64,000 nucleotides of DNA from an uncultured bacterium (GCA_963977015.1 CAXBMO010000007.1:96001-160000), one strand, 5' to 3'. Shown: positions 1 to 64,000, counted from the first letter of the stretch. Made by a program: numbers and translations. The notes: a model not told the origin generated them from the sequence alone.

Positions 1-85
1 CAATCGTCTCTGCTTCAAACTTCGGCTCCAAGGCATCGGCGGAGATGGCACCACAAAGGATCGCCAAGAAAAGGTGGGATTTCAT
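1..85 (-). CDS. 5' part of a secreted protein running off the window edge (MKSHLFLAILCGAISADALEPKFEAETI...)
   Basis: ATG at 85 (- strand), open to position 1; signal-peptide-like N-terminus; translated by hand. Confidence 0.6.
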   Translation of the reverse strand, partial: MKSHLFLAILCGAISADALEPKFEAETI

Positions 86-119
86 GGATACCAGAAAGGA
101 CCATTCTCCCAAAACGCGC

Positions 120-154
120 AAGGGGTAGTGAGTGCAATTCACTCACTACCCCTT
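120..154 (-). terminator. Probable intrinsic terminator of cysI
   Basis: Perfect 15-bp inverted repeat AAGGGGTAGTGAGTG-caatt-CACTCACTACCCCTT about 30 bp after the cysI stop. Confidence 0.75.
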
Positions 155-185
155 TGGCAAATTGGATTCGTATTAACGAATTCGA

Positions 186-2027
186 CTAGGACGGATCCAG
201 CATCGGAGTGTGGTAGTCCTTATTCTCGGTGATCGATTTCACGACCCCTGTGCGAATCACGAAATCTCCGAACTTCTCACCGTCCTTGCGATCGTGGGCG
301 TAGGCCGTAAACAGAGGACGCAGTGTCTCTTTGATTTCTTCCGCCGGCACCGCCTGGCGATAGAGCCGCGCAAGTCGATCGCCGATGAAACCACCACCGA
401 GATACATATTGTACTTTCCGGGCCCTTTTCCAACAAAGCCGATTTCCGCAATGTAAGGTCTGGCGCAACCGTTCGGGCAACCGGTCATCCGAATGGTGAT
501 CGCATCGTGAGTCAGGCCCACTTCTTCGAGCACGTCTTCCAGTTCGGTAATGAGATCGGGCAGATACCGCTCACTCTCAGCGAGAGAAAGACCGCAGGTT
601 GGCAGCGCAACGCAGGCCATTGAGTTGAGTCGCAAAGCGGAACGCTCGTGAGAGTCCTTGATTTTGAATTTCTCGAGAAGCGCCTCGATTTCAGGCCGCT
701 TCTTCGGGCTGACATTGGCGATGATCAGGTTCTGATTCGCGGTGAGGCGAAAATCACCTTCGTGAACCTTGGCGATGGCGCGGAGTCCGGAGCGCATCGG
801 CAGATCATAAGTATCGCGAACCCGGCCGTTCTGAATGAACAACGTGAGGTGACTGTTGCCGTTGGCGTCCTCGACCCAACCGTAACGGTCGCCATTGTCA
901 TCGAACTTGAAGGGTTTCGCGGCTTTCAGCTTGTAACCAAGGCGTTGCTCAACCTGATCGCGGAACCAATCGACGCCGTGATCTTCGACCGTGTATTTGA
1001 GACGAGCGTGCTTCCGCTCGGTCCGATCACCAAAATCGCGCTGAACGGTGACAACCTTTTCAGCAACATCGACGACCTGGTCCGGCGTGCAGAATCCCAT
1101 CACATCGGCAAGACGCGGATAGGTTTTCTCGTTGCCGTGATGCATGCCCATTCCCCCACCAACCGTGACGTTGTAGCCCTCGATTTTTCCGTTCTTCACG
1201 ATGGCGATGAACCCGAGGCAATGCGCATAGATGTCGACGTCGTTGCTCGGTGGCACAGCGACCACAATCTTGAATTTGCGGGGGAGATATTGCTTCCCGT
1301 AGATCGGCTCGACTTCTTCAGGTTCTTCCGTGACCTTGACCTTTTCGCCATCTTCATCGGTCAGCCAGATCTCGTGATAGGCTTTGGTTTGCGGCGTTAG
1401 ATGATCACTGATTTCCTGGGAAATCTTCAGCGCTTCGGCATGAACCTCACTCTGATGCGGGTTCGGATTGCACATCACGTTGCGATTCACATCACCACAA
1501 GCGGCGATCGTATCGAGCAGCGCGTCGTTGATTTCTCTGATCGTCGTTTTGAGATTCCCCTTGATCACGCCATGGAACTGAAATGCCTGGCGGGTCGTCA
1601 GTTTGATCGTGTGGTTTGCATAATCACCGGCAAGGCGGTCCATTTCCAACCACTGCTCGGAGGAACAAACACCCCCGGGAACGCGGACACGGATCATGAA
1701 TGAGTAAGCCGGTTCCTTTTTGGCTTTGCGACGTTCCCGGCGGAGATCGCGGTCGTCCTGCTGATAAATGCCGTGGAACTTGGTAAGTTGCGTATCCTCC
1801 TTGGAAAGCGCCCCGGTCGACAGATCGGCGAGTCCCTCAATCACGGTTCCGCGCAGGTAGTTGCTCGAAACCTTGATCGTTTCGTTTTTCTCAAGGTTCT
1901 CCAAGTCAGTGCTGTGTGACGGAGCAGGAGAAGGTTTCGGCTTCAAAACCCGGGTTTTCTTAGCCGCTGGATTGCTGGTTCCCGCGGGCTTCTTACGTTT
2001 TGCAGCTCGTTTGGTGGCGTTCGCCAT
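186..2027 (-). CDS. cysI: Assimilatory sulfite reductase hemoprotein subunit
   Basis: [38 protein letters not shown]; siroheme/4Fe-4S ligands CVALPTC and GCPNGC; ATG 2027 preferred over TTG 2033. Confidence 0.95.
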
Positions 2028-2109
2028 TTTCAATCAATATTAAGTTGCGTTGTTTACTTAGGATTAATATCCTGCACGTGGATTTGCTGAATTGCAACAA
2101 CCGTTTTCA

Positions 2110-2523
2110 ATGAAAATTCCGCTCAAACTGGAATATGCATGCCGGGTTTTGATTCAACTCAGGCCCACTTACACCACCGGAGAAATCCGTCGAGTGGAAA
2201 ACTTGGCGGATCGGGAAAAGATTTCTCCCAACTACTTGGTGCAGATTCTCAACGAATTGCGCAATGCGGGATTGGTCGAGAGTCGCCGTGGGAAGAACGG
2301 AGGCTATGTACTCGCCCAAGACCCCGAAGCGATCACCCTCGACCACATTGTAAGAGCTGTCGAAGGCCCCTTTCTGCAACTGAATGGCTCGACCGACGGC
2401 GAATCAGGCGAAACAACCGCCAAACTTTGGAAAACCGTCGCAAGCTCCATCGAAGACGAGCTCAAGAAGCACAGCCTCGCCTCGATGGGAGATCCAGGAG
2501 AGGCCGGAATGTGGATGATCTGA
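2110..2523 (+). CDS. Rrf2-family transcriptional regulator (CymR-like, no Fe-S cysteine triad)
   Basis: YLVQILNELRNAGLVESRRGKNGGYVLA...ITLDHIVRAVEG winged-helix signature; divergent from cysI. Confidence 0.9.
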   Translation: MKIPLKLEYACRVLIQLRPTYTTGEIRRVENLADREKISPNYLVQILNELRNAGLVESRRGKNGGYVLAQDPEAITLDHIVRAVEGPFLQLNGSTDGESGETTAKLWKTVASSIEDELKKHSLASMGDPGEAGMWMI

Positions 2524-2584
2524 CCAAATCATTCTCACCACTTTTCTGATTCCGGTTTTCGGTTGGGCACGGTAATCTTCATGG

Positions 2585-2830
2585 ATGGATCGCAAAAACC
2601 CCGCCCCTTTCGTTTTCGCCCGTTTTCTCGTTCGGGCGGCCGTGGTCATGACGATCGGGTTGATTGGTTGGGATGTTCTGCGCCGGGTTGGCAATCCGCG
2701 CCCCAAACCTGCTCCCATCCGGCCCGATGACGAAATGGTTCAGTTGAAAGGGCGAGTTGCGGAGTTGGAGCTGGAGGTCGAGCGACTCCGCATCGAAAAT
2801 GCCGATTTGAAGCGGAATACGCCGGATTAA
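2585..2830 (+). CDS. Small hypothetical protein with one TM segment and a C-terminal coiled coil
   Basis: Hydrophobic AAVVMTIGLIGW; heptad LKGRVAELELEVERLRIENADLK; TAATCT 6 nt before ATG. Confidence 0.6.
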   Translation: MDRKNPAPFVFARFLVRAAVVMTIGLIGWDVLRRVGNPRPKPAPIRPDDEMVQLKGRVAELELEVERLRIENADLKRNTPD

Positions 2831-2939
2831 ACTGGCCATTCCCGCCCCCACCAACCCCCGGTGGGCCCAAAAACCCTAACAACAACAGATTTTCTGAGAT
2901 TTAGTTGACAAATGTTAGAATTCTTTCCTTGTTAGTATC

Positions 2940-3917
2940 ATGGCTACAGAAGGAAAAATTACTGGCGAACGCCAGAAGCGACACTCCCGCTACATCGATA
3001 TGTGGGTTACTCCCGGCCTGCACCCCACCAATATCGATCTCCTTTCCAAGCTCAAATCCGCTGAGGATCGCCAGTTTTCCAGCAACATGGGCGTCACCGG
3101 CAAAATGATCGATGAAGATCGACAGGAGAAAAGCAAGGAAGAGTCCCACATTATCGGAGTTCGCACCGATATCTGGAAGCCTAGCAAAGATGACAAAAAG
3201 CGGGTCATCACGAAGATTCAGAAAGAACGGGAGAAGGAACTTCGATCGAGGCTGAAAAGCGACGGTCGCCTCAACAAATCCCAAAAAGCAGTTCTGGACG
3301 CGAAACTCGACAATGACGAGACCATGCAAATGGACGTCAGTGATGTTGATAAGCAGCGCCTGGTCCTGAAGATGTTCAAATCCACCGGCAAACGCATTCG
3401 CTGGAAGGGGACCCTGGAGGAAATGACGGTCCACGAAGTTCACAACTCCCTGGGATCTCATCGTCCGCTGATCACGTTTGCCGCAATTTTGCCGGATTAT
3501 GACTACATGATCCACATTCAGCAGAACCGCAGGATTTTCTACATCCCACCCACCTTCTCATTCGCTTACTACGAGGAGAGCAACGACCGGATGTGGTACA
3601 TCGATCTAAAATGCTACTGGGTTTCCTTCGGCATTGACTTCAAGATCGAGGCTCAAGGCCGAAAAATCGGCAAGATTGATGGCAAATTCTGGGCCTTGGG
3701 AACAGACTCCCGAATTCACGTTCACGAGCCAACGTTGGCCAAAGACCAGAAGTTCATGGATCTGCTCAGTCTGTTTTCAGCGAGTATCGGGTTCCAGAAA
3801 CGCATTCGCCAAAACATCAGAATGCGGGTTAAAAAGGTGAAACGCGGTCGCTCGATGCACATTATCGAAGACGAAGAGCTGTGGTTGCTCAAGAATCCGC
3901 GTCGATTGGTGCGGTAA
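2940..3917 (+). CDS. Hypothetical protein, possible LURP-one/Tubby-C (scramblase-like) beta fold
   Basis: 325-aa ORF; C-terminal FGIDFKIEAQGRKIGKIDGKFW pattern resembles LURP1/Tubby-C strands. Confidence 0.6.
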   Translation: MATEGKITGERQKRHSRYIDMWVTPGLHPTNIDLLSKLKSAEDRQFSSNMGVTGKMIDEDRQEKSKEESHIIGVRTDIWKPSKDDKKRVITKIQKEREKELRSRLKSDGRLNKSQKAVLDAKLDNDETMQMDVSDVDKQRLVLKMFKSTGKRIRWKGTLEEMTVHEVHNSLGSHRPLITFAAILPDYDYMIHIQQNRRIFYIPPTFSFAYYEESNDRMWYIDLKCYWVSFGIDFKIEAQGRKIGKIDGKFWALGTDSRIHVHEPTLAKDQKFMDLLSLFSASIGFQKRIRQNIRMRVKKVKRGRSMHIIEDEELWLLKNPRRLVR

Positions 3918-4503
3918 GGGCCTTCCACTCCCGTTCTGCAAAATTCTGCAGCTTCGGGTAGTATTCCAGAAAATCAGATTGGAAGAGGTCGTAGTTTGCC
4001 TCGAAGTCCTCGGCTGCCCGCTCAATACCCACGAGAGCTTTCGACCGCAGTGACAATCGCCTGAACGCGAGGGCGATTCCGTTTGGATCGAGATACGAAT
4101 TCAGCCAGTCATGCTCCTGCATTCGACGAACGACCCTTCGTGGCTCAACCTCCATGAACTGGGTTCTCGAAAGGAGGCTCGTGTAGCACCGCCCCACAAA
4201 GTCTGGCAGACTGTCTTGGGAGAAGTCGTCCCAATTCCGGCAAAGATAGTGATCGTAAATCACATCAATGATGATTCCGGCAAGTCGGCGGCGTTCCGGT
4301 GCCAATCGCTCCGCACTTCGCTGCCAAATGGAGTGGGAGTCCGTGAATGCATCAACCCGGCGATGGAGGGTGATCCCATTGCGCATTTCGAGCGGCAAAT
4401 CAACGTGGTCACTAACACTGCCCCGGATGAAATCGCCCAGAAAAGCTCCCGCAATCGCGTCCGCACTCGGTGGAGAAACATGGAAGTGGGCTAGAAAATT
4501 CAT
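3889..4503 (-). CDS. acpH: Acyl carrier protein phosphodiesterase
   Basis: MNFLAH start, GAFLGDFIRG, GITLHRRVDAFTDSH, IIIDVIYDHYL. Confidence 0.9.
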   Translation of the reverse strand: MNFLAHFHVSPPSADAIAGAFLGDFIRGSVSDHVDLPLEMRNGITLHRRVDAFTDSHSIWQRSAERLAPERRRLAGIIIDVIYDHYLCRNWDDFSQDSLPDFVGRCYTSLLSRTQFMEVEPRRVVRRMQEHDWLNSYLDPNGIALAFRRLSLRSKALVGIERAAEDFEANYDLFQSDFLEYYPKLQNFAEREWKALTAPIDADS

Positions 4504-4593
4504 TCTTACATTCGACGTTAAGGACGGGAACCAACTCTGGCTAAAAATTTTGTGGACTTGCTGAAAGCCCTCTCTAAAAAGTGGCTTTCCCAG

Positions 4594-5085
4594 ATGCTGC
4601 GCCGTTTTATAGTTTTTATTTTTCTTCTGCTGATTTGGATTGTGTTGTCGGGAGTAATTGACCCCTTTCACATCATTATGGGTGTGGTTTGCTGTGCCTT
4701 GGTGACAGCAATTTCCGGGGATCTCGTGTTTAAAGACGGGTCAGGGCAGCCCGAGAGGATTGTGATTTTTGGAGTTCGATTGATCGGCTACTTATTCTGG
4801 CTTCTCAAAGAACTGGTCATCTCGAATTTCCACGTTTTCCGTCTCGCGATGAGCCCTGGTGGTATCAAAGATGTTCGACCACGAATCATCAGGTATCAAA
4901 CCAAGTTGGAGTCTCCTTTCGCAAGGTTCATCCTGGCAAATTCCATCACGTTGACACCAGGAACCATCACGTTGGAGTTGACGGAAAGGACGCTCTACAT
5001 TCACGCCATCAGCGATACGACCGCAGAAGGACTCCAAGGACCCATGGAGAAGAAAATTGGAAGAATCTTCGGCCAGAAACTATGA
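4594..5085 (+). CDS. mnhE: Mrp/Mnh cation:H+ antiporter subunit E
   Basis: LANSITLTPGTIT...LYIHAI signature. Confidence 0.92.
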   Translation: MLRRFIVFIFLLLIWIVLSGVIDPFHIIMGVVCCALVTAISGDLVFKDGSGQPERIVIFGVRLIGYLFWLLKELVISNFHVFRLAMSPGGIKDVRPRIIRYQTKLESPFARFILANSITLTPGTITLELTERTLYIHAISDTTAEGLQGPMEKKIGRIFGQKL

Positions 5086-5384
5086 GCGAGGAATTCATGC
5101 GACAATTTTTCACCTGGTCAGGAGCGGCCTTGATGATTTTGATGCTTCTTCCGCTCTATCGCGTCAATGCCGGGCCAACCGCGATCGACCGGATCGTAGC
5201 CATCAACGTGATTGGAACCAAAACCGCCGTCATTCTGGTCACCATTGGAACGATTTTCGACCGGGTCGACATGTTCATCGACTTCGCGCTCGCCTACGCC
5301 TTGCTCAACTTCATCGGATCGATTGTCGCGTCCCGATATTTTACCAGAACCCGGCCACGTGGAGAGGAGCTAAGCCAGCCATGA
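5082..5384 (+). CDS. mnhF: Mrp/Mnh antiporter subunit F
   Basis: GPTAIDRIVA...IDFALAYALLNFIG; ATGA overlap with mnhE. Confidence 0.92.
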   Translation: MSEEFMRQFFTWSGAALMILMLLPLYRVNAGPTAIDRIVAINVIGTKTAVILVTIGTIFDRVDMFIDFALAYALLNFIGSIVASRYFTRTRPRGEELSQP

Positions 5385-5752
5385 CAATTGACATCATTGC
5401 GATTGCCCTGGTGGTTTTCGGAACCATTCTGTTTCTCGGAAGTTCGGTAGGACTGATTCGGTTTCCGGACTTTTACACGCGGATGCATGCTGCGGGCAAA
5501 GGAGACACGCTTTCCACCCTGCTCATTGTTGGCGGGCTTGGAGTTTACCATTTGCATGATGTCATCGAGGTGTTTCAACAGCATGGAGAATGGCACAAGC
5601 CACTGTTTGTCATTTTCAAGATGCTCGGGATCTGCCTGTTCATCATGTTTACCAGCCCTACGAGCACCCACGCCCTGATCGAGGCGGGATACTCCGATGG
5701 AATCAAGCCAACCGTTGAGCGAGACGACCTCAAAACTGACCTCGAGAAATGA
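5381..5752 (+). CDS. mnhG: Mrp/Mnh antiporter subunit G
   Basis: GLIRFPDFYTRMHAAGKGDTL, TSPTSTHAL; ATGA overlap with mnhF. Confidence 0.92.
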   Translation: MTIDIIAIALVVFGTILFLGSSVGLIRFPDFYTRMHAAGKGDTLSTLLIVGGLGVYHLHDVIEVFQQHGEWHKPLFVIFKMLGICLFIMFTSPTSTHALIEAGYSDGIKPTVERDDLKTDLEK

Positions 5753-5994
5753 TTCCGATTCTCAACATCATCATCCTGGTTTTCATGGTCATCACGGCGC
5801 TGATTTCATTGCGCGTACGTGATCTGCTGAGCGCGTCGATGGTATTCGGAATCTACAGCTTTTTGATCTGCCTGTTGTGGGCGCAAATGGGAGCGGTTGA
5901 TGTCGCGTTCACGGAAGCCGCGGTTGGAGCCGGCGTCAGCGCCGTGTTCTTGATCGCCACGGTGTTTAATACAAACCGAAAGTCTTCCGACTAA
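5749..5994 (+). CDS. Mrp subunit B N-terminal-like / DUF4040 (MbhD-like) protein
   Basis: GAVDVAFTEAAVGAG motif; coupled to neighbours. Confidence 0.88.
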   Translation: MIPILNIIILVFMVITALISLRVRDLLSASMVFGIYSFLICLLWAQMGAVDVAFTEAAVGAGVSAVFLIATVFNTNRKSSD

Positions 5995-6740
5995 TGCGAA
6001 CCATTGCCTTCATCGCCGTCACGATTACTGCCATTCTGCTCTTTCGCGGGATGAGTGACCTTCCCGCCTACGGTGATCCCGATGCCCCCGTCAATGCCGG
6101 CCCGCTTCGCACCCACTACGTCAATGAAATTGAAACGGAGACCAATGTCCCGAATTTGGTCACCGCAGTGTTAGCCGACTATCGTGCTTATGACACGATG
6201 TTCGAAACGGTGGTCATCTTCACCGCTGGAATCGCGATCATCGCGATACTGAAAGGATTGACTCCTCTCAATCGCCCCGGACGCCCAAAAAGTGAACCGG
6301 ACGACCTCATTATCCAGACCACGTGTCGCCTGCTGATTCCGGTCATCCAAATTTATGCGCTCTACGTTTTGATTCATGGCCACCATAGCCCGGGTGGAGG
6401 TTTCCAGGGAGGCGTGATCATGGGAGCGAGTTTCATTCTTTACGCCCTTGCTTACAATTTGCCATCGGCCTTGGAGCGCTTTTCTCGAAAGAGCTTCCTC
6501 ATCTGCGCCACCGTCGGTGTCTCTATTTTCGCAGGATTTGGAGTTGTTGCAATGCTTCTCAAAGGCGAATTCCTCGACTACTCAGCCCTTCATCAATTGG
6601 GCCTTGGAAAAACTGAAATCTACGCTCGTTATCACAGTATGCTCGGAGTTGAAGTGGGGGTCTTTATGACCTGCACAGCCATCATGTTTGCAATCTATAG
6701 TTACCTCTCAACCCGCGGCGCCTTGAAGGAAGGCCTCTAA
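5994..6740 (+). CDS. mnhB: Mrp/Mnh antiporter subunit B
   Basis: PNLVTAVLADYRAYDTMFE and HGHHSPGGGFQGG. Confidence 0.92.
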   Translation: MRTIAFIAVTITAILLFRGMSDLPAYGDPDAPVNAGPLRTHYVNEIETETNVPNLVTAVLADYRAYDTMFETVVIFTAGIAIIAILKGLTPLNRPGRPKSEPDDLIIQTTCRLLIPVIQIYALYVLIHGHHSPGGGFQGGVIMGASFILYALAYNLPSALERFSRKSFLICATVGVSIFAGFGVVAMLLKGEFLDYSALHQLGLGKTEIYARYHSMLGVEVGVFMTCTAIMFAIYSYLSTRGALKEGL

Positions 6741-6743
6741 GAT

Positions 6744-7202
6744 ATGGAGACACTTCTCGAGAGTTTTAACTACTGGGTTTATGTGGTCTTGATGATGATC
6801 GGGCTCTTTGCCATGATCACGAAAAACAACATGGTCAAAAAGTTGATCGGCATGTCGATTTTCCAGACTGCCATTATCTTGTTTTTTGTCTCTCTCAGCG
6901 TTCCCGGGTCAATTGAACAGGGAGTCACAATTCCGATCGTTGACCATTCGACACACCATGATTCCCACTCCGAGACCACGGGAGACCTCCACGCTCACGA
7001 AGAGCCGCCCAAGGACGAGCCCCACAAATCTCCGGAATACATTTATGCCAATCCCCTGCCCCATGTCCTGATGCTCACTGCCATTGTCGTTGGCGTTGCG
7101 ACTCTGGGTGTTGCTCTTGCCATCGCTCAAGTCGTGTTCAAAAACTATGGTTCATTGGAGGAGAACGAGATCCTAAAGCGGATCAGCAAAATCGATGGTT
7201 GA
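6744..7202 (+). CDS. mnhC: Mrp/Mnh antiporter subunit C with His-rich insertion
   Basis: NMVKKLIG...NPLPHVLMLTAIVVGVA. Confidence 0.92.
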   Translation: METLLESFNYWVYVVLMMIGLFAMITKNNMVKKLIGMSIFQTAIILFFVSLSVPGSIEQGVTIPIVDHSTHHDSHSETTGDLHAHEEPPKDEPHKSPEYIYANPLPHVLMLTAIVVGVATLGVALAIAQVVFKNYGSLEENEILKRISKIDG

Positions 7203-8730
7203 GCAACTTCCAGCGATCATCGTCCTCCTGCCGCTGTTCACCGCTATGCTGGTGTTACTCCTCGGCATGTGGCGACATAGTTTTGCCCTCCCCATCACCG
7301 TTATCGGAATTGGGCTGACGCTTTTCGCAACCGTCAAACAATTGATGGAAGTGATCTTGGCCGACGGACATAAGATCACCTACTATCTGGGAGGTTGGGA
7401 TAACCCGATTCCGGTCGGGATTCATCTGGCTGTCGATCCAATCAACGCGATCGTTTTGATTGTGATCGCCTTGGTTGGGTTTATCACGACCGTCTACTCC
7501 TTGGCGCGAGTCCCTGAAGAAACGCCGGGGAAAATCGCTCAATTCTACTGTCTCTTCCTCTTGCTGATTTGCGGGTTGCTCGGCATGACGATTTCCGCTG
7601 ATGCATTCAACGTCTTTGTGCTTCTTGAGGTTTCGTCGCTCACGAGTTACGCCCTGATTGCAATGGGCAATTCCAAGCGCGCCGGAGTGGCGTCGTTCAA
7701 CTACGTTATTATGGGGACGATTGGTGCCTCATTCTACCTGCTGGGAGTGGGGTATCTCTTGGCGAGAACCGGCTCACTCAACATGGCCGATATCCAGAAC
7801 ATTATCAGTTCGCAGGACCTTTATAACTCTCCCGCCATCCATGTGGCATTTATCTTCATCGTCCTCGGCCTGATGATTAAGATGGCCTTCTTTCCCCTCC
7901 ATGGCTGGCTGCCCAATGCCTACAGTTACAGTCCGTCGTCCAGTTCTTGTATCTTGGCGCCTCTGGTCACCAAGGTTTCCATTTATGTCACCATCCGCAT
8001 GATCCTGACGGTGTTTGGCCCCATCTATGTCTTTGAAAATCTGGGTTGGAGTAACATCATGGTTTGGCTGGCGGTTGTTTCGATTGTCGCGGGCTCTATA
8101 CTCGCGCTTTCGCAGACCGAATTAAAACGCATGTTCTGCTATCTCATCGTCGCGGAGGTCGGATATATGGTCGGTGGCATTTGGATCGCCAATCACTGGG
8201 GAATGGTTGGAGCCATTTATCACATCGCGAGTGATGCTCTGATGACCCTCTGCCTGTTTCTGGCGGCCAGTCTGATCTGGCGACAAACCCGAAGCCACAA
8301 GATTTCCAGCCTCAGTGAGTTGACCAAGAAAATGCCGTTCACGATGGCGGGCTTTGTCGTAGCAGCTTTGGCGATGATTGGTGTTCCACCAACATGCGGA
8401 TTCTTTAGCAAGTGGTTTCTAATTCGCGGCGGTATCGAATCTGGTCATTGGGAATATGTCGTAGCACTCCTGTTCTCGAGCCTGGTCAATGCCATTCTCT
8501 TCTTTCGGGTCATTGAAATCTGCTTTTTTGGAAAGAAACCGGCAGAAGGTCATGGCCATCACGAGGCCGATCACAGCAACCAATCAACCTGGAACGAAGC
8601 ACCACCCGCCGCCCTCTTCGCATTGCTGTCCACCGCCTCCCTTCTCATCCTTCTTGGAGTCTTCAACGACCCAATTGTGCAACTGATCAAAAAATCGCTC
8701 ATTGATCTTCCGATCATTGGAATTGGCTAA
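7195..8730 (+). CDS. mnhD: Mrp/Mnh antiporter subunit D (copy 1)
   Basis: DAFNVFVLLEVSS, IKMAFFPLHGWLPNAY, GVPPTCGFFSKW. Confidence 0.92.
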   Translation: MVEQLPAIIVLLPLFTAMLVLLLGMWRHSFALPITVIGIGLTLFATVKQLMEVILADGHKITYYLGGWDNPIPVGIHLAVDPINAIVLIVIALVGFITTVYSLARVPEETPGKIAQFYCLFLLLICGLLGMTISADAFNVFVLLEVSSLTSYALIAMGNSKRAGVASFNYVIMGTIGASFYLLGVGYLLARTGSLNMADIQNIISSQDLYNSPAIHVAFIFIVLGLMIKMAFFPLHGWLPNAYSYSPSSSSCILAPLVTKVSIYVTIRMILTVFGPIYVFENLGWSNIMVWLAVVSIVAGSILALSQTELKRMFCYLIVAEVGYMVGGIWIANHWGMVGAIYHIASDALMTLCLFLAASLIWRQTRSHKISSLSELTKKMPFTMAGFVVAALAMIGVPPTCGFFSKWFLIRGGIESGHWEYVVALLFSSLVNAILFFRVIEICFFGKKPAEGHGHHEADHSNQSTWNEAPPAALFALLSTASLLILLGVFNDPIVQLIKKSLIDLPIIGIG

Positions 8731-8731
8731 G

Positions 8732-10222
8732 ATGACTCCTGAAACCGTCAACAGTCTTATTCCGATCCTGGCCTGCGCCGTATCGCTTCTCGCAGTGATT
8801 CCCATCACTTTGGCGGGGAAATCTCCGAATCTCCGCGAAGGTTTCACGTTCGCTGCGGCCATTGCCAAACTGCTGTTGGTCGCATCCATGATCCCCACCA
8901 TTTTGGAGGGAAAAGTCATCGTCGCGACACTGTTCCACATCCTCCCGACCGTGCCTCTGCAGTTCCGGGTGGATGGGATGGGCCTGCTCTTTGCGCTCGT
9001 TGCGTCCTTTCTGTGGATCCCGACGTCACTGTATGGAATTGGCTATATGCGGGGCCTCAAGGAACATTCTCAAACCCGCTTTTTCGCCTTTTTCGCCATT
9101 TCGCTGAGCGCGACGTTGGGAGTCGCCTTCGCCGGGAATCTTCTGACCCTCTACGTGTTTTACGAGATGCTTTCGCTCTCGACCTTTCCCCTGGTCACCC
9201 ATCACCAGGATAAGGAGGCCAGAACCGGCGGACGAACCTACCTGGCCCACCTTCTCACGACGTCCGTTGGGTTTGCCCTTCCCGCGTTAATCTTCTGCTT
9301 CGCAAAATCCGGCGGCGATCTGACGTTTTCGCTGGACGGATTCCTGGCCGGCCACGTCACGGAGAAAGAGTCACTGGTCGTCCTCTTGCTGCTCACCTTC
9401 GGCTTCGCCAAGAACGGATTGATGCCGTTTCACTCCTGGCTGCCGGGCGCCATGGTTGCCCCAACCCCAGTCTCCGCGCTCTTGCACGCTGTTGCGGTGG
9501 TCAAGGTGGGAGTCTTTTGCGTCCTCAGGATTTTCACCGGCGTCTTTGGACTGGAAATGCTCAAGAAGCTGGATATTGCCATCGTCATTTCCTGGATCGC
9601 AGCGTTCACGGTCATTGTGTCGTCGCTAGTCGCTTTAACTCAAGACAACCTGAAGCGACGCCTCGCGTTTTCCACCATCGGCCAACTGGCTTACATCATT
9701 TTGGGAATTTCGCTTCTCAGCCCCGCAGGCACCACGGGAAGCATGCTGCACATTGTCATGCACGCGTTTGGCAAGATTACCTTGTTCTTCTGCGCTGGAG
9801 CCATCTTTGTTGCGACGGGCAAGAAATACATCAGCCAGATGTCTGGCATTGGGCGGCAGATGCCCTTCACGATGGCCGCCTTTTTTATCGGTTCGCTCAG
9901 TGTGACCGGACTGCCTCCAACCGGCGGCTTTCTCAGCAAGTTTTATCTCGTTCTTGGAACCGCTCAAGCAGACCAGATCCCACTCCTGATCGTCTTTTTG
10001 ATCAGCACCATCCTTAACGCTGCCTATTTTCTCCCCATTGCGGTGAAGGCGTTCTTTCCCCCGGATGATCTGCAACCGTTCTCGCGAAAGCAGATCAAGG
10101 AAGCCCCAAAGGCGTGCGTATTGCCGATTCTGCTGACAGCAACCGCCACCTTGTATTTCTTCTTTGATCCTTCGCTGCCATTGGCTCTGATTGAACAATT
10201 TTTCGTCGCGGCAAAGCCATGA
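8732..10222 (+). CDS. Mrp/Mnh antiporter subunit D-family (copy 2)
   Basis: LYVFYEML, KNGLMPFHSWLP, LKRRLAFSTIGQL, GLPPTGGFLSK. Confidence 0.9.
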   Translation: MTPETVNSLIPILACAVSLLAVIPITLAGKSPNLREGFTFAAAIAKLLLVASMIPTILEGKVIVATLFHILPTVPLQFRVDGMGLLFALVASFLWIPTSLYGIGYMRGLKEHSQTRFFAFFAISLSATLGVAFAGNLLTLYVFYEMLSLSTFPLVTHHQDKEARTGGRTYLAHLLTTSVGFALPALIFCFAKSGGDLTFSLDGFLAGHVTEKESLVVLLLLTFGFAKNGLMPFHSWLPGAMVAPTPVSALLHAVAVVKVGVFCVLRIFTGVFGLEMLKKLDIAIVISWIAAFTVIVSSLVALTQDNLKRRLAFSTIGQLAYIILGISLLSPAGTTGSMLHIVMHAFGKITLFFCAGAIFVATGKKYISQMSGIGRQMPFTMAAFFIGSLSVTGLPPTGGFLSKFYLVLGTAQADQIPLLIVFLISTILNAAYFLPIAVKAFFPPDDLQPFSRKQIKEAPKACVLPILLTATATLYFFFDPSLPLALIEQFFVAAKP

Positions 10223-10494
10223 GTAAAAAGCAAAACCAAGTTGGCTGGATAGAACGCCCAAGCGTAAGACGCGGGCTGCTTATTGCACTGTGGCTGATAA
10301 GTGCGGCGACGGTTCTGGCCAAATTCGCCGCCAAGTCCTCTCACCCGCCCAGTGACTCGGAAAAGTCGGCTTATTTCTATGCAATTTTGGGGTTTTCGGC
10401 CTGCGCGTTGATGATCTTTCTTTCCAAAGGCCTTGGGCTTTGGCTCAAGGTAAAACCTGACTATTACGAGCGCGGCTCATCCTCCAATGATTGA
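10219..10494 (+). CDS. Small two-TM protein inside the mrp operon
   Basis: Overlaps both neighbours; two hydrophobic segments; C-terminal PDYYE. Confidence 0.8.
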   Translation: MSKKQNQVGWIERPSVRRGLLIALWLISAATVLAKFAAKSSHPPSDSEKSAYFYAILGFSACALMIFLSKGLGLWLKVKPDYYERGSSSND

Positions 10495-12256
10495 TCTGCA
10501 CAATATCCCACCTGGGCTCATTTTGATTTTCGGGGCCTTGCTCGTCCCATTCCTTCCGGGAAAACTGAAGAATATCTGTACGATCATTCTCCCGTTGATT
10601 GCGTTCTCCCTCATCGCAAAACTTCCACTCCACGTTCCCACTTGCAGTTGGAACCTCTTCCCTGGATTGCCTGCCGTGGAGTGGCTCCGTGTCGACAAAC
10701 TCAGTAAAGCCTTTGGCTATATTTTCACCATCAACGCAGTCGCCGCGTTCATTTTCGCATTCTATCTTCGGAAATCGACGCAGCATGTTGCTGCTCTTAT
10801 TTATATTGGCGGTGCGCTTGGGACCGTCTTTGCCGGTGACCTGGTTTCTGCCTATGTGAACTGGGAAATCATGGCGATTGCCTCAACGTTCGTGATTCTC
10901 GCGAACCCAACGGCCAAAGCCAAGGGTGCGGCTCTTCGTTATGCCTATCTTCATATCTTTGGCGGACTTCTGTTTCTCGCCGGATTGATTCTTACGATCG
11001 GCTCAACGGGAAGCATCGCGTTTGATGGATTCAAGCCGCAGGAGGCGGACCTGGGGAGCTGGCTGATCCTGGCGGGTTTTCTCGTCAATGCAGCAGCGCC
11101 ACCGCTTCATGCCTGGCTCTCTGATGCCTATCCCGAGGCCAGTATATCCGGAGGCGTAATTCTCAGTGCTTACACCACCAAAACAGCAGTCTACACCCTT
11201 CTCCGCGGATACCCAGGTTGGGAAATCCTCGTTTGGATCGGCTGCATCATGACGGTTTACGGCGTGATTTACGCGCTTCTGGAAAATGATATCCGCCGGG
11301 TCTGGGCTTACTCCATTATCAGCCAGGTTGGTTTCATGGTTTGCGCTGCTGGAATTGGCACTCATGAAGCCATCAGTGGCGCAACGGCCCACGCCTTTTG
11401 CCACATTATTTACAAGTCCCTTCTCTGGATGTCTGCCGGTGCCATCATCTACCGCGTTGGTAAGAGTAAATACACCGAACTTGGCGGCCTCTACAAGAGT
11501 ATGCCCTGGACAGCGACCTGGGCGATTATCGGTGCCCTGGCGATGTCCGCGGTTCCCCTGACCAGTGGTTTTACCAGTAAATCGATTATCATTCACGCAA
11601 CCGAACACGAAGCGCATCTTCTCTGGGCTTGGTATGTTCTCGAAATCGCTTCCGCCGGATCGTTTTTTTACGCAGGCATTCGCTTTCCCTATTACATCAT
11701 CTTCGGCAAAGACGCCGGTCATCGCCCCAAGGAAGCCCCCTTCTCCATGCACCTTGCCATGGGCGTTCTCGCGTTCCTTTGCATCTTTCTGGGTTGCTAC
11801 CCAAAACCTCTTTACGACATCCTCCCGCACTCGATCGGCGAATACTCCGCTTACGGTCACGTTCTTTCTCAATTGCAACTCTTGGCCTTCGCCGCTCTCG
11901 CGTTTTTCGTGTTGAAGCCATTTCTCAAACAAACGGATACCATCTCTCTCGATACGGATTGGTTTTGGAGAAAGGGCGGACGCGGCTTTTATTGGCTGAT
12001 GGACAGGACTCTCAACGGCTTTAACAAGTTTGCTCACATCGCCTTCGTTGGAGTTTTGATTCCGCTCATTGATCGACTCGTAAATCTACTTCCTTCCTCA
12101 CTTGCATCCGGGCTGTTGGGGGCCGTTGTGGATCTCGAGGGGGATCCCAAAACTCGGCGTGCAGCGCTCGAAAAAATGACTCGCAAGGGAGCTCTACCAA
12201 TTGGAGTCACGGCCTGTTTCGGTGTCTTTGCCTTGGCGTTGCTCCTCCTCTTTTAG
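10487..12256 (+). CDS. Mrp/Mnh antiporter subunit D-family (copy 3, long C-terminus)
   Basis: WEIMAIAS, PLHAWLSDAYPEAS, SAYTTKTAVY, DTDWFWR. Confidence 0.9.
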   Translation: MIDLHNIPPGLILIFGALLVPFLPGKLKNICTIILPLIAFSLIAKLPLHVPTCSWNLFPGLPAVEWLRVDKLSKAFGYIFTINAVAAFIFAFYLRKSTQHVAALIYIGGALGTVFAGDLVSAYVNWEIMAIASTFVILANPTAKAKGAALRYAYLHIFGGLLFLAGLILTIGSTGSIAFDGFKPQEADLGSWLILAGFLVNAAAPPLHAWLSDAYPEASISGGVILSAYTTKTAVYTLLRGYPGWEILVWIGCIMTVYGVIYALLENDIRRVWAYSIISQVGFMVCAAGIGTHEAISGATAHAFCHIIYKSLLWMSAGAIIYRVGKSKYTELGGLYKSMPWTATWAIIGALAMSAVPLTSGFTSKSIIIHATEHEAHLLWAWYVLEIASAGSFFYAGIRFPYYIIFGKDAGHRPKEAPFSMHLAMGVLAFLCIFLGCYPKPLYDILPHSIGEYSAYGHVLSQLQLLAFAALAFFVLKPFLKQTDTISLDTDWFWRKGGRGFYWLMDRTLNGFNKFAHIAFVGVLIPLIDRLVNLLPSSLASGLLGAVVDLEGDPKTRRAALEKMTRKGALPIGVTACFGVFALALLLLF

Positions 12257-12260
12257 AACC

Positions 12261-12866
12261 ATGTTTACGGGAATCGTCGAACGGACGGCAATTGTCTCCA
12301 AACTGACACCGGTTGAAACGGGGGCGCAGCTCGAACTCGACCTATCAGCGATCTGCCATGAACTGGAACTCGGTGAAAGCATCGCGGTAAATGGCTGCTG
12401 TTTAACAGTCGCCAGCCTCGAAAACAACGGCATCGTGGTTTTCGATCTGCTGGCGGAAACGCTTCGCCTTACAAACTTGGGAAGCCTTAAGGAAGGCGAC
12501 ATCGTCAACATCGAGCGAGCACTTCTCGCCAATGCCAGACTCAGCGGGCACTTTGTCCAAGGCCACGTCGATGCCTGCGCAAAGCTGCTTGAACTCAACC
12601 AAGTCGGTCAAGACCACGAACTGGTCATCGAGCTCCCGGCTTGGTTTTCTCGTTATACGATCTTGAAGGGATCCATCTGTGTGGACGGGATGAGTCTCAC
12701 CATTGCCGAGCTCAACGACTCTCGGTTTAAAATTTGGATCACTCCCCACACCTTTAAGGTCACCAACCTCCAGAATCGAAAGATCGGCGATCTCATCAAT
12801 CTGGAATTCGATGTCCTGGCAAAGTACCTGGAGAAACTGGGATCCACCACTCCTTCCGCCTCATAG
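12261..12866 (+). CDS. ribE: Riboflavin synthase (alpha chain)
   Basis: MFTGIV start, SIAVNGCCLTV, GHFVQGHVD, NLEFDVLAKY. Confidence 0.95.
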   Translation: MFTGIVERTAIVSKLTPVETGAQLELDLSAICHELELGESIAVNGCCLTVASLENNGIVVFDLLAETLRLTNLGSLKEGDIVNIERALLANARLSGHFVQGHVDACAKLLELNQVGQDHELVIELPAWFSRYTILKGSICVDGMSLTIAELNDSRFKIWITPHTFKVTNLQNRKIGDLINLEFDVLAKYLEKLGSTTPSAS

Positions 12867-12875
12867 TCGCCTTTG

Positions 12876-14396
12876 TTAGGCGGCGATCGTTCCAGCATCG
12901 ACATCCAGAGCATCGGCCGCGATCCAACCAGACATCAAGACCATGGGCATTCCCGGCCCGGGATGAGCCGCACCGCCACAGAGATAAAGCCCGTCGAGTT
13001 CATTGCGCCGGTTACCGGGTTTAAAGGCCCCATTGAACGTTCCATGACTGGCGAGACCATAAATGGCGCCTTTCAACACATGGTATCGATCATTGATATC
13101 TTGTGGCGTTAGTGCGGATTCGGTGACGATTCGGTCCTCGATATCTTCCAATCCCGCGCACGTTTTCAGCTTGTCGAGAATGACTTGGCGATACCCCGGA
13201 AGCATTTCGCTCCAGTTCTGGCCGTCTCGCAGATAGGGAGTATGCACCAGGACATAGAGTGCTTCACCGCCCGCGGGAGCAACTCCCGGTTCTGTAACCG
13301 CAGGGGCGCACACATAACACGTCGGGTCGGGTGCGGGAATGCCCTGGTCATAGATTGCGTTAAACTCCTCATGTGGATCGCGGGAGAATACGAAGTTATG
13401 ATGGAGCAGGTTTTCGTAGCGCTCTTTCAAACCCAGGTAAAGAACGACGCCGGAACAGGCCGGCTCGTACCCTCGCTTACTCGCAAAGGAATTTGCAGGA
13501 GCACTTCCAATGAGTTCTTCAAAGGTGCGAACACTGTCGCAATTCGAAACCACCGTATTGAATTCGTGCTTGGTTCCATCCTCAGTCTGCACCCCCAAGA
13601 CCCGGGAGTGGTCATGAATGATGGTCTCCACCTTGGTACTGGTGCGAAACTCGACTCCCAACTCGGTCCCCAGCCTTTCCAAAGCCAACGGAACGGCACG
13701 AGTTCCTCCCTCGGGATACCAAACCCCTTCGCTCGTCTGCATGTGGGCGATGCCGCACAGAATTGCCGGTGACGCATCCGGAGAGCTCCCCACATATTGC
13801 GTGAAGTGGTCGATCATCTGGGCGGCACGCTCATCGCTGATGTAAGAGCGAACTGACGCTGCCACTGAGGTACCCATCTTCATTTTCAAGACATCCCGCA
13901 GCAACTTTCGATCCATCAATCCGGAAGCACTGAAGATATCCTTGATGCCGTCGACCGACTTCCAGAAGAAAAAGTTTTCAGAGATCTGATGAAGATCTTG
14001 GGACCAGTCAATGAACTCACGATATCTTCCCGCTGCCTTGGGGTCTCCCGAAAACGACCCTAGCGTTTTCGCCATCTCCGAAACGTTTTTTTCAAGATCC
14101 AGGATACCGCCATCCTCAAAGAAACATCTCCACTGCGGGTCCAGCTCAATCAGATTCAGGTAATCATCGACCTTTTTGCCGGCCTCGGAAAAGATGCGAT
14201 GAAGGACACTCGGCACAGTCAAGATCGTCGGTCCCATATCAAACCGGTAACCATCCTGCTCCAAGATTGCGGCCTTCCCGCCGACCCATGAATTACGCTC
14301 GAAAAGGGTAACGTTGTGGCCACGAGCAGCCAGAGTACAGGCTGCGGCAAGACCTCCCAGGCCTCCTCCGATGACGACGGTTCTATCAAGATTCAT
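12876..14396 (-). CDS. crtP: Phytoene desaturase-family FAD enzyme, probably CrtP/CrtNb-type diapocarotenoid oxidase
   Basis: GGGLGG FAD motif, FDMGPT, AHPGPGMPMVLMSG; subfamily inferred from context. Confidence 0.75.
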   Translation of the reverse strand: MNLDRTVVIGGGLGGLAAACTLAARGHNVTLFERNSWVGGKAAILEQDGYRFDMGPTILTVPSVLHRIFSEAGKKVDDYLNLIELDPQWRCFFEDGGILDLEKNVSEMAKTLGSFSGDPKAAGRYREFIDWSQDLHQISENFFFWKSVDGIKDIFSASGLMDRKLLRDVLKMKMGTSVAASVRSYISDERAAQMIDHFTQYVGSSPDASPAILCGIAHMQTSEGVWYPEGGTRAVPLALERLGTELGVEFRTSTKVETIIHDHSRVLGVQTEDGTKHEFNTVVSNCDSVRTFEELIGSAPANSFASKRGYEPACSGVVLYLGLKERYENLLHHNFVFSRDPHEEFNAIYDQGIPAPDPTCYVCAPAVTEPGVAPAGGEALYVLVHTPYLRDGQNWSEMLPGYRQVILDKLKTCAGLEDIEDRIVTESALTPQDINDRYHVLKGAIYGLASHGTFNGAFKPGNRRNELDGLYLCGGAAHPGPGMPMVLMSGWIAADALDVDAGTIAA

Positions 14397-14467
14397 TGGT
14401 ATTGAGAATTAGATACTACAGGTTGTTTTGAGACTCCAGTCAGGGGGGCGACCTCGCCGTTCATCCA

Positions 14468-15919
14468 TTAAGAAGCTCGCTGAAGGATGAGTTTTATGGC
14501 GCCCAGCAATCCGCGAATGCGATCGGAGAATTTTCGACTGTGGCCCATACGAACAAATTGAAGAAACAGTTGGTGGTCGGTTGGATGTTCCGCTTCCAGA
14601 TGCGGAGCCCAGGAATTTGAGCGGCGCTCAATCACGACCCGAGGTGTCGTGAATTCCAACAACCCTTCTTTGCCACGGGTCACGCCAAACCCACTGGTTC
14701 GACGTCCGCCAAAGGGTAAACGGGGATCCGCCGTCGGGGCAATCACGTCATTGATGGTTACGACTCCAGCGATAATATCCCTTTGCAGTCGATCCGCCGC
14801 GGCAACATCCTCTGAAAAAATGGAGACGCCGAGTGCGAAGCCGGACTCTCCGAGTAGGTCCAGAGCCTCTTCGTCGGAATCGACGATTTGCAACGCGGCA
14901 ACGGCTGCGAAATGATCCCCCAACCAAAGTGGTGAATCGCTAGGAACGGCATTGAGCAGCATCGGAAGGCGGGATTCTGCAGGAATGTAGTTTCCAGATA
15001 TAACTTTCGCGTTTGCCTCAATCGCAGACTTGATCACCGTTTCAAGTTTCCCCGCCAGACCGGCTTCGAACGCCGTCGATTTCAGACGTTCCGTCAAACT
15101 CTCCAGGACCTTCGGATAGATCTTCCGGTGAACAAAAATTCTTCGCGGAGCGATGCAGGTTTTACCGCGATTGACACTCAACCCAAAGCTAACCGCCTTG
15201 GCCACTCGCCCCGCATCCGCGTCAGCCCGAACAATCATCGCATCCATTCCTGACAACTCCATCGTGGCAGGAATGAGATGGGGCGCACAAGCGGACAAAA
15301 CCGAGCGTCCGGTCTCGCTGCCACCAGTCAAAAGGACTTTATCGACTCCACTTTTTAAGGCTTCGTCAGCGGCTTGAACACGTTCAGGAAGAATTTGCAA
15401 TAGGTTAGGAGGAAATCCGGCTTCCTCCATCCAACGTCCAAGGATTTGCGCTGGGCCGGAACAATTTGGAGCCGGTTTGAAGAGGACCGTATTCCCTGCA
15501 ACGGCGGCCTGAATCACTTGGGTTGCGCCGAGAAAAAAGGGATAATTGGATGGTGCCAAAATCAACACCACTCCCCACGGGGCTCTTTCGACCCGGCTCC
15601 GGGCGGCCCCGAGCCACCGTGGGCGCCCTCTGCCAGAAAGCTTTCTTGGCCGAAGAATCCGCGCCGCGTTGGCCTCCAAAAATTGACAGGCAGCAAAGAA
15701 CGGAAGCATTTCCGTAGCAACGATTTCAGCTTCCGAGACCGACCGGATCCGCTTGATTTCTTCGACGAGTTTCTCAACGGACTCTGTGGCCAGAAAACGC
15801 AGTTCCCGCAATTTTGCGGCACGATCCCCAACGGATTGAGAAGCCCACTTTTTCTGAGCGATTCGCGCCTCAGCGATGGCCTCCCCGATCAGCGAATCGA
15901 CTGGGGTATCATCAACCAT
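14468..15919 (-). CDS. Aldehyde dehydrogenase, probably diapocarotenoid-aldehyde dehydrogenase (AldH/CrtNc-like)
   Basis: PWGVVLILAPSNYP, TMELSG, GKTCIAP, LPFGG...SGFG; lies between two crt desaturases; ATG 15919 is 1 nt after the upstream stop. Confidence 0.82.
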   Translation of the reverse strand: MVDDTPVDSLIGEAIAEARIAQKKWASQSVGDRAAKLRELRFLATESVEKLVEEIKRIRSVSEAEIVATEMLPFFAACQFLEANAARILRPRKLSGRGRPRWLGAARSRVERAPWGVVLILAPSNYPFFLGATQVIQAAVAGNTVLFKPAPNCSGPAQILGRWMEEAGFPPNLLQILPERVQAADEALKSGVDKVLLTGGSETGRSVLSACAPHLIPATMELSGMDAMIVRADADAGRVAKAVSFGLSVNRGKTCIAPRRIFVHRKIYPKVLESLTERLKSTAFEAGLAGKLETVIKSAIEANAKVISGNYIPAESRLPMLLNAVPSDSPLWLGDHFAAVAALQIVDSDEEALDLLGESGFALGVSIFSEDVAAADRLQRDIIAGVVTINDVIAPTADPRLPFGGRRTSGFGVTRGKEGLLEFTTPRVVIERRSNSWAPHLEAEHPTDHQLFLQFVRMGHSRKFSDRIRGLLGAIKLILQRAS

Positions 15920-15920
15920 T

Positions 15921-17447
15921 TCAGGCAGCCGCGGGTTCGAGAGCCGGTGAACCCGATGGTTCACGGCGTGACACACCAAAATCATTAAACATCAAATCCG
16001 TTGTGATCCGAGCGCTCTCAAAGATAACGGGCAGCCCGCTTCCTGGATGGGTTCCTCCACCGACCAGATAAACGCCGTCAAGATCCTCAAAACGGTTCCG
16101 AGGCCTGAAATGAAGCATCTGATTGAGGCTGTGGGCCAAATTGAACGTTGCCCCAAGATGAATGTTGTATTGTGAGTCCCAATCGTCGGGAGTCACAACT
16201 CTCTCGTAGTTGATCCGTTCCTCAGCCACATCAAAACCGGCTTTGCGGATTTCCTGCATGACGCGATCGCGAAATGGCCTGCTTTCCTTATTCCAATCGA
16301 TATTTTTCGTCTGGTGTGGCACCGGAACCAGGACGTAGAGAGCTGAATGCCCCTTGGGCGCCAACGTAGGGTCAGTGACGCCAGCGTTTTGAACGTAGAA
16401 ACTTGGGTTCTTGCTCAAAACGAGCCTCTTTTCAATGTCCTTGAGGTTTCCTTCGTAGTCCTCGGAAATGTAGATGTTATGGTGAGGCAAATCGTATTCC
16501 CCCTCCACCCCGAGGTAGATCATGTAGGTCGAACAGCTAAACTGCTTTTTCCCGATCTTCCGGTTGGTCCAACGACGGCGAAGATTATCGGGGACCAGAC
16601 TGGTCATTGCGCGAGCAAAATCTGCATTCACAACGATGGAATCACAGTCATATTTCGCTTTGGAGGTTTGAACTGCGGTGACTCGTCGACCATTGAATTC
16701 CAAGCTCTCAACCGGCTCATCCAAGTGGATCTCAACTCCCAACTCTCCCGCGATCCTTGCCATTGCCTGGGAGATGGCGCCACAACCTCCGATCGGATGG
16801 TAAACCCCGTGCTCATATTCCAAAAACGACAGAATGGAAAAAAGACTGGGACAACGGAATGGGGACATTCCCAGATATTTCGACTGAAAACAGAAGGCCA
16901 GGCGAACGCGAGGATCGGAGAAAAATTTCTTCAGGTACGCATCGACCGACTGATGCGGGCGTAACATCGGCAACACACTAACCAATTCCTTTTGGAGCAA
17001 GTCGCTCCAACCCTGAAATGCCGACTGGAGAGCCGGAGTGAATCGCTTGAGCTTCTCGCGATTCTCGTCCATAAACCGGGAAAACCCACCTGCATCCGAG
17101 GGGCAAATCCCAGCGATCTGCCGCTCCATTTCCGCAATTTCCGGTGTTGCATCAATGTGGCCGCCCGCTCCAAACAGAATCCGATATTGAGGATCCAACC
17201 TGCGCATTTCGACCTCTTTGCGCAGGTTGTAGCCGACGTCCGCAAAAATTTCCTCGAGGATTTGCGGATACAGGAAAAAGGTCGGGCCCAGATCGAACTT
17301 GTAACCTTGATCTCCGAAAGTCGAAGTGCGCCCGCCAACGAATCCCTGACGTTCGACCACCCTTACCTGAAAGCCCCGCGAAGCGAGGAGCATCGCAGCG
17401 GACAACCCACCAGGCCCGGCGCCGACGATGACAATTGATTTAGACAT
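15921..17447 (-). CDS. crtN: Phytoene desaturase family, probably CrtN-type 4,4'-diapophytoene desaturase
   Basis: GAGPGG, FDLGPTF, FQSKYLGMSP, GGTHPGSGLPVIFESA. Confidence 0.8.
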   Translation of the reverse strand: MSKSIVIVGAGPGGLSAAMLLASRGFQVRVVERQGFVGGRTSTFGDQGYKFDLGPTFFLYPQILEEIFADVGYNLRKEVEMRRLDPQYRILFGAGGHIDATPEIAEMERQIAGICPSDAGGFSRFMDENREKLKRFTPALQSAFQGWSDLLQKELVSVLPMLRPHQSVDAYLKKFFSDPRVRLAFCFQSKYLGMSPFRCPSLFSILSFLEYEHGVYHPIGGCGAISQAMARIAGELGVEIHLDEPVESLEFNGRRVTAVQTSKAKYDCDSIVVNADFARAMTSLVPDNLRRRWTNRKIGKKQFSCSTYMIYLGVEGEYDLPHHNIYISEDYEGNLKDIEKRLVLSKNPSFYVQNAGVTDPTLAPKGHSALYVLVPVPHQTKNIDWNKESRPFRDRVMQEIRKAGFDVAEERINYERVVTPDDWDSQYNIHLGATFNLAHSLNQMLHFRPRNRFEDLDGVYLVGGGTHPGSGLPVIFESARITTDLMFNDFGVSRREPSGSPALEPAAA

Positions 17448-17523
17448 AAAAGGAGCCGGTCGTTGAGGTTGTGAGTTGGGGTCCCGCCCCTCTATCTATT
17501 CTCATTCCAATGCAAGGTCCAGA

Positions 17524-18495
17524 CTAGATTTGGATTCCTTCAGCCTCGATCACACGCTCGAGAGCCTGTTCAATGGAAGCTCGTGACGACGCGGTGGACT
17601 CGTGGAGATAGGCATGAAGTTGGGCATCCTCTGGACTTCGATTCTCACATTCGGCGCAATAAGCTTCGAATGCGGTTAGGCTGAAAAGTAGACTCGCTAG
17701 ATGCTGGGGACATTCACACTGAATGGAAGAGGAGACCTTGATCACCTTGGCGAGTTGTTGATCCGTAAACTTTCGAATTGGAATCGCAACGCCATCCGGA
17801 ACGACTTGAACGGGATAGTTTGTTGAAGGCTTTGAGAGTTGGACATCTGCGAGACAGGCCAACCGCAACTCCTCAGCGTTGACGGGACCACGGATGGCGG
17901 TAATCCCAGGTTTTCGGTGAAGGCTGTTCAATGTGATCGATTGAGCAAAGCCGTAAATCAGGATCACCCGCCGGGCACCGATGGAGTCCGAGAGCGTCTG
18001 AACCGCAGCCAAGGTATCGGGAAATACGGTTGGGCAACTGACCACCGCGATGTCCGCAACCATCGCCGGATCTGAGATCTTCACCTGCTCCAGGGTTGCA
18101 AACTGCGCCACGATTTCGAAATCCTCCAGTTTCCCGGAGTGGGATGCAAAGAGTGATTGAGCTGAAGATCCCACCACGACAACGCGGCAGACCTCCATCT
18201 CAACTTCCCCGAGGCGCGCGGCCTGGCCTATCCGATCATTGCGGAGGCGCTCCTCCAATTGCCCGGTGTCGAGCGGTGCGATCGTCCCAATTGAATGCCC
18301 GGCATCAGCGAGAGATTTCAAAAGCGTCAGGCGTCGAATGTCGGACCGGACATAAAACCGGCGGTTATTTTCCGACCTCTGCGGCTCGACGACTTGGTAG
18401 CGACTTTCCCAGGCCCGGATACAGTGCACCGTCAGTCCGGTTAGCCGAGCAACCGTGCCGATCTGAAACTGTTCTTCCTCATTGGGGTCACTCAT
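17524..18495 (-). CDS. MerR-family regulator (CarA/CarH/LitR-like HTH) with Cys/His-rich C-terminal domain
   Basis: IGTVARLTGLTVHCIRAWESRY...PQRS...RRFY; C-terminal CECPQH and YCAEC...LH. Confidence 0.85.
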   Translation of the reverse strand: MSDPNEEEQFQIGTVARLTGLTVHCIRAWESRYQVVEPQRSENNRRFYVRSDIRRLTLLKSLADAGHSIGTIAPLDTGQLEERLRNDRIGQAARLGEVEMEVCRVVVVGSSAQSLFASHSGKLEDFEIVAQFATLEQVKISDPAMVADIAVVSCPTVFPDTLAAVQTLSDSIGARRVILIYGFAQSITLNSLHRKPGITAIRGPVNAEELRLACLADVQLSKPSTNYPVQVVPDGVAIPIRKFTDQQLAKVIKVSSSIQCECPQHLASLLFSLTAFEAYCAECENRSPEDAQLHAYLHESTASSRASIEQALERVIEAEGIQI

Positions 18496-18530
18496 CGCGT
18501 TCGTGGGATTTATTTAACCCTGCCTTAAGA

Positions 18531-19127
18531 TCAATCCTCGTCAACGAGCTCTGGCACCATTGTCCGCAGCTTGATGATTCCTCTGCGAATCCGAGCCTTC
18601 ACCGTTCCCAATGGCGTTCGAAGCCGTTCAGCAGCCTGACTTTGGGAGTATCCTGAGAAGTAGGTCATCTCAATTGCCTCCCGCTGCTCCAAACTCAGCT
18701 TCATGACCGCACTGCGCAGAACCTGCGCTTCCTCATCCTGTGCCACGTTTCTCAAGACATCCTGCTTCTCACGTATCATTTCGGGCTGAACCTCATCTTC
18801 GAGTTCGTCGCGGAGTTGGGCGCGACGCTGCTTGGATCGGAGACGATCGATTGCACGATTCCGTGCCATGGTCGCAAGCCACGTCTTCGGATTCCCGCGC
18901 TTGGAGTCAAACAACTGGGCCTTCCTCCAAAGATTGGTGAAGACCTCCTGGGCCACGTCCTCTGCGTCGTATCGATCGTTCAAAACACGGTAAGCGGTTC
19001 CGACGACGAGATTAAAAAGCTCTTTGTGAAGGATTTCGAACTGGTCGCGATCTCCCCGAGCGATTCCCTGCATTGCCACTTCAAGGTTAACGCCGGGGCC
19101 CTCATCTAGGTTTTGTGTAGCTTTCAT
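18531..19127 (-). CDS. ECF RNA polymerase sigma factor
   Basis: DAEDVAQEVF...W, TWLATMARNRAIDRLR, PLGTVKARIRRG. Confidence 0.92.
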   Translation of the reverse strand: MKATQNLDEGPGVNLEVAMQGIARGDRDQFEILHKELFNLVVGTAYRVLNDRYDAEDVAQEVFTNLWRKAQLFDSKRGNPKTWLATMARNRAIDRLRSKQRRAQLRDELEDEVQPEMIREKQDVLRNVAQDEEAQVLRSAVMKLSLEQREAIEMTYFSGYSQSQAAERLRTPLGTVKARIRRGIIKLRTMVPELVDED

Positions 19128-19158
19128 GATAATGATTGTTAAACATCAAACGACTCCA

Positions 19159-19189
19159 TGTCTAGCTTTTTCTAGACACTGTCTACACA
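19159..19189. promoter_or_regulatory. Candidate operator upstream of the sigma-MerR-crt unit
   Basis: Inverted repeat TGTCTAG-N6-CTAGACA (19159-19178), overlapping TAGACA-c-TGTCTA, and TAGACA/TACACA 11 bp apart (19173, 19184). Confidence 0.55.
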
Positions 19190-19282
19190 TTCTTCTTTTT
19201 CTGAATTTGAGAGGTTTCCATGTTTATCACGATTGACCGCCCTGCGGGTTTGACAGCAACGGGTCCATCACCACACTTCCTC

Positions 19283-20650
19283 ATGCTTCAAAACCTCTTT
19301 GCCGCGACCTGTCTCTGGGCGCTTACTACTGTTGGCCTTTGGGGGCAAAACACCCCGCCAAACATCGTCATGATCATTTCAGATGATCAAAGCTGGACCG
19401 ACTATGGATTCATGGGCCACGACGTCATTCAAACGCCGCATTTGGACGCACTGGCGGCTGAAAGCGCGACGTTCACGAGAGGTTACGTCCCCACGGCTCT
19501 GTGTCGCCCCTCCCTGGTGACGTTGGTCAACGGCCTCTATACGCACCAACACAAGATCAGCGGGAATGATCCTGCTCATTCGCTCGCGGATCCGAAGCGT
19601 CAAAAGGAGAAATATGCCGAGCTGCGAGCCCAGGTGATCTCTCATATCGACCATCAGCCAACGGTTCCGCAGATTCTTGGCAAGAAGGGCTATTTGAGCC
19701 ATCAAAGCGGGAAATGGTGGGAGGGAAATTTCTCCAGGGGAGGATTCACCCACGGAATGACGAGAGGATTCCCCAACCCCGGAGGACGCCATGGCGATGA
19801 CGGCTTGAAGATCGGAAGAACAGGGATGCTTCCCGTTTTCAACTTCATCACGGAAGCAACCATGGAGAAAAAGCCCTTCTTTGTCTGGTATGCGCCGTTT
19901 CTCCCTCACACACCCCACAACCCTCCTCAACACATTCTCGACAAGTATCGTCAACCGGACCGGAGCGAGTTTGTCGCGAAATACTACGCCATGTGTGACT
20001 GGTTTGATGATACCTGCGGGCAGCTTGTCCAGTTTCTGGATGAGAAGAACCTTCGCGAGAACACCTTGATCGTCTATGTGACCGACAATGGCTGGATTCA
20101 GAGCGAGAAAAGTGGCAAATACGCTCCCCGCTCCAAACAAAGCGCCAACGAAGGAGGAACCCGGACTCCAATCATGTTTAACTGGCCAGGGAAGATCAAG
20201 CCAGGTCTACGTTCCGATCTTTGCAGCAGCATCGACATTGTCCCGACCATGCTGAGTGCGGCAGGCGCCAAGATTCCATCCAACCTCCCGGGCCTCGATT
20301 TGATGCCGGTGCTGAAAAGCGGTGCCCCCATTCAACGCGACACCATTTTCGGCGAAGGATTTGCGCACGACATCGCCAACATCGAGACTCCCGAGGACTC
20401 TCTCCTGTATCGTTGGGCTATCGAAGGGAAATGGAAGCTTCTACTGACCTACGATGGCAAGGTTGGACGTTATGCTTCTTCCCACCCTCGTTCAGAAAAG
20501 CGCCCACAACTTTATGATGTTCTTTCCGATCCCGACGAAACGGTGAACGTCGCCAGCCAACATCCAGAGGTCGTTGCCCGATTGGCGAAGAAGTTGCAGA
20601 ACTGGTGGCCGGTTAAGGAGCGCAAGACAATCTCCGAGTGGAAGGAATAG
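19283..20650 (+). CDS. Sulfatase (S1 family), secreted
   Basis: PNIVMIISDD, CRPSL variant of the active-site motif, GKWW, TDNG; signal peptide; start inferred. Confidence 0.88.
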   Translation: MLQNLFAATCLWALTTVGLWGQNTPPNIVMIISDDQSWTDYGFMGHDVIQTPHLDALAAESATFTRGYVPTALCRPSLVTLVNGLYTHQHKISGNDPAHSLADPKRQKEKYAELRAQVISHIDHQPTVPQILGKKGYLSHQSGKWWEGNFSRGGFTHGMTRGFPNPGGRHGDDGLKIGRTGMLPVFNFITEATMEKKPFFVWYAPFLPHTPHNPPQHILDKYRQPDRSEFVAKYYAMCDWFDDTCGQLVQFLDEKNLRENTLIVYVTDNGWIQSEKSGKYAPRSKQSANEGGTRTPIMFNWPGKIKPGLRSDLCSSIDIVPTMLSAAGAKIPSNLPGLDLMPVLKSGAPIQRDTIFGEGFAHDIANIETPEDSLLYRWAIEGKWKLLLTYDGKVGRYASSHPRSEKRPQLYDVLSDPDETVNVASQHPEVVARLAKKLQNWWPVKERKTISEWKE

Positions 20651-20761
20651 GTCCAAATTTCCAAGGACGCTACGATCCCGTCAACCACGCGAGCATTCGC
20701 GGCTTTCCGGTGCCGTACATCTGGTAAAATTTGGTAGGTTATCGCGACCGTCCATCGATAC

Positions 20762-20792
20762 AAAAAGGCCTCTCCTGAATTCAGGAGAGGCC
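20762..20792 (-). terminator. Intrinsic terminator between convergent genes
   Basis: Perfect palindrome GGCCTCTCCTGAATTCAGGAGAGGCC followed by T5 on the - strand. Confidence 0.85.
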
Positions 20793-20835
20793 GCTTGAGA
20801 AAGATCTATTGGCCTGACTCAACGCTGAACGACGG

Positions 20836-22197
20836 TCACAGTGACCAGCCGTCCCGATAATCGTGGTTCGCCCACTTATCGACATCCGCGTTGCCGGTCT
20901 TCATCGTTTCAGGGTCGTACGACACTTTGGTGCCATCGCCAGCCAAGGCTGCGTTGCAACCAACGAGCATCAACTCAGTCAGGTGGGAACCGACATCGAA
21001 ATTGGATTTCGCCATGCTGGGATCTCCCGCCTTGCAGCCTTCGACCCACTCTTTGTAGTGGCCAGGAGAACGCTCCTCGGTCTTCTCCGGCTGCTGGAAC
21101 GAATCCTTGTTCGTGAGAATGCGCGGGGCACCACCGTGGCTGCCATGCATCATGACGTGTTTGCTACCGTAGTAGACACATCCGTTGGAGATGTTCTTTT
21201 CGAGATTACCGTCCTTGTCTTTGCCGTCCAAACCAGGAGGACGAGGAATTTGATAGGTCTTGCCGTCGAACCAGACCAACTTGATGGCGGGACGATCAGC
21301 CGTAGCCGCGAAATGATACGTGATTTTGCAGGAACGCGGATGGGTGTACAACTCGCTGCCAGGGGTCTGGCGATCGATTTTCACCTCCACGGTTTCCGGC
21401 ATTCCCAGCCCAAAGGCCCATACCGGGTGATCAATGATGTGGGCCCCCATGTCGCCGAGAGCACCAGTGCCGTAATCGATATATCCTCTCCACTTGAATG
21501 GAGCAATTCCGTCTGCATAAGGCTTGAATTCGACGGGTCCAATCCAGAGATCCCAATTGATGTTGTCTGGAGCGGGTTTGGCCGGGCCGCGCAGAACATC
21601 CTGAGGCCAGACCGGGCGGTTCGTCACACAATGGATCTCCGTAATTTCCCCAAGTGAGCCAGAGCGGATGTATTCGTTCGTCCGCCTTGCTCCTTCAGCA
21701 GCATGCCCGGTATTGCCCATTTGCGTGACTACTCCAGCTTCGCGAGCAGCATCGCGGAGGGCGCGCGCTTCGGAAATCGTGCGGGTCAGCGGTTTTTCAC
21801 AGTAAACATGTTTGCCCAATTTCAGGGCCGCCATGGCAGCTACGGCATGGGTGTGATCCGGTGTCGAAACCACAACCCCATCAATGTTGTCGGCCTCTTT
21901 CTCCAACATCTCACGATAGTCCGTGTAGAATTTGGCCTGCGGGTTTTCTCCAACCTTCTTCGCGCTCTTGGCTGTATCAACGTCACAAAGTGCATAGATG
22001 TTCGCGCCCGCAGATTTGCAGCCGTTGATATTCGCTTCGGCACGGCCACCTGCGCCAACGAATGCGAGATTCAACTTCTCATTCGGCGACTGGCTGAAGA
22101 CGTGACTTGGCAGGATCTGAATCGACGCCGCCGTTGCAACGGAAGTTCCGAGGAAGTGACGGCGGGAGAGTTTGGAAGGTTGGGTTTTATTCGACAT
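20836..22197 (-). CDS. Tat-exported Gfo/Idh/MocA oxidoreductase
   Basis: SRRHFL twin-arginine signal, STPDHTH, HVYCEKPL, GALGDMGAH. Confidence 0.9.
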   Translation of the reverse strand: MSNKTQPSKLSRRHFLGTSVATAASIQILPSHVFSQSPNEKLNLAFVGAGGRAEANINGCKSAGANIYALCDVDTAKSAKKVGENPQAKFYTDYREMLEKEADNIDGVVVSTPDHTHAVAAMAALKLGKHVYCEKPLTRTISEARALRDAAREAGVVTQMGNTGHAAEGARRTNEYIRSGSLGEITEIHCVTNRPVWPQDVLRGPAKPAPDNINWDLWIGPVEFKPYADGIAPFKWRGYIDYGTGALGDMGAHIIDHPVWAFGLGMPETVEVKIDRQTPGSELYTHPRSCKITYHFAATADRPAIKLVWFDGKTYQIPRPPGLDGKDKDGNLEKNISNGCVYYGSKHVMMHGSHGGAPRILTNKDSFQQPEKTEERSPGHYKEWVEGCKAGDPSMAKSNFDVGSHLTELMLVGCNAALAGDGTKVSYDPETMKTGNADVDKWANHDYRDGWSL

Positions 22198-22243
22198 AGG
22201 TAATTTTTCAAGGTTAGGCTCGATCGAGCAGCCTACCCAACCT

Positions 22244-22819
22244 ATGGAACCCATTCTTGTCAAACACAGCAAATTCCTCAGTTTGGTTTTGCGCCACCAC
22301 CCGGAATCCATCGGGCTGACGCTCGATGAAAACGGATGGGCCCGGGTTGAGGATCTCTTGGAACAAATGAACAAATCCGGACGCTCGATCGACCGGAAAA
22401 CCTTGCTCCGAGTGGTCGCCACCAATGAAAAACAACGCTTTGCGATCAGTGACGATGGACTTCGAATCCGGGCTAACCAAGGGCACTCTTTCCCGGTTGA
22501 CCTGGCGCTTGAGCCGCAAACGCCGCCTGATTGCCTGTGTCACGGAACGGCGGAGCGAAATCTGGATTCCATCCTGGAGCGCGGAATTTTGCCAGGGCAA
22601 CGCCAACAGGTCCACCTCAGCAAAAACCATGAAACCGCTCTCAAGGTCGGGATGCGGCATGGCAGACCAATCGTCCTCATGGTGGATTCCGGGACCATGC
22701 ACCAACAGGGGCACGAATTCTTCCTATCCGAGAACGGAGTCTGGCTCACAGAGAGCGTCCCACCGGAATTCGTTAGCATCCAAACGGACGAACAACAAAG
22801 TCAGACCAACTTTACATAG
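22244..22819 (+). CDS. kptA: RNA 2'-phosphotransferase (Tpt1/KptA)
   Basis: SKFLSLVLRH, KQRF, IRANQGHS, HGT, RQQVHLS, SENGVWL. Confidence 0.93.
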   Translation: MEPILVKHSKFLSLVLRHHPESIGLTLDENGWARVEDLLEQMNKSGRSIDRKTLLRVVATNEKQRFAISDDGLRIRANQGHSFPVDLALEPQTPPDCLCHGTAERNLDSILERGILPGQRQQVHLSKNHETALKVGMRHGRPIVLMVDSGTMHQQGHEFFLSENGVWLTESVPPEFVSIQTDEQQSQTNFT

Positions 22820-24279
22820 GGCATCAGCCCCTGAAGGCCACCTTCCCGCCCAAAGCCACTCTCTTTGTAACCTCCAAATGGACTCGCCGGATCAAACTGG
22901 TTGAACGTGTTCGCCCAAATGATTCCGGCCTTGAGTTCCTGAGCCATTTTGAGAATCCGGCTGCCTTTCTGGGTCCAAACGCCGGCGCTAAGCCCATAAA
23001 ACGTGTTGTTGGCGCGCTGGACGGCCTCATCCGGCGTCCGAAAGGTCAGAACACTGAGGACAGGCCCAAAAATCTCTTCCTGCGCTACGCGATGGGACGC
23101 GGTCACCCCCGTAAAAAAGCTCGGCTTGAACCAAAATCCGGAATCCGGAAGATCACAGTTGGATTGGATCAACTGCGCCCCCTCTTCCTCGCCAGCTGCG
23201 ACCAATTCCTGAATCCGCACGAGCTGCTCGCCAGAGTTGATCGCGCCAACATCCGTGTTCTTGTCGAGCGGATTCCCCACGCGCAGGGTTCGCAGCCGGT
23301 TGGTGAGCAGGCGAACGACCTCGTCATGAATTCCTTCCTGAACGAGCAGGCGACTGCCAGCACAACACACGTGACCTTGATTGAAGTAGATTCCGTTGAT
23401 GATCCCCTCAACCGCCTGATCGAGAGGCGCATCTTCAAACACGATATTGGCGGCCTTGCCACCCAGCTCAAGCGTGAGGCGCTTCTCCGTCGGAGCAATG
23501 GCTTTGGCGATCTTCTTCCCGACTTCAGTCGATCCGGTAAACGCGATCTTGTCGATATCCGGATGACCAACAATCATTTCCCCAACGTCCCCAGCTCCGG
23601 TCACGATATTGACGACCCCTTTGGGCAACCCGGCATCCCGGAAAATTTCGGCAAGATGCAGCGCAGTGATCGAAGTGGTCTCCGCGGGTTTGATGACGAC
23701 CGTATTTCCGCAGGCAAGGGCTGGAGCAATCTTCCAAGCCATCATGAGCAAGGGGAAATTCCACGGAATGATCTGGCCGGCAACTCCAAGGGGCTTGGCC
23801 TTTTGCGGCCCCGGGAACGCGTAATCCAGTTTGTCCGCCCAGCCCGCGTAGTAGAAGAAGTGCGCAGCGACCAACGGCAGATCAATATCACGGCTCTCCT
23901 TGATCGGCTTGCCATTGTCCATCGTCTCCAGAATGGCAAGTTCCCTGGCCCGCTCCTGAATCATTCGGGCGATCCGAAAGAGATACTTCCCACGTTCACG
24001 AGGCGAAGTTTTGCCCCACTTGCCTTTGTAGGCGGCCCTCGCCGCCGCAACCGCAGCATCGACATCCAGATTGCCCGCCCTGGCGATTTTTGAGAGCGGC
24101 TTTCCGGTTGCCGGATTGATCGTCTCAAACGTCTTCCCGCTCTTCGCAGGGACGAATTCACCGTTGATCCATAAATCGTAGGATTTCCGAAGCGGGACAG
24201 GGGTCGTTTCCGGTGCGGGATCGTAATCCCATGCTGAACCAAAATTCAGCGAGTGTTCTGAGGTGACTGGCTCGTGCAT
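22801..24279 (-). CDS. NAD-dependent aldehyde dehydrogenase
   Basis: IIPWNFP, FTGSTEVG, LELGGK, GHVCCAGS, EEIFGP, PFGGYKESG. Confidence 0.93.
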   Translation of the reverse strand: MHEPVTSEHSLNFGSAWDYDPAPETTPVPLRKSYDLWINGEFVPAKSGKTFETINPATGKPLSKIARAGNLDVDAAVAAARAAYKGKWGKTSPRERGKYLFRIARMIQERARELAILETMDNGKPIKESRDIDLPLVAAHFFYYAGWADKLDYAFPGPQKAKPLGVAGQIIPWNFPLLMMAWKIAPALACGNTVVIKPAETTSITALHLAEIFRDAGLPKGVVNIVTGAGDVGEMIVGHPDIDKIAFTGSTEVGKKIAKAIAPTEKRLTLELGGKAANIVFEDAPLDQAVEGIINGIYFNQGHVCCAGSRLLVQEGIHDEVVRLLTNRLRTLRVGNPLDKNTDVGAINSGEQLVRIQELVAAGEEEGAQLIQSNCDLPDSGFWFKPSFFTGVTASHRVAQEEIFGPVLSVLTFRTPDEAVQRANNTFYGLSAGVWTQKGSRILKMAQELKAGIIWANTFNQFDPASPFGGYKESGFGREGGLQGLMPYVKLV

Positions 24280-24335
24280 GATTGTCGGGCACGGCCAGTA
24301 AAGCCCAACTTGAGAAGGAGAACAACTTTGAAGGT

Positions 24336-24920
24336 CTAGGCGACTTTGGCCAAACTCCCCACATTTAGCACCGGCTTCCGATAACTCGCGGTGGTACCTG
24401 ATTGCACATCACTTCCGACAACTGCGTTGAACACGAGATCCGTTCCGGATACGAAAGCGGGATACATGATCGACTCCCCCTCAATAAACACCGTACAAAT
24501 GTGATTCTTCCCAAACTTCTGGATGCGAAGCTCACAATGGAGGGGGCGGGTTGGCAACACTGGTGTCGCCGTCAAATAGCCCAGGGGTCCCATTCCATTC
24601 AGCACATCAAGAATGGTTCCGGAGCAGGGATCGATCGCAATGGCAATGCCCTTGCTGAATTCCGGATTCACCAACCCACAGAGTAACGACTGCCGGGGTT
24701 GATCTTGGCGTAGTTCCACCTTGAAATCGATTTCCGCCGTAAAAGCGGCGACTCGAGCTTCTTCAAGAATATTGATGCCGTAGGCGTCAGGCAATAAACG
24801 ATGAATCGAGTTGGCGGTCTTCATGAAGCGATTTGAGTTGGAGGCGGTTACACTGGCGTGCGTTGTGGAGTTGTTCGAAAACGGAAGAATCTTCGAAGTT
24901 TGAGAGCGTGAAGAAGTCAT
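24336..24920 (-). CDS. Hypothetical protein (start may be 24824)
   Basis: 194-aa ORF filling the space between genes; beta-rich; no family recognised. Confidence 0.6.
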   Translation of the reverse strand: MTSSRSQTSKILPFSNNSTTHASVTASNSNRFMKTANSIHRLLPDAYGINILEEARVAAFTAEIDFKVELRQDQPRQSLLCGLVNPEFSKGIAIAIDPCSGTILDVLNGMGPLGYLTATPVLPTRPLHCELRIQKFGKNHICTVFIEGESIMYPAFVSGTDLVFNAVVGSDVQSGTTASYRKPVLNVGSLAKVA

Positions 24921-25126
24921 GAGTTAATGGAGAAGGTCTGGATCTGAGACGCAATAAATAAAAAGACCACCCATAATAACCAAACTAAAAGAATTATCCA
25001 GATTATTGTTAACAAATATTAGTAGTCGACCTTGCACAACAAACTCAGCTCCCGGGGGGATCTGCCATCCCTGTTCAAGCCGATTCTCAATTGGACGGAA
25101 ACCGAGTTTTGGGACATAGGAACCTT

Positions 25127-26389
25127 ATGAGAAACCCCTTGCCTCTGCTAATTGCGATCATCCTAGGCATTTTTGGCGCGACCAGTTTTGCTCAAGAGTG
25201 GACTCGTTTCCGAGGCCCCGGGGGCAGCGGAATCAGTAAAACGGAAACCATTCCGGCCAAGTTCACGATTGTTGACTATGATTGGAAAGTCACGCTCCCC
25301 GGAGTTGGCCACTCCTCTCCGGTCGTATGGGGTGATCAGGTCTTTCTGACCGTTGTTACGGGCGGCACCCAACGCGAAGTCATCAGCTACGACTCGGATG
25401 ACGGCTCACAAATCTGGAGTTGGGCCTCTGACTTCGTGCCCCATAACAAACATCGCGACAATGAGTTTGCGTCTTCCACCCCCTGCCTGGATCCAAACCA
25501 TCTCTACATTTTTTGGACCTCCGATGAAAAGGCCGAGGTCATTGCCCTGACCCATGGTGGCAAACCAGCCTGGCAAACTTCTCTGGGGACCTTTGCCGGT
25601 GATCATGGCAGCGCGACTTCTCCCATTCTGGTCAACGGTGGTGTGTTCGTCTTCTGGGATGACCTCAACAATACCCAGACTGAATTCGCATTGCTCAATC
25701 CAACGGATGGAAGCGAGATTTGGCGCAAGTTGATCGACTGGGACGATCGTCAACTGAAGTCAACCTACAGCACACCAGTGCTTTATCAGAACAGCAAAGG
25801 AACACAGGAAATCATCATCACCAGCCAACCCTTTGGAATGCTGAGCCTCGATCCGGCCAATGGCGACGAACTATGGCGATATGATCATGGCTTCAAGGCG
25901 CGGACGGTCGGCTCTCCCGTCGTAGCAGACAAGGTCATCTTTGCCACATGGGGTTCTGGAAACGGTGCCAAGGACCATGTCGCCGTGATTCCGGGAACCG
26001 AGACCAAAGACGGGAAACCGAAAGTTGCCTGGCGCTGGGACAACAACAAGGGCCTCCCCTACGTTCCAACTCCGCTCTATCGTGATGGTCTGCTTTTCTT
26101 CTGGAAAGATGACGGCCTGCTCCAAGTCGTAAAATCTGCTTCTGGGGAAGTCGTACATGGCCCGACCAGAATTGGCGGCCGTTTTTTCAGTAATCCGATC
26201 ATGATCGATGACAAGATTTATTGTGGGAGCCGCGATTTGAATGAAATGGTCGTGGTAAGAGCCAGTGGAGATTATGAAGTGCTGGCACGCAATCAGTTGG
26301 ATTCAGGAGTCAATGCCACGCCCGCAGTGGCCAATGGAAAGCTGTTTATCCGGACCAATGAGAGTCTGATTGCCGTGGGAAGCCACTAA
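25127..26389 (+). CDS. PQQ-like beta-propeller protein (BamB-like), secreted
   Basis: WTRFRGP, GHSSPVVWGD, YSTP, ATPAVANGKLFIRT. Confidence 0.9.
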   Translation: MRNPLPLLIAIILGIFGATSFAQEWTRFRGPGGSGISKTETIPAKFTIVDYDWKVTLPGVGHSSPVVWGDQVFLTVVTGGTQREVISYDSDDGSQIWSWASDFVPHNKHRDNEFASSTPCLDPNHLYIFWTSDEKAEVIALTHGGKPAWQTSLGTFAGDHGSATSPILVNGGVFVFWDDLNNTQTEFALLNPTDGSEIWRKLIDWDDRQLKSTYSTPVLYQNSKGTQEIIITSQPFGMLSLDPANGDELWRYDHGFKARTVGSPVVADKVIFATWGSGNGAKDHVAVIPGTETKDGKPKVAWRWDNNKGLPYVPTPLYRDGLLFFWKDDGLLQVVKSASGEVVHGPTRIGGRFFSNPIMIDDKIYCGSRDLNEMVVVRASGDYEVLARNQLDSGVNATPAVANGKLFIRTNESLIAVGSH

Positions 26390-26411
26390 CCCTACGTCCG
26401 GAATTCGGTGA

Positions 26412-26440
26412 TTGACCCCATGAAGCCCGCCCGTCATACT
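26412..26440 (+). promoter_or_regulatory. Sigma70-type promoter of the histidine kinase
   Basis: TTGACC-N17-CATACT, 10 nt before the ATG. Confidence 0.55.
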
Positions 26441-26450
26441 GGCAGGCTCA

Positions 26451-27692
26451 ATGGATTGTTCTGATCCATCACTTACGCCTCAGGCTCCACTCCGTCGTCC
26501 TTCCATGCTCGACGCGGTCATCGACAGCCTGCCGATCGCAATTTTCTGCAAGAACGCATCGGAAGACTTCCGGTTTGTCCTCTGGAACAAAATGCAGGAG
26601 GAAGTAACGGGAATCCCTCGCGAGAAGGCGCTGGGTTTCACCGATTTCGACCTCTTTCCACGATCGGAAGCGGAAGGGTTTCGCGCCATGGATGAGCACG
26701 TGGTTCTCACCGGAGCCACGGTCGAAATTCCGGCAGAGGAGGTGCAAACAGGGGCAGGAAAAACAATCTGGCTTCACACGGTCAAGGTTCAGGTGGAAGA
26801 CCCGGCGCTAGGCAAAAACCTTCTCCTGGGAATGAGCGAGGATGTCACCGAACGACGCCTGCTCAATGACCACCTCGACCGCAAAAGCGCCGAATTGGAA
26901 TCCACCCAGCTGCAATTGATTCAGGCCGAAAAAATGGAATCGATCGGCCGCCTGGCCGCCGGCGTCGCCCATGAGGTGAAGAACCCGTTGGCGCTTCTCT
27001 TGATGGGGGTTGAATATCTTGACGGGGGTGTGAAACCGGGAGATCCCAACCTTCCCGAAATCATCGAGGAAATGCGGGAAGCCATCCACCGGGCAGACAA
27101 GATCATTCGCGGCCTGGTCGATTTCTCCTCATCCGGTAAGCTCACTCTGACTCGGCAGGACATTCGCCCCGTGATCGACCAGGCTCTCTTGCTGGTTCGC
27201 CACGAACTGCTCCGAGCCGGAGCGACCGTCAATACTCGCTACCAGCCGGACCTTCCAGACGTCCGTCTCGACGCCGCCAAGTTTGAGCAGGTCATTGTCA
27301 ATCTCTTGATCAACGCACTTCACGCCCTGAAGGATACGGAGCAACCCGAACTCGATATCGCGATCTGGTCGGTTCAAGCCGGTGCCGATGACTTGGACGA
27401 GGGATCCCGAAGTGTGGATCGGGTTCGTCCCGGAGACGAGGTGGTGATCGTGCAGATCTGCGACAACGGCCCCGGCATTCCGCCGGACAAACTGAATCAA
27501 ATTTTCGAGCCTTTCTTCACCACCAAGCCGACAGGGGTTGGAACGGGTCTCGGTTTAAGCGTGGTGAGAAACATCATTCAACTGCACAAGGGTCGCATCG
27601 AGATCGGAAATCGGCCGGAGGGCGGGGTTCGAGTGGTGATGAGCTTGCGGACTCCGGCTGCCACTTCCGAAGCGATTGACAATATCATCTAA
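26451..27692 (+). CDS. Cytoplasmic PAS-domain histidine kinase (NtrB-like)
   Basis: PAS region, AHEVKNPL H-box, NLLINA, DNGPG, FFTTK, GTGLGL. Confidence 0.93.
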   Translation: MDCSDPSLTPQAPLRRPSMLDAVIDSLPIAIFCKNASEDFRFVLWNKMQEEVTGIPREKALGFTDFDLFPRSEAEGFRAMDEHVVLTGATVEIPAEEVQTGAGKTIWLHTVKVQVEDPALGKNLLLGMSEDVTERRLLNDHLDRKSAELESTQLQLIQAEKMESIGRLAAGVAHEVKNPLALLLMGVEYLDGGVKPGDPNLPEIIEEMREAIHRADKIIRGLVDFSSSGKLTLTRQDIRPVIDQALLLVRHELLRAGATVNTRYQPDLPDVRLDAAKFEQVIVNLLINALHALKDTEQPELDIAIWSVQAGADDLDEGSRSVDRVRPGDEVVIVQICDNGPGIPPDKLNQIFEPFFTTKPTGVGTGLGLSVVRNIIQLHKGRIEIGNRPEGGVRVVMSLRTPAATSEAIDNII

Positions 27693-27710
27693 TCGTCAGA
27701 CAATTCACTC

Positions 27711-28100
27711 ATGATCAAAAAACGTATCCTCCTGGTCGACGATGAAGAAGGCTTCACACGCCTTCTCAAAATGAACCTCGAAAAGACAGGCAAGTTCGAC
27801 GTAATGATCGAAAACCGCTCCACCAAGGCCGCACTCGCAGCAAAACTCTTTCACCCCGATCTGATCCTTCTCGACATCGTCATGCCGGATATGGATGGGG
27901 GTGACGTTGCCTCAATGATCCAATCCGAGCCCGGGTTATCCCAGATCCCGATCGTGATGCTTACCGCCCTTGTCGAGCAGGATGAAACCAGCAGCGGAGC
28001 GGTTGCTCAGGCAGGAACTCTCGATGTTTTGGCCAAGCCCATCAACATGGATGTGATGATGCGCTGCCTCGAAGAAAAGCTGGGAATGAGCTCGGGGTAA
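27711..28100 (+). CDS. Single-domain response regulator
   Basis: ILLVDD, LLDIVMP, MLTA, AKP. Confidence 0.93.
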   Translation: MIKKRILLVDDEEGFTRLLKMNLEKTGKFDVMIENRSTKAALAAKLFHPDLILLDIVMPDMDGGDVASMIQSEPGLSQIPIVMLTALVEQDETSSGAVAQAGTLDVLAKPINMDVMMRCLEEKLGMSSG

Positions 28101-28101
28101 C

Positions 28102-29217
28102 CTAAATCACATTCGACTTTCCAGCCCACTCTTCGTGCCACGCTTTGTAGACCTTGGGTGAGATTTCCGATGGCTTGATCTCACTTCGCCCGCCCCAAAA
28201 AACGTTCTGGTAGAGGACGGGGATTCCCACATCTTCCAAATGCTTATCGATCGCAGCTTTGTGCTGCCGCATGACCTCTTTGTCCGTTCCGTGCACTACC
28301 CCCATAATATTAACGTTGCCAAACTTGGGTCCACCTTCCCGCCAATAGGCGTGGGTCATAATCTCGTGGCGACCAACCTCGCCACCAGCTTTCTCCTGCA
28401 TTCCTTCGGGAACCCGCCAATGAAAAAGGCCGTTGAATCTGGTGACACGCTTTCCTGAGGCCGAGGGTTTAATGTGCTCCAGAAAGGTCGAAAACCGACC
28501 GATCACGCGCTTCTGATCCAGAGTTTCGGCGGTCTTGCAAAACGTCTCGAAATCGACGCCTGCGCGTTCGGCCCGGCCCTGCCAGGGATTGTCGCTGATC
28601 TCGTCAATCGTCAGCTCATCTTTGAGCGCGAGAAGCACTTCCCATTCCAGATCCGTCAAATCCACGATCGAGGTCGTCATCATCTTGGCAGGCTCGGGAG
28701 CACGGGCGCCGAATTCCATCGACTTCCGCCTCACATGCCCCACCCCCAATGCAAAGATGCCCTTCGCCGGCATCAGGATGAATTCTTCTGCCCCCACCAA
28801 CCGAATCAGAGCGTTCCCGTGCTCTTCAAGTGACTCACCTTGCGGAACTTTCAACGTCGTCCAGAGTCTGTATTCGCCGCCAGTCAAACCACGATCCGTC
28901 GAACGGACCACGACGTGACCGCTGAAGGGATCGACCTTCGACATGAATTCAAACGTGGCATCGAGCTTTTCCTCCGGAAGTTTCCAAGCCACCAGTGCGC
29001 CTTCAGCCAATTTGTTCGCCAACAGGGTCTGACGCACCCTCCGGATCACCTTGGCTTCCTGCATCGCCCGAATGCGCTCAATCACCGTATCCAGCGGAAC
29101 GCCGCTATCTTTCGCTATCTGCTGAAAGGGAAAGCGGACAAACCCTTGAATTTTGTCTTCTGAGACCGCAAGAATCTGGTGATTGATGGCTTCGTCGTGT
29201 TCGGTAGGGACACTCAT
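28102..29217 (-). CDS. Fused tandem Lrp/AsnC-fold protein, siroheme decarboxylase-like (AhbA-AhbB/NirDL)
   Basis: Two HTH + AsnC-like repeats; GHVVVR in repeat 1 and THAYWR (HxYxR) in repeat 2. Confidence 0.7.
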   Translation of the reverse strand: MSVPTEHDEAINHQILAVSEDKIQGFVRFPFQQIAKDSGVPLDTVIERIRAMQEAKVIRRVRQTLLANKLAEGALVAWKLPEEKLDATFEFMSKVDPFSGHVVVRSTDRGLTGGEYRLWTTLKVPQGESLEEHGNALIRLVGAEEFILMPAKGIFALGVGHVRRKSMEFGARAPEPAKMMTTSIVDLTDLEWEVLLALKDELTIDEISDNPWQGRAERAGVDFETFCKTAETLDQKRVIGRFSTFLEHIKPSASGKRVTRFNGLFHWRVPEGMQEKAGGEVGRHEIMTHAYWREGGPKFGNVNIMGVVHGTDKEVMRQHKAAIDKHLEDVGIPVLYQNVFWGGRSEIKPSEISPKVYKAWHEEWAGKSNVI

Positions 29218-29364
29218 GGACGCGCAGGCTAGGCCATGAGGGAACGAAGTTCAACTGTTGAGCAACTGATGCCTGCTCTCCGCCAATTGCGTGGGAATGC
29301 CGCGACCCCCTTTCCCGCGATTTGACAGTTTACGTGCTGCGACTGCCTGACTAAAGTCGGCCCG

Positions 29365-30645
29365 ATGAAAGCCCCTTCAACATCTGACAAACCCTGGTAT
29401 GCAGGGGTTTCCCGCTATCAATGGCTGGTCCTGATCATCGCGTCCCTCGGCTGGGTCTTTGATGTCTACGAAGGCCAGATCTTCAATCTGACCCGGAACA
29501 CGATGTTGAGCGATATCCTCGGCGTGAGTAGCGAGGACCTGGACATCAAGAAGTATGGCGAGATGTTTCTGGGGGTGTTTCTTCTTGGCGGAACCTTTGG
29601 CGGGTTGCTTTTCGGCTCGCTGGCGGATCGCTATGGCCGCGGAAAAATCATGGTGGTGACCATCCTGATGTATTCCGTTTTCTCAGGGCTCACCTATTTT
29701 GCCGATTCACTGGGGCAGGTCGCGATTCTCCGCTTTTTGGTCGCGATGGGAGTCGGAGGCGAATGGGCAGTCGCGGCCGCCTTGGTTGCAGAGGTGTTTC
29801 CGACACGAGCCAGGGCGCAGGCGTCCAGTATTTTCCACGCGTCCAGCGTCGCCGGAACCTGGGCCGCGACGATCGCCGCTCTTATTGTGGGAACCAACTG
29901 GCGTTATGCCTATTTGATCGGGATCATCCCGGCTCTGCTGATCGTCTGGGTTCGCATCACGGTGAAAGAGCCCGAGCAGTGGAAGCAAAACGCCAAGAAT
30001 GAAGAAAAGCACGGAAGCATTTGGGAGCTGATCTCCAATCCGCAATGGAACAAGAACGCGTTTTTGGGTCTGGGGCTCGCCGCGGTCGGCCTGGGCACGT
30101 TTTGGGCGGTCGTGGTCGGCGGCCAACAGCTCGCCCGGGAGATTCTGGTGGATTCTGGATTCACGCCTATCGAGGTGCAAAAGAAAGCGCAAGTCGCCTA
30201 CGGAATCGTTCAAACCATTGGCGGGGGAATCGGCCTCCTCATGTTCGGCCCCATCAGTGCGCGGCTCGGGAGAAAAAAGACCTTCATCTGGTGGCACATC
30301 CTCGCCTTCATCATGGTCCCGATTACCTGCTATCTCCCCCAAACCTACGGCCAACTGCTCTTCATCCTGCCGATCTTCGGATTCTTTACCCTGGGGATGC
30401 ACGCCGGATACGCGGTCTACTTTCCTGAGTTGTTTCCGACCCGATTGCGAGCCACGGGAACCAGTTTTTGCTTCAATGGCGGGCGCATCGCGGCTGTGCC
30501 GGTCCTGTTCTTCTCCGGTTGGCTCAAATCCCACCCCGACATTGGATTGCCCTCGGCCCTCTTCGGTTTAAGCCTGCTTTTCTTTGTCGGAGCGCTACTT
30601 ATGATGTTTTTGCCAGAGACAAAAGGCCAGGATCTGCCAGACTAG
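29365..30645 (+). CDS. MFS transporter
   Basis: GSLADRYGR motif A, GVGGEW, ELFPTRLR, PETKG. Confidence 0.93.
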   Translation: MKAPSTSDKPWYAGVSRYQWLVLIIASLGWVFDVYEGQIFNLTRNTMLSDILGVSSEDLDIKKYGEMFLGVFLLGGTFGGLLFGSLADRYGRGKIMVVTILMYSVFSGLTYFADSLGQVAILRFLVAMGVGGEWAVAAALVAEVFPTRARAQASSIFHASSVAGTWAATIAALIVGTNWRYAYLIGIIPALLIVWVRITVKEPEQWKQNAKNEEKHGSIWELISNPQWNKNAFLGLGLAAVGLGTFWAVVVGGQQLAREILVDSGFTPIEVQKKAQVAYGIVQTIGGGIGLLMFGPISARLGRKKTFIWWHILAFIMVPITCYLPQTYGQLLFILPIFGFFTLGMHAGYAVYFPELFPTRLRATGTSFCFNGGRIAAVPVLFFSGWLKSHPDIGLPSALFGLSLLFFVGALLMMFLPETKGQDLPD

Positions 30646-30653
30646 CAACTTTT

Positions 30654-31508
30654 TTGAGCGTTCCCACACTGGTTGCCGTCTGTCTGGTTCTGTCACTCTC
30701 TGGATTCGTCCAGGGTCTGTCAGGATTCGGCTTTGCCATTGTTGCCATGGCCATCCTGCCCTGGCTGACCGGCGATTTTCAGACGTCCTTCACCCTCGTG
30801 GCCCTGAATTCGATCATTATTCCGGGCCTCATCATGTTCAACACGCGCCGGGAATTCAAATTCCGCCCCGCGGTGGCTCTCGCGATTGCCGCGGTATTCG
30901 GAACCTTTCTCGGCTTTCACTTCATGAATCGCAATGTGGAAGGCGCGATCTTCATTCGTTTCTTCGGCGCCGTTTTGATCCTGTTCACCGTTGTCGATAT
31001 CATTTTAACCCGCGCCTTTCGCTACACGATGCCAAAATGGATGGCTTGGCCCTGTGGGATGCTTGGAGGCTTTTTTGGAGGTGCCTTCAACATCGGCGGC
31101 CCTCCGATGGTCGCCTATGTTTACTCACAGCCTTGGTCCAAACAGCAGACGGTCGCAACGCTTCAAGCCGCCTTCATCGCCGCAACGGGTTATCGAATTT
31201 GTTTGATGGGTTTCAACGGATACTTCGATCGATCCGTCTTTCACCTGACCCTCTATACCGTAATCCCTACCGCAATCGGCATCTATGTTGGCGGAAAGCT
31301 TCTGGACCGGGTCAACCGCGACCGCCTCAAGATGGCGGTCTTCGTCTTTGTCGGGATTCTGGGGTTCAAATACCTTTTCTATCCCCCGGAGGAATCGGCT
31401 AAGGAGCCACCACCTCAAACAATTCAATCTCAAAAAGCAGGTCCTGATTCGGCCCAATCTTTGGAGGAGAACCTTTCTGACCATACGCCAGCCGCGAAGG
31501 AATTTTGA
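30654..31508 (+). CDS. TSUP/TauE-SafE family sulfur-compound exporter
   Basis: GFVQGLSGFGF and GFFGGAFNIGGPP repeats; TTG start at 30654 inferred. Confidence 0.85.
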   Translation: MSVPTLVAVCLVLSLSGFVQGLSGFGFAIVAMAILPWLTGDFQTSFTLVALNSIIIPGLIMFNTRREFKFRPAVALAIAAVFGTFLGFHFMNRNVEGAIFIRFFGAVLILFTVVDIILTRAFRYTMPKWMAWPCGMLGGFFGGAFNIGGPPMVAYVYSQPWSKQQTVATLQAAFIAATGYRICLMGFNGYFDRSVFHLTLYTVIPTAIGIYVGGKLLDRVNRDRLKMAVFVFVGILGFKYLFYPPEESAKEPPPQTIQSQKAGPDSAQSLEENLSDHTPAAKEF

Positions 31509-31875
31509 AGCGGTATTTGGCACCTTCGCGCATCAATTGCACACCTTCCGTCCAACCGGGAATCACACTGTTAAGCCCGAACACAATCGTTTCTCCACGA
31601 TTGACACTGCTGTCAAAAACCTCGCCACCGGGCAAGTAGCCGTGATAGTGAACGCGAACACGGTCCGTCCGAGACGGCTTTTTCCCCGTTCCCTTTCTCA
31701 AAACCTCGTATTGAAGACCTGACGCGGTCGTGTAAACGCCGCCGACCTGCGCCTCGGAAGCTTCAGCTGTAGGCGCGGGAGTCCACTCCCGTTGTTCGAC
31801 AATTTCATCGCTCGAACAAGATGCGAAAAACAAGGACGAAAGAAAAAGGAAGAGTGAGGGAGCAATTCGATTCAT
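31399..31875 (-). CDS. FKBP-type peptidyl-prolyl isomerase, probable lipoprotein
   Basis: TASGLQYEVL, VHYHG, FDSS, VIPGWTEG, LAYG, FEIEL; lipobox FASC. Confidence 0.93.
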   Translation of the reverse strand: MNRIAPSLFLFLSSLFFASCSSDEIVEQREWTPAPTAEASEAQVGGVYTTASGLQYEVLRKGTGKKPSRTDRVRVHYHGYLPGGEVFDSSVNRGETIVFGLNSVIPGWTEGVQLMREGAKYRFKIPSRLAYGQKGSPPKIGPNQDLLFEIELFEVVAP

Positions 31876-32020
31876 CGGGATCCGGTAAGGTAAACTTTGG
31901 ACGAATTCGACTGAAAGTTGCCGCCTTTTGATCAAAATTGATTGGGCAACGATTCAAATTTAACGAACACCGATCCAATTTTAATGAGGGTGATCGCAGA
32001 GTTGGTCCTTCGTTTTCTCC

Positions 32021-33262
32021 CTAGGGCTTTCCCAGGCAATAGAGCCACTCTTGCCGCGTCTCGCCCTCATACTTCGCGACACGATGATAGATTCGGCTAT
32101 CGCAGATGGAAGGCGTGGCAAAGGCCTCGTCTCCCAATTGGTTGGTCGCCACCAACTCGAACTTTGCAGGTGATGCACGAATCACAAAGGTCTGGCCACG
32201 CTCGTTCGTCGCGAAAATCAGATCGTTGGCGAGAACCGGTGATGCGCTTACCGGGCCACCCACTCTTTCTTTCCACATTTCGCGTCCGTCGGTCGCCCGC
32301 CAACACATGGCAATCCCCCCATCGTTGAGGCCGTAGACGTGCCCATCATGGGCAAGCAGCGATTGTTCATAGCATTTCTCCTTATTTTTCCAAGCCACGC
32401 GCCGGGATCCATCCGCCAAGACCGCGATCGTTTCCTTGGTCGGGAAACCTCCACTGGCGTAAACCTGAGTCGCGGTCCAAACCATGGTTCCGGCCGTTGC
32501 CGAGGTCCCCCCGTCAACCTGCCAAACAACCTGCCCGGTTATCGGATCATAGCTGGTGATCTTTTCCGCACCACTCATCAGTAATTGTTCCTGATCAGCG
32601 ACCGTTGCCACAACCGGCGACGAATAGCTGGTTGCCTGATCCCGAGGTGACCGCCAAACCCCCAATCCATTTTCCACGGAGAACGCGGCGAGAAACCCGC
32701 CTTCTGCAAACTCCGATGCCACAATCACCTTGTCGCCGTGGACCAGCGGCGAAGCCGCATATCCGAACTGATAACGCGGTCGAAAACTTCCCGCCTGCTT
32801 TTGCCATCGCTTCTTTCCGTCCATTCCCAGCGAAGTGAGATAAATCATTCCATCGTTGTAAAACACCACAAAAATGCTGGATCCATCAGTCGCCGCAGTC
32901 GGAGAAGCATGGGTGTTTTTCTTGTGGATTTTGGGCAACTCGAGGACGCGATGGACCACGGTATTCCACTTCTCCTCACCAGTGTTGCGATCAAAACACA
33001 CCACCGATTGGGTCTGGTTCTCCTCATCTGCAGTCGTGAGGATCACCGAATCTCCAATGATCGTGGGGCTGGAGTGACCTCGTCCCGGCACCTTGGCCTT
33101 CCAAATGACGTTTTTATCGTCGCTCCAACTCGTCGGTGGGTTCTGCCCGGATGCGGCAATTCCATTTCCGTAGGGACCTCTCCAGGCCGGCCAATTTTCA
33201 GCTTGAGCGGAAGACAGGCCCCAAAGAAGACCCAATGTGATCCAAAGGTGAGGTTTCGTCAT
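32021..33262 (-). CDS. PQQ-like beta-propeller protein, secreted
   Basis: NWPAWRGP, GRGHSSP, SYSSP, FATPSI; signal peptide. Confidence 0.9.
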   Translation of the reverse strand: MTKPHLWITLGLLWGLSSAQAENWPAWRGPYGNGIAASGQNPPTSWSDDKNVIWKAKVPGRGHSSPTIIGDSVILTTADEENQTQSVVCFDRNTGEEKWNTVVHRVLELPKIHKKNTHASPTAATDGSSIFVVFYNDGMIYLTSLGMDGKKRWQKQAGSFRPRYQFGYAASPLVHGDKVIVASEFAEGGFLAAFSVENGLGVWRSPRDQATSYSSPVVATVADQEQLLMSGAEKITSYDPITGQVVWQVDGGTSATAGTMVWTATQVYASGGFPTKETIAVLADGSRRVAWKNKEKCYEQSLLAHDGHVYGLNDGGIAMCWRATDGREMWKERVGGPVSASPVLANDLIFATNERGQTFVIRASPAKFELVATNQLGDEAFATPSICDSRIYHRVAKYEGETRQEWLYCLGKP

Positions 33263-34191
33263 GAGATATGGGAAGTCCGTTTCCCATACAATTCGTCACA
33301 CCGTTCGTCCAGCGGGCAGCGTTGACAAAGAATCGGAATGGAAGTCTGCCGAATTTCCATGCCCGGTTCATACTCTGTCACCATCAACTCGGCGACATAG
33401 CGGACAAACTCTTCGCTCTTGGGAAACGTCGCCTCGAGATCTTTTGACGGGAGATGGCGGATTTCAGGCTCAGGCTGCACGTAGACCAACACTCCGCGAA
33501 CTGGTCGCCCCGTGCGACGCTGAAGCAGCCAAGCGTAACAGGCGAGCTGATGGAGGTCGGATGGAAACTCGGCCGAAGTCTTACACTTGAAGTCAAAAAG
33601 GATGAACTCCTCCGCAACCGGGTCAAACCACAGCCCGTCGTAGTTTCCGGTAATCTGAATCTGCAAGCCGTTGATCTCGACAGACTCCTTCACAACGCCT
33701 TCCGGGGGCAAAAAGAGACGCGTTCTCGCGGGGAGTTCTCTTGCTCCGATGATCAATTCTGCGCACATTCTTGCCAATTCACCGATTCCCTGGCTCATCG
33801 CCTCGATTTGCTCTTGAGGGTTGTTTCCAAGGTTGCTCGCGAACTCCTGAAGGGCCGGACTCATATAGGTCTGCGCAAAAATCCGCCAAAGCTCCGTATG
33901 CAAATCATTGGGATCACTCCACGACGCCTCAACCACTCGCTTGAGTTCCGGATTTGGAGGGCGAATCCCCGCCCCTTCAACATCCGCCAAGTCTTCCAAA
34001 ATGCGGTTGACGATCTGGCCATGAAAGAGGTTCCCATTGACGACATGCCCCCCAGCGGGAGCCACCTTGACATCGCCTCTCGGAAGCCTGGCCTTATGAA
34101 ATGCGAGCCTCGGGCACAAGCTGGCGAATCGGAGAAGACCGCCGGACATCGAGACGACCTTTCGTCCATCCATCTCCGAATCAGTTGCCAT
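33259..34191 (-). CDS. PD-(D/E)XK nuclease, RecB/AddB/Cas4-like, with predicted Fe-S cluster
   Basis: N-terminal CPR, GNLFH, GNYDGL...FDFK, QLACY, C-terminal CQRCPLDERC. Confidence 0.85.
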   Translation of the reverse strand: MATDSEMDGRKVVSMSGGLLRFASLCPRLAFHKARLPRGDVKVAPAGGHVVNGNLFHGQIVNRILEDLADVEGAGIRPPNPELKRVVEASWSDPNDLHTELWRIFAQTYMSPALQEFASNLGNNPQEQIEAMSQGIGELARMCAELIIGARELPARTRLFLPPEGVVKESVEINGLQIQITGNYDGLWFDPVAEEFILFDFKCKTSAEFPSDLHQLACYAWLLQRRTGRPVRGVLVYVQPEPEIRHLPSKDLEATFPKSEEFVRYVAELMVTEYEPGMEIRQTSIPILCQRCPLDERCDELYGKRTSHIS

Positions 34192-36121
34192 CGCTCGTTA
34201 GCGAAAACGTTTGATTATCCCCCACTTCAACGATGCGCTCCGGAGCACTGCGCAACGTTGCCAAGAGCGTCTCATCACTGACGTGGAGATGCGGAGCACG
34301 TTGCTTTAAATGCTGGGCGATCGATGCAAAATCCAGAAAGTAAGGCTCCTGATTAAGGATATCGACGACGAATTCCAACAAGAGATCGGGATCGGAGTTC
34401 AGCTCGATCTGGGCAAGTAAACGATTCCCGAGCCGGGGATGAAAGGCCTCGCGCAGGAAGCGCTGATAATCCTCAATCGAAAGAATCTGCAACTGGTCAT
34501 CAGCGCCCAAAAAAGTCCAATCGCCAGCTTCAATCGCGTTCTTGGTCGTCTCGAGAGCTTCAAATTCGGCATGCCATCGATAGGGAAATTCAAGATAGAC
34601 TCCGCCGGCTTGCTCAAAATCCTTCTTCGCGTTCTTCCTGGCCTCGATCGGATTCCGTTCGTCTCGCAAAAACACGATGAGATCGAGTTCGCCTGCTCGC
34701 TTGGCTTTTCCTGTCAGAGTTTTAAACAAGCTTCCCAACTGCGAGCCGTAGTTTCGCCGATCGCAGGAAATCGTTAAATTCGCGATCCGATTTCCCGGTG
34801 TCGTGATCGACGTTTCAAGGCTTCCTCCTTTGTCCTCGCCCGCGCTTTTGGTAAGGACTTCCCTTCGAACTTGAAATCCCCCCGGCAATCTGGGCCGCGA
34901 ATCGAGATACTCACCCAACCCGCTAATCAGCAGTTCGGGACGGCAGGCGGTTTTTTCAGCCGCCGCGAGGAGTCGGCTCAGCTCCCGCGAATAGAAGTCA
35001 TAAATCTTCTCCAACGGATTCCCTTCCTTCACGTCAGGCCCGATGTGGCGCCCGGCTTCCATCAACACTTTGCGCGGCACATTGATCTCAGCTTCCAAGT
35101 CTGCGAGAGCGGCATCAATTCGCAATTCGCGATGGGGATCCTTGTCAGCTCCCGCCCACTCCATGCGAACCCGAATCAGATCCCGGGCCTGAGACTTGTT
35201 GCAGCCATCAATCTGAAACCGGTTGGCAAAAAGTCGCTGCCAAACGTGCTCATCCATTTGGTGCGCAGCCTTATCGGCGAAATCCGGTCGGGTAAAGCAA
35301 ATGGGAAGGGCCTGGCGAACCTCATTGACGATATTCGTAAACATCGTGCCGAACTCACGCTGCTGTTCCGGTGTCGAGAGGTTTTCCAATTGGTCAAAAC
35401 AGAGCACGAGTGGCCAATCGGCTTCACCAAAAGCTTTACCGAACGCGACCAACAACTCGAAGGCACGGACCTCAGCCGCTTCAGCGGATTCCTGAGCTTC
35501 CATCGCTGGAATATTCAGGACCTCGCACTCATGACGCTCGAGATACAATCCGGAAAGAAACCTCACAACCTCGGTCTTCACCGAGGGATCCCAAGAGCGA
35601 AAGAGAACTTCGACAAAGTCTCGCTCCACCGGGCTGAAAAAATCCTCCTGCAACAAGTTGGTTTTGACGATCGCCGCTTCTTTCGCCCGTCTTGCGTTCT
35701 TCAGGTACTCAGCCAGGCCAAGTGCACCGATCTTCACGCCTCTGCGTTCCAGAATTCGACGCAGCAAGGTCGCTAACTGCGAATCCCCGCCTTCGTTCAC
35801 CAACCGGGTGCGCTGGAGATCGGCAACCAGGGTATCCAGCAGCTTCCGATTCATCCGCTTGGGTTCCCTGATCGGGTAGACATAGGCACAGGCAAAATCC
35901 TGGGGAGACTTCAGCACCCTCCGAATCATGTGGGTTTTACCACTTCCCGTTCCGCCAAACACCGTCGCGCTCAAATTCACATTGGGGCTAACCTGCTCAA
36001 TCAATCGCGCCAACCCGTCAAAACACTCCTGGTTGATCGCCGATAAATCCGGAGTATCCGCGGCCCATGGATTGCCGACAATCACATCGGAAAACGGTGC
36101 TGGAACTTGAGGTTTGGTCAT
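34181..36121 (-). CDS. P-loop AAA+-like ATPase with C-terminal winged-helix-like domain
   Basis: Walker A GGTGSGKT, Walker B LVLCFDQLE, PRKVL sensor-2-like motif. Confidence 0.85.
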   Translation of the reverse strand: MTKPQVPAPFSDVIVGNPWAADTPDLSAINQECFDGLARLIEQVSPNVNLSATVFGGTGSGKTHMIRRVLKSPQDFACAYVYPIREPKRMNRKLLDTLVADLQRTRLVNEGGDSQLATLLRRILERRGVKIGALGLAEYLKNARRAKEAAIVKTNLLQEDFFSPVERDFVEVLFRSWDPSVKTEVVRFLSGLYLERHECEVLNIPAMEAQESAEAAEVRAFELLVAFGKAFGEADWPLVLCFDQLENLSTPEQQREFGTMFTNIVNEVRQALPICFTRPDFADKAAHQMDEHVWQRLFANRFQIDGCNKSQARDLIRVRMEWAGADKDPHRELRIDAALADLEAEINVPRKVLMEAGRHIGPDVKEGNPLEKIYDFYSRELSRLLAAAEKTACRPELLISGLGEYLDSRPRLPGGFQVRREVLTKSAGEDKGGSLETSITTPGNRIANLTISCDRRNYGSQLGSLFKTLTGKAKRAGELDLIVFLRDERNPIEARKNAKKDFEQAGGVYLEFPYRWHAEFEALETTKNAIEAGDWTFLGADDQLQILSIEDYQRFLREAFHPRLGNRLLAQIELNSDPDLLLEFVVDILNQEPYFLDFASIAQHLKQRAPHLHVSDETLLATLRSAPERIVEVGDNQTFSLTSDGN

Positions 36122-36147
36122 GGTTTAAAAAATGAGTCGGCGGGCTT

Positions 36148-36717
36148 TTAGGTTCTCCATAAAATACTGAAATAGAGCTGCCCATCCTGAAACAGGGAGT
36201 CTTTTTGCTTGTCCGCGCTGAAGTCGCGCGGATCTCCTCCCACAAATTGAAACGGAGGATTCTTCTCCGAACTCAACTCCTTGAGAAACTGATCGAACCG
36301 CTTTCGCTCCCACTTTAATTCGCGGCGAATCTTGAAAATGTTCACCGCTCCGCTCGGATGATGGGGAAGAAACTTGCGATACGCCTTTTTCAACGATGCC
36401 AACTCGCTCCCGCCGGCAGCAAGCGGTTTCGTCATTCCTCGCGCCGCACGCAAATAGTCGGGATGGCGAAGTCTCGGAGCAACCTGCTGCCCCTTAGGCG
36501 GTTCGACAACGTCCAATCCTTGGGACCAAAGATCGTATGCAAATTCTTTCACGTTCTGTGACATCTTGGACGTAACAAAACGCTTTCCCAAATGTGCTTT
36601 CATTCCTTCCCTCAAGCTTTTTCGGCACTTCTGCCCGGCTTGTGCATAGGTGAGACTGCCATTGCGGGTATTTTTCCGCAACATTTCTAGAAACTCCTTC
36701 CGCAACTCGTCATTCAT
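36148..36717 (-). CDS. Basic hypothetical protein, probable winged-helix DNA-binding protein
   Basis: Lys/Arg-rich; VNIFKIRRELKWERKRFDQFLKEL helix-turn-helix-like segment followed by beta-hairpin-like segments. Confidence 0.7.
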   Translation of the reverse strand: MNDELRKEFLEMLRKNTRNGSLTYAQAGQKCRKSLREGMKAHLGKRFVTSKMSQNVKEFAYDLWSQGLDVVEPPKGQQVAPRLRHPDYLRAARGMTKPLAAGGSELASLKKAYRKFLPHHPSGAVNIFKIRRELKWERKRFDQFLKELSSEKNPPFQFVGGDPRDFSADKQKDSLFQDGQLYFSILWRT

Positions 36718-36768
36718 CGCAAAACCCGATCGCAGGAACGCTGTTCAAAAGTCCGCCGCAATCAGAAA

Positions 36769-36796
36769 TCGCTAAGACACTTGGATCGATTGTCAA
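36769..36796 (-). promoter_or_regulatory. Possible promoter of the wHTH-ATPase-nuclease operon
   Basis: TTGACA-N16-TAGCGA on the - strand; weak -10. Confidence 0.3.
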
Positions 36797-36827
36797 CGTC
36801 TGACTGGGAAGGAAACATCGTTCAGAA

Positions 36828-38237
36828 TCAGTTCTCCGGTCCCTCTCCTGAACTTTGCAAGAGAGGATCCCCCTGATTCTGCCGCCAGGAATTGAGCCGG
36901 GTTTCAAGGTGCTGACGGATTTCGAGGGCTTGGGGTGAATCGGCGAGATTGCGGGTTTCCCAAGGGTCGGACTTCAAATCAAAGAGCTGCGTTTTGTCGG
37001 CCAGCGGATACACGATCAGCTTCCAGCCATCGCTGCGGATCATCCGCTGAGAGTCGCGAAAGTAGCCGAAAATCTCTTCCCGAAGCGGTTCATCACCTCG
37101 ACGCAATGAGGCTGCGAAACTTTTCGCCGTCACCGCCCCAGGAATCGGGACGCCCGCCAGTTCACACGTCGTCGGATAGAGATCACGAAGATAGACTTGA
37201 GCCAGGCTTCTGGCATGGGCCTTGATCTCGGGCCCTGCGATGACAAGAGGCACATTGACGGTGTGTTCATACATGTTCTGTTTTCCGCGAAGTCCATGGC
37301 TCCCCACGGCCATTCCATGATCGCTGGCGAAGATCACCACGGTGTTTTCTCGTTGGCCCGATTCATCCAACACCTTCAATATCCGGCCGACCTGGGCATC
37401 CAGATAACTGATCACGGCATAGTAAACTCGAAGCACGTCTCGGGTTGCCGCTTCCGTTCGGGGAAACGCCATGAGTGATTCATCGCGTCCCGAGAAGTTG
37501 CCGTGATCAAATGGGTGCTCGGGGAGGAAATTGGGCGGGATTTCCATTTCGTCCGCGCGGTAGAGAGTTTCCATCCCGGGCGGGAGAAACAAGGGATCGT
37601 GAGGCGCGGTGAAATTGACATGCACAAACCAGGGCTTTGGCGATGCAGCTTGGATCGCCTCAATCGCCGCGTCGGCGAATTTCGAGTCGATGTCAGGAGT
37701 TAATCCGACGCCCTTCTCGGGAAACTTTTCGCGGCCATCGTCACTTTGGAAAACCCAACCTCGGTAACCGGTGATGGGGAAACCTTTCCAATCGGTTTGC
37801 CTTTCTTTCCACCATTTCCCTCCCCCACCGGAAAACAGGCCAAAGACTTCGTCGTATCCGCGTTCGGATGGGCGGCCCTTGGTATGCCACTTTCCGACAT
37901 AGCTGGTGCGATACCCGGCGTCTGCGAGCGTTTGCGCCCAAAAAGTGACACCCTCATTGAAGCGATTCGTGATTCCATCAATGCCGTTTTCCCAGCCATG
38001 CATGCCGGTCAGGATTTCGGCACGACTCACGACACAGATGGGATAGGAACAGGTCGCCTGGGTAAAAGTCGTCCCACGTCGAACGAGTTCGTCCAGATTG
38101 GGAGTCTGGATTCGAGAATTCCCGAGTGCCCGGATTGCATCCGGCCGCATATCGTCTGCCAGGAGAAAGAGGATATTGGGTCGTTCGGAACTGATGGCCA
38201 AGGTGGACAACAGGAAGAAAAAGAAAAGGGGTTTCAT
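36828..38237 (-). CDS. Sulfatase (S1 family), secreted
   Basis: PNILFLLADD, CVVSR, GKWH, APHDP, SDHG. Confidence 0.9.
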   Translation of the reverse strand: MKPLFFFFLLSTLAISSERPNILFLLADDMRPDAIRALGNSRIQTPNLDELVRRGTTFTQATCSYPICVVSRAEILTGMHGWENGIDGITNRFNEGVTFWAQTLADAGYRTSYVGKWHTKGRPSERGYDEVFGLFSGGGGKWWKERQTDWKGFPITGYRGWVFQSDDGREKFPEKGVGLTPDIDSKFADAAIEAIQAASPKPWFVHVNFTAPHDPLFLPPGMETLYRADEMEIPPNFLPEHPFDHGNFSGRDESLMAFPRTEAATRDVLRVYYAVISYLDAQVGRILKVLDESGQRENTVVIFASDHGMAVGSHGLRGKQNMYEHTVNVPLVIAGPEIKAHARSLAQVYLRDLYPTTCELAGVPIPGAVTAKSFAASLRRGDEPLREEIFGYFRDSQRMIRSDGWKLIVYPLADKTQLFDLKSDPWETRNLADSPQALEIRQHLETRLNSWRQNQGDPLLQSSGEGPEN

Positions 38238-38313
38238 GAGATTCGCGATCGAGTAGCCATTCTTTGCCCTAGACCATCCAAGCATGACGTTCTAAGAAGC
38301 AGAAGCCAAAAAT

Positions 38314-39249
38314 ATGCAGGTCTTCCACGACATCAGCCAGCTTTCCAGCATCACTCGCCCGCTCCACCTGGCGGTCGGAGTGTTCGACGGAGTTCATTTG
38401 GGGCACCAAGCTGTTATTCGCGCCGCGCAAGAAGGCAGCAGGGCGAACGGCGGAATCCCCATCTTGGTAACGTTCGATCCTCATCCCATCCGGATTTTGC
38501 GTCCCGACGAAGCGCCCCGCATTTTAAGCCATTGCCGCCACAAACTCCGCAAGGTGGAGCGACTGGGCATCGATCATGCGTTGGTGGTCACTTTTGACGA
38601 AGAGTTCTCGCGAAAAACCGGCGCCGAATTTGTTCGCGAGCTCTGCTCAGCGGCCAAGGACATTCGACAGATCTGTGTCGGCAAAGATTGGAAATTTGGC
38701 TGCCAGCGCTCCGGTGATTTTGCGTTGCTCCAATCCTTGGGAGCGGAACAGGGCTTTGAGGCCACCGGAGTGGAAGCGTTCCTGAAGGATGGGATCCCCG
38801 TCAGCAGCACCGGGATTCGAGAGTTGATTCGCCGGGGAAACCTGGATCAAGCCGCGAAGTTGCTCGGCGCACCGTATGACGTCTCCGGCACGGTCGTAGA
38901 AGGAGACCAGCTCGGAAGAAAACTGGGTTTTCCAACCGCCAATCTCCTCGTCCACAGCGAACAGCTCCCGCCCAGCGGTGTGTATGCCGTCACCGTCATC
39001 CTGCATGGAAACCATTTTTCCGGTGTCGCCAATCTGGGAACCCGGCCCACGTTTTCAGATAAAAATGATCAACGTCGCCTCGAGGTTCACCTTCTGGATT
39101 ACGAGGGAACTGAATTTTATGGCAAAGATGTTGAAGTTGTTTTTCGCCGGTTTTTGCGCTCCGAAATCAAGTTCCCAGGGCCGGAGAAATTGATCCAACA
39201 AATTCACAACGACATCCGGCAAGCACGGGAAGTCTTGGCCCCCGGTTGA
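38314..39249 (+). CDS. ribF: Bifunctional riboflavin kinase/FAD synthetase
   Basis: GVFDGVHLGH, TFDPHP, SSTGIR, GFPTAN, GTRPT, EVHL. Confidence 0.95.
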   Translation: MQVFHDISQLSSITRPLHLAVGVFDGVHLGHQAVIRAAQEGSRANGGIPILVTFDPHPIRILRPDEAPRILSHCRHKLRKVERLGIDHALVVTFDEEFSRKTGAEFVRELCSAAKDIRQICVGKDWKFGCQRSGDFALLQSLGAEQGFEATGVEAFLKDGIPVSSTGIRELIRRGNLDQAAKLLGAPYDVSGTVVEGDQLGRKLGFPTANLLVHSEQLPPSGVYAVTVILHGNHFSGVANLGTRPTFSDKNDQRRLEVHLLDYEGTEFYGKDVEVVFRRFLRSEIKFPGPEKLIQQIHNDIRQAREVLAPG

Positions 39250-39274
39250 GTTGCGGGGGCAAGTCGGGTATATT
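39246..39274 (+). promoter_or_regulatory. Sigma70-type promoter of the FG-GAP gene
   Basis: TTGAGT-N17-TATATT, 27 nt before the ATG. Confidence 0.45.
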
Positions 39275-39301
39275 CCCCTCCAACCCGTCCTCCCTAGTCA
39301 C

Positions 39302-42300
39302 ATGCCCCAACTCCCCCGCTTGTTCACCGCCGCTGTTCTCTGGCTTGCCATTTCCCCGTTCTCCAGTGCTGAGAACCTTGAGTCAAAACCCTTTGCCCGA
39401 ACTCCGCCGGGCTCCGTTTCGTTCAGCCCAACCCTCTTTACCCAGCTCGGACCTGCCGCAACCGGGATCGACTACGTCCACGAAATCGCGACGTGGCATC
39501 GTGACAAGCGCCTCTACCACTCCAGCTTCGCCTGCGGAACGGTATTGATTGGCGACATTGATGGGGACGAACTCAGCGATATTTTTGTGACCGGTGGTCC
39601 TCGGTCGAACAAACTCTACGTCAATGCCGGCAACTTGACCTTTGTCGATGTCTCCGCCGGCGTTCCCGAAGTCGTTGGAGCCAATGAAACCGGAGCCGAT
39701 CTCTGGGCAGGCGGCGGCGCGATGATCGATATTGATAACGACGGTGATCTCGATATCTACGTTTGCTACTACGACCAGCCCAATCATCTCTACATCAATC
39801 AGCTCGTCGAGACGGGAAAACTTGGATTCGTGGAAAGCGCCGCGAAATTCGGACTCAACCTGATCGACGCCAGCCTCGTTCCCGCCTTTGCCGATTACGA
39901 TGCGGACGGCGATCTTGATCTGTATTTGTTGACCCACCAATTGCATCGCCTCGGTGGTCGCCCCGCAATGCCCGTCAACCTTGAGTCAGATCGTTCTGAA
40001 CCCACCGGCCTCCGCGTTGGAGGGAGTCTGAACCGCTTTTACAAAGTCGATAAACAGGATGAAAGAGGCCGCTGGCTTTACTCTGAAAAAGGGCGGCCGG
40101 ATTATCTGATGCGAAACGATAGTGGGAAGTTTCGCGATGTCACAGAATCGGCTGGAATGACGAAAAAAGCCGGAATCGGAAACTCGGCGACTTGGTGGGA
40201 CTTCAACGATGACGGCCTCGTCGATCTCCACGTCGGCAATGATTTCCTCGATCCGGATTATCTCTACAAGAACAACGGGAATGGCACCTTCACCGATGTA
40301 CTGCCGGAGGCATTTCCCCAATCCACCTGGTTCACGATGGGAACAGCGGTGACCGACTCGAATAATGATGGCCGCTCTGACTTCATCGTCGCGGACATGT
40401 TTCCGACAACCCACTACAAACAGAAAGCCTCAATGGCATCAATGGGTGAACTCTCCGAACGGCTGGCCAATGCTCCGGGCGCGCGCCAGATCATGCGCAA
40501 TGCGTTGTTCGTGAGTACGGGGACTGAGAAATTCCTGGAGGCAGCTTATCTCTCCGGGGTAGGTCAGACGGACTGGACCTGGGCCATCAAAAGCGGTGAC
40601 TACGATCAGGATGGACGCGCCGATCTCTTTTTCACGAATGGCGCCGCCCGGGTTTTCAATCATTCCGATCTCCCGGCCATCACCCACGAAAGTCTCATTG
40701 GAAAGAACCACTGGGATTTGTTCGAGAATCAACCCGAAAAGCGGGAGCAGAACCTCGCCTATCGAAACATCGGCGAACTCCAATACGAGGAAGTTTCCCG
40801 CGAATGGGGACTCAATCACGTCGGCATGACGCACACCAGCGCTCAAGGAGACCTGGATAATGACGGAGACCTGGACCTGGTGACCTGCAGCCTCAACGAT
40901 CCAGTCTACATTTACCGCAACGACGGAGCGGAAGGGAATTCCGTGCGCCTGCAACTCGAGGGAACCAAGAGTAACCGGCGGGGAATTGGAGCAACGGTTT
41001 GGGTCACGACAGAAGCCGGGAAGCAAGTTCGCCAACTGCAAAGCGCCTGGGGATTCATGGATGCCGATGAACCCATTCTTCATTTTGGCCTTGGCGAGGC
41101 CACCCAAATCCAAGAGTTGTTGATTCGTTGGCCAAGTGGCATCGAACAGCGCTTTGAGAATCTGGATGCGAATCAATTCTATACGGTTACAGAAGCCGGC
41201 TCCACCAAATCGCCCAAGGCTCAACCCCCAAAAACCTGGTTTGTCCAAAGCGATGTCTTCGATGGGCATAAACGCCAGGAAACAAAGTTCAACGACTTCG
41301 CCGAGCAGCCGTTGTTGCCATTTCAGCTTTCCCAACTGGGCCCCGCGCAGGCCTGGGGCGACATGGATCGTGACGGTCTCGAGGATTTTTGGATTGGTTC
41401 CGGAGCGGGACACTCCGGGACATTTTTCTACAACAAAACCAAAGCTGGCAGCCGTCCAAAATTCGATGCCTGGATTCAGCCCATTCTCCGAACGCATAAG
41501 GAACGCGAAGACATGGGCGCCGTTTTCCTGGATGTCGACGCTGATGGTGACCTGGATTTGTACGTAGCCAGCGGCAGCGTCGAGAGCCCCGCCGGTTCGG
41601 CCGACTACAAGGATCGCCTTTACCTCAACAAGGGCTGGGGTCAGTTTACCGACGGAAGTAACCTGCTGCCTGATATTCGCGAAAACAGTTCCGCCGTTGC
41701 CACCGCTGATTTCGATCGGGATGGTGACCTGGACATCTTTGTGGGCACGCGTTCGGTGGTCGGGGAATATCCGAAACCCGCCGATAGCCATCTCCTCATC
41801 AATGACGGGACGGGAAAATTCAGGGACGGAACCCGCGAGATGGCCTCCGGGCTCATCGGCACGGGTTTGGTGACGGGAGCCTTGTGGAGCGACGTCAACA
41901 ACGATGGCTGGGTCGATCTTGTCGTCGCCCATGACTGGGGTCCCATAAAGGTCTTTCGCAATCGCGAGGGACACCTCGAATCCCCAACGCCCAATGGAAT
42001 GCAGGACGTGTTGGGTTGGTGGACGGGCCTTGCCGCTGCAGATATCGACAATGACGGCGACATGGATTTGGTCGCCAGCAATTTGGGAACCAACAGCCAA
42101 TATCAGGCCAGCGCTCAGTCACCCGAGTTGATCTTTTACGGCGATTTCGACGGAACCGGCAAAGCTCATATCGTGGAAGCCAACTTCGAGAACGGCGTCT
42201 GTTATCCACGACGCGGGCTCTCCTGCTCGAGCCATGCGATGCCGGTCGTAAAGAAGAAGCTGCAAACGTATCACAATTTTGCCAGCGCATCGCTGTCCCA

Positions 42301-43060
42301 GATCTACCCGATCGATCGCCTGCAGAAATCCACCTTGATGAAGGCCAATGAGCTGAGATCCGGTGCCTTCCTCAACGACGGGAGTGGCAACTTCACCTTC
42401 CAGCCTCTTCCCCACATCACTCAGGTCGCTCCTGGATTTGGCGTAGTCTTGGAAGATTTTGACCTGGATGGTTACACTGATTGCTTTATCGCCCAGAACC
42501 ATCTCACCCCGCAGGAAGAAACGGGCCCGATGCGGGGAGGATTGAGTCAGCTGCTGAAGCGAAACCCGAACTCTCAATCGGCCGAAGATTTGTTCATCCC
42601 CGTTTCACCGCTTGAAAGTGGATTAATCGTGAATGGGGATGCGAAAAGCGTGACAACGATGGATCTGAACCGGGATGGTCGGCTCGATATCATCGTTGGG
42701 ATCAATGATGATTCCCCGAAGACCTTTATCAATCGAGCCGTAGACACCAGCCGCACGCTTTCGGTAAGGCTCAAAGGCCTTAAAGGGAACGGCGACGCCG
42801 CAGGAGGGAGAATTGAGGTGAAGATTCCGGGTATGCCGAATCAGGTCGCGGAAGTTGCGCTAGGAAGCGGTTATCTCTCGAACTCAAGCAGCCGTTTTCT
42901 CTTCGCCAAGCCAGAAGGATACAAAGACGCCGTCGACTTCCTGGTGCGCTGGCCTGATGGAACCAGTGAAGAACATAGACTTGACGCGACCGGGGAACAG
43001 ATCGTCATCGAACAACCGAAGCCTGTTGTGGGGGAGGAAGAAGTAGCGCCCGAGGTTTAG
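39302..43060 (+). CDS. Large secreted FG-GAP/VCBS repeat protein with two ASPIC/UnbV domains (CRTAC1-like)
   Basis: Many DxDxDGDLD repeats; GIGA...LHFGLG...IRWPSG and a second C-terminal VRWPDG. Confidence 0.9.
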   Translation: MPQLPRLFTAAVLWLAISPFSSAENLESKPFARTPPGSVSFSPTLFTQLGPAATGIDYVHEIATWHRDKRLYHSSFACGTVLIGDIDGDELSDIFVTGGPRSNKLYVNAGNLTFVDVSAGVPEVVGANETGADLWAGGGAMIDIDNDGDLDIYVCYYDQPNHLYINQLVETGKLGFVESAAKFGLNLIDASLVPAFADYDADGDLDLYLLTHQLHRLGGRPAMPVNLESDRSEPTGLRVGGSLNRFYKVDKQDERGRWLYSEKGRPDYLMRNDSGKFRDVTESAGMTKKAGIGNSATWWDFNDDGLVDLHVGNDFLDPDYLYKNNGNGTFTDVLPEAFPQSTWFTMGTAVTDSNNDGRSDFIVADMFPTTHYKQKASMASMGELSERLANAPGARQIMRNALFVSTGTEKFLEAAYLSGVGQTDWTWAIKSGDYDQDGRADLFFTNGAARVFNHSDLPAITHESLIGKNHWDLFENQPEKREQNLAYRNIGELQYEEVSREWGLNHVGMTHTSAQGDLDNDGDLDLVTCSLNDPVYIYRNDGAEGNSVRLQLEGTKSNRRGIGATVWVTTEAGKQVRQLQSAWGFMDADEPILHFGLGEATQIQELLIRWPSGIEQRFENLDANQFYTVTEAGSTKSPKAQPPKTWFVQSDVFDGHKRQETKFNDFAEQPLLPFQLSQLGPAQAWGDMDRDGLEDFWIGSGAGHSGTFFYNKTKAGSRPKFDAWIQPILRTHKEREDMGAVFLDVDADGDLDLYVASGSVESPAGSADYKDRLYLNKGWGQFTDGSNLLPDIRENSSAVATADFDRDGDLDIFVGTRSVVGEYPKPADSHLLINDGTGKFRDGTREMASGLIGTGLVTGALWSDVNNDGWVDLVVAHDWGPIKVFRNREGHLESPTPNGMQDVLGWWTGLAAADIDNDGDMDLVASNLGTNSQYQASAQSPELIFYGDFDGTGKAHIVEANFENGVCYPRRGLSCSSHAMPVVKKKLQTYHNFASASLSQIYPIDRLQKSTLMKANELRSGAFLNDGSGNFTFQPLPHITQVAPGFGVVLEDFDLDGYTDCFIAQNHLTPQEETGPMRGGLSQLLKRNPNSQSAEDLFIPVSPLESGLIVNGDAKSVTTMDLNRDGRLDIIVGINDDSPKTFINRAVDTSRTLSVRLKGLKGNGDAAGGRIEVKIPGMPNQVAEVALGSGYLSNSSSRFLFAKPEGYKDAVDFLVRWPDGTSEEHRLDATGEQIVIEQPKPVVGEEEVAPEV

Positions 43061-44121
43061 GGCAAATACTTCCAGCTCCAGCGCTTGGGTTTTCGGGGCT
43101 GCTTCTTCTTTTTTGCAGACCGAACCCGGCGCACAAACTCCCTGTTGATCGAGCGGGATCCCAGGGATTTTTTCGGCTGCTCTGGTTTCGTTTCCTCCGA
43201 AGGAGATTCCACCACTTGAGACTCAGGTTCTTGAGGCTCAGGTTCTTGAGATTGAACTTGTTGGGGAGCCACCATTTGAATCGGTTCCACGAAGTCGATT
43301 TTCCCGACCGACTCCTTGGTGACCGCTTCTTTGGGAACATCGATCGGAGTCGCATGCACTTCGCGATTCTCGATTTTTCCCGCGTTCAGGGAAGGAAGTT
43401 GAAAGCGTATTTTCAGGCCATTTTCGTAATCAGGATCGATGGCGATGGTTCCGCCATGCCGCTCGACAACCCGCTTACAAATCGCAAGACCAATGCCTGA
43501 GCCTTCAAACTCTTCCCGAGTGTGCAGCCGCTCAAAGATCGTGAAAATCTTTTCCCGATGGGCCGGTTTGATCCCGATCCCGTTATCAGCAATGGAGAAC
43601 TCGATGAAACCATTGCCCAAAGGCACTGAATCGATCTCAATCTGCGGGAGAGCCTCAGAGCGAAACTTTATCGCGTTCTCAATCAGATTTTGGAACACCC
43701 TCTTGATTTGGAGTTTGTCGCCTTTCACGGTCGGGAGATCCCCAGCCTTGATGGTGGTTCCGCTTGAGGTAATCCGGGAATTCAAGTTGAGGCTCACTTC
43801 GCCGATCAATGCATTCACTTCAATTGGCTCTCCTTCCGGTTCCGTGCCATCGATCAGGGAATAGGTTAGCAGCCCATTCAAGGTGTCTTCCATCTGGCGA
43901 ACACCACGGATCGCAAGTTGGATGAATTCCCTACCTTCAGAACTCATGGTTGAGCCCTCTCGCCTCTCCAACAACTGAATGAACCCGCTGATGGAGCGCA
44001 ATGGTTCGCGAAGGTCATGAGCCGCAACATAGGCGAATTGTTTGAGGTCTTCGTTCGACCGTCGCAATGCCTCCATCTGGTCGGCAATTTGATCAAGATT
44101 AGGTGGTATAGACTGACCCAT
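43057..44121 (-). CDS. Histidine kinase (bacteriophytochrome-like HisKA + HATPase) with no sensor domain
   Basis: FAYVAAHDLREPLR, QNLIENAIKF, DNGIGI, GIGLAIC; start uncertain (44121-44190). Confidence 0.88.
   Translation of the reverse strand: MGQSIPPNLDQIADQMEALRRSNEDLKQFAYVAAHDLREPLRSISGFIQLLERREGSTMSSEGREFIQLAIRGVRQMEDTLNGLLTYSLIDGTEPEGEPIEVNALIGEVSLNLNSRITSSGTTIKAGDLPTVKGDKLQIKRVFQNLIENAIKFRSEALPQIEIDSVPLGNGFIEFSIADNGIGIKPAHREKIFTIFERLHTREEFEGSGIGLAICKRVVERHGGTIAIDPDYENGLKIRFQLPSLNAGKIENREVHATPIDVPKEAVTKESVGKIDFVEPIQMVAPQQVQSQEPEPQEPESQVVESPSEETKPEQPKKSLGSRSINREFVRRVRSAKKKKQPRKPKRWSWKYLP
43215..43251. repeat. Intragenic 15-bp tandem repeat (about 2.5 copies) encoding SQEPEPQEPESQ
   Basis: CTTGAG(A/G)CTCAGGTT x2 plus a partial copy. 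Confidence 0.8.
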
Positions 44122-44274
44122 AGAACCGCGACCATCATTGCACAAAGATACCCTGGTTACCAAGCCAAGTTTGCATTCTGTTAGCCCCAAAACCGGCTAA
44201 TTCAAGCGGTCGTCAAATTCTCAAAATCGTAGTTTTTGTTTTATTTTAGACGTTTTCACGCATAAGTGAGAATC

Positions 44275-44808
44275 ATGACTGCGACTTCCATAAGTTCTGC
44301 GCTTTTCTTCGGTTTTCTGTTTTGCTCCGCGGTTCAGGCTTTAGAAAATCCGCTGCGTTTTCAGCAAATCCGGACGCTTCAAAACGACACGTTCCATCAG
44401 GTGGAGTTGATCAAGTCCGATGCAACCGGAGCCTACATTCGCCATTCCCGGGGTTTGGCCCGCATTCCGTTTGCTGATTTTCCGGCTGACGTTCGCGCGA
44501 AACTCGAACTCGAGGTGATGCCATCCAATCCCCTCCAGGAACCCGATTTTGCTGAGCCTGCCGCCCAGAAGAATCCTACCAATAACCAGGACTGGATTGT
44601 AATTCGGACGTTTAACCCGCCACCGGCCACATCCGCTTATGGTTGCCCGAATCTTCTCACCAATGACTCTGGAGTTCTTCCCTATCCCCAGTCACTTGCG
44701 ATCTATCCCTGCCGCAAGCTGGCAGAACTCGACTTTCTTTATGTCACGGGGATTTTGCGTCGCCCGCCAGGCGTCAAGATTCACCGCCTTTGGGCGACTC
44801 AATTCTAG
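44275..44808 (+). CDS. Hypothetical secreted protein
   Basis: Signal peptide ending AVQA; IRHSRGLARIPFADFP segment. Confidence 0.65.
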   Translation: MTATSISSALFFGFLFCSAVQALENPLRFQQIRTLQNDTFHQVELIKSDATGAYIRHSRGLARIPFADFPADVRAKLELEVMPSNPLQEPDFAEPAAQKNPTNNQDWIVIRTFNPPPATSAYGCPNLLTNDSGVLPYPQSLAIYPCRKLAELDFLYVTGILRRPPGVKIHRLWATQF

Positions 44809-45716
44809 GATTGTTCATCAGCGGACAAGCCTTCAACAACGTCGATCAGCACTTCCAAGCCACGCCGATTCGGCTCGCCAAAGGTACTGGCCGAAGCTCC
44901 TGATGCGACAATTGCATCCCGAACACGATTCGCAGGGATCGCACCTGTGGAACGAACGCTCGATTGTTCCAAGCTGAAGGTGCGAATGGTGACCTTGTAG
45001 TTCACCCCCAACTCATTCGCCAAATGATCAAACTTCGCCAAGCGCAAGCCAACCTTGTTCAGGCTGGAATCTTGACCAATCTCTGAGTTATCGAAGGCAA
45101 ACCATTCCCCCTCGAGTGATGCCTTCAGCTCCGCCAGCTTCTCCAATCGGTGATCAGCAGAAACACCTTCTTCCGATACCGCCAGATTTTCCCCGGTATC
45201 GAATGGATCTGTTTCGACAAAGTCAGGGCTATGATCTTCCCTGCCAACCGTCACAATGGCTTCCTCTGCTGCTGTAAGCCGGGCAATGATTGGATCCATC
45301 GGTATTTCGGAAGAAACCGGCTGGGAAAAATCGTCCATTACCACCTCCACCTGCGCATTTTTCTCGGTTTCAGCAACTTCATCGGCCTCTTGGACGTCAG
45401 CGTTCTCTGAGATGACCGGAGATTCCATCAAACTTGCAGTCTCCTTTGGAGGGTTCCCCAAAGCGATCACAAAAATTGGAATCAGCACCGGAATAACCCC
45501 GGCCGCGACCAGAAGGGTGCGTCGCTGCAACGGAGTCAGGTTGAGCTGATTGAACTTTTCCGAAACACCAAGAAGCAACACCATCAGCCTCTCTTTGATG
45601 GCTGACCAAAGCGGAGCCTGCGTTTTATCGCTGCTCTCCGCAGGCGCTTTCGACGCAGATTTTCCTGAACGCCTTATCTTTTTGCCGTTGGCGGTTTCGA
45701 TATGTTTCAATTTCAT
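44805..45716 (-). CDS. Single-TM hypothetical protein with acidic linker and degenerate OmpA-like C-terminal domain
   Basis: Basic N-terminus, one TM, FAFDNSEI...RVRDAIV...NRR pattern. Confidence 0.65.
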   Translation of the reverse strand: MKLKHIETANGKKIRRSGKSASKAPAESSDKTQAPLWSAIKERLMVLLLGVSEKFNQLNLTPLQRRTLLVAAGVIPVLIPIFVIALGNPPKETASLMESPVISENADVQEADEVAETEKNAQVEVVMDDFSQPVSSEIPMDPIIARLTAAEEAIVTVGREDHSPDFVETDPFDTGENLAVSEEGVSADHRLEKLAELKASLEGEWFAFDNSEIGQDSSLNKVGLRLAKFDHLANELGVNYKVTIRTFSLEQSSVRSTGAIPANRVRDAIVASGASASTFGEPNRRGLEVLIDVVEGLSADEQS

Positions 45717-45800
45717 CGTTTCAGTCTGAGCGACGGCTCAGGCCTCAACATCCTATATGTTTCATAAATATCAATATTTAGTATTTCTTTCAGAATACAA

Positions 45801-45835
45801 AGAAGCCCCGGCTGCAAGCTGCGACCAGGGCTTCT
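45801..45835 (-). terminator. Probable terminator after the sugar isomerase gene
   Basis: AGAAGCCC...GGGCTTCT stem with G-U pairs, 22 bp after the stop, T-rich tail on - strand. Confidence 0.65.
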
Positions 45836-45857
45836 CGTAAATTTGGTTCAGGCTGAT

Positions 45858-46862
45858 TTACGCCTGCTTCTTTTTGTCGAACTGCTCGTCAAACACAATA
45901 TCCGAGGAAGGGAAATCAATGCTCTTTACAAACGCAGCCGATTCAGCGGCGCCGTGCTCGCGGTCCATACCGCCATCTTCCCATTCGACCGAAAGTGGAC
46001 CGCTGTAGCCAATGTCGTTCAGGGCGCGAATGATGCGTTCGAAATCGACGTCTCCCCGTCCCATTGAGCGGAAGTCCCAATAGCGTTTGTGATTGTGAAA
46101 ATCGACGTGCCCGCCAAAGACGCCAACATCTCCGGGTGCATCCCTCCATCCGACGTCCTTCATGTGGACGTGATTAATCCGGTCCGAAAACCGATAGATG
46201 AAGTCAACGTAGTCTACCCCCTGGTAGGCCAAATGGCTCGGGTCGTAGTTGAAACCAAAGGCAGGGTGGTTTCCGATTGCAGCAACGGCGCGCTCTGCCG
46301 AGGCGATATCAAACGCAATCTCGGTCGGATGAACTTCCAAACCGAATTTGATGCCGTTCGCCTGGAACTCATCCATGATCGGGCCAAAACGTTTGGCGAA
46401 ATCCTCATATCCAGCATCAATCTGACCGGGAAGGTTTGGCGGGAAGCTGTAAAGCAGATGCCAAATGGAACTTCCAGTAAATCCATTGACCACACTCACG
46501 CCAAATCGCTTGGCGGCTTGCGCGGTTTTCTTCATTTCTTCAGCAGCACGGGTCCGAACACCTTCAGGCTCGCCGTCTCCGTAAATATAGTCAGGAAGAA
46601 TCTGCTTGTGACGCTCATCGATGTTGTCGCAGACAGCTTGCCCGACCAGGTGAGTCGAAATAGCCAAACACTTCATTCCGCTTTGCTCGAGTTGCTGACG
46701 CTTTGCATCGCAGTAAGCCTGATCAGCTTTGTCGACTTCGAAGTGGTCTCCCCAGCATGCCAACTCGACGCCATCGTAGCCAAACTCCTTGGCTTTCTGG
46801 ATCATGGTCGTGCAGTCGAGATCAGCCCACTGGCCGGTGAATAGGGTAACAGGGCGTGCCAT
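45858..46862 (-). CDS. Sugar phosphate isomerase/epimerase (xylose-isomerase-like TIM barrel, IolE-like)
   Basis: [33 protein letters not shown]. Confidence 0.9.
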
Positions 46863-46951
46863 AGTGAGGCTTTGGTAGCGTGGATGCTCCTTTGGATCAA
46901 GGAAGAAGTCCTTCTGCCCCTGTCAATCCGGTTTCACGACACGGTTTGGAA

Positions 46952-47374
46952 TCAAAGCTCCGTCAGTTCCAGTCCCAATTCCTCCTCAACCAACCTCCGA
47001 ACGATCTTCAACAGTCCCCGGTCCGCGACAAATTTCTCAATTCGTGAGAGTGGAGCCAACTTACGCCGATGGTGCCTCATTCCTTCCCAATTTTCCAACA
47101 AGCCACTCACTTCCAAAGGGTAGTAGGAAACATTCCCGCCTTTTGCCGTCTCGATCGTAGCGAGCGCTTCTTCCGCAACAAGACCAACAAATCCACCTTC
47201 ATTCAAAGCGACATTGCCGGCACCATCCATCGGACATTGCTTCGAATTGATTGAGGCTTTCGGAAATCTCCAGTTTTTCCCCCGAAAAGCAGTCGTCAAA
47301 CCAATGCACAACTCACCCGCATCCCAGGCATACGGGACTGCACAAGTTTGCAGATGAATCTTTGGTTTAGACAT
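46952..47374 (-). CDS. NUDIX-fold protein with a degenerate Nudix box
   Basis: AVPY...WRFPK...EGG...WEGMRHHRR layout; catalytic REUXEE lost. Confidence 0.6.
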   Translation of the reverse strand: MSKPKIHLQTCAVPYAWDAGELCIGLTTAFRGKNWRFPKASINSKQCPMDGAGNVALNEGGFVGLVAEEALATIETAKGGNVSYYPLEVSGLLENWEGMRHHRRKLAPLSRIEKFVADRGLLKIVRRLVEEELGLELTEL

Positions 47375-47465
47375 TGGGAATATATGGACACGTTAATCGC
47401 AATTATAAATATCGCAACACCCACAAGAAAATAGACGTTCTACTTCCTCAATTTATTGAGAACTC

Positions 47466-48488
47466 TCACCATTTCAGGACAACTTTGGCGGCCTCGCCTC
47501 GGTTCATCAGAGCGAAGCCTTGCTCAAATTCGGTAAAGGGAAGCCGGTGGGTAATGACCGGTGAAATATCCAACCCGCTTTGCAGCATGCTGGTCATCTT
47601 GTACCAGGTTTCATACATTTCTCGCCCGTAGATGCCCTTGATCGTGAGTCCATTGAAGACCACTTCGTTCCAGTCGATCGCAATCGGTGCGGCCGGGATT
47701 CCGAGCAGGGAAATTTTTCCTCCGTGACACATGTTTTTAATCAGATCGCGAAAGGCGTGCTCGTTTCCGCTCATTTCCAATCCGACATCAAAGCCTTCAT
47801 GCATCCCGAGTTCCTTCTGAACATCGGACAGTTTTTCCTCGGCAACATTGACCGTTCTAGTCGCCCCCATCTTCCGGGCAAGTCCCAGTCTGAATTCGTT
47901 CATGTCGGTGATGACGACGTTCCGGGCTCCGGCATGCTTGGCGACGGCAGCGGCCATAATCCCGATCGGTCCCGCCCCCGTGATCAAGACGTCTTCGCCG
48001 AGCAAATCAAAAGAAAGGGCGGCGTGAACCGCGTTTCCGAACGGATCAAAGATTGATTGAATGTCGCGATCCAGCGTTTGGTCGTGATACCAGATGTTTG
48101 TTTGCGGGAGCGAAATCAACTCGGCAAAGGCACCCGGCCGCTGAACTCCAACGCCCTGCGTCTCGGCACACAAATGACGTCGACCGGCCATGCAGTTTCG
48201 GCAATGGCCACAGACAACATGTCCTTCACCGCTGACGATATCCCCCACATTGAAGTCCCGAACGTTCGAGCCGATTTCCACGATTTCCCCGACAAATTCA
48301 TGCCCGATCGTCAATGGAACGGGAACCGTCGCCGCGGCCCATGCATCCCAGTTGTAGATGTGAACGTCCGTGCCGCAAATCCCGGTGCGATCCACCTTGA
48401 TCAGGACTTCGTTGATCCCGATTTCCGGTTCCGACACGTCTTCCAGCCAAAGGCCGGGTTCCGATTTGCTTTTGACGAGGGCTTTCAT
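47466..48488 (-). CDS. tdh: L-threonine 3-dehydrogenase
   Basis: [45 protein letters not shown]. Confidence 0.96.
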
Positions 48489-48577
48489 ACTGAGATCAAG
48501 CGCGTTTCACCGCGACATTGCAACTGCGGCTTGTGTCATCCCAGAACACCCGCCTTGGCCCCGTGTTACCGGTGCGC

Positions 48578-50374
48578 CTAAACTGATGCGACCGTTTCCA
48601 ACGGGGCAACTTTTGCGTCGGCAGCGGCAGGCTGAGTTGGCGACTCTTCGTTCCCGTCTTCCCGAACACCGTTTTTGACTTCGAATTCGCGACACCAGCC
48701 CTTGATTTCGAGATCATTGAAAATCTTGCCGACCACTCTTCTGAGCAGACCTTTGAGATTGTGGTTCTCCACCTCGGCCAGTCCCCGGATTGCAGTTTCC
48801 TTGTAGGTTTCGAGCATGAGCAGGCACTTCTCATCGGCCTCAACGTCGTGCACCAATTGGCGAACGCGAGAGACCGTGGTTCCATCTTGAGCATCGCGGC
48901 TCCAAAGGCTTCCGAGCCACTTCTTGTCCTCTCCCTTGGCCAGTTCCCGGGCTTTCGACAGGAGAACGCTGGGACGAAATGCCTCAACATAGTTTTCTCC
49001 TGCGTCTTCGCCCAAATCATCCATGTCGTCCCTGATCTGATAGGCGATTCCCAGCGCCTCCGAGTACTTCCCGAGCACGTCTGAGACGTCATCCAGCTTT
49101 CCGGCAAATGCAGCACCCAGTTTCAGAGCGACATCAAAGGCTGGAGCGGTTTTCTGACGAAAAATCTCCAACACCTGGGTCGTCTTCAACGGTTTGGGAT
49201 TGCGGGTCCAGGCTAACTCAGCCCCTTGACCACGGCAGAGTTCGCGTTGGCCTTCGCTGGCCACCATGAGCATCTGAGCCTTGATCTCCGCATCAATTTT
49301 GCAGTCTCCAATCAGGCGATAGCCTTCCCCAATCAACAGATCGCCTGCATTCAGGGCCACGGGAATTCCCTCCGTTTCATGCAAGGTCGCTTCTCCATAG
49401 CGCTCATGATCTTCGTCCTCAATGTCGTCATGGATCAGGGAAGCTTTGTGAAACGCCTCTACCGCAATCGCGATCTTCTTGATCTCTTCGGGAATGGGAG
49501 CGTCCTGATCATCCCGCAACGCTTGAAACGCGGCCACGGTAAGAAATGGGCGCCAACGCTTTCCATCCTTGGCCAACCAATCGCGAGCGACAGATTCGGC
49601 ATGACCAACCGCCTCTCCCATCACTTCGTCGATTCCCTCTCGCGTAAACCAGCCTCGAACGTCGTCATGAAGCTGATTCAGGTTCAAGCGGCGAGTCTTG
49701 TCTTCGCTGGTGAGGTGGAGATAATCCCAAACCCAGTCGATATCGACCGTGGTGTTGATGCAGTCGTCCTGGAGCAGAGGAACGGCGATTGAAGGAATCG
49801 CTGCCGCCTCGACGTAGGGAAAGGTTCGCTCCAGAACCGGAAGGCAGGAAATCCCGACAATGGCTTCGATCTTGCCGGTTTGGATGAGCGACATCACGAT
49901 TGCAGAGCCTTCCGCAACGAGAACGGCGTAGCCCAGTTTCTCAGCCTCGTTCTGAAAGTCCTCAATCGTACACAGTCCGCATTGCTTGCAGAGCAGACCG
50001 AACTCATCAAACGGAGCCGGGCACTTGTCCTCCACCCGCAAGCACTTGGGCATCAGGAGCAAACGGCGCTCGTAAGGGATGGTCGCCAACGTCTCACGCC
50101 ATGCCTCGTTTGAAAGACAAACGGCGGTGTAGTGCAGGTAAATCTCATCATAGCCCGCGTCTGCAAGAATCGACTTCGCGTGAGTCTCCAACTCCTTGAG
50201 CGGCATGGGCGGAACCAATTTGTGCAGCTCAATGTAGTCGCGGATGTATTTGAGCAGTGCGTCGCGCTCCGTCTTGGTCTGCGGAATGTTCTTCTTCGGC
50301 TTGCGATACCTCGTTGTCGTCAACGGAGCCGATTTCGGAATCTTAACGGTCTTGAATTCTGGGGGAGCGGACAT
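48578..50374 (-). CDS. DUF116 domain fused to polyprenyl diphosphate synthase
   Basis: Cys-rich N-terminal domain (KCLR, CKQCGLC, ISC); GKRWRP, HDDIED and RDDMDD Asp-rich motifs. Confidence 0.88.
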   Translation of the reverse strand: MSAPPEFKTVKIPKSAPLTTTRYRKPKKNIPQTKTERDALLKYIRDYIELHKLVPPMPLKELETHAKSILADAGYDEIYLHYTAVCLSNEAWRETLATIPYERRLLLMPKCLRVEDKCPAPFDEFGLLCKQCGLCTIEDFQNEAEKLGYAVLVAEGSAIVMSLIQTGKIEAIVGISCLPVLERTFPYVEAAAIPSIAVPLLQDDCINTTVDIDWVWDYLHLTSEDKTRRLNLNQLHDDVRGWFTREGIDEVMGEAVGHAESVARDWLAKDGKRWRPFLTVAAFQALRDDQDAPIPEEIKKIAIAVEAFHKASLIHDDIEDEDHERYGEATLHETEGIPVALNAGDLLIGEGYRLIGDCKIDAEIKAQMLMVASEGQRELCRGQGAELAWTRNPKPLKTTQVLEIFRQKTAPAFDVALKLGAAFAGKLDDVSDVLGKYSEALGIAYQIRDDMDDLGEDAGENYVEAFRPSVLLSKARELAKGEDKKWLGSLWSRDAQDGTTVSRVRQLVHDVEADEKCLLMLETYKETAIRGLAEVENHNLKGLLRRVVGKIFNDLEIKGWCREFEVKNGVREDGNEESPTQPAAADAKVAPLETVASV

Positions 50375-50558
50375 ATTGCTAGGTTGTATTCGCGGCAAAA
50401 AGCGGGGCTTGGACGGGAATTTTGAAAACTTGGGAGTGATTCAGAGAGCGATCAAGCGAAACGGGAACTTCAGATTGGGTAGTGACACGAGAATGATTTG
50501 GCCAATATTTCGGAAGAAGGCATTTTTGAGGCTTTCCACGGATCAACAGCTCTGACTC

Positions 50559-51548
50559 CTAGTCTTGACCCAACTTGGTTTTCAGATCGGCCCAAAACGC
50601 TTCCACATTGTCTTTCCGAATCTGGCGCGCTTCCACATTGATGAAACCATCCGCAGGAAACGCATCCTCCCTTCCTTCATCGATCGCTTTGAGCACCTCA
50701 ATCGACTTGTAACCATACATGTAGGGATTCTGGACGACCGTGCCGTGAATCTGACCATCGACGATTCCCTGTAAAGTTCGCGCATCCTCATCAAAGGCGA
50801 TCACTTTGACCTGACCGACTTTGCCGGCTTGTTCGAGCGCCTCCAGAATCAACGGAGGATTGTAGGCAAACAGGCCCACCATCGCGGAAATGTCCGGATT
50901 TCGGGTCAGGGTGTCTTCAGCATTGGCTTTGGCCTTGGCGCGATCGAACTGATCGGTCAGCGTGCCCAAAATGGTAAATTTCTCTCCTTTGATCTCTTCT
51001 CCGGGAGGATCAAACCGCGTGTTGTCGTGCGAACGGTCGAGCAATTCGTCGATCACGCCTTGCCGGCGCCTTCTCGAGTTGTCCTGTTCCATCCGACCAA
51101 TCAAAATCATGATGGAACCACCTTCCGGCAGCGCTTCCTTCACGAGTTGGCCGCAAGCACGCCCGGCATCGTAGTTGTCCATCCCGATGTAAACCTGCCG
51201 CTTTGAGTCCGGTGCGTCTGAATCGTGAGTGATGAGAATCGTTTTGTCGGCGATCTGGTTCAGGAAATCAGTCTGATTCGCGGCATCAATCGGACTAACC
51301 GCGATTCCCTTGATTCCGCGGGTGATCAAATCCTCGAGCATGTTCTTCTGTTCGACGGGACCGCCAGCGGGCATCAACACACTCACCCGAACGCCCAAGT
51401 CTGCCCCGGCGGTCTTCGCGCCTGCTTCCGCGATCGTCCAAAACGGATCCACGCCGTTGGTGACGTAGGCATAGTCATCACTTTCGCCACAACTTGACAG
51501 GGCGACGACAGCAGCAGCCAGCGCCAAAAAGGAAAAGGGGGTTTTCAT
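50559..51548 (-). CDS. Sugar ABC transporter substrate-binding lipoprotein (RbsB-like)
   Basis: Lipobox LSSC, DPFW, IGMDNYDAG, AFD, VQNPYMYG. Confidence 0.9.
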   Translation of the reverse strand: MKTPFSFLALAAAVVALSSCGESDDYAYVTNGVDPFWTIAEAGAKTAGADLGVRVSVLMPAGGPVEQKNMLEDLITRGIKGIAVSPIDAANQTDFLNQIADKTILITHDSDAPDSKRQVYIGMDNYDAGRACGQLVKEALPEGGSIMILIGRMEQDNSRRRRQGVIDELLDRSHDNTRFDPPGEEIKGEKFTILGTLTDQFDRAKAKANAEDTLTRNPDISAMVGLFAYNPPLILEALEQAGKVGQVKVIAFDEDARTLQGIVDGQIHGTVVQNPYMYGYKSIEVLKAIDEGREDAFPADGFINVEARQIRKDNVEAFWADLKTKLGQD

Positions 51549-51630
51549 GGCTGATTATGCTAGGTGGATCGCTCCGGAAGGAAAGAGAGAAATATGGTTG
51601 TTTTCAGTCCACGTATTCGCAATTTGTCGC

Positions 51631-52668
51631 ATGTCTACCACACCCGTCGCCATCGTTGGCGCCAGCGGATATTCCGGAGCGGAATTGCTGCGGTTGCTCA
51701 TCATGCATCCCAATGCGGAATTGGTTTGTGTGACGTCGCGCCAAGAGGCAGGACGCTCGCTGAGCCAGGTTTTTCCGCGTTTTCGAGCTTCGCGCTTCGA
51801 GGAATTGAAATTCGTGAGCCCGGAAATTGATCAAATCGTCGACTCGGGCGCCAAAGTCGTGTTTCTGGCCCTGCCCCACGGCGTCGCCTCGGACTTTGCC
51901 GTTCCGTTGCTCGATCGAGGTTTGCGGGTGATTGACTTGAGCGCCGATTTTCGCCTGAACAGCCCCGACGTTTACAAGGAATTCTACGATCACGAACATC
52001 CGGCTCCCAGCCTCTTGGAAAAGTCGGTCTACGGCCTGCCGGAATTCTACAGCGAACAGATCAGGACAGCCGACCTGGTAGCATCGCCAGGTTGCTACCC
52101 GACGAGCATTCTGGTTCCACTTCTCCCGCTTTTAGGCGCAAACCTGATCGAAACAGAAGGCATCGTTGCCGCAAGCATGAGTGGAGTCAGCGGGGCCGGC
52201 AAAACCCTCAAGCAGCCCTTTCTCTTCAGCGAATGCAACGAAAGCGCCCGCGCCTATGGAGCTCCCAAACACCGCCACTTGAGCGAAATCGAGCAGGAAC
52301 TCAGTCTCGCCGCCAAATCGCAGGTGACGATCACCTTCATTCCTCACCTCATTCCAGTCACGGCCGGAATCTGCTCCAGCATTTCCGCCGCCACCTCATC
52401 CACTCTTGACCAGATCACCGCAGCCTATGAGGAGGCTTACGGAAACGCACCTTTCATTCGCCGGCTCGGCCCCGGACAATTCGCCGACACCAAAAACGTC
52501 GTTGGAACCAATTTCGTCGATCTCGGATGGCATCTCGATGAACGAACGAACCGGGTTCTGCTTTCCAGCGCCGAAGATAACCTCGGCAAGGGCGCCGCAA
52601 GTCAGGCGGTGCAAAGCTTCAACCTTATGTTTGGTCACGAACCAACCAGCGGCTTGCTCAACTTCTAG
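51631..52668 (+). CDS. argC: N-acetyl-gamma-glutamyl-phosphate reductase
   Basis: GASGYSG, LALPHG, DLSADFR, PGCYPT, SGVSGAG, DNLGKGA. Confidence 0.96.
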   Translation: MSTTPVAIVGASGYSGAELLRLLIMHPNAELVCVTSRQEAGRSLSQVFPRFRASRFEELKFVSPEIDQIVDSGAKVVFLALPHGVASDFAVPLLDRGLRVIDLSADFRLNSPDVYKEFYDHEHPAPSLLEKSVYGLPEFYSEQIRTADLVASPGCYPTSILVPLLPLLGANLIETEGIVAASMSGVSGAGKTLKQPFLFSECNESARAYGAPKHRHLSEIEQELSLAAKSQVTITFIPHLIPVTAGICSSISAATSSTLDQITAAYEEAYGNAPFIRRLGPGQFADTKNVVGTNFVDLGWHLDERTNRVLLSSAEDNLGKGAASQAVQSFNLMFGHEPTSGLLNF

Positions 52669-53744
52669 AGGCGTTCGGGAAACAGGCCCTTCACACCTTC
52701 CTCGCTCGCGTCGCAAACGCCACGCTCGGTAATCAACCCGGTCACCAGCCGCGCGGGAGTGACGTCAAAGGCGAAGTTTGCCGCATCGGATTGCTCCGGC
52801 AAAATCCGGACGGTGGCAACCCTGCCCTCTTCGTCAACTCCTTCCATTTCTCTCACTTCTTCGCCTCCCCGTTGTTCGATCGGAATGTCTCGAACGCCGT
52901 CTTTGGTCTCCCAATCGAACGTCGAAGAAGGGAGCGCGACATAAAACGGGACGCCATTGTCGTTCGCGGCGAGCGCCTTGAGATAAGTCCCGATCTTGTT
53001 CGCAACATCGCCGGTATGCGTCGTTCGATCCGTTCCCGTGATCACGAGGTCAACCTGTCCATGCTGCATGAGGTGACCGCCAACATTGTCAGCGATCACG
53101 GTGTGAGGGACGCCATGCTGCCCCAACTCCCAAGCGGTCAGGCGTGCTCCCTGATTTCGAGGCCGGGTCTCATCCACCCAAACATGAACGGGAATCCCCG
53201 CATCGTGAGCTGCATAAATCGGGGCCGTCGCGGAACCATGATCGACAAAGGCGAGCCATCCCGCATTGCAATGCGTCAGAATGTTCACCGGCTTACCGGG
53301 CTTGGTCGCCGCAATTCCCTCAATCAGCGGCAAACCGTGTAACCCGATTTGTCGGCACGCTTCAGCGTCTTCATCAGCAATCGTCATCGCCGTCTCCCGG
53401 GCCGGAATTCCTTTCTCAATCGCCGCAAGCTGTCGCTCGACGGCCCAACGCAGATTGATCGCGGTCGGACGAGTCGCGATCAGCTCATCCCCTAGTTCGC
53501 GAAGGCGGTCCGCATCCCCTCCGGCTTCTTTTTCGGCGAAAACCATTCCCCATCCAGCGGTTGCGCCGATCAACCCGGCTCCGCGGACATGCATGTCTCG
53601 AATCGCCGTCGCAACATCGGACACCGAGGTCAAATCCTCGATAACGAACGCAAAGGGAAGCTTCCGTTGGTCGATGATCTGGACAATGCCATCGTCCTCA
53701 GGATGAGGCCAAATCGTGCGATAAGGTTTTCCGTCAACAAGCAT
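52665..53744 (-). CDS. mtnA: S-methyl-5-thioribose-1-phosphate isomerase
   Basis: VRGA, RPTAINL, THCNAGWLA, DETRPRNQG, NKIGTY, FDVTP. Confidence 0.95.
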   Translation of the reverse strand: MLVDGKPYRTIWPHPEDDGIVQIIDQRKLPFAFVIEDLTSVSDVATAIRDMHVRGAGLIGATAGWGMVFAEKEAGGDADRLRELGDELIATRPTAINLRWAVERQLAAIEKGIPARETAMTIADEDAEACRQIGLHGLPLIEGIAATKPGKPVNILTHCNAGWLAFVDHGSATAPIYAAHDAGIPVHVWVDETRPRNQGARLTAWELGQHGVPHTVIADNVGGHLMQHGQVDLVITGTDRTTHTGDVANKIGTYLKALAANDNGVPFYVALPSSTFDWETKDGVRDIPIEQRGGEEVREMEGVDEEGRVATVRILPEQSDAANFAFDVTPARLVTGLITERGVCDASEEGVKGLFPERL

Positions 53745-53752
53745 CGGTCGAA

Positions 53753-56700
53753 TTAGTGTCCCGCTGCCGGTTTCGCCTTTTGCGCTTCGAGAAAGGCGAC
53801 TAAATCACGCAATTCGCGTTTGCTGAGGAGAATCCCCATTGGCGGCATGGCCGACATGGGCGGGTTCATGGAGAGAATCTCCGATTTCGAGATTTCCCGC
53901 GTTTCGTTCTCGCCGACCCGAATCACGATCTTGTCGTCCGTCTCCTCCAGCAAATTTCCTCCGCAACTCGTCCCATCCTTCAACATCGCCATGGTGAGAC
54001 CATAGCCAGGAACGATGTGAGCAGAGGGTGATACCAACGAGGTCAAGATGTAGTTCTTATCGCCACGCTTGCCCATATCACTCAAATCAGGACCGGCGAT
54101 TCCACCGGTTGGACCGATCTTGTGACATTTGTTGCACTGCCCGGCGGCGTGAGTCGCAAAGAGCGTTTCCCCGCGCTCGATATCCCCACCTTCGAGACAT
54201 TCGCGAAATTTGCTGACCGGATCCGCCTCATCAAGGCTCGCCTTGTAGGCTTCGAGTTGCGAGCTCAAATCCGAACGACCTTCGGCGGCTTCGAGGAGTT
54301 CCAGTAGCGCGGCAAACGGATACTTCATCTTGGTCGCCTGCTCGATTGCATTGGCAAATTCGGCGGTGACCCGCAGGTCCTCGACCGGAGCCAACAGCTC
54401 GATCGCGTTTTGCCGGTCCAGATGGCTCTCCGCCCGGAGACGGTCGAGGGCCACAACGACCCCTTTCTCGGGTTCCAACTCCAGGAGAGCCTGGTTGGAC
54501 GCTGCGCGGATCTCGGGAGCGGGATCCTCCATCAATTGCTCGAGAATCTCGATCAAACCGGCTTCATTGCGCGCCTTGAGAACGTTGAGAGCCTCGATTC
54601 GCACTGAATTCCCGGCCTCTAGGTTGGTGAGCCGCGCCATCAGCACCTTGCTATCGACTTCAAGACCATGAGCGGCGGCCAGTCGAAGCGCCGTAGCCAA
54701 GACTTCGCCCGAAGCCGATAGAAAAACCTTGGGAAGCTCGGTCTTGGCCAGGTCGCTGATTTCCTCTCGCTTGGTCTCAACAGGAAGCACTCGAGCAATC
54801 GTCGGATCCACCACCCCGGGCTCTGCCCAGGATTCAAGCGCCTTGAGAGCATCGTTGCGGAGTTCTGCTGGCAGGGAACCCATCGCCCCATAAGCAAACA
54901 ACCGCGCCGCGGATTCCTCGTCTCCCAGTCGCCAATTTGCGTTGATCAATCGGGTATGCAGCATCCAATCAGCCGAAGTGGAAGTTGGAAACTCCTCTGC
55001 GTCCGTGATCTTGGCGGCGAGTTGGGGAACGGCCGCAACCAAATTCAAATCATTGATCGCCCGAATCGCCTCCGCCACGATTTTCGGTTCTGCGTCGTTG
55101 AGGTAGCGCGCAATTTCCGCGTCCTTCCAACGGCGCAAGACCAATGCCGAGGCGAGTCGCACCGACTTGGAATCGTGCTCTGCCAACGCCAGAACCGCGC
55201 CCCGATCTTTCATCATCGTGAGCGCCATGACGCCGGCGTGTCGCAAATAGGGGTCTGCATCGGCGTTCTCTTTGATCATCTCCACGATCCCGGGAAGGGC
55301 GGGTTTGTAGCTCAATCGTCCAAGCCCGATGGCGGCGAAGCTGCGGACCCGCGCGCTCTCATCCCGCAGCAAGTTCGTCAATGCCGGTCCTGCGCCTTTC
55401 GCCCGAAGATCGCCGAGCGTCTTGGCCGCCTGAGCCCTCACCTCCGCGTCCTCGTCCGTCAGGTAGGCTTCCAGAATCGTTGCTGGAGTAGGATCCTCGA
55501 CCTGAAACCACTTCCAATAGGCATCCCAGAATTCGCTGGTTTGCGGAGTTTGCCGCATGGTTTGCCCCAGACCCCAGATTCCGTGCAGGCGCTGGAGGAG
55601 ATTGTCCTGCTGATCGGCCGCGGCTTTGAACAGGGGCATCGCCTTCGCTCCCTGCTTGGCCAGTGCAAATTGCGCCTGGAGGCGAACCCGCATATCGGCG
55701 TGGCCGAGAAGTTCGCTCAAGGCCTCGGGGCTTTTGGTCGCCAGTTCCCCGGTCAACAAGGCCTTGGTTTCCTGAACCGCCGGGGATTGCGCCCGCTTTT
55801 CGTCGAACATGGTGTAGATGTTGCCCAGATCCTGCTTCACCCAGCCGTTGTTGTTGAAGCAGGAGATGTAGAGCTTCCCATCCGGGCCAAATTCCGCATC
55901 GGTCACGCCCATCCCGACCATCCATTCCTTCTTCCAGGTGCCGATTTCAAAACCGGCGCCCTTCGGATTCACGGAAAACATTTCCAAGTCGCCCTTGGCT
56001 CCACCGAAATTGCAAACCCAGAAGTGGTTCGCGTATTTCTCAGGCAACGCGGTGACGCCGTAGTTGTAAACCAAGCCACTGGGGCCCCAGCTCAGCGTCT
56101 CGATGGGAGGAAGCGTCCAGGCGGGCTGATCGTCGTTGCGCTTTTCCCAAATCCGCTCGTCCAGCCACATATTCAGCGCATAGCGCGACTTGGGATAAAA
56201 CGGCGTCCGCAGCTTGAGCGGCTTGTGGAAGTTCAACAACGCCTGGTGCCCCGCGTCCCAGCCTGAATCTCCACCTTCGAGAAGGTAAACCAGACGCCCG
56301 GTGTCTTTCGCGTCGGCATCGTTGTCGCAGGTGAACAGGTTTCCGTGAGCATCGAAGGCCAACTCCTGCGGATTCCGCAGTCCCAGGTAATACACCTCCA
56401 CGTTGCTTCCATCCGGCTCGCAACGAAACACGGCCCCTTCCGTTGGCTCGCTATAGGTTTTGCCTTCCTTGGTTGTGAAGGTGTAACCGCGATCTCCGAT
56501 CGACCAATAAAGCCGGCCATCCGGGCCAAAAATCGCGCCGTGCATGTCGTGTCCACTAATACTCATGCGGACACCGAATCCGTCCTGGATCGATTCGCGC
56601 TGCTCGGCTTTCCCGTCGCCATCGCCATCCGCCAACGCCCAGAGATGGGGAATATTCGTGTAGTAGAGCTTGCCGTCGCCATAAACCAGTCCGATGCCCG

Positions 56701-57157
56701 GCCCATCCAGCGGATCATCGAAGTCATCCGCCCAAATCGTGGATTCGTCCGCGCGTCCATCGCCATCCCGGTCTTTAACCAGGCGAATCGCGTCCGAAAA
56801 CTCGGTCCATCGCTCAAACGGGATGTAGCCGGTTTCGGAATGTTTGCGGTACATCGCGAGGCGATCTTCGCTCGTCACAATCGACAAATCGTCGATCAAC
56901 ATCGGGATGTGGTGGCGAATGTCTTCGACCCCGGCTCGCCAGCGATGAATCTCGCCAACAAACAGTCCCCCCTTGTCATCAAAGCAAATCGCCGAGGGGT
57001 TGATCACCTGTTCCTCGTCGGCAAACAATTCCACCTTTAGGTCCCCCTCCACCTTGAAGCTTTTGATTCGTTGCTCAGCCTCCTGGTCGAATTTGGGATT
57101 CTGGGCGAAGCCCAAAGGGGCAAGCAACAGGGCGATGAGGGCAAGGCAATACTTCAT
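53753..57157 (-). CDS. PVC-type membrane-bound dehydrogenase-like protein: beta-propeller, HEAT repeats, cytochrome c
   Basis: GLRNPQELAFD, HEAT-like repeats, CNKCH heme motif, GPDLS, SAMP. Confidence 0.9.
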   Translation of the reverse strand: MKYCLALIALLLAPLGFAQNPKFDQEAEQRIKSFKVEGDLKVELFADEEQVINPSAICFDDKGGLFVGEIHRWRAGVEDIRHHIPMLIDDLSIVTSEDRLAMYRKHSETGYIPFERWTEFSDAIRLVKDRDGDGRADESTIWADDFDDPLDGPGIGLVYGDGKLYYTNIPHLWALADGDGDGKAEQRESIQDGFGVRMSISGHDMHGAIFGPDGRLYWSIGDRGYTFTTKEGKTYSEPTEGAVFRCEPDGSNVEVYYLGLRNPQELAFDAHGNLFTCDNDADAKDTGRLVYLLEGGDSGWDAGHQALLNFHKPLKLRTPFYPKSRYALNMWLDERIWEKRNDDQPAWTLPPIETLSWGPSGLVYNYGVTALPEKYANHFWVCNFGGAKGDLEMFSVNPKGAGFEIGTWKKEWMVGMGVTDAEFGPDGKLYISCFNNNGWVKQDLGNIYTMFDEKRAQSPAVQETKALLTGELATKSPEALSELLGHADMRVRLQAQFALAKQGAKAMPLFKAAADQQDNLLQRLHGIWGLGQTMRQTPQTSEFWDAYWKWFQVEDPTPATILEAYLTDEDAEVRAQAAKTLGDLRAKGAGPALTNLLRDESARVRSFAAIGLGRLSYKPALPGIVEMIKENADADPYLRHAGVMALTMMKDRGAVLALAEHDSKSVRLASALVLRRWKDAEIARYLNDAEPKIVAEAIRAINDLNLVAAVPQLAAKITDAEEFPTSTSADWMLHTRLINANWRLGDEESAARLFAYGAMGSLPAELRNDALKALESWAEPGVVDPTIARVLPVETKREEISDLAKTELPKVFLSASGEVLATALRLAAAHGLEVDSKVLMARLTNLEAGNSVRIEALNVLKARNEAGLIEILEQLMEDPAPEIRAASNQALLELEPEKGVVVALDRLRAESHLDRQNAIELLAPVEDLRVTAEFANAIEQATKMKYPFAALLELLEAAEGRSDLSSQLEAYKASLDEADPVSKFRECLEGGDIERGETLFATHAAGQCNKCHKIGPTGGIAGPDLSDMGKRGDKNYILTSLVSPSAHIVPGYGLTMAMLKDGTSCGGNLLEETDDKIVIRVGENETREISKSEILSMNPPMSAMPPMGILLSKRELRDLVAFLEAQKAKPAAGH

Positions 57158-57310
57158 AACAGGGGCGGTAAAAATGGAACGAGTGCCTAATTCGTCAACT
57201 CCGTAAATCCAGCCACTTTCTGGCTGTTTACTCCGGGTAGGTTACGAAACGTCAACCATCAATCCGATGGGACTGATCTGACCTCTACGGCACCAACTCA
57301 ATCCGTGATT

Positions 57311-57859
57311 CTACTGTCCCGCCTCAACTTTGGCAGCAACCGGTTTTGCGTGGGCGGCACCACCCGTGTTGGTGGGGGCATATTTGGCGACGAGAAACGC
57401 GCCCGTTGCCGCCATGGCACAGCCAATGACGAAGGGAAGCGGCAGGGACTTGAGGCCGCCTTCCGGGGGATGAATGCTCATCGCCACAATCGTGTTCACG
57501 ACCGGTGCCCCGGCAAAAACGATCGGCATGACGGCCGCTGCAGACGCACCTTTGTAGATCGGAGCCGCCGCCCCCAATGCCAGGATCAGCGTAAATGCCC
57601 CCACGGCACCTGCGGAACCGGCAATCAGGCTCCACTTGATGCCCGCGCCGGTAAAGCTCCAGTCTGAGCCGCGGATTTTCAGCAAGGCAACGGTGACGAC
57701 GCCAATCAAGGCATAAGCGATACACACGTAGAGGAAGGCTTTGAGTCCTGCGTGGGGTGTTTCCGGTCCCATCGGCATGAGACCACGGCCCTTGTGAAGG
57801 ATGACGCCATAGACGCCCCAGGCAAGAAAGGTGAGAACAGCAAAGAGGATCCAGTTCAT
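57311..57859 (-). CDS. Small multi-TM membrane protein (DMT/EamA-like)
   Basis: MNWILFA...WGVYG, AGAVGA, MPIVFAGAP; about 5 hydrophobic segments. Confidence 0.75.
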   Translation of the reverse strand: MNWILFAVLTFLAWGVYGVILHKGRGLMPMGPETPHAGLKAFLYVCIAYALIGVVTVALLKIRGSDWSFTGAGIKWSLIAGSAGAVGAFTLILALGAAAPIYKGASAAAVMPIVFAGAPVVNTIVAMSIHPPEGGLKSLPLPFVIGCAMAATGAFLVAKYAPTNTGGAAHAKPVAAKVEAGQ

Positions 57860-57964
57860 ACTACGCATCGGAAAATCGAAATTGAGTGACAGGGCAGAGC
57901 CCTTAGGGTTTGAGGCGTGACTTAGACTTGGTTTCATGGTTTAGCAAGTCACCGCACTTACGAC

Positions 57965-59119
57965 ATGAACGGCTATTTTGACTGCAATGCGACCACGCCG
58001 ATGTTTCCTGAAGTCGGGAAGCACTTCGCGGAAAAAGCCGCCACCACCTGGCACAACCCGTCCAGCCTATACCCCGCAGCAGCTCTCGCGAAACGGGAAC
58101 TGGAGGAGTGTCGGGAATGGCTCGCGGACTTTCTGGACCTTGAGGAACCCTCCCGCATCGTCTTCACCTCCGGGGCGACGGAATCCAACAACATCGTTTT
58201 CCGCAGCCTCCCGGCTCAGGCAAAAAATCGGGTGCTCGTCAGCGCAATTGAGCATCCCAGCGTGATGGAACCGGCGAAACGCCATGGCCCCGGTTTTTCC
58301 GAGATTCCAGTCGATGGCAACGGGAGAATCGACCTTGCCGCCCTGCAAACCTTTCTCGAATCGGAGAACGTGTCGCTCGTTTCGATCATGGCGGCCAACA
58401 ACGAGACCGGCGTCACTCAGCCTTGGGAAGAGATCTCCGCCTTGTGCCATCAATACGGGGTGCCGCTCCATTCCGACGCGACCCAATGGTTCGGAAAGCT
58501 TCCGGTCGGCAACCTCGGCTCGATCGACTGGCTGACGGGAAGCGCGCACAAGTTTGGCGGCCCGAAGGGAGTCGGCTTCCTCGTGATTCCGGTAGGATGC
58601 GAAATGTTGGGCGGCGCCCAAGCCGGCGGCCCCCAAGAGCAGCGGCTGCGTGGTGGCACCGAGAACGTTCCCGCGATTTCCGCGATGATTTGGGCGCTGA
58701 AGTATCTCGAACCCAGGATTCCAGCTTGCGAGACCAAGGCCCGCGATCGCGATGAATTCGAGACCCGGCTTGCGGGCATGCTTCCCGAAGTCCGGTTCAT
58801 TGGCCAGGGGGTGCCCCGGCTTTGGAACACCAGCATGCTCGTCGTTCCCCGGCACAACAATTTGAAGTGGCTGACTCGCCTGGCGGATCTCGGCTTTCAG
58901 GTATCCACGGGCAGCGCCTGCAGCTCCGGTCGCGGCAATCCCTCGCATGTGATGGAAGCTATGGGGCTGGATTTCACCGAAATGGGACGCGTTTTGCGGA
59001 TCAGCGGAGGATGGGATACTTCGGCGGACGACTGGAACGCACTGACCGCCGCGCTCGCCAAAACATGGAAGGACCTCGATTCATCCGGCGCGCCAACCCG
59101 AAAAAAAATCACTCTCTAG
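57965..59119 (+). CDS. Cysteine desulfurase (IscS/NifS-like)
   Basis: YFDCNATTP, FTSGATES, NNETG, SAHKFGGPKG, GSACSSG. Confidence 0.93.
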   Translation: MNGYFDCNATTPMFPEVGKHFAEKAATTWHNPSSLYPAAALAKRELEECREWLADFLDLEEPSRIVFTSGATESNNIVFRSLPAQAKNRVLVSAIEHPSVMEPAKRHGPGFSEIPVDGNGRIDLAALQTFLESENVSLVSIMAANNETGVTQPWEEISALCHQYGVPLHSDATQWFGKLPVGNLGSIDWLTGSAHKFGGPKGVGFLVIPVGCEMLGGAQAGGPQEQRLRGGTENVPAISAMIWALKYLEPRIPACETKARDRDEFETRLAGMLPEVRFIGQGVPRLWNTSMLVVPRHNNLKWLTRLADLGFQVSTGSACSSGRGNPSHVMEAMGLDFTEMGRVLRISGGWDTSADDWNALTAALAKTWKDLDSSGAPTRKKITL

Positions 59120-59167
59120 GCAAAAACGCCTTTCCATCGGCGCTCACTCCGCCTTCTTGCCTCCATC

Positions 59168-59380
59168 ATGACCAGAGACGAAGCCATCCAGCAAATCCAA
59201 GATGCGTGCACGGAAATGTCCAAGCTGATGATGAAGGTAACTCCAGCCGCGCAGCACTTGGACGACGAGGCGACTTCTTCCGCCGTCGTGAAAGCATCTT
59301 ACCAACTGACGATTGAGCTGGAGACGATCAAGAAACAGCTGATTCGCCTGCAAAAGCGCGATGACAGCGCGGAGTTGTAA
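59168..59380 (+). CDS. Small helical hypothetical protein (70 aa)
   Basis: Amphipathic helical sequence, co-oriented with neighbours. Confidence 0.65.
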   Translation: MTRDEAIQQIQDACTEMSKLMMKVTPAAQHLDDEATSSAVVKASYQLTIELETIKKQLIRLQKRDDSAEL

Positions 59381-59408
59381 AAGGAGAATCTCCAGTCTAC
59401 GCTGAGAA

Positions 59409-59588
59409 ATGGCTGACAAACAAAGGGAGGAGCCTCGCAAAGGCACCGTGGTTCCCGGATTCGCGTCTCTGGGGCTGAATGTCGTGGGAATCTCGGGAAT
59501 CTACCTCGCGCTTTGGCAGGGCGAACCGCTTGGATTGATCGGCTCGGCGCTCGCTTTCGGCATCATCATTTGGGTAGCTTTCAAGTAG
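59409..59588 (+). CDS. Small two-TM membrane protein (59 aa), absent from the ORF track
   Basis: Hand translation MADKQREEPRKGTVVPGFASLGLNVVGISGIYLALWQGEPLGLIGSALAFGIIIWVAFK*; fills the gap between co-oriented genes. Confidence 0.7.
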   Translation: MADKQREEPRKGTVVPGFASLGLNVVGISGIYLALWQGEPLGLIGSALAFGIIIWVAFK

Positions 59589-59593
59589 CTGCG

Positions 59594-59621
59594 TTGCGTC
59601 GCCGTCAGATCGCGCTAGGGT
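59594..59621 (+). promoter_or_regulatory. Sigma70-type promoter, probably giving a leaderless mRNA
   Basis: TTGCGT-N16-TAGGGT-N6-GTG start. Confidence 0.5.
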
Positions 59622-59627
59622 GGGAAT

Positions 59628-60539
59628 GTGAAGTTTCTCGATTCCCACGTTCACATGGTTTCTCGGACGACCGAGGACTATCAACGGATGGCCGCCGCCG
59701 GCACCGTCGCTATCATTGAGCCCTCATTCTGGCAAGGGCAGCCGCGAACCAGCGCCGGAACCTTTAAGGACTATTACAATACGCTGATCGGCTTTGAGCG
59801 CTTTCGCGCCAGTCAATTTGGCATCAAGCATTATTGCACGATTGGCCTGAACCCGAAGGAGGCAAACAACGAGCGCCTTGCCGATGAGGTGATGGAGTTG
59901 CTGCCACTCTACATCTGCAAGGAAGGCGTCGTTGGAATTGGCGAAATCGGGTTCGACGATCAATCCAAGGCGGAAGAAAAGTATCTCCGGCTGCAGGCCG
60001 AACTGGCGTTGGAGGCGGATCTTCCCATCCAGATTCACACTCCCCACCGCGACAAGAAGACGGGCACCTCCCGAACCATGGACGTGCTCGAGGATGTGGG
60101 AATTTCACCGAGCAAGGTTGTGATCGATCACAACAACGAAGAAACGGTCAAGGAAGTGCTCGATCGCGGTTATTGGTGCGCCTTCACGATTTATCCTCAC
60201 ACCAAGCTCGGAAATGAACGGATGGTCGAGATCATGCGGGAATACGGAGCGGAGAAGATCATCATCGATAGCTCCGCCGATTGGGGAATCAGCGACGCCC
60301 TCGCCGTGCCTAAAACTGCTGCGTTGATGAATGAATGTGGGATTGAAATGAGCGCAATCGAGAAGGTGAGCTACGCGAATCCGTTGGAAGCCTATGGGCA
60401 AAGCGGCCAAATGCAGGAGTCCGATTGGAGCGCGGCTACCGGCGTTGATCCAACCGCCTTGTTCAATGGCAATACGCTGTTGCGCGGTGGAATGGATATC
60501 CAGGCTGCATTCGAAGGAGATTCCAAGCTGATTGTCTAA
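59628..60539 (+). CDS. TatD-like metallohydrolase, EboB-like subfamily
   Basis: DSHVHMVSRTTEDY, GLNPKEAN, IHTPHRDK, IDHNNE, SSADWG. Confidence 0.85.
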   Translation: MKFLDSHVHMVSRTTEDYQRMAAAGTVAIIEPSFWQGQPRTSAGTFKDYYNTLIGFERFRASQFGIKHYCTIGLNPKEANNERLADEVMELLPLYICKEGVVGIGEIGFDDQSKAEEKYLRLQAELALEADLPIQIHTPHRDKKTGTSRTMDVLEDVGISPSKVVIDHNNEETVKEVLDRGYWCAFTIYPHTKLGNERMVEIMREYGAEKIIIDSSADWGISDALAVPKTAALMNECGIEMSAIEKVSYANPLEAYGQSGQMQESDWSAATGVDPTALFNGNTLLRGGMDIQAAFEGDSKLIV

Positions 60540-60541
60540 CG

Positions 60542-60570
60542 TTGACGGAATTGCGGGTTGCAGTTAGAAC
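60542..60570 (+). promoter_or_regulatory. Possible promoter of fabH-tatD
   Basis: TTGACG-N17-TAGAAC. Confidence 0.4.
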
Positions 60571-60615
60571 AAAGCGGGTTGATTAACCGCCCACAATCGA
60601 ATCCCACCCAGCGAA

Positions 60616-61623
60616 ATGATCGAAAACGGACAGAGCAGCATGTCGATTGTCGGCACAGGCAGCTACACTCCCAAAAAAGTGCTGACCAATGCTGAATTGG
60701 AAAAAATGGTCGATACCTCCGACGATTGGATCACCAGCCGCACCGGAATTAAGGAACGCAGAATTGCCAATGCGGGAGAAGCGACGAGCCACTTGGCCGT
60801 TCGTGCCGCAGAAGCCGCTCTGGAAAATGCCGGAATTGGACCGGATGAACTGGACCTGATCATTGTTGCGACGGTCACGCCAGATACCTTTTTTCCCGCA
60901 ACCGCATGTTATGTCCAAAGCAAGCTCGGTGCGAAGAAAGCAAGCGCTTTTGACGTTTCTGCCGCCTGTGCCGGGTTTCTCTATGCACTCCAGATTTCGC
61001 GCAACTTTCTTAACAACAAGGGATGCGACAAAATCCTCATTATCGGCGCCGAAAAGCTCAGCAGCCTGACCAACTACGAAGACCGGAACACCTGTGTGCT
61101 CTTCGGGGATGGAGCTGGCGCAGCCGTTCTCGTCCGCAACGAACAGCAGGGCGATCGCCGTGGCAGAGTTCTATCTGCGGTGATGGGGAGCGACGGAGAT
61201 CAAACCGACATTCTCATCGTTCCCGGTGGTGGCTCGGCCATTCCAATTACGCCGGAGAATTGCGACAACCGTCTCAACACCATTAGCATGGTGGGCCGCG
61301 AGGTTTACAAATACGCGGTCAACGCGATGAAGAGGGCGTGTATGGAAGCACTGGAAGCCGCCGAGCTTACGGCGGAAGATGTGTCCATGGTGATTCCACA
61401 CCAGGCGAATCTCAGAATCATTGAAGCGATTGTCGATCGTCTGGGAATTCCGATGGAGAAAACCTTCATCAACTTGGACAAGTATGGCAACACGTCAGCT
61501 GCGGCGATTGCAATTGCCTTGGATGAGGCCAATCGCAGCGGAGCCATCAAAGAAGGCGACATCGTCCTTCTTGTCGCATTCGGCGCCGGTTTGACCTGGG
61601 CTGCCGCGGTGTTGGAATGGTGA
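60616..61623 (+). CDS. fabH: 3-oxoacyl-ACP synthase III
   Basis: RTGIKERR, AACAGF, LFGDGAGA, PHQANLRI, GNTSAA, FGAGLTW. Confidence 0.96.
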   Translation: MIENGQSSMSIVGTGSYTPKKVLTNAELEKMVDTSDDWITSRTGIKERRIANAGEATSHLAVRAAEAALENAGIGPDELDLIIVATVTPDTFFPATACYVQSKLGAKKASAFDVSAACAGFLYALQISRNFLNNKGCDKILIIGAEKLSSLTNYEDRNTCVLFGDGAGAAVLVRNEQQGDRRGRVLSAVMGSDGDQTDILIVPGGGSAIPITPENCDNRLNTISMVGREVYKYAVNAMKRACMEALEAAELTAEDVSMVIPHQANLRIIEAIVDRLGIPMEKTFINLDKYGNTSAAAIAIALDEANRSGAIKEGDIVLLVAFGAGLTWAAAVLEW

Positions 61624-61624
61624 G

Positions 61625-62413
61625 ATGGAGTTGATCGATACGCACGCTCATCTCGCCAGCGCGAGAATTCGGAACGAAACCGAAGTGCTGTTGAAACGCG
61701 CCGCAGAGGCGGACGTTGGCCGAATCATCACGATTGGAACGGATACCGAGGACAGCCTCGAAAACACCAGGCTCGCCGCAACCCACGATTCCGTTTTTGC
61801 CACAGTTGGCGTTCACCCCACTTCCGTTCATGAAGTTGGGGAGAACTGGCTGAGCGAGATTCGCGAACTCGCAGCCAAACCCAAAGTCGTTGCGATCGGC
61901 GAAGCTGGTCTGGACTATTTTCATCCTCCTCAGGATGGCAGCCCCGAGCCAGAATGGCGGGCTCGCCAAGCCTCATTTTTCCGTCAACAACTGGATCTGG
62001 CCGTTGAACTCGACCTTCCGATTGTCATTCATCAGAGAGAATCGAGTGAGGACGTGCTCGCGATCATGCAGGATTACGTTGGCAAAGTTCGCGCCGTTTT
62101 TCACTGCTACGTCGGTCCGGTTGAAGAAGCCAGGGAGCTTTGCGATCTCGGTTTTCACCTGTCTTTCACCGGTGTCGCCACTTACAAGAACGCGGCAGAG
62201 GTGGCGGAATGCGCCGCATGGGTTCCTCTGGAAAAGATGATGGTGGAAACGGACAGCCCGTTTCTCGCTCCGGTTCCCAAGCGAGGAAAAACCAACGAAC
62301 CCTCGTTCGTGCGCCACACCGCCGCCTTTATCGCGGAAAAACGTGGAATGACGTTGGCCGAGTTCGCTGACGCGACGACGAAGACGGCGATCGACTTTTT
62401 TCGTCTCAATTGA
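61625..62413 (+). CDS. tatD: TatD-family DNase
   Basis: DTHAH, GVHP, IGEAGLDY, IHQRE, FHCY, ETDSPFLAP. Confidence 0.93.
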   Translation: MELIDTHAHLASARIRNETEVLLKRAAEADVGRIITIGTDTEDSLENTRLAATHDSVFATVGVHPTSVHEVGENWLSEIRELAAKPKVVAIGEAGLDYFHPPQDGSPEPEWRARQASFFRQQLDLAVELDLPIVIHQRESSEDVLAIMQDYVGKVRAVFHCYVGPVEEARELCDLGFHLSFTGVATYKNAAEVAECAAWVPLEKMMVETDSPFLAPVPKRGKTNEPSFVRHTAAFIAEKRGMTLAEFADATTKTAIDFFRLN

Positions 62414-63446
62414 CGGGCGCAGCTTGAAGGCTTTCCCAAGTCTTGTCTTTCAGCTGGCCGTGGCAGATTTCGCGAATTTCCCCGCCGTCATCCAATTCCA
62501 CGAATCGAGCGATCACGCCTTCAGCCAGCGGACCTGAATTCGCGCCCATCACACTCAACGCCGTCGCCATGCTGTCACTGGTGGTGGCATTGGGGGCAAG
62601 AACGCTGACACTCTTTCGATCCGTCAGTCCGAGTCCGGTCGCAGGATCCACAATGTGGGAATAGCGTTTCCCTCCGAGAATCACGAATTGCTGGGTGTCT
62701 CCTGAAGTCGAAATTCCACAATTGCGAACCACGAGGAAGCGGTCGGGTTCGTGAGGTGAGGCGACACTGCTCAACCCCACGGTCCAACCACGCTTCTTTG
62801 GTGGCGCTTCGCCAATGGCCAAATCGCCACTCGCCGCGACCAGGGATTGGGGGAACCCTCGTTCGCGTAAAATCGCGAGGGCCTCATCCGCGGCATACCC
62901 TTTCGCGATTCCTCCCAAATCGAGCCGCATCCCCTCCACTTCCAGCGAAGCGGTTCCATCATCATTGATCTTGAGAAACTGATACCCGGTCCTGGAAAAC
63001 GCCTCCTCCAGCTTTTCCGGGGTCGGAAGCCGTCCCAAGCGATGCGATTGACGCCACAATCTGACGAGTGGCCCAATCGTCGGATCGAACCTCCCTTCCG
63101 TTTGATGAGCCAGATCCCAACTCAGCCGCAGAATCTCGTGAAGCTCCGGAGTCAGCCTGGTCGCCACACCAACCGGTCCCCGGCAAAATCGAAGCAACTC
63201 GCTCTCCGGATCGTAGTCGGAAAAAATGGAATTGAGTTGGTGAACTCTCTGATACGCAGCCTGGGCCGCGGCTTCTGCCTCGATCGGGTCCGTCCCGTAA
63301 ATCCTGATCGAAAATATGGTCCCCATCGCTGGTTCCTTGAATTCGAAAAGCCTGATTTCCGCATTCTCCCCTGCCCCAACCAGAGTACCGCCAAAAAAGA
63401 ACGCGGCTGCAAGAACCGTGATCGTCCTGCAGCCGCGCTTGGTCAA
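62406..63446 (-). CDS. apbE: FAD:protein FMN transferase
   Basis: AMGT, FDPTIGPL, DLGGIAKGYAAD, STSG, YSHIVDP. Confidence 0.93.
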   Translation of the reverse strand: MTKRGCRTITVLAAAFFFGGTLVGAGENAEIRLFEFKEPAMGTIFSIRIYGTDPIEAEAAAQAAYQRVHQLNSIFSDYDPESELLRFCRGPVGVATRLTPELHEILRLSWDLAHQTEGRFDPTIGPLVRLWRQSHRLGRLPTPEKLEEAFSRTGYQFLKINDDGTASLEVEGMRLDLGGIAKGYAADEALAILRERGFPQSLVAASGDLAIGEAPPKKRGWTVGLSSVASPHEPDRFLVVRNCGISTSGDTQQFVILGGKRYSHIVDPATGLGLTDRKSVSVLAPNATTSDSMATALSVMGANSGPLAEGVIARFVELDDGGEIREICHGQLKDKTWESLQAAPVN

Positions 63447-63459
63447 AATCGTATTCCTC

Positions 63460-64000
63460 TTAGGATTCGTTCTCTTCGCCCTTACCCGAGTTCCAAATCT
63501 CCGACATTTTCGGAGTTGGAGGAACCTTCAAAGGCCGGACCAGACGGAAACCTAGCCACTCGGCGTCGGTGTGATACCAAATGCTCTTGGGCAGTTGTGG
63601 ATCCTGGGTTTTCCAAGCCGCTTCCGACTTAAAGCGAGCTGCGCTTCGGCAGTATTCCGGATCGTCATACCAACTTCCACCCCGGGACACCCGCGGATAG
63701 AGATCCTTGCCCGGCTTGTTGTAAGGTGCCAGGACCGGGTCGCCCTTCATCGTGTCGTAGAAATTCTCGTCGTAGCGATCGAGAACCCACTCCAAAACGT
63801 TTCCGTGCATATCGTGCAAGCCCCAGGGATTTGGCTTCTTCTGGCCGACCTTCTGATACTTGTCGTCGGCGTTCCCATAATACCAGGCATACTCATCAAT
63901 CTTCTTGGGATCATCTCCCCAACTGAAGGCGGTCGTGGTTCCGGCACGGCAGGCATACTCCCACTCGGCTTCCGTCGGAAGGCGATAGTAATGGCCGGTC
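63460..64000 (-). CDS. 3' part of a formylglycine-generating-enzyme (SUMF1/FGE-sulfatase) domain protein
   Basis: Frame open to the window end: [36 protein letters not shown]. Confidence 0.92.

Follow-up and report, generated by a model that had tools for sequence, protein, structure and literature searches.

A three-gene locus of a marine Verrucomicrobiales genus with an Orc/Cdc6-type ATPase and a predicted Cas4/AddB-type nuclease: a possible motor-less variant of predicted HerA/FtsK capture systems

INTRODUCTION

A 64,000-nucleotide stretch of a marine Verrucomicrobiales genome (hereafter, the window) carries three adjacent genes for a small basic protein, an ATPase, and a putative nuclease, and the question that they raise is whether such a set acts against invading DNA or serves the cell in some other way. 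A first-pass annotation had presented them as a candidate undescribed defence operon. The word "undescribed" was too strong, since the wider family has been described computationally: according to the consulted portion of the article, loci combining an Orc/CDC6 ATPase, an inactive REase, an active REase, a HerA/FtsK, and a wHTH are predicted anti-invader "HerA/FtsK capture" systems, whose neighbourhoods are termed "mobile" and for only "a subset" of whose operons a separate wHTH protein is mentioned (PMC10853773, NAR 2024). Our literature search for experiments on any member of the family found none and returned only the two computational papers on this architecture.

RESULTS AND DISCUSSION

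Gene organization and genomic context

The three genes lie on the minus strand within 3.5 kb, in the order small-protein gene (P0001, 36148..36717, an ORF of 189 aa), ATPase gene (P0002, 34181..36121, 646 aa), and nuclease gene (P0003, 33259..34191, 310 aa). The first two are spaced by 26 bp (36122-36147), while the ATPase and nuclease genes overlap by 11 bp (34181-34191). These ORF coordinates agree with the orientation, sizes, gap, and overlap given in the first-pass annotation, and the motifs it had listed (GGTGSGKT, LCFDQLE, D...DFK, QxxxY, and 1+3 Cys) are all present in the translations. Because the nuclease stop overlaps by 4 bp (33259-33262) the start of a co-oriented gene encoding a PQQ-type beta-propeller, whose N-terminus reads like a signal peptide in translation, the tight packing involves four genes and not three. 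Orthologues of all three genes occur in identical order in two further genomes of the genus, which shows that the three form a conserved unit; judged from these ordered orthologues and from dN values far below a saturated dS, the genes are real.

The annotated flanks (27.7-43 kb) encode a response regulator, an AsnC-type regulator, MFS and TauE transporters, FKBP, the PQQ-type beta-propeller, a sulfatase, a FAD synthetase, and an FG-GAP/ASPIC protein, that is, housekeeping or secreted-protein genes, and the defence-island setting for which the first-pass annotation had proposed to look was not found. Helicase, methyltransferase, integrase, and cas genes are absent from the same annotated flanks, in agreement with what had been claimed for cas, helicase, and methyltransferase genes, and the earlier statement that there is no CRISPR array was confirmed across the 64 kb, where only one 37-bp tandem repeat was detected. 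The tRNA scan of the window gave none, the GC content of the locus is no different from that of its surroundings, and promoter and terminator scans at the locus did not rise above shuffles. Repeats around the locus are short, come in two or three copies each, and are such as chance would produce; no flanking repeats were found. The DNA sequencing runs containing the locus come from marine or estuary metagenomes and one coded organism; no RNA is listed among them.

The nuclease is predicted to be of the Cas4/AddB type

Sequence comparison predicts that P0003 is a PD-(D/E)XK enzyme of the Cas4/AddB type with a 4Fe-4S site formed by C26, C289, C292, and C298. Its match to PDDEXK_1 (E 1.5e-9) spans profile positions 13-247 of 247, and Cas4 models, which are the only ones to match it in PADLOC-DB v2, score with E values of 3.2e-7 (PADLOC) and 1.8e-6 (TIGR00372, 27.9 bits against a cut-off of 65 bits). 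The motifs D185 (in NYDG), D200-F-K202, and Q215xxxY219, as well as the 1+3 cysteine pattern made of Cys26 and C289xxC292x5C298, are kept in the two orthologues. The earlier proposal of a Cas4/RecB-like nuclease is supported by the PDDEXK_1 and Cas4 matches and by the cysteine signature of a putative Fe-S site. Compared with Cas4/AddB enzymes (PF12705, TIGR00372), P0003 shares the full-length PDDEXK_1 domain, D...D-x-K, QxxxY, and C...CxxCx5C, but it is operonic with an Orc/Cdc6 ATPase and has no helicase partner in the examined flanks. We did not retain its identification as a CRISPR-associated Cas4, given the score below the TIGR00372 cut-off, the absence of an array in the 64 kb, and the absence of cas genes, including cas1/cas2, in the annotated flanks. 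A solo Cas4-family accessory nuclease in non-CRISPR defence has a precedent in ACE1, a Cas4-family enzyme described as working with cyanobacterial long-A Argonautes in the part of PMC12094033 that was consulted; the two are likened by description only, and the partner of ACE1 is a pAgo, whereas that of P0003 is an Orc/Cdc6 ATPase.

The residues E164, G182, D185, K202, D212, Q215, and Y219 are invariant across stand-alone nucleases and those fused to FtsK. The cysteine cluster, instead, is seen in the stand-alone forms only and is absent from the aligned FtsK-fused ones, so that a Cas4/AddB-type cysteine cluster in P0003 takes the place that FtsK-alpha and the FtsK motor have in its relatives. 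With this C-terminal cysteine module of its own, P0003 is not a truncated FtsK fusion. None of the three locus proteins has an FtsK/HerA match, and the next gene is the one for the PQQ propeller; the genome has its FtsK-domain genes elsewhere, one for the cellular FtsK at a distance of approximately 64 kb on this contig and the other, an ORF of 1302 aa, on contig C24.

The ATPase is modelled as a member of the Orc/Cdc6 clade

The structure model of P0002 (pLDDT 90.3, pTM 0.87) places this AAA+ protein in the Orc/Cdc6 clade and shows, besides the AAA+ module, an extra alpha/beta domain and, at the C-terminus, a winged helix. In its translation, the Walker A motif GGTGSGKT occupies residues 56-63 and LCFDQLE residues 240-246. 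The match to AAA_16 (E 1.8e-6) is below the Pfam cut-off, and the stretches matched by AAA_16, AAA_22, and nSTAND1 lie within residues 36-327. The top Foldseek matches of the model are Cdc6 1fnn (1.8e-4), ORC/Cdc6 7tjj, RdrA 8hr8, Orc1/Cdc6 2qby, and BrxC 9zdx. The AAA+ ATPase called in the first-pass annotation is therefore borne out, weakly by Pfam AAA_16 and further by the Foldseek matches to Cdc6/ORC. PDB sequence searches with the single proteins and with the ATPase profile retrieved nothing useful, the relation of P0002 to the chains found being confined to the P-loop, and NCBIfam yielded sub-threshold matches only. In PADLOC-DB v2 (2023), 0 families matched P0001 or P0002 at E<=1; that neither of the two proteins has a PADLOC model is in line with the earlier failure to match the locus to a named system. 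Although Orc1/Cdc6, BREX BrxC, and RADAR RdrA provide the best structural matches of the model (E 1.8e-4 to 1e-3), the set of C-terminal domains of P0002 differs from theirs, and no further BREX or RADAR gene is present.

By its secondary structure, the modelled protein has an AAA+ core whose strands 2 and 3 are separated by a long helical insert, and then the helical lid (34901..36031, minus strand, approximately residues 31-407). Among 91 family members, G59 and G61 are conserved in 91/91, K62 in 90/91, and the Walker B residue D243 in 91/91, and three arginines are nearly as constant (R296 in 87/91, R319 and R350 in 88/91 each). The modelled alpha/beta domain that follows (34484..34876, minus strand, approximately residues 416-546) consists of three strands, a helix, a strand, a helix, a strand, and a helix; it harbors the conserved pair G506-G507, and D487, R489, and G507 are found in 81, 82, and 83 of the 91 members, respectively. 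An HMM of this domain matches the ATPases of FtsK-type loci (L009, 1e-14; L021, 3e-6; L023, 2e-6; L024, 9e-5; L025, 2e-4). We regard this modelled domain as a candidate for the "inactive REase" insert of the family. By hhalign, the ATPase C-domain had no significant similarity to the active nuclease (E 0.49 and 0.59), a PDB profile search with the C-domain found nothing, and the Foldseek match of the P0002 model to EcoT38I (E 3.9e-3) is not assignable to the domain at residues 416-546. The protein ends in a winged-helix-like module of two helices and a beta-hairpin (34199..34330, minus strand, approximately residues 598-641 in the model), which fits the C-terminal wHTH stated for Orc/CDC6-family proteins in the portion of PMC10853773 that describes them.

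The small protein is modelled with two winged-helix domains

P0001 is a tandem winged-helix protein according to its structure model, which places the two domains at approximately residues 1-90 and 97-189 and so specifies the earlier call of an HTH-like protein. It is basic (pI 10.1; 37 K/R versus 21 D/E), with a GD motif (G161-D162) conserved in its C-terminal part. A paralogue encoded by the same genome aligns with it end to end (E 4e-12); the N-terminal part of this paralogue matches the HMM of small proteins of the window type (1.4e-18) and its C-terminal part the HMM of those of the FtsK type (1.5e-25), and a joint alignment of both types could be built (A8). Since direct hhalign of the two families is marginal (E 0.61, or 0.045 with a broader profile), we draw the kinship through the paralogue, by which, at the level of sequence, P0001 shares homology with the small proteins encoded ahead of the ATPases in FtsK-type loci. 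Its identity among orthologues is 44-60%, tracking that of the nuclease, and it is not fast-evolving here. Our survey of loci, presented below, shows the small winged-helix protein to be a universal partner of the ATPase family. An ENA contig of 12220 bases carries the records of both P0176, a relative of the small protein, and the ATPase P0014.

The ATPase family changes its motor partner

Searching with the ATPase profile retrieved 627 cluster representatives at E<=1e-3 and 59 at E<=1e-30; a word-based homologue search found only 4 close relatives of the ATPase. The nearest clades outside the genus are those of P0014-P0020, including a Desulfomonile tiedjei protein. Among the matches listed, all of those longer than 950 aa (9/9) end in a pumping ATPase, which is FtsK_SpoIIIE in eight cases and of the HerA/TrwB type in one. 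Of the 28 neighbourhoods that we surveyed outside the genus, 13 contain FtsK, encoded by the ATPase gene itself or by the gene next to it and usually with a homologous nuclease in between, one has a RuvB-like AAA+ in place of FtsK, nine contain a different, stand-alone ATPase subtype, four only an ORF for the C-domain, and one is cut by a contig end. The nuclease HMM matches 9 of the 13 FtsK loci, six of these nine being independent of the seed alignment, and Pfam PDDEXK_1 confirms the nuclease in L009, L021, L022, and L024. At the sequence level, fusion or adjacency to a homologous PD-(D/E)XK nuclease together with an FtsK translocase (once a RuvB-like one) is thus shown to recur among relatives of the ATPase. 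In the ATPase tree, the clade of the window protein is the sister group of a clade containing 8 FtsK fusions, and a paralogous locus of the same genome has a divergent pair of small protein and ATPase with a classical AAA. The survey shows that the family swaps its motor, with FtsK being usual, a RuvB-like AAA+ occurring once, a classical AAA in the paralogous locus, and none in the window. The first-pass annotation had likened the locus to ATPase loci with a similar nuclease fused to FtsK, of which it could be a reduced version; such relatives exist, and the window locus lacks FtsK. Two distant relatives are located in defence-type contexts on cyanobacterial plasmids, one adjoining a methyltransferase, a toxin-antitoxin pair, a DEAD helicase, and a GIY-YIG nuclease and the other being an exonuclease fusion beside DUF262/DUF1524 genes.

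Like the predicted capture systems, the locus has an ATPase of the same family, as its profile recovers FtsK-fused ATPases; in the model, this ATPase has an alpha/beta domain between the AAA+ lid and the C-terminal winged helix. The nuclease is, by its sequence, an active-type PD-(D/E)XK enzyme homologous to the FtsK-fused ones, and a multi-wHTH small protein accompanies both. The locus differs from those systems in having no HerA/FtsK domain, which is the defining part, in the 1+3 cysteine cluster of its nuclease, absent from the aligned FtsK-fused forms, in a small protein that is not fast-evolving, and in a fixed, non-mobile setting. In the relatives, the FtsK-type motor is similar to the SspH C-terminus (1e-43 to 8e-64) and to mad8, and in this respect they resemble DndH/SspH of phosphorothioate (PT)-dependent restriction and MADS, whereas the window locus has no motor and no other Dnd, Ssp, or MADS part.

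According to our analysis, it is somewhat more probable than not that the locus belongs, as a motor-less variant, to the predicted anti-invader systems in which an Orc/Cdc6 ATPase is combined with a restriction-fold nuclease ("HerA/FtsK capture"), and we infer a defence role for it. A missing motor could also mean that the genes are a decaying, functionless relic left after the loss of FtsK, and genomes of the same family do carry isolated ORFs for the ATPase C-domain (L077, L084, L085, and L086) which may be debris. This we deem very improbable, since none of the three frames is disrupted in three genomes, dN is far below dS, Walker A and B and every catalytic residue of the nuclease are kept, and the nuclease has a cysteine module of its own.

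Distribution, inheritance, and selection

All three genes are present in three genomes of the genus (G000-G002), and a fourth (G003) has the ATPase and nuclease genes, its contig ending before the small gene; the three-gene form is absent from the rest of the 41 related genomes. The co-occurrence that the first-pass annotation had proposed to check therefore exists in the genus and, elsewhere among the 41 relatives, not in this form. Scanning genome contigs yielded three loci, all of the same genus, and scanning metagenomes one, while viral contigs gave matches of Walker A size only (residues 31-70), which were not counted as family members. By tblastn, P0002, P0025, and P0003 have no match on plasmids; the window-type ATPase, nuclease, and small protein are without match on plasmids or phages, and the sister-clade ATPase P0018 has none in phages. 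The family is sparse, being found in 8/401 sampled genomes of the phylum, 78/401 of the order, and 0/119 of family f2.

The dN/dS ratio is 0.07-0.18 for the ATPase and the nuclease where dS is estimable and not saturated, in a comparison that leaves out the rows for the G001 small protein. Within the genus, identity is 70-75% for the ATPase and 69-73% for the neighbouring PQQ gene, beside which the locus has a fixed position in all genomes of the genus. With the divergence of the ATPase thus close to that of its neighbour, the pattern looks like long vertical residence rather than turnover, and to judge from these comparisons the locus looks vertically inherited within one genus.

Such a history would also fit a domesticated cellular module of DNA maintenance, i.e., a formerly defensive or mobile set which has lost its pump and now processes ends, promotes recombination, or removes aberrant replication intermediates. 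The housekeeping context, the fixed position beside the PQQ gene, the divergence equal to that of the neighbour, purifying selection, and the absence of a mobile-element signature are all consistent with it, as is the type of the nuclease (PF12705 and Cas4 models): AddB, Dna2, and Cas4-type Fe-S nucleases are end-processing enzymes. We nevertheless consider this explanation unlikely, because confinement to one genus among 41 relatives would be odd for a core repair function, because all informative relatives of the ATPase occur in variable, conflict-type architectures, and because the same genome has a second, divergent pair of small protein and ATPase, a multiplicity typical of conflict systems.

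Another explanation is a mobile-element remnant, namely, a transposon-like cassette, now immobile, with a TnsC/TniB-like ATPase of the Orc/Cdc6 family and a TnsA-like restriction-fold nuclease. AAA_22 and TniB-type similarities do appear among the weak Pfam matches of family members, and the article on capture systems calls their neighbourhoods "mobile" in the portion consulted (PMC10853773). However, the locus has no transposase, integrase, terminal repeat, or target duplication, its position in the genus is stable, and the searches of plasmids and phages yielded no copy, so that we give this origin very little credence.

Proposed mode of action

If the locus is indeed a motor-less variant of the capture systems, the tandem winged-helix protein and the ATPase would bind DNA, the latter through its own C-terminal winged helix and the extra alpha/beta domain, and the ATPase would assemble on DNA in an ATP-dependent manner, like other Orc/Cdc6 proteins. 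Their complex may then recruit or license the nuclease, in keeping with the activation that the first-pass annotation had supposed. The nuclease, because there is no pump to reel DNA in and because it is of the Fe-S Cas4/AddB/Dna2 type, would most likely work from DNA ends or flaps. The target would be linear or replicating foreign DNA, degraded rather than cut at internal sites, and, there being no modification gene, the choice between self and non-self would depend on DNA structure or on sequence read by the winged-helix domains. Counting against the reading as a capture-system variant are the absence of a defence island, integrase, tRNA, or flanking repeats, an unremarkable GC content, the apparent vertical residence, the missing FtsK part, the lack of plasmid or phage copies, and the lack of a PADLOC model for the ATPase or its small partner.

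The lack of a modification gene for self-protection would also suit an abortive-infection or toxin module, in which the nuclease is restrained by the ATPase and the winged-helix protein and, when an invader is detected, is turned against the DNA of its own cell; the small protein could then be a repressor or antitoxin. Orc/Cdc6 and STAND-type NTPases with nuclease effectors often act by abortive infection, and a weak similarity of relatives to Avs2 is the sole computed signal in this direction. In most relatives, however, the nuclease is linked with a DNA translocase, so that captured DNA seems to be its substrate rather than the cell's DNA at large, and no sequence feature singles out an abortive mode, which we accordingly hold to be quite improbable.

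Significance

What is already known, from the portion of PMC10853773 consulted, is the wider architecture as a computational prediction; new, on the evidence of the sequences compared here, is a motor-less variant with a predicted Fe-S-type nuclease. The capture systems exist as bioinformatic prediction only, despite the 627 cluster representatives of their ATPase. The window locus is the smallest natural version, three genes without the 600-aa motor fusion, which makes it a convenient entry point for asking whether the ATPase family controls the nuclease and what the pump adds.

We tentatively raise the further possibility, which is doubtful on present evidence, that the clade is a functionally distinct and non-degraded system, in which the Orc/Cdc6 ATPase and its tandem winged-helix partner directly license an end-dependent Fe-S Cas4-like exonuclease, with neither a pump nor a modification module, and which has become a fixed part of the chromosome in a marine genus of the Verrucomicrobiales. 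If this were true, it would represent a translocase-independent coupling of an origin-recognition-type ATPase to DNA degradation, and it could serve either defence or a lineage-specific form of DNA maintenance derived from a domesticated conflict system.

Organization and genomic setting of the operon

The genes P0001 (36717-36148), P0002 (36121-34181) and P0003 (34191-33259) are minus-strand ORFs of 189, 646 and 310 aa, which encode a small winged-helix (WH) protein, an AAA+ ATPase and a nuclease, respectively. According to the ORF listing, 26 bp separate P0001 from P0002, while P0002 and P0003 overlap by 11 bp. This is the arrangement described in the first-pass annotation, whose anatomy of a winged-helix protein, an AAA+ ATPase and a Cas4/RecB-like nuclease was largely right, and we regard the operon structure as established. 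A fourth co-oriented gene, encoding a PQQ-type beta-propeller with an N terminus resembling a signal peptide (32021-33262, minus strand), overlaps the stop of P0003 by 4 bp. Within the genus it stays in this place, overlapping the nuclease gene by 4 bp in L006 and separated from it by 18 bp in L007, and it is probably cotranscribed with the three-gene locus; it is absent from the system in every relative surveyed outside the genus.

Upstream, at a distance of 110 bp and on the same strand, is a sulfatase gene. The annotated flanks (27.7 to 43 kb) consist of housekeeping or secreted-protein genes, the latter being the setting reported earlier. The 64-kb window contains no tRNA and, as already stated in that annotation, no CRISPR array; no flanking repeats of note surround the locus, nor does it show a GC anomaly. 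That the genes are left over from a mobile element is deemed highly improbable. The window DNA is contained in marine metagenome sequencing runs.

Conservation within the genus

Among 41 related genomes, the ATPase, the nuclease and the small protein occur together only within the genus. All three genes, in identical order, were found in the window's own genome (G000) and in two genomes of the same genus (G001 and G002), which bears out their co-occurrence as a triad. In a further genome of the genus (G003), the ATPase and the nuclease lie on a 5.8-kb contig whose end falls inside the ATPase. The translated match to the G001 nuclease shows one TGA, yet the ORF at the locus is uninterrupted (308 aa). 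The other nuclease matches in the 41 genomes are weak only and fall within nuclease-FtsK genes of G008 and G028.

Synonymous sites are saturated among the genus orthologues (pS 0.70-0.88). dN ranges from 0.18 to 0.22 in the ATPase and from 0.17 to 0.37 in the nuclease, and dN/dS, only where dS is estimable, is 0.07-0.18. Divergence of the ATPase (70-75% identity) is similar to that of the PQQ gene next to it (69-73%); evolution is faster in the nuclease (58-60%) and in the small protein (56%). A locus without any function is a reading to which we give very little credit. The main rival to the mechanism proposed below is a domesticated role in DNA maintenance, for which the housekeeping gene context and vertical inheritance speak; we consider it unlikely.

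The ATPase and its winged-helix partner

Pfam returned sub-threshold matches only for P0002 (AAA_16 and AAA_22), a PDB sequence search found no relative, and PADLOC gave zero matches, in agreement with the earlier failure to assign a named system. The motifs GGTGSGKT and LCFDQLE, noticed previously, are present in the translation, and the Walker A and B motifs and three arginines are kept in 87 to 91 of 91 family sequences. From 91 family members, AlphaFold2 produced a confident model (pLDDT 90.3, pTM 0.87). Since Foldseek ranks Cdc6, ORC/Cdc6, RdrA, Orc1/Cdc6 and BrxC first (E values of 1.8e-4 to 1e-3), P0002 is placed by its modeled fold among the Orc/Cdc6-clade AAA+ proteins. The model further contains an alpha/beta domain C-terminal to the lid (residues 416-546) and a helix-helix-hairpin C terminus (residues 598-641).

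Family-model and PDB sequence searches, PADLOC included, gave no family match for P0001. Its model (pLDDT 91.6) consists of two WH domains, and the best Foldseek rows, although weak, are tandem-WH proteins. Public protein collections start P0001 at Met39 (151 aa); the 189-aa version appears the more likely, because orthologues also align across the first 38 residues.

The profile-profile match between the P0001 family and the small proteins of FtsK-type loci is marginal. However marginal that match, contig C1 of G000 encodes a 191-aa paralogue, alignable over the full length of P0001 (23% identity, E = 4e-12), whose N-terminal part matches the window-type HMM (1.4e-18) and whose C-terminal part matches the FtsK-type HMM (1.5e-25). 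It belongs to a second, divergent system of the family (L100, G000:C1:566500-586499, 7762-12023, minus strand), where it comes after a 506-aa classical AAA protein (PF00004, 2e-31) and before a 702-aa family ATPase. Local HMMs detected no nuclease or FtsK there; M28 peptidase and phosphoglucomutase genes come after it. The same arrangement is present in G002 (L101), and a short contig of G003 (L097) holds only the small gene and the ATPase start. A GD motif (G161-D162) is invariant in an alignment of 20 small proteins. By the paralogue evidence and this alignment, the ATPase family regularly has a small WH protein as its partner.

The nuclease

P0003 matches the full PDDEXK_1 profile of Pfam (E = 1.5e-9) and the Cas4 models weakly, under the curated cut-off. 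The motifs reported earlier (D185, D200-F-K202, Q215xxxY219, and Cys26 with C289xxC292x5C298) were recovered. In a joint alignment of six stand-alone and three FtsK-fused sequences, E164, G182, D185, K202, D212, Q215 and Y219 are invariant in all nine, and the catalytic motifs are intact. The four cysteines are restricted to the stand-alone nucleases, and at the position of the cysteine module the fused chains continue into FtsK-alpha. For this reason we rejected P0003 as a truncated FtsK fusion; judged by its sequence, it is a complete Cas4/AddB-type enzyme.

The wider ATPase family

A profile search of 1.84 billion cluster representatives returned 627 ATPase matches at E ≤ 1e-3. Among the matches listed, each of the nine longer than 950 aa has a pumping ATPase at its C terminus, of the FtsK-alpha plus FtsK_SpoIIIE type in eight and of the HerA/TrwB type in one. 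Of 401 genomes sampled from the phylum, 8 carry the family; of 401 from the order, 78 do, and there its spread over the coded families is uneven (f1, 21/118; f2, 0/119; f4, 9/38; f5, 47/118).

Local HMMs and Pfam were applied to 28 loci from outside the genus. Six (L009, L023, L026, L068, L069, and L071) encode the small protein, the ATPase and a nuclease-FtsKalpha-FtsK protein in three genes. Seven combine the small protein with a single ATPase-(nuclease)-FtsK fusion, with the nuclease detected in L021, L022 and L024 and undetected in L025, L070, L073 and L079. Kinship with FtsK-type loci, suggested in the first-pass annotation, is thus confirmed by family ATPases fused or adjacent to nuclease-FtsK. 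The FtsK part of the relatives matches the SspH C terminus and mad8 in PADLOC. At L021 (7172-10805), the FtsK motor of the fusion is divided between overlapping ORFs of 1,054 and 158 aa, which a frameshift or a faulty assembly might explain. At L026 of G028, the last 4 bp of the nuclease-FtsK gene are shared with a 2OG-Fe(II) oxygenase gene (13190-13816; PF13532, 2.6e-36), which may be an additional member of that locus.

In one locus (L072, G696:C72, 9343-13309), a 711-aa ATPase comes before a 603-aa protein that gives a weak match to the nuclease HMM (8e-5) and has, at the relatives' FtsK position, a RuvB-like AAA+ module (RuvB_N, AAA, RuvB_C), which suggests that the motor of these systems is exchangeable. 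Nine loci (L074-L076, L078, L080-L083, and L087) carry a distinct 666-850-aa ATPase subtype, common in f5, with no nuclease or FtsK by local HMMs; an unannotated protein of ~285-305 aa precedes it in the three loci mapped, and in L082 it has a sulfatase and a hydrolase on its flanks. Four short ORFs of 125-289 aa (L077, 4187-4903; L084, 6364-6999; L085, 3332-4201; L086, 9800-10177), from other genera of the same family, match the ATPase C domain only (E of 1e-13 to 7e-20, 27-30% identity to P0002); they could represent either remnants or a domain family that stands alone. The L077 ORF immediately precedes a gene encoding a homologue (31% identity) of the window's PQQ-propeller protein. The remaining locus, L027, runs to a contig end.

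Distant relatives on cyanobacterial plasmids have defense-type contexts. An 816-aa ATPase (L037, NZ_CP143850.1, 1791-11039) neighbors a DNA methyltransferase, a RelE/ParE toxin-antitoxin pair, a DEAD/DEAH helicase and a GIY-YIG nuclease, while an exonuclease-ATPase fusion (L038, NZ_CP040289.1, 309017-315212) neighbors DUF262 and DUF1524 genes split by an ISL3 transposase. Elsewhere in G000, a 1,302-aa ORF adjoining an EF-G gene (L033, G000:C24:34000-53999, 8065-11973, minus strand) has one FtsK_SpoIIIE domain (residues 761-917) as its only Pfam match; we found no link between it and the window locus.

A tree of 49 ATPase N-domains recovers the window clade as monophyletic (support 100/100), joined first by the relatives P0014-P0016 (100/100) and then by P0017-P0020 with P0024 (98/90). 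These 12 sequences are sister to a 15-sequence clade (96/87) containing eight FtsK fusions.

Relation to predicted capture systems

PMC10853773 (NAR 2024) describes "mobile gene neighborhoods" built from five components, namely, an Orc/CDC6 ATPase, an inactive REase invariably placed between the AAA+ module and a C-terminal wHTH, an active REase of two alternative families, a HerA/FtsK domain (with FtsK-alpha in one set) and the wHTH; some add a 2-4-wHTH protein or a 3'-5' exonuclease. There, the ATPase is proposed to localize the restriction apparatus and the pump to intercept invading DNA, a view restated in PMC12839542. Our literature searches found no further paper, and no experiments, on this architecture. 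Calling the operon undescribed was therefore too strong, the architecture having been predicted computationally in PMC10853773. The window locus matches four of the five components, if the candidate inactive REase suggested by the model is counted, and differs in missing HerA/FtsK. For these two reasons we do not file it as a member and call it a motor-less variant with a predicted Fe-S nuclease.

We slightly favor a mechanism in which the WH protein and the ATPase would bind DNA, assemble with ATP and recruit or license the nuclease, which, being pump-less and of the Fe-S type, would attack foreign DNA at its ends or at flaps. That the same proteins work in an abortive or toxin mode seems to us quite unlikely. 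The kind of system is already known, as a prediction alone, and the form in the window adds a new variant to it.
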